Part shown: positions 1 through 21,840 of the stretch, piece by piece | Layout of the letters: each line of letters starts with the position of its first letter | How positions within the stretch are numbered: the stretch's first letter is position 1 | Translations under genes and position numbers: made by a program | Notes under the pieces: generated by a model | Database searches by the model: none | What the model saw: the letters and a program-made list of their open reading frames with translations, nothing else | What the model was told of the DNA's origin: nothing | From: Myxococcota bacterium | GTDB lineage: Bacteria > Myxococcota_A > Bradymonadia > UBA7976 > UBA1532 | Reading direction: 5' to 3' | NCBI GenBank assembly: GCA_036337435.1 | Contig: JAYZEG010000014.1 | Coordinates: 1-21,840, forward strand | Length of the DNA: 21,840 bases

Positions 1-203
1 GCACCACCGGCACCGCCTTCAGCGCCAGCACCACCGGCACCGCCCGCAGCACCAGCACCACCGGCGCCGCCCTCAGCACCAGCACCACCGGCGCCGCCCG
101 CAGCACCAGCGCCACCGGCACCGCCTTCAGCGCCAGCACCACCAGCACCGCCCTCAGCACCAGCACCACCGGCGCCGCCCTGAGCGCCAGCGCCACCGGC
201 ACC
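1..203. repeat. 27-bp coding tandem repeat (7 full units plus a partial), encoding GGAGGAGA(E/A/Q)
   Basis: Units of the form gcaccaccggcaccgccttcagcgcca start at 1, 28, 55, 82, 109, 136 and 163, with a partial unit at 190-203. Variation is mostly synonymous. Confidence 0.9.
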
Positions 204-281
204 ACGGCTAGATGTTTCGTCATTGCCGCAGCCGAATAGGGCTAAAGCGAATAAGATTGTAAGTGTATTGAATTTTGACAC
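1..281 (-). CDS. Lipoprotein with Gly/Ala-rich repeat linker (N-terminal part; runs off the left edge)
   Basis: Manual translation from GTG at 281 gives MSKFNTLTILFALALFGCGNDETSSRGAGGAGAQGGAGGAGAEGG... It has a signal peptide with lipobox LFG-C and a GAGGGG Shine-Dalgarno at 287-292. Absent from the ORF track because no stop lies in the window. Confidence 0.8.
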   Translation of the reverse strand, partial: MSKFNTLTILFALALFGCGNDETSSRGAGGAGAQGGAGGAGAEGGAGGAGAEGGAGGAGAAGGAGGAGAEGGAGGAGAAGGAGGAGAEGGAGG

Positions 282-455
282 GACGTCCCCTCAAGTCATC
301 GGTGTTTGCGTCCTCAGGTGTACCACAAGTTAGAGTCTCATGACGATGGTGTATCCGTCCAGAAAAGGGCGAGAGTCAGCTTTGGTTTGCTGGTCTCTCG
401 CTAGACTGGCAACGTGTCCCGACTTCGGACGGGGATTCATTTCATACAGCGACAC

Positions 456-743
456 CTAGAAAAGCTTGATTTTATACGCTCCGGGGCGACCCAAGATAGC
501 CGTGCGATAGCAGAATAAAAAACCGCGCGATTCGGCCATTTTTTTCGCAGCATGCTTGAGGGCTCCACGCGCTTTCTTGCGGCCGACTACTTTCTCAGCA
601 ATCTCAATAAACAGGGGGCTCTCATCGTTGACCAGTCTCGCGACGGCTGCTCGGCACGGATGGATGGTTTCATACCGGAGGTACAGCCCGAGTTGGCAAA
701 CGAGAAAAGTGCCAAACAGGAGGCTGAGTAACCGCGAAAACAC
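456..743 (-). CDS. Small hypothetical protein with N-terminal hydrophobic segment
   Basis: 95-aa ORF with hydrophobic N-terminus (LLSLLFGTFLVCQLGLYL), on the same strand as its neighbours. No recognisable family. Confidence 0.5.
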   Translation of the reverse strand: MFSRLLSLLFGTFLVCQLGLYLRYETIHPCRAAVARLVNDESPLFIEIAEKVVGRKKARGALKHAAKKMAESRGFLFCYRTAILGRPGAYKIKLF

Positions 744-809
744 CGGTGATGTCCTTTTAAAACTGATTTCGTGTTGGGTGCGAGTTCTATGTTGAAGCCG
801 ACACAGTCC

Positions 810-1349
810 TCAATCCTTGTTTGTATTTGAACCCCGATTTATGTACGAGAAAACCCTGAGTGCCTCGTCTCTTATGCCTTCGAATTGCTGTGTTGTTTCA
901 GCCTCAAACTTGGCCATATCATTTAAACGCCGTCCCGCAGCTGTTTTATCTGCGGTTTTCGAAAACGGGTCGTTGCGCATGGCACGGGCCTCAGCGGCCA
1001 CTGATTTGATCATTTTTGGCATTAATTTGATTGTTCGCGCGGCACGTTTGGCAATGGCCATGGCCTTGGTCGCAAGGGCAGTGGCGTCCTTTGTCTGTCC
1101 TAGGATGATGTCATTTTTTTGGGGCAGCGTCTTTACGGAGGTCTTGAGGAGATCCAATTCGATTTTTAATTCCACCGCAGACTCTTGGAGTTTCAGATGC
1201 GTGGCTACGCGTCTCGCAGGTTTGAGTGACCGCGCTTTATTCGCCAGGAACAAAGCAGTGCCAGCGAGCACCGTCACAATGCTCAACATGACCAAAATCA
1301 CCCGACGGCCATTTCTCACCGGGGGTTCATCGATTTCCCGTGTCTCCAT
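810..1349 (-). CDS. Single-TM, Lys/Ala-rich helical (coiled-coil-like) hypothetical protein
   Basis: Probable start at ATG 1349 (METREIDEPP...) after a purine-rich GAAGAG; the ORF track extends to 1478. One TM segment (VILVMLSIVTVLAGTALFLA) is followed by helical sequence. Confidence 0.6.
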   Translation of the reverse strand: METREIDEPPVRNGRRVILVMLSIVTVLAGTALFLANKARSLKPARRVATHLKLQESAVELKIELDLLKTSVKTLPQKNDIILGQTKDATALATKAMAIAKRAARTIKLMPKMIKSVAAEARAMRNDPFSKTADKTAAGRRLNDMAKFEAETTQQFEGIRDEALRVFSYINRGSNTNKD

Positions 1350-1587
1350 AATCAACTCTTCTTCGTATCCATCAACGTCGGCCTCGGCCCCGTATTGGGT
1401 CTCAACCGTCAATTGGCCAAGAGTGACCAGTCGACGACAATCGAACTGCCCCTCGCAGTGGGGACGACATAGGCCCACCGTCGGTTACCCGTCTCCAAGC
1501 TGGTGGCCTCCAAAAGAACTGCAATCGATCTTTTTTGGGTTAAATGTCAAGACTGCTCTTTAAGTATCGAGAGTTCGCACTGGTGTT

Positions 1588-1818
1588 TCATCTCCGATTG
1601 ATCCGTTCGGAAATAACGCAGGTGAGAAGTGAACGCAGTGCTCGCGAATCAAGACCGACCAGCAAATATCCGCCATTCTCGGCGATTCGATTCATCCCCA
1701 TCGACAGCAGATGAGCTTTTTCGAGCGGGCTCGGCACCTGTCCTCGATGCACTTGCTTTAACAGTGATTTCAGATCGTCCGTCGGCACCTCAGTTAGGCC
1801 AAGTCCAGCGCTTTGCAT
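1588..1818 (-). CDS. Small helical hypothetical protein (76 aa), last gene of the pup-like operon
   Basis: ATG preceded by AGGAG, 10 nt after the yhhN-family stop. Amphipathic helical pattern ending GLDSRALRSLLTCVISER. Confidence 0.7.
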   Translation of the reverse strand: MQSAGLGLTEVPTDDLKSLLKQVHRGQVPSPLEKAHLLSMGMNRIAENGGYLLVGLDSRALRSLLTCVISERINRR

Positions 1819-1828
1819 ACCTGTTCTC

Positions 1829-2467
1829 CTAAGTCACACAGGCATAGCCAAACACAAGTTGAGAGCCAAAATAAAGGGGAATACCCCAAAGCTTGTTTGC
1901 AAAACCCGCCGCCTTGAAACGGCCGCGTGCGACCGAGATATCAGAGAGCCAGAACATCATTGCAGCCACGGGTAAAATTGAACTCTTCGTTCCAAAAGCC
2001 AAAGTGACCATCGCTGTAATGACAAGAACATAAGCGGCCACGGCACTCTTGAGTTTGGGTGGTACATCTGGGCGCAGCCACTTGAATATAAGCCAAGCAA
2101 CGAGGGAGAATCCCAGCAATGCGACCCCCGCATGAGTCCAATTTATGCCGTAGACGAGACAGGCTCCAGCGTAGGCTAGGTGACCTAGGAGAAATGAGCC
2201 CAAGCCCATGGCAAAGTAGGGGCCGACCTTTCTTGGGATCAGAAACAGATCACCGATTACGGAAAAAACGAGCCCCACAAGAATCCACTGACCGAACGCC
2301 GTTTGCCATGCGCCAACTGCTAAAGCAGCCAAAACAAAGGCGATGGCGGCCACGGGTTTGAATAGCCAGCGGAGAGGTTGGTTGTCGGTCTTCTCCGCCC
2401 AGAGCAAGCCTATCACCGCTGCAGCTGTGATGGCCGACAAGCCAATAAACTGTTCTTGCATCCCCAT
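1829..2467 (-). CDS. YhhN/TMEM86-family lysoplasmalogenase-like integral membrane protein
   Basis: Multiple TM helices with family motifs FKP, GLVFSVIGDLFL, GLGSFLLGHLAY, FWLSDISVA and LYFGSQL. ATG at 2467 overlaps the upstream TGA (TGATG). Confidence 0.85.
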   Translation of the reverse strand: MGMQEQFIGLSAITAAAVIGLLWAEKTDNQPLRWLFKPVAAIAFVLAALAVGAWQTAFGQWILVGLVFSVIGDLFLIPRKVGPYFAMGLGSFLLGHLAYAGACLVYGINWTHAGVALLGFSLVAWLIFKWLRPDVPPKLKSAVAAYVLVITAMVTLAFGTKSSILPVAAMMFWLSDISVARGRFKAAGFANKLWGIPLYFGSQLVFGYACVT

Positions 2468-4161
2468 CAATCCCCTCTGTGCTTCGGGTCGTGGAGCACT
2501 ATGACCTGCTTTTTTGTCCCTCTTTTGAGACGCACACTCAACCAACTTGTGGAGGGATCGCTGCGTCCTGCCAAGTGCCGAATGAGTTGCCCACGATTGA
2601 ATGCAGGTGTATCTCCGGGTGGCTGATCAAATGCACGCTCAACAGCCTGAGGGTCGGTGAGTCGGACCACCAAGTTATTGTCAAGAAGTAAAGCCGCATA
2701 GCCCGATCCCAGCTCATGATATTTTAAGTCGATTTTCTTCTTTGAGCCCAGTGTCAGGTCATCACCAGCCTCGTTAAGCAAGTGCAATTTTGTCACCCAG
2801 TCGAGTTGTCCAATCAGCATTTCCGGGCGATGGATGAGTGCGTCGAGGGTGTCACTCCATCGTGTGATGATCTCGTTTGCTTCAAGTCGTACGACGGCAG
2901 ATTCGCGCACGAAGGCCTTCGCCCTGTCTAAGTACCACCGTTGCAAGTCAAGCCCGGTCCAATAATCGCCATTTTTCATGTAGACGGCGATCCTTAATTC
3001 AGGGTCTGCGTTAATCGCATGGAGCGCATCCAGGCAATTGGAGACCTGGGGAGCATCGTCGATGAAACCCGCTTCGATCATATCAATGACCAGTAGGGTT
3101 GACCCCAATTTTAGAAATTCGGCGACCTCCAAGCGGTTAGCATCGCTCAGGCCGAGCTGGAGTCGGATCGTGGGCTTGAACAGCAGGCTAATCAGTTCAA
3201 ATTCGCCAAGTAAGGGCAATATTACACATTTGAGTATGTGCCCGTGATCGAAAATACTGTGACCAGACATGGTGAAAGGAGCCCGGTCTATTCGAGAAAT
3301 CCCGAGAGCCTTCTCACTCAGTTGAAATGAATAGTAACTGTCCAGCGTGCCGGTTCCGGACAGAATTGCACGGCTGCTTAGAAAACCCGACATCAGGTGC
3401 CGAAAACGCCGGAATACGATGTGTTTGAGTGCAAAGTGAAGCGGCAGTTGCGCCGGCGCGAGAATGATGGATTGCGCAGCAAAGTCGAGCCGCGCCATCA
3501 AGACTCGGCCGGGATGAGGCTGACGGGGGTCTTCATCACCTGCCGGAGTCCCACCCTGGGTGTTTCGTCCACTCAGGCGCAGCACGGCTTCACCCAAATA
3601 TAGACCCAGTGAGACCACCAGCGTAGGGATCAAAACTGCTAACATCAACAGAGCAGCGATAGGTAACCAGGCAACGCAGACCACTGCGATCGCTCGGAAA
3701 GCCAATCCTTTGATGCCTGCTGGTACTTTCACTTCGTAATTTTCCTGCGGTCCGTAGATCTGTCCATCCACGTCTCGCGCATTGCGTAGCAACGTGAGCT
3801 CGCCCGAGTAACCGAAACGACATAAGTGATCTTCGGCCAGCGGGATTGCCCGCAAAAGAAGGTCTTCTTGCGCCCTTTGGTAGACCAACAACTGACTCGG
3901 CCCTCGACATTCTGGCGTCGCACACTCCACTAGACCTGCTGCTGGATGCGTCGGCTTGTGCTCATAAGAAACACTGCCGCCGTTGGCACAGAACATGCGA
4001 TGCTGGCCATCTTTTCGTTTGGCTGGAATTGTGGACGTGCAGACGCTGATGGCGTCGGCCAAGGCAAGGTAGATCTCTTCATTGTCCGGTCGTGGACAAC
4101 CCAGTGTCGGTCGAAAACGAATCGCATACTCATTTTCGAGGCCTGTCAGGCGAGACAGCAC
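2467..4161 (-). CDS. Divergent PafA/Dop-family (Pup-protein ligase-like) protein with an internal hydrophobic insert
   Basis: Motifs colinear with PafA: GLENEY (GhExE), NGG, ECATPEC, RNxxDxxGxxYGxQENY, FLSSRAILSGTG, FQLSEKA, RLQLGLSDAN, LKLGSTLLVIDMIE, LDWVTK, IDLKYHELG, PPGDTPAFNRG and a terminal W...DP. Lies 6 nt downstream of a GGE-ending peptide gene. Confidence 0.9.
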   Translation of the reverse strand: MLSRLTGLENEYAIRFRPTLGCPRPDNEEIYLALADAISVCTSTIPAKRKDGQHRMFCANGGSVSYEHKPTHPAAGLVECATPECRGPSQLLVYQRAQEDLLLRAIPLAEDHLCRFGYSGELTLLRNARDVDGQIYGPQENYEVKVPAGIKGLAFRAIAVVCVAWLPIAALLMLAVLIPTLVVSLGLYLGEAVLRLSGRNTQGGTPAGDEDPRQPHPGRVLMARLDFAAQSIILAPAQLPLHFALKHIVFRRFRHLMSGFLSSRAILSGTGTLDSYYSFQLSEKALGISRIDRAPFTMSGHSIFDHGHILKCVILPLLGEFELISLLFKPTIRLQLGLSDANRLEVAEFLKLGSTLLVIDMIEAGFIDDAPQVSNCLDALHAINADPELRIAVYMKNGDYWTGLDLQRWYLDRAKAFVRESAVVRLEANEIITRWSDTLDALIHRPEMLIGQLDWVTKLHLLNEAGDDLTLGSKKKIDLKYHELGSGYAALLLDNNLVVRLTDPQAVERAFDQPPGDTPAFNRGQLIRHLAGRSDPSTSWLSVRLKRGTKKQVIVLHDPKHRGD

Positions 4162-4167
4162 AGGGGC

Positions 4168-4329
4168 TTATTCGCCTCCAGCCGGAACGCGAGTCTCCTG
4201 GATATACTCGTTGGCTTTGTCCTTGGCATCTTCTCGAATTTGCCGGAGGACCATTTGTAGTCGTGTGTCTGCTGTGCCGGACTCAGGCGTCTCAGGTGTC
4301 TCAGGTGTCTGTTTTTTTGAATCTTGCAT
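4168..4329 (-). CDS. Pup/UBact-like small protein modifier (53 aa, C-terminal GGE)
   Basis: Manual translation: MQDSKKQTPETPETPESGTADTRLQMVLRQIREDAKDKANEYIQETRVPAGGE*. GAGGAAGG Shine-Dalgarno at 4335-4342. Disordered N-terminus, central helix, GGE end, directly upstream of the PafA-like gene. Not listed in the ORF track, which shows nothing under 60 aa. Confidence 0.85.
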   Translation of the reverse strand: MQDSKKQTPETPETPESGTADTRLQMVLRQIREDAKDKANEYIQETRVPAGGE

Positions 4330-4413
4330 GGGAACCTTCCTCGACCTCAGTTATGGTGCACCGTATCCGATTTTACCTGCGCTATCGAGTCTGAAAATAG
4401 AAAGAGAGGGTGT

Positions 4414-5154
4414 ATGCCGGTCGCTTTTATTGCGGGTGCCACAGGGTTGACGGGCCGTTCGGTTGTTCAGTTTCTACGGGATGCAAAGGTCGACGTCGTC
4501 GCACACATTCGTCCCGATTCCAAACGGCTTGACGAATGGACAGATCGTTTTGAAGCACTGGGTGCAACCGTATCGACTGCCGAGTGGACGGTCGACGCAA
4601 TGTCAGCGGCATTTCAAACCATAAAACCCGATATGGTGTTCGCCTTGCTGGGGACGACAAAGAAGCGGAGCCGCGCAGGTGATGGAGATTATGATTCAGT
4701 GGACTATGCCCTCACGGCGCTGCTTATCGAGTCGGCTGAGATGGCCGCTGCATCATCACGGTTTATCTACCTCTCGGCCGTTGGAGTGACCCCAACAACC
4801 CGCAATAGATATTTGTCAGCAAGAGCGAAGGTTGAAGCCCGTTTGGCTCAATCGCCCCTCGCACACTGTATCGCAAGACCCTCCTTCATCTTGGGCCAAC
4901 GTGATGATAAGCGGCCACTTGAGGCATTGGGCGCGCCTTTGCTCGACGGTCTACTCGCAACAATGGGTCTTCTCGGAGGTAGACGTTGGTCCGACCAATA
5001 TCGCTCAATGCTGGGGACAGACTTAGCAATGGCCTTGACTGAGGCTGCGCTCGCCGGCCTAGACGGGATCTTGGATGTCCCTCGGATCATCGCTGCCAAG
5101 GGTCGATATCAAGACCGAATAGCGAACTGGGACAATGAATCCGAGACGAACTAG
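4414..5154 (+). CDS. Atypical SDR / NAD(P)-binding Rossmann protein (YraR/TIP30-like)
   Basis: Start MPVAFIAGATGLTG at ATG 4414 after GAGAGGG. Motifs LGTT, VDY, YLSAVG, YxxxR/K and RPSFILG. Confidence 0.85.
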   Translation: MPVAFIAGATGLTGRSVVQFLRDAKVDVVAHIRPDSKRLDEWTDRFEALGATVSTAEWTVDAMSAAFQTIKPDMVFALLGTTKKRSRAGDGDYDSVDYALTALLIESAEMAAASSRFIYLSAVGVTPTTRNRYLSARAKVEARLAQSPLAHCIARPSFILGQRDDKRPLEALGAPLLDGLLATMGLLGGRRWSDQYRSMLGTDLAMALTEAALAGLDGILDVPRIIAAKGRYQDRIANWDNESETN

Positions 5155-6756
5155 GCTATCGAGCTCCCCTGGACTTGCATCTATTTGCGCGAAGAGACAG
5201 GGCGATGTCTCGAGGCGTTCCAAAGCAGTGAAGGCTGCGTCAGTCAGCTCGAGTATGTCGAGCTCCCCATCACTCGCCCGTTTGACCACTAGGTTATGAC
5301 TCTTGAGGGGCAGTTCAGCCGGTAAGTGCTCGACGGACGCGATAATTTTAGGGATGTCGAAATCAAAATGAAGACGCTCAACACCAGGGGCAATGGTCCA
5401 TTGTGTCTTTCCACATGGGTTATCTGTGTACAGCGCGTCGTGCACAATCGATGTGCTGCTTGGATGGATGAATGCGGTCTCATAGCGAGCGACCTCAGCG
5501 GTAGGCCCTGGGGCCTCTTCGTTAAGAAATTCAGCAAAACGGCGGGCTAAGGGGACTCGGCTCGGGACATCCTGTTCAGCAAACGCAACCACAACAGGAG
5601 GCAAGGCATCGCCCAGTATCGCTGTCGTATTTGGAAGCGTTTCTTCCAATCCATCGGTAATTTGTTCGATGGAACCGCCCAATCGGTTCAAAATTGAATA
5701 GCCAAGGGAGAAAACGTCATCGTAAGCGGGGAGGTACCACTCGTCGCAGAGCGCGCTGTAGGTTATGGAACTATACCTGAGTGCCTCGTCCGAACTGTCC
5801 GCCAGGCGTCTGATTATTTTTTCAAGTTCCTTGCGACACTCGCCATCACACTCCATGGCGATCACCAATAAGCGCCACGCTACATCTTGGCAGATCCAGG
5901 TCGAACGGTCACCGATCAGAGGGCGGGCTTCACCACGGCCGGTCATTGCATTCATGATTTCTATGACCCGTGCTTCTTGGGCATCTAAATCTCTAAAAGC
6001 CCCTTGGTCTGGTCCTAAGAACAAATGTCGAAACCATTGGAATTCGTCCGATTCTAACCGAAGTCGATTGGCGGCAGTCCAGGTCAGTGCATCATTGTTG
6101 AGGTCGATGGTTGCGTATCGATGCCCTGTTGGAATACCGGTCCGACGTGTGCGTGCGATGGCGGCAAGCTCGCGATCGACAAATGCGAGGCCATCTTCGA
6201 GAAATTTCGTATCCTTTTTTACAATTGGCCCGCCAGACGCAGCCTGTTCACACGCAGGACAACGCAGACCGAAGAGGTCGCCGAGGCCGGCATGTTGCTC
6301 GCATCGGCGGAGATCGATCTCATCAAAGAAATACCATAGGGCTACGGGAAGCAGTTCCGACAAGCGCGCTGACAATGAATGGAACAAAGGCGATGCGTTG
6401 GGCCTCCAGGCGAAGCCGATGAGCGCATGGCATAATTCATGAGCGGTCCATTTCGGATCATGGCTTGGATGAAAACTGCCGATGGGATTATCGTATCTGA
6501 AATGTCGATACTTATGTTCGACTAAGTGGCCTGCTTTCCAATAAGGCTGAGCAGAAAATCCGGGTTGATTTGGAGGACACCATGCTTCGGGCAGAGGCAT
6601 ATGATGCCGGTATTCGAAATGGCTGAGGAACAACCCACTTGCTTGAGCAAGGTCTCCGATCACGTGCGCTGCTGATGAACGAGTCAACTCGTGGGCTGGG
6701 GCACCAATATTTGAGAAAGCGGTCATAGGCTGTTTATCTGACCATTGACAGCTCAT
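5059..6756 (-). CDS. Hypothetical protein with HEXXH metal site, CxxH/CxxC insert and DUF2063/HvfC-like C-terminal region
   Basis: 565-aa ORF. HELCH at aa 106-110 with a downstream Glu (LSELL), and C152/H155/C166/C169. The C-terminal segment LEETLPNTTAILG...RFAEFL...AEVARYETA resembles DUF2063. The start may be 6726. Confidence 0.7.
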   Translation of the reverse strand: MSCQWSDKQPMTAFSNIGAPAHELTRSSAAHVIGDLAQASGLFLSHFEYRHHMPLPEAWCPPNQPGFSAQPYWKAGHLVEHKYRHFRYDNPIGSFHPSHDPKWTAHELCHALIGFAWRPNASPLFHSLSARLSELLPVALWYFFDEIDLRRCEQHAGLGDLFGLRCPACEQAASGGPIVKKDTKFLEDGLAFVDRELAAIARTRRTGIPTGHRYATIDLNNDALTWTAANRLRLESDEFQWFRHLFLGPDQGAFRDLDAQEARVIEIMNAMTGRGEARPLIGDRSTWICQDVAWRLLVIAMECDGECRKELEKIIRRLADSSDEALRYSSITYSALCDEWYLPAYDDVFSLGYSILNRLGGSIEQITDGLEETLPNTTAILGDALPPVVVAFAEQDVPSRVPLARRFAEFLNEEAPGPTAEVARYETAFIHPSSTSIVHDALYTDNPCGKTQWTIAPGVERLHFDFDIPKIIASVEHLPAELPLKSHNLVVKRASDGELDILELTDAAFTALERLETSPCLFAQIDASPGELDSLVRLGFIVPVRYSVLISTLGSDDPRDIQDPV

Positions 6757-6869
6757 TGCAAGCGATGCCGTTGGTGATGATGACGATTATTTCTGTCATC
6801 GAGCCCTCGTCGGCGTTACGTTGCAACCACTGCACGCATGGTTTGGGTTGCTGAGGGAGGGAGAGAGAC

Positions 6870-7646
6870 ATGTCCGGGGTGACTTTTGACATTGAGGGCG
6901 GAATCGCACAGATCACGCTCAATCGGCCGACCTTCAAGAACGCGATTGATCAAGGGGTTATCGACGGCCTAGAGCGGGCGATCGATGATATTGATCAGCG
7001 GGACGGTCTGAGGGGCGTCTTAGTCACTGGGGAGGGCCAGGACGCTTTTTGTTCGGGTGGGGATCTAAAATGGTTGGCCGAACTTAAGAACCCTGCGGAC
7101 GGCGCCAGGATGTCGACCCGAATGCAAGGTGTGCTCCACGCGTTGTCAAAACTCCCTATTCCTGTCGTTGCGGTCTTGAATGGTTATGCTTTGGGTGGCG
7201 GTGCAGAGCTTGCCCTCGCATGCGATTTCAGGGTGTTCGAACAACATTCATTCATGAGCTTCAAACAAACGCAGGTTGGTTTGACAACCGGCTGGTCTGG
7301 TGGCTGGCGCCTGGTTGATTTGCTCGGCTATTCCCGCGCTCTTGAACTGGCGATGACGGGTGAAAAAGTCAGTGCCGCCCGCGCTTATGAGCTGGGTCTC
7401 TGCAATCGAATTGCTGATCAAGGCGAGGGTATGCGGATTGGTCTGGACTTCCTCGCGCGAATGAATCGAGGGGCACTGACGGCGAACGTTGCGACAAAAC
7501 GCCTTTTCCAAAAGGCGACCCGGTCCAGTCTAGAAGACAATATGCGTTTGGAAAACCAGTTGTTTGAAACCCTTTGGGGTGCGCCGGACCACCGGGAGGC
7601 ATTGGAGGCATTTAAGCAAAAGCGACGGCCAGCTTTTCAGTCGTGA
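6870..7646 (+). CDS. Enoyl-CoA hydratase/isomerase (crotonase) family protein, ECHDC1-like
   Basis: Motifs ITLNRP, AFCSGGDL, NGYALGGGAELALACDFR and MTGEKVSA. GAGGGAGGGAGAG Shine-Dalgarno upstream. Confidence 0.9.
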   Translation: MSGVTFDIEGGIAQITLNRPTFKNAIDQGVIDGLERAIDDIDQRDGLRGVLVTGEGQDAFCSGGDLKWLAELKNPADGARMSTRMQGVLHALSKLPIPVVAVLNGYALGGGAELALACDFRVFEQHSFMSFKQTQVGLTTGWSGGWRLVDLLGYSRALELAMTGEKVSAARAYELGLCNRIADQGEGMRIGLDFLARMNRGALTANVATKRLFQKATRSSLEDNMRLENQLFETLWGAPDHREALEAFKQKRRPAFQS

Positions 7647-7664
7647 TGGCTTTGGTACGGATAG

Positions 7665-7696
7665 GCCCAAGAATCACGGTCTCGGGCTGGTTTTTT
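7665..7696 (+). terminator. Possible intrinsic terminator after the crotonase gene
   Basis: Imperfect stem GCCCAAGA/TCTCGGGC followed 3 nt later by TTTTTT. Confidence 0.25.
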
Positions 7697-7749
7697 CCGA
7701 CCGCGAAGTCTATGGTTTAACACTGCAGTCTTGGAGGGGAATCCGATTC

Positions 7750-9126
7750 ATGAGTACCGATTTCGTTAGGCAAGTGGTTGAAGACGCGCGGCACGCGTTC
7801 AACAGTGGAAAGACGCGCCCCTATACCTGGCGTATCGGCCAATTACGGGCGCTTCACACGATGATCGAAGACAATTCCGACGTTATATTAGCCGCGCTCA
7901 AGGCCGACCTGGGAAAACCAATGTTCGAAGCTTGGGCGGCTGAAATAGGAGTGGCTCTCCGGGATATAAAAGAGGTGATGAGTGCGTTGAAGGGGTGGAT
8001 GAAACCAGAGAAAGTATCCACTCCACTGGTGACCCAACCAGGCAGTTCGAGGCGCTATAAGGATCCGTTGGGTGTCGTGCTTATCATCGCGCCCTGGAAC
8101 TATCCTTTCAATCTCGTGATAACACCCCTTATAGGCGCTATCGCTGCAGGCAATGCGGCTGTCATCAAACCATCTGAAATTTCATCCAATACATCCAAGA
8201 TGATCGCGGATTTGCTGCCACGCTATGTCGATAATGATGCCATCAAGATCGTGGAGGGCGGGGTTCCTGAGACAACGGCATTGCTGGTCGAACGCTTCGA
8301 CCACATCTTTTACACCGGCAACGGGCATGTGGCCCGTATCATTATGGCCGCCGCCGCCAAGCACTTGACGCCAGTGACCTTGGAATTAGGCGGGAAAAGC
8401 CCCGTCTATATAAACAAAACAGCGGATTTAAAGACAACGGCACGGCGGGTTGCTTGGGGCAAGTTCACCAACGCTGGTCAGACGTGTATCGCTCCGGATT
8501 ACGTTCTCATTGACCACGAAATACACGATGAATTTCTGGCGCGACTGGCAGCCGCTATCCATGATTTTTATGGTGAGAACCCCCAGCAGACGCCCAGTTA
8601 CGCTCGGATTGTTAGCGAGCGACATCACCAAAGATTAAGCCGCCTATTGGGCAGTGGCGAGGCGGTAATTGGCGGGCAGACAGACCCAGCAGACCGCTAT
8701 ATCGCACCGACTGTCTTAAAAAACGTCGTGCCGGAAGACCCGGTTATGAGCGAGGAGATCTTCGGCCCGATCCTGCCGGTGCTTTCAATCGACGGTGCTG
8801 AAGCCGCCATTCGGTTCATTAATGGGCGTGACAAGCCCCTTGCTCTATACATTTTCACGGGAGACGACGCTGTCGCGGAGTCCATTCTCTCCCGGACATC
8901 CTCAGGGGGGGCGACTGTAAACCACGTGATGCTGCATTATGCTGTGAGCAGCCTCCCGTTCGGAGGCGTCGGTGAGAGCGGGATGGGCGCGTACCATGGA
9001 CAGGCTAGTTTTGACACCTTCACCCACACGAAATCGGTTCTCAAAAAGCCGTTTATCGTAGACCCGTCAATTATGTATCCACCCTATAACGAATCGAAGG
9101 AGAAGTGGCTGCGGCGCCTGCTCTAA
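7750..9126 (+). CDS. NAD(P)-dependent aldehyde dehydrogenase, ALDH3/fatty-aldehyde type
   Basis: Start MSTDFVRQ at ATG 7750 after GGAGGG. Motifs PWNYP, KPSE, FYTGN, LELGGKSP, NAGQTCIAPDY, EEIFGPILP, KPLALY and PFGGVGESGMGAYHG. Confidence 0.93.
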   Translation: MSTDFVRQVVEDARHAFNSGKTRPYTWRIGQLRALHTMIEDNSDVILAALKADLGKPMFEAWAAEIGVALRDIKEVMSALKGWMKPEKVSTPLVTQPGSSRRYKDPLGVVLIIAPWNYPFNLVITPLIGAIAAGNAAVIKPSEISSNTSKMIADLLPRYVDNDAIKIVEGGVPETTALLVERFDHIFYTGNGHVARIIMAAAAKHLTPVTLELGGKSPVYINKTADLKTTARRVAWGKFTNAGQTCIAPDYVLIDHEIHDEFLARLAAAIHDFYGENPQQTPSYARIVSERHHQRLSRLLGSGEAVIGGQTDPADRYIAPTVLKNVVPEDPVMSEEIFGPILPVLSIDGAEAAIRFINGRDKPLALYIFTGDDAVAESILSRTSSGGATVNHVMLHYAVSSLPFGGVGESGMGAYHGQASFDTFTHTKSVLKKPFIVDPSIMYPPYNESKEKWLRRLL

Positions 9127-9158
9127 AGAACACAGACGCACGCATCCTTTCAGCGTGA

Positions 9159-10577
9159 CTAGGCGTCGACAAACTCTACATAGTCGTATTCGATGGGCTT
9201 GCCCTCAATGCCCCGAGGTGGTGGAGCAATCCAATCTGCGAACTGTCCAGGTTCGGTGCATGGTTTCATCAGGCTCTGAACATAGCTCTTGTCGGCGGCG
9301 GTCGGTAGCCACTCATTACGGTGCGCTTGCCACTCATCTGCAGACATCCAATTGCCATCGATATCAAAATGCAAGCCTGCATAAATGCCTTGATGTCTGT
9401 AGAACCGCCGGTGGGGGAGGCGAAGCCGAACATCGCACCCCTCTTTTTTCAATGTTCGGTTCCAAACAGCCACAGTCTTTTCGCAATCTTCTACGTAGGC
9501 GTCACGCAGCACTTCGTTCATCGCTCGCCGTAGCGGCAAATCCTCGATTGTCGCTTTGCCATCATGAGAGTATCGAGTCAATTTGTAGTACTGGTCTAGT
9601 GCTAAGTGGTCGTCGTATAGACGCATTTCTTGGTCTCGCCCTTTGAGGCCAGCAGCGAAAAATGTCGCCGCGTTACTCGAATCTTCGCCCCCGAAAAGGT
9701 CCAAGGAAAGTGCATACCACAAATTGATGTGTCGCTGGACCATGTCTAAGGGAATCGCGCCAAGTTGTCTCGGATCGCCTTCTTTCATACGTTCGGCGGT
9801 TCGCTTGATGATGCGCGCCATGCCTGTTTGGCCCACAAACATATGATGGGCCTCCTCCGTCAACATGAAGGTGCATGTCCGCGCCAGAGGATCAAAACCA
9901 CTCTCAGAGAGCGCACGCAGCTGATATTTACCGTCACGGTCCGTAAACGTCGTGAAACAAAAGAAGTTAAGCCAGTCGCTGCATGGTTCGTTGAACGCAC
10001 CCAAAATGCGAGGACTGTCTACATCTCCACTGCGGCGTTCTAACAACTCCTCAGCTTCTTCTCGGCCATCTCGTCCAAAGTAGCGGTGGAGTAGGTAGAC
10101 CATCGCCCAAAGGTGCCGCCCCTCTTCCACGTTCACTTGGAAAAGATTGCGCAGGTCGTAGAGCGATGGACATGTTTGTCCGAGAAGCCGCTGTTGCTCG
10201 ACGGATGCGGGCTCAGTGTCGCCTTGCGTTACGATGATGCGCCGGAGGATATTGCGATACTCTCCAGGAACGGCCTGCCATGCGTCCTCGCCCATGTGGT
10301 CGCCGAAATTAACTTTCCGCTCACCGTCGAATGGCGTCAGAAAGATGCCCCAACGGTATTCGGGCATTTTGACGTAACCAAAGTTGGCCCAGCCATCACG
10401 CTCGACCGACACGGCGGTCCGCAAGAAAATCCGGTCCTCCTGAAAACCTTCTGGGCCCATTTCCATCCACCAATTGAGATAATCAGGTTGCCAGGCTTCC
10501 AACGCTCGCTGCAACCTCCGATCGTTGCTCAAGTCGACGTTATTCGGTATCCGCTCTTGATAATTTATATTGCCCAT
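9159..10577 (-). CDS. boxB: Benzoyl-CoA 2,3-epoxidase subunit B
   Basis: IPNNVDL N-terminus, YVKMPEYRWGIF, QGDTEPASVEQQ, di-iron ligands EEGRH and EEAHH, DRDGKYQL. Abuts boxC. Confidence 0.95.
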   Translation of the reverse strand: MGNINYQERIPNNVDLSNDRRLQRALEAWQPDYLNWWMEMGPEGFQEDRIFLRTAVSVERDGWANFGYVKMPEYRWGIFLTPFDGERKVNFGDHMGEDAWQAVPGEYRNILRRIIVTQGDTEPASVEQQRLLGQTCPSLYDLRNLFQVNVEEGRHLWAMVYLLHRYFGRDGREEAEELLERRSGDVDSPRILGAFNEPCSDWLNFFCFTTFTDRDGKYQLRALSESGFDPLARTCTFMLTEEAHHMFVGQTGMARIIKRTAERMKEGDPRQLGAIPLDMVQRHINLWYALSLDLFGGEDSSNAATFFAAGLKGRDQEMRLYDDHLALDQYYKLTRYSHDGKATIEDLPLRRAMNEVLRDAYVEDCEKTVAVWNRTLKKEGCDVRLRLPHRRFYRHQGIYAGLHFDIDGNWMSADEWQAHRNEWLPTAADKSYVQSLMKPCTEPGQFADWIAPPPRGIEGKPIEYDYVEFVDA

Positions 10578-12218
10578 TTACGTTCGCTCCCAATTGAATT
10601 GCGCCGAGGTCGGCTGCCCAAAGGCTTTTAGTGCTCCATGTTCTCCGACGGCGTTCGGCCGCTGAAAAATCCAATTCTGCCATGCCGAAAGTCGGCCAAA
10701 AATTTTCGTCTCCAATGTTTCCGGGCCGGCAAATCTGAGATTCGCCTCCATGCCGGTCAGGGCGTCGGGTGACATACTCGAGCGCTCCTCCAGAGCAACA
10801 CGAATCTCATCCTCCCAATCAATGTCATCGGGATTGAAGGTGACCAGCCCGAGGTCGTATGCGTCATAGGTCGGCAGCGGACCCCCGACAGTTTCGAGCG
10901 CACGACCCGTGGACTCAGGTTCACCGAGGAACCGCGTCTGCAAGCGACTTAATCCGTTACCCATCGGATACGCGCCACCGTTCATTGGTGTCAGCTCGAT
11001 AGCAACTTTTTCATCCGGGTCGTCCAACATGAAGAAACGGTCTGCTGCCAAGGCCAACTCATAGAGAGTCCCGACAAAGGCCGAATCTTCCGCTGCGAGG
11101 GCAAATATCGTCTTGGCCGTGTAGTCGAGTCGCTTGAGCGTTCGTTTGATGTAATGTCTCACTTCGTGAACGAACCAGTTGTCAGCAAACCGCTCTAACA
11201 AGTCGTCGATAGCAACAAGCGTCTTCGCATCGCCTTTTGTTTCCAGAACAACGCAGCCTATGTCCAGAAGATTGAGTCTCAGGTGGAGTAGGCAGTCGTC
11301 AAGTTCTCGAAATACCTGCAAAGGCCACCAGTGAGTCCCCGCCGCAACGATTTCATCCACCGATGCAGGTCCAATACTGTCCGGCCCACTCACGACAATG
11401 GTGGCTCGCCGCTTGGCATGGTCGACTTGCATGTCGACGAAGCCGTAGCGTCGGCTGTCGCTCTCATCGACTTCGACGCTAAGCGGCGTCCAATGAATGC
11501 CGCCCTCAGCCTGTTTGTCGGAATCGCCAGCCAAGATGTCGTCCACATGTTTCTGCACACCGGCCTCGAATTTCGAGAGTTTGTAGGTCGCATCGATAAG
11601 ACGCCACTCTACGGCTCGTTTTCCCCGTACACCTTCAGCCAGGCTTGAGAAGTGGTCTGCTAAGTCCCGTCGGACGCCGCGTTTGTCGACGACGCGTGTC
11701 AGACCGCCAGTGCCTGGCAGGACACCTAAGAGCGGAACTTCAGGGAGACTCACCGCTGAACTTCTGTCGTCGACCAAGATGATCTCGTCGCAGGCCAGGG
11801 CCAGTTCGTACCCACCCCCAGATGCCACTCCGTTACACGCTGCGATGTATTTCTGGCCGCTGACGCGACTGGCATCTTCAATAGACAGCCTGGTCTCGTT
11901 CGTGAACTTACAGAAATTCACCTTGAACGCGTGCGTGCTGCTGCTCAGCATGTTGATGTTGGCACCGGCACAGAAGATGCGGTCCTTTCCACTGGTCAAC
12001 ACCACAGCTTTGACAGCGGGGTGTTCGAATCGGAGCCGATTCACGGCATCCGCGAGCTCAATATCAACGAATATGTCGTAGCTGTTGAGCTTGAGAATAT
12101 AAGGTTTGTCCACAGACTCTTCTTCGATATCCATGGTCAGAGTCGCGACGTCACCGTCTACGCTCAACGTCCAGTGGCGATAGCTATCCGGATGAGTATC
12201 AAACCGTTCAATTTTCAC
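10578..12218 (-). CDS. boxC: 2,3-epoxybenzoyl-CoA dihydrolase (benzoyl-CoA-dihydrodiol lyase)
   Basis: Motifs YRHW, LKLNSYD, FCAGANINML, KVNFCKFTNETR, PEVPLLGVLPGTGG and GRLSAWQNWIFQRPNAVG. GGAGG spacing favours GTG 12218 over 12224. Confidence 0.95.
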   Translation of the reverse strand: MKIERFDTHPDSYRHWTLSVDGDVATLTMDIEEESVDKPYILKLNSYDIFVDIELADAVNRLRFEHPAVKAVVLTSGKDRIFCAGANINMLSSSTHAFKVNFCKFTNETRLSIEDASRVSGQKYIAACNGVASGGGYELALACDEIILVDDRSSAVSLPEVPLLGVLPGTGGLTRVVDKRGVRRDLADHFSSLAEGVRGKRAVEWRLIDATYKLSKFEAGVQKHVDDILAGDSDKQAEGGIHWTPLSVEVDESDSRRYGFVDMQVDHAKRRATIVVSGPDSIGPASVDEIVAAGTHWWPLQVFRELDDCLLHLRLNLLDIGCVVLETKGDAKTLVAIDDLLERFADNWFVHEVRHYIKRTLKRLDYTAKTIFALAAEDSAFVGTLYELALAADRFFMLDDPDEKVAIELTPMNGGAYPMGNGLSRLQTRFLGEPESTGRALETVGGPLPTYDAYDLGLVTFNPDDIDWEDEIRVALEERSSMSPDALTGMEANLRFAGPETLETKIFGRLSAWQNWIFQRPNAVGEHGALKAFGQPTSAQFNWERT

Positions 12219-12279
12219 GAGCACCTCCCGAGCACGTCAACACAATACCGCTAACGGTAGCTTTAATTCAGAAAAAATC

Positions 12280-12327
12280 AAGCAGTATATTGCATGTTTA
12301 ATTGTTTTAGTGTGAAATATAGTGCAT
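12280..12327. promoter_or_regulatory. Two BoxR/BzdR-type operator palindromes in the boxC/boxR divergent region
   Basis: AAGCAGTATATTGCAT (12280-12295) and GTGAAATATAGTGCAT (12312-12327) both fit an ATGCAnTATAnTGCAT palindrome. TGCA boxes are the known BzdR/BoxR recognition element. Confidence 0.7.
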
Positions 12328-13144
12328 GAAAAGCGTCAAGGAAATCGTTGGAGAGCGTGTCCGGAATCGCCGCAAAGCGCAGTCATTGACCGTGGCAAAG
12401 CTGGCCGAACGCAGTGGATTGAGTGCGCGTTACATCCTCAGTGCGGAGAAAGGCCAGGCGAATTTATCCCTTGAAAAACTTGAACAACTCTGTGGAGCAC
12501 TCGACCTGTCTTTGAGTGTGGTTGTCTCCCGCGAAACCCGTGGAGAAATAGACGGACTCTTGTCTGCTCGCAGTGCAGATGAATTGGCCGAGATCGCTGA
12601 TTGGATTCGGGACAGATATGCCCGTGCGTCGAAGTCACTCGTGGCGTTATTGGGAGTGCGAGGTGCCGGTAAAACAGCGGTCGGCAAAGGCTTGGCGAGT
12701 CGCCTGGGTTTGCCCTTTGAAGAACTCGACAAGCGCATTGAGGAAATGGCCGAGCTTTCATTGGCTGAAATATTTGCGCTCCATGGCGAGCAATTTTATC
12801 GCAGGCTCGAGCATTCCGCACTGAACAATTTGGTTGATGACGGTCGCAAGCGAGTCTTGGCGACGGGAGGGGGATTGGTCACCGACCCTCAAAACTTTGC
12901 AAGACTCAAAAACACCGCGGTCACCATTTGGTTGAAAGCGACCGCTGAAGATCATTGGAGCAGAGTGATCGACCAAGGCGACAATCGACCAATGCGAGAC
13001 CACCCACAAGCCATGGCCCAGTTACGGCAGCTCATGGAGACCCGAGAGCCGCTCTACGGGCAAGCCGACTACACCGTGCTCACAACGGGTCGACCCATCC
13101 ATGAAATCGTCGACGAAATCGTACAAATTTTTGGAGAATGCTGA
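12326..13144 (+). CDS. boxR: BoxR/BzdR-family regulator (XRE HTH plus shikimate-kinase-like benzoyl-CoA sensor)
   Basis: N-terminal HTH (LAERSGLSARYILSAEKGQANLSL), P-loop GVRGAGKT, ATGGG and QGDNRPM. Divergent from boxCB. Confidence 0.9.
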   Translation: MKSVKEIVGERVRNRRKAQSLTVAKLAERSGLSARYILSAEKGQANLSLEKLEQLCGALDLSLSVVVSRETRGEIDGLLSARSADELAEIADWIRDRYARASKSLVALLGVRGAGKTAVGKGLASRLGLPFEELDKRIEEMAELSLAEIFALHGEQFYRRLEHSALNNLVDDGRKRVLATGGGLVTDPQNFARLKNTAVTIWLKATAEDHWSRVIDQGDNRPMRDHPQAMAQLRQLMETREPLYGQADYTVLTTGRPIHEIVDEIVQIFGEC

Positions 13145-13165
13145 CATGTAGGATAATGTATCCAC

Positions 13166-14065
13166 ATGAATGCAAAAAACTTACAAAAGAAGTCGATGAC
13201 ATCACCCAGGCCATTTCTCAAATGGGCGGGTGGGAAGCGGGCGCTGATGGACGATATCATGGCCCGCTTGCCTGATGGCCAAATCGAACTCTATATCGAA
13301 CCTTTTTTGGGTGGTGGTGCTGTTTTCCTAGAACTCGCTCGCCAAGGCCGAATCAAGCGAGCAATTCTCAACGACCGCAATCCTGAGTTGGTTCATACCT
13401 ACAGAATGGTCAGAGATAAGCCAAACGAACTCATAGACGCCGTTTATCAGTGGACCCCCGATGAAGAAACATACTATGCGGTGAGAGCACTCGACGGCCT
13501 TGAACTGTCGGATGTAGACCGGGCAGCTCGGGTCATTTGGCTCAATCGCCTCTGCTTCAACGGACTCTATAGGATTAACCGAAGCGGTCAATTCAATGTG
13601 CCTTTCGGTAAGTACAAGAAACCCAGATTAGTCGATGTTGACAATCTGCACGAAGTGAGTCGGGCACTACAGAATGTGACTCTCTACGACTTGGACTTCG
13701 AGGCTTTGCTTGCTATGGCCGGACCGGGCTCAGTCGTCTATTGCGACCCACCTTATTGGCCGTTGAGTGATACCGCTTATTTTACAGCATACGATGGAAA
13801 CCCATTCAAGAGCGAAGACCAGGAACGCCTGGCGGAGCTTTTTGCTGGTCTCCGTAAACAGGGAGCTCAGGGCGTTTTGTCCAACTCCTGGACAGACAAT
13901 ACCGTCGAGTTGTATCGAAAACACGAACTTCATATCAGCCAAGTATTCTGCCGACGCAACATCAACCGAAACGCATCATCTCGAGGGCCGGTGCCAGAAA
14001 TTATGGTCTCGACACATCTGAAAGATGGTGCCGAATACGCCCTGCCGATCGCTGCTGACGCATAG
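13166..14065 (+). CDS. Dam-family (D12 class) DNA adenine methyltransferase
   Basis: Motifs PFLKWAGGK, EPFLGGG, LNRLCFNGLYRIN..GQFNVPFG and YCDPPY. The start may be 13196. Confidence 0.92.
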   Translation: MNAKNLQKKSMTSPRPFLKWAGGKRALMDDIMARLPDGQIELYIEPFLGGGAVFLELARQGRIKRAILNDRNPELVHTYRMVRDKPNELIDAVYQWTPDEETYYAVRALDGLELSDVDRAARVIWLNRLCFNGLYRINRSGQFNVPFGKYKKPRLVDVDNLHEVSRALQNVTLYDLDFEALLAMAGPGSVVYCDPPYWPLSDTAYFTAYDGNPFKSEDQERLAELFAGLRKQGAQGVLSNSWTDNTVELYRKHELHISQVFCRRNINRNASSRGPVPEIMVSTHLKDGAEYALPIAADA

Positions 14066-14120
14066 GCTAAGGCGCGCTTGTCGCTTAACATAATTAGCCA
14101 TACATGTCCGTCGACATTCA

Positions 14121-15737
14121 GTGTATGCTCAATTCATGAATGCCCCATTATTTCAGTTTAATCGACATCGTGACGATATCGAACGCGAGGTCGTATCTCG
14201 CGTCGTAGACGGATTTACCAATTACGCAGGTGACGATGCGACGCGCAGTTTTCAGCTGGTTTTGAATGATGCAGCCTATCACGAAATCAATCGGCTGGAC
14301 AAAGTACGTGGACGAGAGGGTCAGCGTCTCGATGATTGGAAGAACCTAGCTCGACGTATCGGTCGGATGACCCAACCTGAACTCCGCGACGAGTTAAAAC
14401 GACGTTCAGAATGGTACATCAAAGATGTGGTGGGCCATTTCGATAAGCGGGTTTATCGATTCGCGACATCTGTACTCCCGCTCGGCTTGGGTGCTGTCTT
14501 CAACACGACCGACCTTGCGCAAGGCCTGACACAAGTTCGGGACTTGGCCTCTCGTATCCGCGTTGAAGGTGATGTAAGCACCATCAGTGAATTGGCGAAA
14601 CGAGGGACTTTGGTCATCGTGCCAACTCATTCCAGCAATTTGGACAGCATCGTCTTAGGCTGGTCTCTGGTCCACGCACAATTGCCGCCTTGTACATATG
14701 GGGCCGGAAAAAACCTTTTTCTCAACCCACTGATTGGCTACTTCATGCGTAATCTCGGAGCGTATCGGGTTGACCGCCGCCTCCGACATGTCCTCTACAA
14801 AGATGTGCTTAAGCTCTACTCGCAAGTTTTAATCGAGCGTGGATACCACAGTCTGTTTTTTCCTGGTGGCACACGCAGCCGGTCTGGACAAATCGAACAA
14901 CATCTAAAACTGGGTTTACTCGGCAGTGCGCTCTCCGCGTTTACTGAACGGATTCTGCGAGGCGATGAGAGGCCCATTTATATCGTGCCGGTGACCATAA
15001 ATTACCCACTCGTACTCGAAGCCGAGACGCTCATAGAGGATTACTTAAAAGAGGAAGGGCAGGCGCGGTACATCATCGATGACGATGAATTCAGTCGACT
15101 TGGGCGTGTCGTTCAGTACTCGGCTCGGGTGATGGGGCTTCAGACATCGATGGTGATTCGTTACGGACAGCCTATGGATGTTTTCGGGAATCAAGTCGCG
15201 GCCGATGGCCATAGTCTATCGCCCGGTGGATCGATGATTGACCCTATCGGATACCTAAGTGTTGATGGACACGTCAGTGCGGACCCTGCTCGTGATGCTG
15301 AGTATACTCGACAGACGGGTGCTGCGGTGGCCGACTCATTCTTGAGGGAATCAGTGATTCTGCCAACTCATTTCCTTGGCTGGTTGCTCTTTGAGCGAGA
15401 ACGTCGGCTGGCACCCCACTTGGACTTGTTTGCTCTTTTGCGAACAACGAGCGGAGATCGGCATGATTTGACGGAGTTATGTGGTGATGCTGAACGTGTG
15501 CGACGACTTCTGGTTGCAGCGGAGGAAAGGGGCCAATTACGTCTCGATTCGGCGATTCGGCAATCGCCCATCGATGAGGTCCTAGACGACGCGGTTCGCA
15601 CCTACGGGATGTATCATCTTCGCAGCGCGGTCGAATATGGTGATGATGCGATCATTGTACGAGACCCCAAGACTCTCTTCTATTACGGCAATCGCCTATC
15701 CGCTTGGGACGACCTGTTACGGGACGGTGTGGCATGA
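14121..15737 (+). CDS. PlsB-like glycerol-3-phosphate/DHAP acyltransferase
   Basis: Acyltransferase blocks THSSNLD (HX4D), AGKNL, GAYRVDR, FFPGGTRSRSG and IVPVTINY. The start may be ATG 14136. Confidence 0.85.
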   Translation: MYAQFMNAPLFQFNRHRDDIEREVVSRVVDGFTNYAGDDATRSFQLVLNDAAYHEINRLDKVRGREGQRLDDWKNLARRIGRMTQPELRDELKRRSEWYIKDVVGHFDKRVYRFATSVLPLGLGAVFNTTDLAQGLTQVRDLASRIRVEGDVSTISELAKRGTLVIVPTHSSNLDSIVLGWSLVHAQLPPCTYGAGKNLFLNPLIGYFMRNLGAYRVDRRLRHVLYKDVLKLYSQVLIERGYHSLFFPGGTRSRSGQIEQHLKLGLLGSALSAFTERILRGDERPIYIVPVTINYPLVLEAETLIEDYLKEEGQARYIIDDDEFSRLGRVVQYSARVMGLQTSMVIRYGQPMDVFGNQVAADGHSLSPGGSMIDPIGYLSVDGHVSADPARDAEYTRQTGAAVADSFLRESVILPTHFLGWLLFERERRLAPHLDLFALLRTTSGDRHDLTELCGDAERVRRLLVAAEERGQLRLDSAIRQSPIDEVLDDAVRTYGMYHLRSAVEYGDDAIIVRDPKTLFYYGNRLSAWDDLLRDGVA

Positions 15738-16678
15738 CAGCGTGGGGAATCATCGGCGATGGTAAATGGGGCTTAGGTCTTGCTCGCCGCTTGCATCGCA
15801 ATGGCCATACAGTGAGCGTTGGCGGCTTAGTAAGCCGCCGTAAAGGCATTCCAAAAGGAATTATTCATACTACAGATATCCGCGGTCTGCTGGAAAGTCA
15901 TGAACGTCTGATTATCGCCCTGCCAATCGGTGAAGTTGAAACGCTGCTCCAAAAGTCTGAAGTCAGCTTGGGTCCGCAGCAAAGAGTGATGAGCACAGCT
16001 AGGGGGTTAACGCCGACGACGCACCTTCGGTCGACAGAAGCAATCCGAGCGTTGACCGCGGTGAGACAATTGGCGGTTTTAGCGGGCGCTGCCGATGCGC
16101 GCTCGTTGAGCGACAAATCGCCCGTTGCACTGGTTGTTGGCTCCGCATTCCCGTCCTGGTCTGCCGAGATCCAGAACGCCCTTTGGTCCAATTCACTGCG
16201 AATTTACACCAACCAAGATATCGCCGGTGTTGAATTGTCCAATGTGGCCGCATCTGTGGTCGGGGTTGCGCTCGGTGTGGCGCGTGCGATGAATGTTGGA
16301 CCCGCAGCTGAGGCGACAGCTCTGACCCGGGCTTTGGCAGAAATGAACAGGGTCGTGAGCGGACTTGGAGGCCAAGTCGGGACCGCATACGGTCTCGCTG
16401 GTCTGGGTGTATTAGGCGAAATGGTCTACGGGGGCCAGGGGCCGAGTTTTCTGGCAGGTTCGTCGTTAGCGGCCGGTGGCTACAGGGCAGGCGAATTTGC
16501 CGAAGTGAGAGAGTCATCGAGAACTTTGTCCGCACGGGTTGTTCGCCAGCGAATACATGCGCCACTCGTCGAGGCCGTTGAGGCCATGTTTGCCGGGAAA
16601 TTGACGGCGAAAGCCGCTCTAGCCGGATTGATGGAAAGGCCTGTGGGTTCAGAAACTGAACTCCTTATCAAATCATGA
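15734..16678 (+). CDS. GpsA-like NAD(P)H-dependent glycerol-3-phosphate dehydrogenase homologue, catalytically degenerate
   Basis: GDGKWG Rossmann motif, RIYTNQDIAGVEL, TRALAEM, YGLAGLG and LMERP tail. ATGA overlap with the acyltransferase stop. Catalytic KN and D..SRN motifs are absent. Confidence 0.75.
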   Translation: MTAWGIIGDGKWGLGLARRLHRNGHTVSVGGLVSRRKGIPKGIIHTTDIRGLLESHERLIIALPIGEVETLLQKSEVSLGPQQRVMSTARGLTPTTHLRSTEAIRALTAVRQLAVLAGAADARSLSDKSPVALVVGSAFPSWSAEIQNALWSNSLRIYTNQDIAGVELSNVAASVVGVALGVARAMNVGPAAEATALTRALAEMNRVVSGLGGQVGTAYGLAGLGVLGEMVYGGQGPSFLAGSSLAAGGYRAGEFAEVRESSRTLSARVVRQRIHAPLVEAVEAMFAGKLTAKAALAGLMERPVGSETELLIKS

Positions 16679-16721
16679 CGGGCTGGATACGGATCGAATT
16701 CTTAGTCAGGCGGATTAAACC

Positions 16722-19049
16722 ATGAGTCAGGACTCAAAAACGACGAACAAGTCAACCGCCTTGGTTGAGGTCGATCCCACTGCAAAGACGCGGGTGTATC
16801 GTCCTGCTGCTGGTGGCATGGGTGCGTTGCTTTCCGTCTATCGGGAAACGAAAAATACAACCGGATTAATCGACGCAGCCAAGCTGTTATTGGCGGTCAA
16901 TCAGCCAGATGGGTTTGATTGCCCTGGGTGCGCTTGGCCGGACCCAGATGCCACTCATCGTTCCCGTTTCGAATTTTGTGAAAACGGTGCCAAGGCCGTG
17001 CTGGCTGAAGGCACCAAACGACGGGTAGATGCAGACTTTTTTAGAAAATGGTCCGTGACCGAGTTGCAGAACAAATCGGATTATTGGCTCGAACAGCAAG
17101 GTCGCCTTACTCAGCCGATGGTCATACGGACCGGCGCGACCCATTATGAACCCATTGAGTGGACAGAGGCCTTTAGTTTAATCGCTGACAAACTCAACGC
17201 GCTCGATTCCCCTGATGAGGCGATATTTTACACGTCAGGTCGGACCAGCAATGAAGCTGCATTCTTGTATCAGCTTTTCGTCCGAATGTTTGGTACCAAT
17301 AATCTCCCCGATTGTTCAAACATGTGTCACGAATCGAGCGGTCGCGGACTGTCCGAGACAATTGGCATCGGCAAGGGGACGGTTAGTCTGACCGACCTTG
17401 AGACGTCAAAATGCATATTTGTTATTGGACAAAATCCCGGCACCAATCACCCTCGGATGTTGAGTGCCCTGGAAATTGCTAAAAAAAATGGGGCGACCAT
17501 AATCAGCGTGAATCCGTTGCGAGAGCGTGGGTTGGAACGCTTCGCGCATCCCCAACGCCCCTTGGCACTGCTGGGGAACAGCACAGCGCTATCCGATCAG
17601 TATCTGCAGGTGCGAATCAACGGTGACGTCGCATTTTTAAAAGGGGTCATGAAGCACATGTTGGCTCGAGAAAAATCGGCACCAGGGACCGTTCTGGACC
17701 ACGATTTTATTGAGGAACATACCCACGGATTTGCTGAATTCTGTCACGGGTTGGACCGGGTTGATTGGCCAGAGATTGTCCGACAAAGTGGGCTGGATCG
17801 CAGCCAAATTGAAGCTGCAGCCAATGCCTATATCGATGCACCATCTGCGATTGTGTGCTGGGCGATGGGACTGACCCAGCACAAAAACTCTGTGGCCAAC
17901 GTCCAAGAGGTCGTCAACCTGTTGTTGCTCAAGGGTAATGTCGGAAAACCTGGAGCTGGTGCATGCCCTGTTCGGGGTCACAGCAATGTCCAAGGCGATC
18001 GAACGGTCGGCATTGTGGAAAGACCATCGCAAAAACTTTTGGATGGACTGGCGCAGACATTCACGTTTGAGCCTCCCAGAGCCCATGGTTTTGATGTCGT
18101 TGAGTCGATCCACGCGATGCACGACGGCCGAGCATCCATTTTCTTTGGCATGGGTGGGAATTTTGTCGCGGCTACGCCAGATACTGATTACACCGCCCGT
18201 GCCTTGGAAAACTGTCAGCTGACCGTTCAGGTTTCAACTAAGCTGAATCGTTCGCACTTAGTTCACGGCCAAAATGCCCTTATCCTGCCCTGTCTCGGTC
18301 GCACTGAAGTGGACCTTCAGGCGACCGGCCCACAGTTTGTAAGCTGCGAAAATTCCATGAGCATCGTGACCAAGTCCCAAGGGCGGTTCGAGCCTGCATC
18401 GGCTCACTTGAAGAGTGAACCGGCTATCGTCGCCGAATTAGCATTGGCAACCCTGGCAGGCCGATACGACTTGGCTTGGGATGACCTGGTAGCCGACTAC
18501 GATCGGATTCGAGATCTAATCGAAGCGGTCATTCCGGGATTCGAGAATTATAATGAACGTGTGCGAGAGCCATCGGGTTTCGTTTTACCCAACGGTCCAC
18601 GGTCGAGAGTTTGGAATACAGATGGCCGAAAAGCCTTATTTACAGTTCATGACATGCCGCACATTGAGCTGGCTGAGGACCAGTACTTAATGGGCACCGT
18701 ACGCAGCCACGACCAGTACAACACGACAATTTACGGCCATGATGACCGATATCGCGGCATATACGGGCATCGACGAGTCGTGATGATGTCGCCGATAGAC
18801 ATCGATGCGGCCGGTTTTTTTGAGGGACAACGGGTTGATTTGACCAGTCATTTCCAGGGAGAAGAGCGCATTGCGAAAAATTTCGTGATCATGTCCCAAT
18901 CGTTGCCGAGTCGCTGCGTCATGACCTACTTCCCTGAGGCGAATAAACTCATACCTGCGCGCAGTGTGGCGGAGAAAAGCAACACGCCAACCAGCAAGTC
19001 TGTCGTGATTTCTATGAAACCCGCTCAAACCACCGCAGACCATCGATAG
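16722..19049 (+). CDS. FdhF/YdeP-family molybdopterin oxidoreductase alpha subunit
   Basis: Motifs GFDCPGCAWPD, EFCENGAKA, FYTSGRTSNEAA, NNLPDCSNMCHE, PVRGHSNVQGDRT and RSHDQYNTTIYG. Confidence 0.93.
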   Translation: MSQDSKTTNKSTALVEVDPTAKTRVYRPAAGGMGALLSVYRETKNTTGLIDAAKLLLAVNQPDGFDCPGCAWPDPDATHRSRFEFCENGAKAVLAEGTKRRVDADFFRKWSVTELQNKSDYWLEQQGRLTQPMVIRTGATHYEPIEWTEAFSLIADKLNALDSPDEAIFYTSGRTSNEAAFLYQLFVRMFGTNNLPDCSNMCHESSGRGLSETIGIGKGTVSLTDLETSKCIFVIGQNPGTNHPRMLSALEIAKKNGATIISVNPLRERGLERFAHPQRPLALLGNSTALSDQYLQVRINGDVAFLKGVMKHMLAREKSAPGTVLDHDFIEEHTHGFAEFCHGLDRVDWPEIVRQSGLDRSQIEAAANAYIDAPSAIVCWAMGLTQHKNSVANVQEVVNLLLLKGNVGKPGAGACPVRGHSNVQGDRTVGIVERPSQKLLDGLAQTFTFEPPRAHGFDVVESIHAMHDGRASIFFGMGGNFVAATPDTDYTARALENCQLTVQVSTKLNRSHLVHGQNALILPCLGRTEVDLQATGPQFVSCENSMSIVTKSQGRFEPASAHLKSEPAIVAELALATLAGRYDLAWDDLVADYDRIRDLIEAVIPGFENYNERVREPSGFVLPNGPRSRVWNTDGRKALFTVHDMPHIELAEDQYLMGTVRSHDQYNTTIYGHDDRYRGIYGHRRVVMMSPIDIDAAGFFEGQRVDLTSHFQGEERIAKNFVIMSQSLPSRCVMTYFPEANKLIPARSVAEKSNTPTSKSVVISMKPAQTTADHR

Positions 19050-19221
19050 GTGCTGTGTCCAACATCGATGAGCACCGGCCCTAGGCGTTTTGGAAAGAGG
19101 CAATCGAAGACGCTGTATGAGTCGGCGTTGTCGTCTCGAAAACTCGAACATTGTCCGAATACACAAAACTTTGATATTGGTGCTGTGTATTCTTAAATAA
19201 AAAAACGTCTGGAGTGCTTAA

Positions 19222-20307
19222 ATGAAAAAGTCTGTTTTGTGTTTGGTCCTCGCGTGTTGGGGCTGCTCATCGTCATCGAGCGGCACCGGCGGCGCGGGTG
19301 GGATTGAGGCAGATCGAGGGATTGCCAGTGACATGGGGCAGATGAACGTCGATGCCGGCACCCTGGCCGATGGTGGCGCTGGCGGCACAGGTGGTGGTGG
19401 TGGCGGCGAAGAACCCATCGATGAGCGTTGTCCTGACGCTCAAGCCGGCACCTATCTGCTGGTCGCTTTTCCAGACCGAGTTGATGCCTATCGGCAGCGG
19501 GACTTCGGTGCGGTTTATTTCTGTAAGTTCCTCGACCTTGCTGGCAATGGAATCACTGCAGCGTCTGGTTTGGCCGTCGATAGAAACGGTGAGCGCATCT
19601 TTATCGTTCAGCCAGAAGAGAATCAGGGTTCAGTGTATGAATTTGATGTCAACGGCAGTTTCGTCGGGCGAGTCTCATCAAATGTCAACCTGGATGGTGT
19701 TGAGGGGCTTTGGAACACATTCGGAGACTCATTTGTTGCTTGGAGTCGGACGAGTCAAAACTTATACGAGCTAGATTCTGAAGGTCGATTTCGACAACCC
19801 TTTTCGCCCCCGGTTGCCCGAGGATCACGCGTTGAGGGCGTGACCGATCTCCTCTTCTTGGACCAAGAGTCTGTGTTGATGACTTTCAATAACCGTTCAG
19901 CACAGTTGTACAAGACGCCATTCGCTCCCGAATTTCCCGATGATGAAGTCGGACCAGGTAACGCACTCGCACCCGTTGAGACCGATGAAGGCGTAAAAAT
20001 TTTGATGACAGCTCAAATTGGAGGAGAAGGAAATGCCTACGGCGTTGCGTTTTATGCGGCAGCAGAAAGTGGCCGCGCACCGCCGGAGCGTGAGGGGATC
20101 CTAGTCGATAGTACCAACGGCGATTTCGTTGATGGTATCGACATCATTGCACTGCCTACGGGGTTTCTACTACTGGATAGCAACCTCGCAGGCACAGCGA
20201 AGATTACCTCATACAACGCACAGGGCGAGCAGCAGATCTCTGTCCCCGTGAACGGCGGCGGGAATCCTTACATGTTCACAAAGACGCGTATCTTTCCTGA
20301 CTTTTAG
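19222..20307 (+). CDS. Lipoprotein with Gly-rich linker and beta-strand-rich (propeller-like) domain
   Basis: Signal MKKSVLCLVLACWG-C, Ser/Gly linker (GTGGAGG...GGAGGTGGGGGG), and blade-like segments (GLAVDRNGERIFIV, VYEFDVNG, LYELDSEG, ITSYNAQG). Confidence 0.75.
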   Translation: MKKSVLCLVLACWGCSSSSSGTGGAGGIEADRGIASDMGQMNVDAGTLADGGAGGTGGGGGGEEPIDERCPDAQAGTYLLVAFPDRVDAYRQRDFGAVYFCKFLDLAGNGITAASGLAVDRNGERIFIVQPEENQGSVYEFDVNGSFVGRVSSNVNLDGVEGLWNTFGDSFVAWSRTSQNLYELDSEGRFRQPFSPPVARGSRVEGVTDLLFLDQESVLMTFNNRSAQLYKTPFAPEFPDDEVGPGNALAPVETDEGVKILMTAQIGGEGNAYGVAFYAAAESGRAPPEREGILVDSTNGDFVDGIDIIALPTGFLLLDSNLAGTAKITSYNAQGEQQISVPVNGGGNPYMFTKTRIFPDF

Positions 20308-20339
20308 ACAGGACGGATAGTACGGGTGAGGGGAGTACA

Positions 20340-20921
20340 ATGCTTCATCTGCAGAGTTCGACATCGTCAGCCTGGGTTAAACAAGCCGTTGCCAACATTG
20401 ATACGGTTTTGCTCGATCACGCGCATTGTGAGAAGAAGGCAGCCGCGACGGCCATCAATCTGATCTTTCGGTATCCTCACTACACCGAAATACTGCGGCC
20501 CTTGTCTGAGCTTGCCCGTGAAGAGCTAGAGCATTTTGAGTTGGTTCTAGACCATCTCGATGAAAGGCAAAAACCGTTTCAACGTTTGGCCCCCAGTGCC
20601 TATGCAGGCCAGCTACTCAAACAGATCAGACAAACAGAGCCCCATCGATTGGTGGACATGCTCCTCTGTTGCAGTTTGATAGAGGCGCGCAGTTGCGAGA
20701 GGATGGGACTTTTGGCTCGAGCCCTAGACGGTATTGAACCAAAATTAGCGAAATTATACGCGGGTCTTTTGAAGAGTGAGGCGAGGCACCACATGATTTA
20801 TGTCAAGCTCGCCATCCACTTTGATGAGGAAAAACAGGTGTTCAAACGCTTGCAAGAGCTTGCCGTGATAGAAGCAGACTTACTTTCTGAAGTTTCCTCC
20901 GTACCCAGGATGCATAACTGA
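20340..20921 (+). CDS. miaE: tRNA 2-methylthio-N6-isopentenyladenosine(37) hydroxylase
   Basis: Di-iron motifs LLDHAHCEKKAA, LAREELEHF, IEARSCER and SEARH; ends PRMH. Confidence 0.92.
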   Translation: MLHLQSSTSSAWVKQAVANIDTVLLDHAHCEKKAAATAINLIFRYPHYTEILRPLSELAREELEHFELVLDHLDERQKPFQRLAPSAYAGQLLKQIRQTEPHRLVDMLLCCSLIEARSCERMGLLARALDGIEPKLAKLYAGLLKSEARHHMIYVKLAIHFDEEKQVFKRLQELAVIEADLLSEVSSVPRMHN

Positions 20922-21025
20922 GCATCTTCCTTTATGTACGGTAAATTCGTCCTCTTCGGAATTCCGGGTTATAGTCCGGTCAGGCGGATGAATCTACGCC
21001 GCCAACTGGAGTTTTTGGAGGCCTC

Positions 21026-21840
21026 ATGTCTAGGAAATCATTAGAAAAAGCAGACGTTTTTTCCTTGCCACTCTTGCCGCTGACAGACAGCGTAGTCTAC
21101 CCCAGTCGGGTGATCACCATTCATGTTTCCGGTGCTGAAAACTTGGCATTACTCCAGAACTATGACGGCATTGACGAGACCATTGCGGTTGGTTTTTGTG
21201 AACCTGGAACTAAGGACGACATTCGTCCTGTCTACATTTCGAATGTCGCCGTAACGGCCCGCATCATCGACCGGATTAAGATGCCGGGAGAGGGGTTTCG
21301 TGTCACACTCCAGGGACTAAAGCGGGTTGAACTTCTCGAGGTCGACTCGGAGCGGCCCTTTTTTACCGCGCGTTTCACTGACATTGAGGAAAGGACCAGA
21401 GATCCTTTCCGGGTCAACGTGTACGTTCAAAAGGCCATCAATCTGTATGAACGGCTCGCCGGTCTAAATCCTAATTTTACCAAGGAATTCACCCAGCTTC
21501 TCAAAGTCAATGTTGATAATCCTGGCCGCTTTGCGGACCTCTTATGCGCAACCGTTGACTTTGAATACTCAGAGCGACATCGAATTATTCAGGCTGTGTC
21601 TGTAGACCAACGCTTGCAACGGGTTCTGGAACTTTTGCGGGGTGCTTTAGACCGAGTGAAAGTTGCCCAGGAGGTAGAGAAGCGGGCCAAAGGCGACATA
21701 GAAGAATCGAGGCGTGAGTACTACCTCCGGCAGCAGATGAAAACCATCCAGAAGGAACTGGGTGACGAAGACCTCAGTCGACGAGACGCTGATGATTATG
21801 AGGGAAAACTGGAAGCCTTAGATCTGCCTGACGACATCAA
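21026..21840 (+). CDS. lon: ATP-dependent Lon protease, N-terminal part (runs off the right edge)
   Basis: Manual translation from ATG 21026 (GGAGG upstream): MSRKSLEKADVFSLPLLPLTDSVVYP...LQGLKRV...PGRFADL...REYYLRQQMKTIQKELGD, which are Lon N-domain and coiled-coil signatures. Confidence 0.88.
   Translation, partial: MSRKSLEKADVFSLPLLPLTDSVVYPSRVITIHVSGAENLALLQNYDGIDETIAVGFCEPGTKDDIRPVYISNVAVTARIIDRIKMPGEGFRVTLQGLKRVELLEVDSERPFFTARFTDIEERTRDPFRVNVYVQKAINLYERLAGLNPNFTKEFTQLLKVNVDNPGRFADLLCATVDFEYSERHRIIQAVSVDQRLQRVLELLRGALDRVKVAQEVEKRAKGDIEESRREYYLRQQMKTIQKELGDEDLSRRDADDYEGKLEALDLPDDI

Follow-up and report, generated by a model that had tools for sequence, protein, structure and literature searches.

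A predicted membrane-anchored Pup-like modifier and ligase pair in an uncultured marine myxobacterium

Introduction

Among the ubiquitin-like tagging pathways native to bacteria, only pupylation has, to our knowledge, been studied well, and nearly all that is understood of it concerns its role as a proteasome degron in Actinobacteria. The UBact loci of Gram-negative bacteria, which Lehmann et al. are said to have described in 2017, reportedly carry Mpa, Dop, PrcB, PrcA and PafA. UBact systems are also mentioned in PMC11354881. In Corynebacterium glutamicum, as described in PMC8223512, pupylation takes place without a 20S proteasome and serves ferritin disassembly; the organism retains the ARC unfoldase along with soluble PafA and Dop. 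The closest precedent for the locus described here is a membrane-anchored Pup/Pup-ligase pair predicted in silico in Plesiocystis pacifica and Rhodopirellula baltica by Iyer, Burroughs and Aravind (Biol Direct 2008, 3:45, PMC2588565), whose account places proteasome-less pairs in deltaproteobacteria and planctomycetes and gives the ligase a transmembrane insertion. A search of open-access papers and bioRxiv returned no report of experimental conjugation for any member of this membrane-anchored family. A planctomycete single-copy homologue has also served as an outgroup for Hecht et al. (2020, PMC7947786), who argue that PafA and Dop descend from a ligase whose activity was promiscuous and partly Dop-like.

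Here we describe a locus in which a small gene with a GGE-ending product directly precedes the gene for a membrane-inserted enzyme of the Pup_ligase family. We read it, with reasonable though not full confidence, as a two-gene protein-tagging module in which a membrane-held ligase would join the Pup-like tag to amines, as a mark other than a degron.

Results and discussion

The pair lies in a 21.8-kb window (the whole stretch of DNA analysed) from the genome of an uncultured marine myxobacterium with a completeness of 87%, and all features discussed below are on the reverse strand. The Pup-like modifier gene (positions 4168–4329) codes for 53 aa and was found on inspection of the sequence to end in ...ANEYIQETRVPAGGE, followed by TAA. 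It is preceded by a Shine–Dalgarno-like GAGGAAGG (positions 4335–4342, read from the sequence), 5 nt 5' of the peptide ATG, and a 6-nt spacer, GCCCCT, separates its TAA from the GTG start (4161) of the 564-aa ligase gene (positions 2467–4161). An earlier note on this DNA had reported a 53-aa GGE-ending ORF with a strong Shine–Dalgarno (SD) site, 6 nt before the ligase gene, and both its coordinates and its sequence were confirmed. GGAGG/GAGG-type sites were also seen 5' of most homologous peptide genes. The same note had proposed a search for GG[EQ]-ending ORFs upstream of orthologues; this revealed a VPxGGE small ORF directly 5' of the ligase at 13 of 13 loci, namely 12 distinct related loci and the window itself. 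The pairing of modifier and ligase is real and conserved, and no chance adjacency. The ligase has at least 318 homologues, the nearest of which bear the names Bradymonadia, Myxococcales and Myxococcota; NCBI assigns homologues to Chondromyces crocatus and Pseudenhygromyxa. The module is spread over Myxococcota and Planctomycetota and also occurs in genomes that carry the labels of other phyla.

The ligase matched the Pfam Pup_ligase family PF03136 over two stretches with 215.8 bits and an E-value of 1.5e-63 (gathering score 25), in agreement with the PafA/Dop-family assignment made earlier. Its AF2 model (pLDDT 91.7, pTM 0.91) contains a GS-like beta-sheet cradle together with the C-terminal domain specific to pupylation enzymes. 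The top 10 Foldseek matches in the PDB were all Dop or PafA (E 1.5e-24 to 1.3e-17, target-normalised TM-scores of 0.71–0.86), and the next-best folds were GCS2/YbdK and glutathione synthetases. Against the NCBIfam models the enzyme scored 150.5 bits for PafA (TIGR03686, equivalog cut-off 551.3) and 134.2 bits for Dop (TIGR03688, equivalog cut-off 492.3). A tree was also built, with canonical, NCBIfam-labelled PafA and Dop sequences from genomes of the same GTDB phylum, and no actinobacterial PafA/Dop, as references. PafA and Dop joined each other (SH-aLRT 100) and the membrane-type ligase clade fell outside; of the comparison with PafA, Dop and UBact-associated ligases that had been proposed, this is the part with PafA and Dop. 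The earlier wording "PafA-like" holds for family (PF03136) and fold but not for orthology, since the enzyme stays below both NCBIfam cut-offs and outside the PafA/Dop clade, and it is an orthologue of neither PafA nor Dop.

The GhExE ATP-binding motif is kept as G7-L-E9-N-E11, with E9 and E11 conserved in at least 90% of 56 family sequences. In the same set, residues E67, Q139, E140, R264, R333, Q335 and N342 are invariant, and the NxRD, QENY, FLxSR and RLQ motifs show little or no variation. The position of the catalytic Asp (YxD in PafA/Dop) is occupied by E67, a Glu in 56 of 56 TM-type sequences and likewise in the alignment's four displayed "third-clade" rows; the residue is still acidic. 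Two conserved His residues of PafA/Dop are replaced by Gln here (HENY to QENY and RLH to RLQ). Given the Asp to Glu and the two His to Gln changes, the chemistry or metal use may differ. The Dop-loop, which precedes strand beta-2 in Dop and is described by Cui et al. (2021, PMC8599861) as present in all Dop and in no PafA, is absent from the ligase and PafA rows of our alignment and visible in the Dop rows as an insertion (...LWDYDQENP...). The alpha-loop region, which separates ligase from hydrolase in PafA/Dop, is too divergent in the alignment to be read.

The branching of this enzyme outside the PafA/Dop duplication would suit a protein that is bifunctional or mainly a hydrolase (depupylase-like), similar to the proposed promiscuous PafA/Dop ancestor, so that tagging would be reversible via the same protein. 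The ancestor argument of Hecht et al. (PMC7947786) points in this direction, as do the PDB sequence matches, which were slightly higher for Dop (104 bits) than for PafA (80 bits). However, the genome holds one Pup_ligase gene and no second family member to make conjugates, so a hydrolase alone would be left without a source of them. In addition, the missing Dop-loop, the NCBIfam score that is slightly higher for PafA than for Dop, and the all-GGE ends of the peptides, for which a deamidase is unnecessary, speak against hydrolysis as its task. We give a bifunctional or mainly hydrolytic enzyme a small chance and favour the tagging module, in which the enzyme would act as a ligase.

Within the ligase gene, hydropathy and the AF2 helices revealed a hydrophobic insertion of about 115 residues (aa ~146–263, positions 3373–3726) that sits after the QENYEV strand and for which the canonical PafA and Dop in the alignment showed no counterpart. 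Residues ~150–196 are strongly hydrophobic, with a Kyte–Doolittle maximum of 2.84 and a length sufficient for two transmembrane helices; in 56 family sequences the mean hydropathy over this stretch exceeds 2 and charged residues are almost lacking. The insertion continues with a polar loop (197–216), a moderately hydrophobic helix (217–249; hydropathy is moderate over aa 225–250) and a further helix (251–263). AF2 placed helices at 149–164, 166–196, 217–249 and 251–263, with the loop at 201–210 below a pLDDT of 50. With two strong hydrophobic helices and one moderate one, whether the chain passes the membrane two or four times is uncertain. The earlier note had missed both this insertion and the overlap of the following gene with the ligase stop.

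This following gene (positions 1829–2467) codes for a polytopic membrane protein of the YhhN family (PF07947, E 9.4e-32) with 4–5 hydrophobic segments. Its ATG and the ligase stop overlap by one base (TGATG), and because its start shares this base YhhN is probably co-translated with the ligase. The same arrangement, with a GTGA overlap, was found in a second genome of the genus (G151), and at the other 11 loci neither such coupling nor a real downstream membrane gene was seen. The downstream ORFs in L044, L010 and L008 were rejected as candidates, being Arg/Pro/Gly-rich, without hydrophobic segments and apparently spurious. The translationally coupled YhhN is a new local feature, confined among the loci examined to this genus. 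When the flanks of related loci (7 + 5) were scanned with Pfam, no common gene beyond the pair was seen, the closest relatives excepted, where a NAD_binding_10 gene (L006 and G151) and a 541/565-aa unknown protein together with YhhN (G151) recurred; no conserved neighbour pointing to the target of the tag was seen in these flanks. In a metatranscriptome from one study (two runs), four 151-nt contigs of depth 2 matched the locus, covering YhhN and the ligase/YhhN junction (2165–2315 and 2361–2511) and the ligase (2921–3071 and 3084–3234), and none of the four covered the peptide gene. As DNA can occur in such libraries, these contigs show neither expression nor silence.

A membrane-inserted enzyme could also act on a membrane amine, for example the phosphatidylethanolamine head-group, in which case the peptide would become lipidated and membrane-anchored in the style of eukaryotic Atg8-PE. 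Several features are consistent with this: the catalytic domain itself is predicted to be membrane-embedded, with the insertion next to the beta-sheet cradle; the carboxylate-amine ligase superfamily acts on small-molecule amines, and GCS2/YbdK and glutathione synthetases are the next folds; the active-site differences from PafA (D to E and H to Q twice) are systematic; and YhhN, a family that we take to include lysoplasmalogenases, stands in the operon in this genus. On the other hand, the YhhN linkage occurs at 2 of 13 loci only, protein lysines are the substrate of PafA, the nearest characterised ligase, and membrane proteins would be an equally good reason for anchoring, as argued by Iyer et al. 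(2008, PMC2588565). We rate a lipid acceptor lower again than a bifunctional enzyme, as improbable, and lower still its bolder version, in which bacteria would have their own equivalent of Atg8 lipidation, the GGE peptide being joined to an amine lipid, with Asp to Glu, His to Gln and YhhN as adaptations to the lipid acceptor. A milder and equally improbable variant would have inner-membrane proteins tagged so that a membrane AAA protease, FtsH for example, extracts them. For the protein-tagging module that we favour, the acceptor would most likely be a protein amine.

As stated in the earlier note for the immediate neighbourhood, no proteasome, ARC or Dop gene was present in the 21.8-kb window. 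A search of the 87%-complete genome for prcA/prcB/mpa/dop, likewise proposed there, revealed no Dop, Mpa/ARC, canonical Pup or 20S proteasome: the only Proteasome-family match was HslV, adjoining HslU, and the Mpa search gave nothing at the cut-off, its best match being an FtsH fragment. The Proteasome-family search of 10 other pair-bearing genomes gave one HslV-type match in 8 and none in 2. The HslV-like stretch in L061 holds a TGA and was read by translation only. Given this outcome for Dop, Mpa/ARC and the 20S proteasome, the tag would not be a proteasome degron.

It is very improbable that the unassembled 13% of the genome hides a proteasome and that the pair serves ordinary pupylation. 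Within the same GTDB phylum, what look like canonical Dop–PafA pairs do occur in about 55 of the 301 genomes sampled, and three loci of this type that were annotated in full contained Dop, PafA and Pup together with Mpa or proteasome genes. However, where canonical loci are present, both the Pup (...EEFVKNYVQRGG[EQ]) and the enzymes differ from those here, a 20S subunit was found in 0 of 11 pair-bearing genomes (our own and the 10 others), and in G151, one of these 10 and with a listed completeness of 100%, the operon recurs and HslV alone was found.

The modifier is present in one copy in its genome. Its N-terminal half is variable and contains TPE repeated three times, and its C-terminal half is conserved (...DAxxxxxxYIxETxVPAGGE), with P49, G51, G52 and E53 invariant across 13 aligned peptides. 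A peptide profile search yielded 660 cluster representatives at E<=0.001, with PxxYLx[ED]TxVPxGGE as the family motif. The best 150 of these 660 relatives are 45–78 aa long and end in GGE in 150 of 150 cases and in GGQ in none; together with the single Pup_ligase gene and HslV as the only Proteasome-family match, this agrees with the earlier description of a ligation-ready modifier/ligase pair without a proteasome. None of the 13 peptides matched Pfam Pup (PF05639), even at E<=10, and hhalign against 12 canonical Pups gave a probability of 0.7% and an E-value of 0.08. These negative profile comparisons rule out the modifier as a sequence-recognisable Pup homologue, and the features that it has in common with Pup are its shortness, a GG[EQ]-type C-terminus (GGE) and groove binding in a predicted complex.

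This complex, another of the steps that had been suggested, was modelled from ligase, peptide, ATP and Mg in three runs with 3 controls. The complex score was 0.92 in all three runs and 0.00 in the best of the controls, a mark reached by 116 of 157 solved complexes and by 2 of 215 mismatched pairs having thus been passed. The runs shared at least 91% of their contacts, with a partner pLDDT of at least 73. Peptide residues 20–53 were placed in the ligase groove and active site, with the terminal Glu in the active site and with contacts to ligase residues 11–17, 67–77, 125–139, 213, 298–305 and 450–497. Since PafA–Pup and Dop–Pup complexes have been solved (4BJR, 7OXY), the pass may reflect likeness to these rather than binding of this copy. 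It is just as improbable as a hidden proteasome that the small ORF, instead of coding for a modifier, serves as a RiPP precursor, as a leader peptide or to couple translation of the ligase. In favour of this, the ORF lacks a Pfam match, and its GGE codons (GGAGGCGAA) double as a GGAGG of SD type that lies 13 nt 5' of the GTG of the ligase; against it, the ORF is conserved at the protein level over two named phyla and 660 representatives, its motif is far longer than an SD requires, and the model puts its terminal Glu in the active site.

For the membrane-held tagging module, we propose that the 53-aa modifier would be disordered until bound and that its conserved C-terminal ~30 residues would dock into the groove of the ligase C-terminal domain, bringing Glu53 into the glutamine-synthetase-like active site. 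The hydrophobic helical hairpin in the catalytic domain would hold the enzyme at the cytoplasmic face of the inner membrane. ATP would then be used to phosphorylate the gamma-carboxylate of Glu53, and the peptide would be passed to an amine; the likeliest is the epsilon-amino group of lysines on proteins in or near the membrane. Rather than a degradation signal, the tag would more likely be a mark that acts at the membrane in regulation, localisation or quality control. YhhN, in one operon with the pair in this genus, may be a client or a mere passenger.

Conclusions

The module is widespread and is predicted to act from the membrane without a proteasome, unfoldase or depupylase. Its targets, once found, would reveal a role for a Pup-like tag other than that of a degradation signal and, because it branches outside the PafA/Dop split, the membrane-type enzyme would show the role of the ancestral enzyme.

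Among known systems, UBact is alike in having a Pup-like tag outside Actinobacteria; compared by locus description rather than by sequence, it differs in carrying Mpa, Dop, PrcB, PrcA and PafA, which were found neither in the window nor in the genome. The C. glutamicum system, as described in PMC8223512, is also of pupylation type without a 20S proteasome, but PafA, Dop and ARC were not found here and our ligase is predicted to be membrane-bound. With the canonical Pup–proteasome system of Actinobacteria and Nitrospirae the locus shares the enzyme fold, GhExE and a C-terminal GGE (Pup there, the modifier here), and the model seats the modifier in groove and active site as Pup is seated in the solved PafA–Pup and Dop–Pup complexes. 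PafA in particular is alike in lacking the Dop-loop and in having the modifier gene alongside. In contrast, the canonical system has two enzymes, PafA and Dop, where here there is one, outside their clade, with Glu for the catalytic Asp and a membrane insertion; Mpa, Dop and 20S were not found, and the peptide has no homology to Pup detectable by profile methods.

The pair of Iyer et al. (2008, PMC2588565) is the closest. In its published description it shares a small G[EQ]-terminated gene (50–90 aa) adjoining a single Pup-ligase homologue, a transmembrane insertion after a core strand, the lack of linkage to proteasome genes and a range over deltaproteobacteria/Myxococcota and planctomycetes. 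Iyer et al. count four helices where we see two strong and one moderate, and they describe a linked membrane-protein gene, to which YhhN, linked here in this genus only, may or may not correspond. The earlier note had implied novelty, which falls to this prediction of the same pair, and had mentioned proteasome-less pairs predicted in some deltaproteobacteria and planctomycetes, which is correct by the account of Iyer et al. Likened by that description rather than by the Plesiocystis or Rhodopirellula sequences, the locus is their membrane-anchored pair, with nothing essential differing: another instance of a kind in print since 2008, to which it adds the instance itself and the genus-specific link to YhhN.

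The peptide-ligase pair and its neighbourhood

On the minus strand of the window, a 53-aa ORF (4329 to 4168) with the C-terminus ...ANEYIQETRVPAGGE and a TAA stop is preceded by a GAGGAAGG motif, read directly from the sequence 5 nt upstream of the peptide ATG. A 564-aa ORF on the same strand (GTG start at 4161, end at 2467) starts 6 nt past the peptide stop. It matched the Pfam family Pup_ligase (PF03136, E 1.5e-63, 215.8 bits) the match being split in two by an interruption of the domain, and scored far under the cut-offs of both NCBIfam equivalogs, PafA (150.5 bits, cut-off 551.3) and Dop (134.2 bits, cut-off 492.3). The peptide, single-copy in its own assembly, matched no Pfam or NCBIfam model and is not detectably Pup by sequence comparison. 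An earlier note had proposed these ORFs as a non-canonical, proteasome-less tagging pair; its coordinates, GGE end and 6-nt gap were confirmed and we judge its interpretation right, this kind of module having, however, already been predicted in print (Iyer et al. 2008). At 4282-4310, DNA contigs from two environmental runs show an in-frame deletion of 9 nt (at 4289), which takes one unit out of the TPE-TPE-TPE repeat in the N-terminal half of the peptide; these contigs also differ from the window at two non-synonymous sites (4224, 4271; read from the codons) in its variable half.

Directly downstream, the ATG of a YhhN-family membrane protein gene (1829-2467, minus strand; PF07947, E 9.4e-32) overlaps the ligase stop codon by one base (TGATG). 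Gene order was the same in G151, a sampled genome of the same genus, namely a 541-aa protein without known function, a divergent NAD_binding_10 gene and next the genes for peptide, ligase and YhhN, with GTGA as the ligase/YhhN overlap. YhhN was absent from all other loci scanned, and Pfam scans of the flanks found no other neighbour common to the loci. Elsewhere the window holds ordinary metabolic genes: enoyl-CoA hydratases, an aldehyde dehydrogenase, an acyltransferase, G3P dehydrogenase, a molybdopterin oxidoreductase, MiaE and the start of Lon. A 565-aa protein without Pfam family (5059-6756, minus strand) has a counterpart beside the module in G151 (L043:5502-7127) and matches NF050145, the HvfC RiPP-recognition family, weakly and below threshold (E 5.5e-6, 26 bits, cut-off 142). 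In the ORF at 3-281 (minus strand, running off the window start), an initial lipoprotein-like signal (…LALFGCGN…) is followed by a Gly/Ala-rich GGAGGAGA[EA]GG repeat, the opposite strand reading as APPAPP repeats. The gene at 12326-13144 (plus strand) encodes a fusion of an HTH_3 DNA-binding domain with a shikimate-kinase domain.

Active site and phylogenetic placement of the ligase

The ligase keeps the GhExE motif (G7, E9, E11) and equivalents of the PafA/Dop motifs KNNTD (N127, R129, D130), HENY (Q139-E140-N141-Y), FLVTRQ (R264) and RLHVxxGDxN (R333, Q335, N342). Whereas canonical PafA and Dop use a catalytic Asp and two His, the window ligase has Glu (E67) and Gln (Q139, Q335) in their place, and these three residues are invariant across the 56-sequence ligase family. 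A Foldseek search with the ligase model returned only Dop or PafA structures at ranks 1-10 (E 1.5e-24 to 1.3e-17); GCS2/YbdK came next. Alignment with Dop and PafA revealed no Dop-loop in the ligase; according to Cui et al. 2021 (PMC8599861), every Dop has this loop and no PafA does. A bifunctional or hydrolytic enzyme is an unlikely reading.

A quickly built IQ-TREE phylogeny (LG+C20+F+G4, SH-aLRT support, midpoint root for drawing only) comprised 39 sequences: 12 peptide-paired ligases with the hydrophobic insertion described below (TM-type), 9 paralogues of a third clade, and 12 Dop and 6 PafA from same-phylum genomes, labelled by NCBIfam (Dop 564-602 bits, PafA 548-556 bits). The partial locus L007, the duplicate loci L008 and L012 and all P-numbered proteins were excluded. 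Each of the four groups was separated by a single branch (support 86, 99, 99 and 99), and PafA and Dop grouped together (support 100, branch length 1.75). As PafA joins Dop and the TM-type ligases stand apart, the window ligase is neither; it is a lineage outside the PafA/Dop duplication. The use of a single-copy planctomycete homologue as outgroup, as in Hecht et al. 2020 (PMC7947786), agrees with this placement.

The third-clade paralogues (loci L020-L026, L028 and L033; e.g. L050:6685-8487, genome G198) have 590-641 aa, a hydrophobic insertion at the same site as the window ligase and Glu at the catalytic-Asp position. None of the nine had a G[EQ]-ending ORF upstream, and the genomes of all nine, from families f29 and f34, additionally yielded a canonical Dop/PafA-type match pair. 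The annotated genomes G198 and G128 both hold Dop, Pup and PafA, with Mpa additionally in G198; the paralogues may be membrane-anchored enzymes using canonical Pup in trans. Dop/PafA-type matches occurred in about 55 of the 301 sampled same-phylum genomes, mostly two about 3.3 kb apart (loci L048, L049, L052 and L029-L042), and those scanned scored at or near the actinobacterial equivalog cut-offs. The 12 Pups extracted from these canonical loci are nearly identical, ending in ...EEFVKNYVQRGG[EQ]. That the canonical Pup-proteasome system is so common outside Actinobacteria and Nitrospirae was unexpected.

Hydrophobic insertion and proposed mechanism

The earlier note had overlooked an insertion of about 115 residues after the strand ...YGPQENYEV, lacking in canonical PafA and Dop, by which the ligase is predicted to be a membrane-inserted enzyme. 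Residues ~150-196 are strongly hydrophobic (Kyte-Doolittle 19-residue maximum 2.84), and across them the 56-sequence family keeps a mean hydropathy above 2 and has hardly any charged residues; a polar stretch follows (197-222), then a moderately hydrophobic one (~225-250). The confident AlphaFold2 model built from the 56-sequence alignment (mean pLDDT 91.7, pTM 0.91) places helices at 149-164, 166-196, 217-249 and 251-263; its loop at 201-210 is of low confidence. Judged by length, the hydrophobic block would suffice for a two-helix hairpin, which would keep both halves of the catalytic domain cytoplasmic; residues 225-263 may enter the bilayer as well.

A complex of ligase, peptide, ATP and Mg was modelled with a score of 0.92 in all three runs (best of three controls 0.00); among solved complexes 116 of 157 reach this mark, among mismatched pairs 2 of 215. 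At least 91% of contacts were common to the runs, with a partner pLDDT of at least 73. Peptide residues 20-53 contact the cradle (11-17, 67-77, 125-139) and the C-terminal domain (450-497) in the model, and the contact of loop residue 213 with the peptide would fit a cytoplasmic loop. Since PafA-Pup and Dop-Pup complexes have already been solved, this pass may stem from likeness to them, and binding by the window copy is a prediction.

Going by the enzyme family and by Iyer et al. 2008, ATP-dependent transfer of the peptide through Glu53 to an amine at the membrane appears the most likely mechanism. A gamma-glutamyl-phosphate intermediate would form on Glu53 at the expense of ATP, and the activated peptide would pass to an amine at the cytoplasmic membrane face, the acceptors probably being lysines of membrane or membrane-associated proteins. 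A lipid amine in place of a protein lysine is an improbable acceptor. The outcome of tagging would be proteasome-independent.

Search for a proteasome pathway

The assembly GCA_036337435.1 (4.38 Mb, 95 contigs, 87% complete) holds one Pup_ligase gene, and its sole Proteasome-family match is HslV, adjoining HslU. Mpa was not found there, the top model match (138 bits, cut-off 505) being an FtsH fragment, nor was canonical Pup, for which Pfam gave nothing better than E 0.36. The Mpa and Dop searches covered this genome, and the Proteasome family was sought in ten further pair-carrying genomes, six of them listed as 93-100% complete. Eight had one match and two had none; seven of the eight matches score as HslV (NCBIfam), and the eighth, at locus L061, is HslV-like by translation. 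No proteasome pathway was found in the genomes searched, that of the window being 87% complete, and a proteasome missed in this genome is very improbable. The HslV-like gene (L061:1501-2019; G301, a Myxococcales MAG) carries an in-frame TGA where the HslV of the window genome has Trp, which may be a sequencing error or a variant.

Conservation of the pair and comparison with known systems

Scanning species-representative genomes gave seven loci with ligase relatives (36-50% identity), recorded as Myxococcales, Pirellulales (two), Acidobacteriota, 'Rickettsiales', 'Proteobacteria' and an unclassified bacterium, each with a small VPxGGE-ending ORF directly upstream. Of the 301 genomes sampled from the GTDB phylum of the window, eight (including G000) have a full-length ligase relative, and all eight have the GGE ORF. 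Two of these loci duplicate species-representative ones, leaving 12 distinct relatives and the window; the upstream GGE ORF was present at 13/13. The 13 peptides (50-80 aa) vary in their N-terminal halves; P49, G51, G52 and E53 are invariant, and conservation is at least 90% at D34 and V48. Searched against 1.84 billion cluster representatives, their profile had 660 protein matches at E<=0.001, of which 11 reached E<=1e-10. The top 150 (45-78 aa) aligned to the final residue, all ended in GGE and shared the motif PxxYLx[ED]TxVPxGGE. That the small ORF has a non-modifier role is hardly credible. Of 8000 candidates scored, at least 318 were ligase homologues at E<=1e-5. The top 120, mostly 545-600 aa long and with 37-78% identity, are labelled 'proteasome accessory factor PafA2 family protein' at NCBI and come from Bradymonadia, Myxococcota, Polyangiaceae, Pseudenhygromyxa and Chondromyces crocatus.

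The pair is real and was already predicted in print; we found no biochemical study of the family in the open-access literature. Iyer, Burroughs and Aravind 2008 (PMC2588565) describe Pup and Pup ligase unlinked to proteasome genes in Plesiocystis and Rhodopirellula, and the window pair is another member of the family predicted there. Four transmembrane segments are counted in that paper for the membrane-anchored ligase, whereas the window ligase is strongly hydrophobic at 150-196 and moderately so at ~225-250.

Follow-up and report, generated by a model that had tools for sequence, protein, structure and literature searches.

What a Pup ligase might be doing at a membrane is the question raised by the locus described here, since nearly all that is understood of pupylation concerns its role in actinobacteria as a signal that directs proteins to the proteasome. 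The window, by which we mean the whole stretch of 21,840 nucleotides analyzed (contig JAYZEG010000014.1, from a myxococcotal genome of the Bradymonadia), encodes a PafA/Dop-like enzyme with a long hydrophobic stretch in the middle of its catalytic domain. The reading that we prefer, at a probability of roughly 75%, is that the locus specifies a Pup-like tagging module of two genes, which is anchored in the membrane and works independently of the proteasome. All of the genes and segments discussed below lie on the minus strand.

The ligase gene (positions 2467..4161) starts with GTG and encodes 564 amino acids, and the N terminus of its product, MLSRLTGLENEY, agrees with the family consensus. 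The open reading frame matches Pfam PF03136 (Pup_ligase) with 215.8 bits (E value, 1.5e-63) against a gathering cutoff of 25, in two stretches with the insert between them. Its scores against the NCBIfam equivalog models of PafA (TIGR03686, 150.5 bits; cutoff, 551.3) and Dop (TIGR03688, 134.2 bits; cutoff, 492.3) fall far under the thresholds. The active-site motifs of this family, as set out in the relevant part of Iyer, Burroughs and Aravind (Biol Direct 2008; PMC2588565), comprise GhExE in strand 1, acidic residues in strands 2 and 3, [HQ]x[NH] in strand 4, and conserved arginines, and all of them are present in the ligase (G7-L-E9-N-E11, E67, E79, E84, Q139-E-N141, R264, and R333). The GhExE Mg/ATP motif occurs as GLENEY in core strand 1 (aa 7 to 12; 4126..4143) and the [HQ]x[NH] motif as Q139-E140-N141 in core strand 4, directly before the insert (3739..3747). 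GLENEY, Q139-E-N141, E79, and E84 are invariant or close to it, as are R264 and R333 in alignments of 20 and of 111 sequences. E67 (3961..3963) is invariant across the family and aligns with the position of the PafA catalytic aspartate (D in structure 4b0t, replaced by N in 4bjr).

With the AlphaFold2 model of the ligase as the query (mean pLDDT, 93.8), structure comparison gave a Z score of 43.7 against Dop 5lrt (rmsd, 2.5 Å over 426 aligned residues) and 38.0 against PafA 4bjr_B (rmsd, 2.9 Å over 422 aligned residues); the Foldseek E value was 7.4e-25. The protein is thus predicted to have the PafA/Dop fold, with a glutamine-synthetase-like cradle and a helical C-terminal domain, and in the model this core is otherwise intact around the insert.

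The insert itself spans 114 residues (aa 145 to 258; 3388..3729) between core strand 4 (QENYEV, aa 139 to 144) and the FLxSR helix (GFLSSR, aa 259 to 264). A preliminary description of this DNA had reported a long hydrophobic insertion at this point and had put the distance between the corresponding PafA motifs at about 15 residues. Both statements hold: the insert is as hydrophobic as claimed, and roughly 14 residues separate ENYLV from FLITR in Corynebacterium glutamicum PafA. The interval given there for the insert, 3400..3723, corresponds to aa 147 to 254 of the ligase. When a profile of 111 family members was aligned to the C. glutamicum PafA chain, profile positions 2 to 144 matched PafA residues 9 to 135 and positions 251 to 548 matched residues 143 to 448, leaving 7 residues at the insert site in PafA versus about 106 in the family. 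The feature does not arise by chance. All 111 aligned homologs carry the insert, at a length of 95 to 138 aa (median, 114), and the alignment of orthologs that the preliminary description had proposed shows that length and hydrophobic character are conserved while the sequence, including that of the first arm, is variable. In a larger set of 261 homologous proteins, both flanking motifs were recovered by regular expression in 240, the other 21 being fragments or motif variants; a Kyte-Doolittle window of at least 1.6 was found in the spacer of 239 of these 240 proteins, and the median spacer was 117 aa.

The first 40 or so residues of the insert are uncharged and strongly hydrophobic and include an apolar string of 38 aa (aa 157 to 194). 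Using Kyte-Doolittle windows of 19 residues and a threshold of 1.6, the maximum was 2.84 over aa 150 to 194, with a second, lower maximum of 1.89 over aa 309 to 328; on a Hessa-type scale, only windows within aa 157 to 190 fell below 1 kcal/mol (minimum, −2.45). Both AlphaFold2 models, that of the ligase and that of a Pirellulaceae homolog with the same architecture (pLDDT, 94.7), present the insert as a long two-helix hairpin. In the ligase model, arm 1 (aa 157 to 198; 3568..3693) is part of a helix over residues 149 to 164 that continues after a kink as helix 166 to 198. The polar tip loop (aa 199 to 216; 3514..3567), which family-wide is K/R rich and then acidic, has low model confidence. 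Arm 2 (aa 217 to 263; 3373..3513) returns as a moderately hydrophobic helix, over residues 217 to 249 and then 251 to 263; P236 and K246 in this arm are near-invariant, and a basic cluster of the RRxRR type lies at residues 251 to 255.

The long antiparallel arm of two helices in the models would also fit a soluble insert, whether a coiled-coil, an element of oligomerization, or a docking site for another protein, and arm 2, which is just moderately hydrophobic and carries the conserved charges R224 and K246, is compatible with such a role. However, we consider a soluble insert very improbable. Position 156 is K or R in 92% of the 111 homologs (R156 in the ligase), and the next ~42 positions of the query are almost charge-free across the alignment. 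Arm 1 has the mean hydropathy usual for helices in membranes and is flanked by arginine-rich sequence, and its very low hydrophobic moment as a helix (0.10 to 0.18) shows it to be apolar on every face; moreover, the hydrophobicity has been kept although the sequence varies. Membrane anchoring by the insert is therefore a well-supported prediction, drawing on the charge-free arm in 111 homologs, two high-confidence models, and the intact core. How many times the chain would cross the bilayer is a separate matter. Simple hydropathy windows count between 1 and 6 segments across the 111 homologs, whereas the two long kinked helices of both models suggest at most two membrane passes. A tight two-pass hairpin formed by arm 1 alone would fit the arginine-rich flanks on both of its sides, but both models draw this arm as a single continuous helix.

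The preliminary description had gone further, proposing a membrane-embedded ligase with its active site at the bilayer surface that acts on membrane proteins or lipids. Action on such targets is a hypothesis; the anchoring part of that proposal stands as a well-supported prediction, and since the insert begins directly after the Q139-E140-N141 strand, the active site may reasonably be placed near the bilayer. A second apolar segment that it had singled out, HILKCVILPLLGEFELISLLF (aa 308 to 328; 3178..3240), does align with the RPIINTRDEPHAD stretch of PafA, as had been claimed, although the alignment is weak in that part. As a further membrane segment it was rejected. Residue 311 is lysine in 98% of the family, and positions 320, 322, and 326 are charged, which makes the segment amphipathic at the family level and not a plain apolar stretch; it is modeled as three short amphipathic helices.

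The decisive neighbor is a gene that the preliminary description had missed. An open reading frame of 53 codons (4168..4329), with gaggaagg upstream of its ATG and a TAA stop 6 nt before the ligase start, encodes a Pup-like tag whose C terminus reads RVPAGGE. The tag has a variable, polar N-terminal half and a conserved C-terminal part of about 28 aa, with the motif D[AS]...P..YL.ET.VP.GGE; the family alignment spans 46 to 68 aa. Upstream DNA was available for 80 loci, namely the window and 79 related ones, and in 78 of them a GGE-ending frame is found 0 to 257 nt upstream of the ligase; the remaining two have close variants, one with SEGE directly before the ligase and one with GGE at a distance of 400 nt. 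The C-terminal residue is glutamate in 78 of 78 tags and glutamine in none. When its own genome was searched, the tag open reading frame was the single match (E value, 1e-15). Five tags searched against Pfam and NCBIfam at E values of up to 10 gave no meaningful match and none to Pfam Pup, a profile of 34 tags found no Pup chain among the PDB sequences (the best hit, at an E value of 0.52, was to an unrelated protein), and a Pfam Pup search of the genome reached at best an E value of 0.36, inside large open reading frames elsewhere. With no detectable similarity at the profile level, the link to Pup rests on size, C terminus, position, and the modeled interface. The adjoining GGE tag gene makes the enzyme a probable protein-tag ligase and not an orphan enzyme.

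The interface comes from a model of the complex of tag and ligase, which scored 0.88 in three runs, while the best of three controls scored 0.00; the pLDDT of the partner was at least 72, and the runs shared at least 98% of their contacts. In calibration, 116 of 157 solved complexes passed the mark applied to this score, as did 2 of 215 mismatched pairs, counts that hold only roughly here because the alignments were our own. In the model, tag residues 20 to 36 contact ligase residues 461 to 497, and tag residues 39 to 53 contact ligase residues 11 to 17, 67 to 69, 125 to 139, 301, 305, and 337. The segment at aa 308 to 328 directly follows R301 and D305, both of which contact the tag tail. The complex model thus supports a placement of the tag tail in the ligase active site, with the caveat that complexes of PafA with Pup and of Dop with Pup have been solved (4BJR and 7OXY), so that the score may reflect likeness to these and not true binding.

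We hypothesize that the module works as follows. The ligase retains the carboxylate-amine ligase core of PafA and Dop, and the 53-aa tag would be held in a groove of the C-terminal domain with its Gly-Gly-Glu end reaching into the active site. If the chemistry follows that of PafA, the side-chain carboxylate of the terminal glutamate would be phosphorylated with ATP and then joined to an amino group, most likely that of a lysine in a protein on the cytoplasmic side of the inner membrane. The hydrophobic hairpin of 114 aa, leaving the core right after the active-site strand, would hold the enzyme in the membrane. In this scheme we infer that the enzyme ligates and does not hydrolyze, how its active site is oriented, what kind of target it has, and what tagging brings about.

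The direction of the reaction deserves separate consideration, as several measures place the enzyme a little nearer to Dop than to PafA (phmmer E values of 5.7e-29 versus 1.3e-21, profile scores of 213.8 versus 191.4 bits, and the Z scores given above), and its ATPE at aa 81 to 84 resembles the STPE of Dop more than the ATAE of PafA. In the part of Hecht et al. 2020 (PMC7947786) that deals with planctomycete proteins, these single-copy proteins align partially with the Dop-loop and are treated as related to both enzymes. An enzyme that mainly removes tags in the manner of Dop, or that is bifunctional, would be in keeping with these likenesses. In length, the N-terminal half of the family, which is where Dop has its Dop-loop insertion, lies between the two enzymes, with 143 profile positions compared with 127 matching residues in PafA and about 158 in Dop. 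However, a single PF03136 gene was found in the genome, which would leave a pure hydrolase without a ligase whose work it could undo. The tags, all 78 of which already end in glutamate, do not need a deamidase. The N-terminal half of the family also aligns with PafA in one piece and with Dop only as separate stretches. We regard a dedicated or partial de-tagging role as unlikely and retain the ligase assignment.

Neither a 20S proteasome gene, nor Mpa, nor a second PafA/Dop gene was found in the genome, which is 87% complete, so that the proteasome genes are to be taken as not found and not as proven absent. The sole match to the Proteasome family is HslV (274 bits; cutoff, 137), and the best match to pup_AAA (137.9; cutoff, 504.75) reads as FtsH; likewise, no proteasome or Mpa gene was present among the 17 open reading frames scanned in the window. 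Downstream of the ligase is a gene for a YhhN-family membrane protein (1829..2467), whose ATG overlaps the ligase stop codon (TGATG), and the two genes are therefore probably cotranscribed. Members of the YhhN family have been reported as lysoplasmalogenases. BLAST clustering of the neighbors at 77 loci, with genes called crudely as the longest open reading frames by greedy choice, found only the tag gene to be recurrent, at position −1, while the other clusters reached at most 6 loci; the tag cluster has just 15 members because open reading frames under 70 aa were excluded. The downstream frames are heterogeneous and often include no membrane-protein gene. Those with 5 or 6 hydrophobic segments encode YhhN (the window and L006), DUF456 (L039, L042, and L046), or a chromate transporter (L069). 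The YhhN neighbor is thus lineage specific and lies outside the conserved module. The module itself was found in records labeled Myxococcota, Planctomycetota, Acidobacteriota, and Vulcanimicrobiota and in Bradymonadia. Homologs include proteins labeled Chondromyces crocatus and Pseudenhygromyxa. One relative, P0002, is 78% identical.

This context bears on the nature of the acceptor. Conjugation of Atg8 to phosphatidylethanolamine provides a formal analogy for a tag that is anchored to lipid, and the same module could act on the amine of a lipid head group, such as phosphatidylethanolamine or, given YhhN, an ether-lipid relative, in place of a protein lysine. The active-site strand runs straight into the hydrophobic hairpin, the polar loop of PafA is replaced by the amphipathic, apolar segment beside the tag-contacting R301 and D305, no protein-coding neighbor other than the tag is conserved across the 77 loci, and in the lineage of the window the ligase is translationally coupled to YhhN. 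However, all characterized family members ligate to, or cleave from, protein lysines, the YhhN linkage is seen only in the window and a relative of the same genus, and the downstream gene at other loci encodes DUF456, a chromate transporter, or a product unrelated to membranes. A lipid acceptor is accordingly a long shot in our estimation, but if true it would give bacteria a counterpart of Atg8 lipidation that marks or remodels regions of the membrane. A milder proposal, which we hold with equally low confidence, is that the single-copy membrane form represents an ancestral, proteasome-independent pupylation; other authors have used this form as an outgroup to both PafA and Dop. The module pairs a Pup-like tag with a ligase predicted to be embedded in the membrane, in organisms where no proteasome partner was found, and it points to a second, membrane-centered use of pupylation chemistry.

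Compared with known systems, the ligase shares the fold of PafA (4B0T and 4BJR), its GhExE, [HQ]xN, and arginine motifs, and, as predicted, a tag groove in the C-terminal domain with the tag tail in the active site. It differs from PafA, which is soluble and works with Mpa and the 20S proteasome, in its hydrophobic insert, in an invariant glutamate in place of the catalytic aspartate, and in the replacement of the polar RDEPHAD stretch. Dop (4B0R and 5LRT from Acidothermus cellulolyticus and 9CKU from Mycobacterium smegmatis) is the best match in sequence and structure and has the TPE motif in common with the ligase, but it is a soluble hydrolase that is needed where Pup ends in glutamine. The tag resembles Pup (PF05639) in its small size, variable polar N-terminal half, conserved helix-forming C-terminal part, Gly-Gly-Glu end, and location next to the ligase gene, whereas its conserved motif is its own. 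Glutamate-cysteine ligases of the GCS2/YbdK type (1R8G and 1TT4) have the same superfamily fold (Z score of about 20) but act on small molecules and have no C-terminal tag-binding domain, tag gene, or membrane insert.

The closest precedent is the module of Iyer et al., who in 2008 predicted from genomes a type of ligase unlinked to proteasome genes and, in the section of their computational study concerned with it, described, for Plesiocystis pacifica and Rhodopirellula baltica, Pup ligases that carry a transmembrane insert and are encoded next to Pup. The insert, which the preliminary description had treated as new, has thus been in print since that paper, and the central observation of a membrane-insert ligase beside a tag is not ours; a search of the literature outside subscription journals found no experimental study of any member of this membrane-insert type. 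As far as that section describes it, their module and the one in the window share a hydrophobic insertion that follows directly on core strand 4, a small adjoining open reading frame (50 to 90 aa ending in G[EQ] in theirs, 53 aa ending in GGE here), the lack of linkage to proteasome genes, and a position beside a membrane-protein gene, although this last neighbor is not conserved, being YhhN in the window and DUF456 or others elsewhere. The role suggested there, in which the ligase is anchored on the cytoplasmic side and tags proteins associated with the membrane, agrees with the one proposed here. The module of the window is a new member, probably from Bradymonadia, of this already described kind. 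The two accounts differ in range, which here also takes in Acidobacteriota, Vulcanimicrobiota, and Bradymonadia, and in the anchor, which that section gives as four transmembrane segments and which our two models picture as a hairpin of two long kinked helices. To the earlier description the window thus adds a member of the Bradymonadia type, a tag gene that is precisely defined, a predicted interface between tag and enzyme, and a predicted two-helix anchor.

The ligase gene, a reading frame of 564 codons at 2467..4161 (-) with a GTG start, contains the hydrophobic insert of about 110 residues that the preliminary description placed at 3400..3723. This interval corresponds to residues 147 to 254, and all four sequence strings quoted there are present at the residues given. 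In 19-residue windows, Kyte-Doolittle hydropathy reaches 2.84 over residues 150 to 194 and 1.89 over residues 309 to 328. On an approximate Hessa-type insertion scale, favorable membrane insertion is limited to windows within residues 157 to 190, with a minimum of −2.45.

A word-indexed search with the ligase recovered 316 relatives; nearly all of the best 120 are about 560 aa long, and the named ones among these 120 are annotated as "PafA2 family protein" from Myxococcota. When cluster representatives were searched exhaustively with HMMER, 2,291 matches had E <= 0.001 and 292 had E <= 1e-30. The preliminary description had proposed an orthologue alignment as a check on the insert, and in 111 aligned homologues both its length (95 to 138 aa; median, 114) and its hydrophobic character are kept. 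R156 is Lys or Arg in 92% of these homologues and is followed by about 42 query positions nearly devoid of charged residues, by a loop that is first K/R-rich and then acidic, and by a moderately hydrophobic second helix in which P236 and K246 are near-invariant and after which comes a basic cluster at 251 to 255. Both flanking motifs, QENYEV and GFLSSR, were matched by regular expression in 240 of 261 proteins (the other 21 being fragments or motif variants), and the spacer between them contains a window with a Kyte-Doolittle value of at least 1.6 in 239 of those 240. The sequence of the insert varies freely and its hydrophobicity is kept, a pattern characteristic of segments that face lipid.

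An AlphaFold2 model of the ligase based on the 111-sequence alignment had a mean pLDDT of 93.8 and a pTM of 0.93. The insert is modeled as a long two-helix hairpin, with a helix at 149 to 164, a kink, a helix at 166 to 198, a low-confidence loop at 199 to 216, and helices at 217 to 249 and 251 to 263. Superposition on PafA, another of the checks proposed, indicates that the PafA/Dop core is intact, since the model without the insert superposes on both Dop 5lrt (Z, 43.7; rmsd, 2.5 Å over 426 residues) and PafA 4bjr_B (Z, 38.0; rmsd, 2.9 Å over 422 residues). The hairpin reappeared in a model of a Pirellulaceae homologue (pLDDT, 94.7), where its tip bears a small helical cap.

The ligase had been interpreted as membrane embedded, with its active site at the bilayer surface. 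This interpretation is supported in part: the kept hydrophobicity and the modeled hairpin speak for the membrane anchor, whereas how far the active site lies from the bilayer and how often the chain crosses it are inferred. Each distal arm of the hairpin comprises about 30 residues, a length consistent with a single pass by each. Basic residues directly after the first arm would fit better in the cytoplasm, and the insert might instead be re-entrant or monotopic. Apart from the hairpin anchor, a second apolar segment had been noted at residues 308 to 328 in place of a PafA loop. It does align, weakly, at PafA's RPIINTRDEPHAD, but it is amphipathic across the family and is modeled as three short helices, which rules it out as a further membrane span.

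Directly upstream of the ligase is a gene absent from the preliminary description, encoding a Pup-like tag of 53 codons (4168..4329 (-)) that ends in ...RVPAGGE. It is preceded by a Shine-Dalgarno-like gaggaagg, and its stop lies 6 nt from the ligase start. The tag had no match as Pup in the libraries searched, and a tag profile found exactly one copy in the window's own genome (E, 1e-15). A scan of species-representative genomes yielded 335 confirmed stretches and, from these, 80 related loci; linkage was counted in 80 loci with upstream DNA, namely, 79 of the related loci (L026 has no upstream sequence) and the window. A frame ending in Gly-Gly-Glu lies 0 to 257 nt, mostly 4 to 30 nt, upstream of the ligase in 78 of the 80; of the remaining two, one has ...SEGE directly before the ligase and one has ...GGE at a distance of 400 nt upstream. 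The C-terminal residue of the tag-type frames is Glu in 78/78 and Gln in 0/78. In an alignment of 34 tags, the N-terminal half is variable and polar and the C-terminal part is conserved as ...D[AS]...P..YL.ET.VP.GGE. At four loci (L010, L049, L076, and L016), the longest ligase-containing frame is 750 to 994 aa, which could reflect fusion, an over-extended start, or misassembly.

Prediction of the tag-ligase complex scored 0.88 in three runs (best of three controls, 0.00), a value that expresses likeness to the known interface, as distinct from measured binding, because PafA-Pup and Dop-Pup complexes have been solved and alignments built for this analysis were used. For calibration, 116 of 157 solved complexes attain the mark for this score, as do 2 of 215 mismatched pairs. 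The pLDDT of the partner was 72 or higher, and the runs had at least 98% of their contacts in common. The last 15 residues of the modeled tag lie against E11, E67, Q139, R301, and D305 of the ligase, and its helix occupies a groove in the C-terminal domain (residues 461 to 497). The prediction supports binding of the tag to the ligase.

Pfam assigned the ligase to Pup_ligase (PF03136; 215.8 bits, split in two stretches), and its scores against the NCBI equivalog models for PafA (150.5 bits; cut-off, 551.3) and Dop (134.2 bits; cut-off, 492.3) were far under threshold. When the 111-homologue profile was aligned with Corynebacterium glutamicum PafA, positions 2 to 144 corresponded to residues 9 to 135 and positions 251 to 548 to residues 143 to 448. 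By these boundaries PafA has 7 residues where the ligase family has about 106. The spacing of about 15 residues between the two motifs, earlier attributed to PafA, is confirmed. The GhExE motif, the strand-2 and strand-3 acids, the strand-4 Q-E-N, and the arginines are kept. The position of the PafA catalytic Asp is D in 4b0t, N in 4bjr (presumably a deliberate inactive variant), and an invariant Glu in the ligase family. By homology, the enzyme would use ATP and Mg to activate the carboxylate on the side chain of the Glu that ends the tag and would then transfer it to an amine. Dop is a slightly better match than PafA; even so, because the tag already ends in Glu and there is only one family gene, the protein is more probably a ligase, perhaps a bifunctional one, than a hydrolase purely of the Dop kind. 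By default, the target would be protein lysines at the membrane; a lipid amine is an attractive alternative of low probability.

In the sequence TGATG, the ligase stop shares nucleotides with the ATG that starts a gene for a YhhN-family membrane protein, and so the tag, ligase, and YhhN genes probably form one operon. Elsewhere the YhhN neighbor occurs only in the closest relative, at loci L006 (labeled Bradymonadia) and L087 (a same-genus genome), both 50% identical; other loci have DUF456 (three planctomycete loci), a chromate transporter, or unrelated genes downstream. It is therefore the tag and the ligase that are conserved together. A single PF03136 gene is present in the window's genome, which is 4.38 Mb in size and 87% complete. 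Within that genome, no 20S-type proteasome was found, HslV being the only Proteasome-family match, nor was Mpa, the best "pup_AAA" match being an FtsH fragment far under the cut-off.

Several other features of the neighborhood were recorded. A 76-aa frame downstream of the YhhN gene (1588..1818 (-)) has an 80-aa counterpart in the same place in L087 (3843..4085 (+)), and the two have similar N-termini (MQ.AGLGLTEVPTD.LK…). A 565-aa protein (5059..6756 (-)) had no Pfam family and a weak NCBIfam match to the HvfC RiPP-recognition family (26.4 bits; cut-off, 142), and in L006 and L087, too, a relative is located upstream of the module. At the window edge, the open frame at 3..281 (-) starts with what resembles a lipoprotein signal (…LFALALFGCGN…), followed by many Gly/Ala-rich repeats of the GGAGGAGAEGG type that run past the window end. 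A cluster at 6870..12224 encodes enoyl-CoA hydratase, aldehyde dehydrogenase, a PaaA/PaaC-like protein (25.1 bits, under the cut-off), and a 548-aa hydratase-domain protein; we take it to be reminiscent of aerobic benzoyl-CoA (box) catabolism. A helix-turn-helix fused to a shikimate-kinase domain (12326..13144 (+)) is followed by a D12-class (Dam-type) adenine DNA methyltransferase (13166..14065 (+)).

Among 201 sampled genomes of the phylum, 23 match the ligase at E <= 1e-20, and in 6 of these, the window's genome included, the match is near full length; the membrane form is therefore patchily distributed. In most of the others the match is confined to residues 333 to 548, often in two adjacent paralogues; these are probably the canonical soluble type, a PafA/Dop pair, so that soluble and membrane forms would both be present within the phylum. 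Contigs G173:C113, G198:C3, and G093:C24 (genome:contig) each carry two nearby PF03136-type genes matching the ligase only at residues 333 to 548.

We found no experimental work on the membrane-type Pup ligase module in the literature searched. Single-copy planctomycete proteins serve as an outgroup to PafA and Dop in passages of Hecht et al. 2020 (PMC7947786), and those passages contain no discussion of a membrane insert. According to passages of Iyer, Burroughs and Aravind (Biol Direct 2008, PMC2588565), Pup ligase genes in Plesiocystis and Rhodopirellula adjoin Pup and a membrane-protein gene and show no linkage to proteasome genes; the ligases' hydrophobic insertion, placed right after core strand 4, is described there with four transmembrane segments. 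A tag with a membrane-anchored ligase is thus a kind of system already published as a prediction, and the pair described here adds to it a member from a Myxococcota genome of the Bradymonadia type, with modest refinements in the tag linkage at 78 of 80 loci, a modeled two-helix rather than four-segment anchor, and a predicted tag interface.
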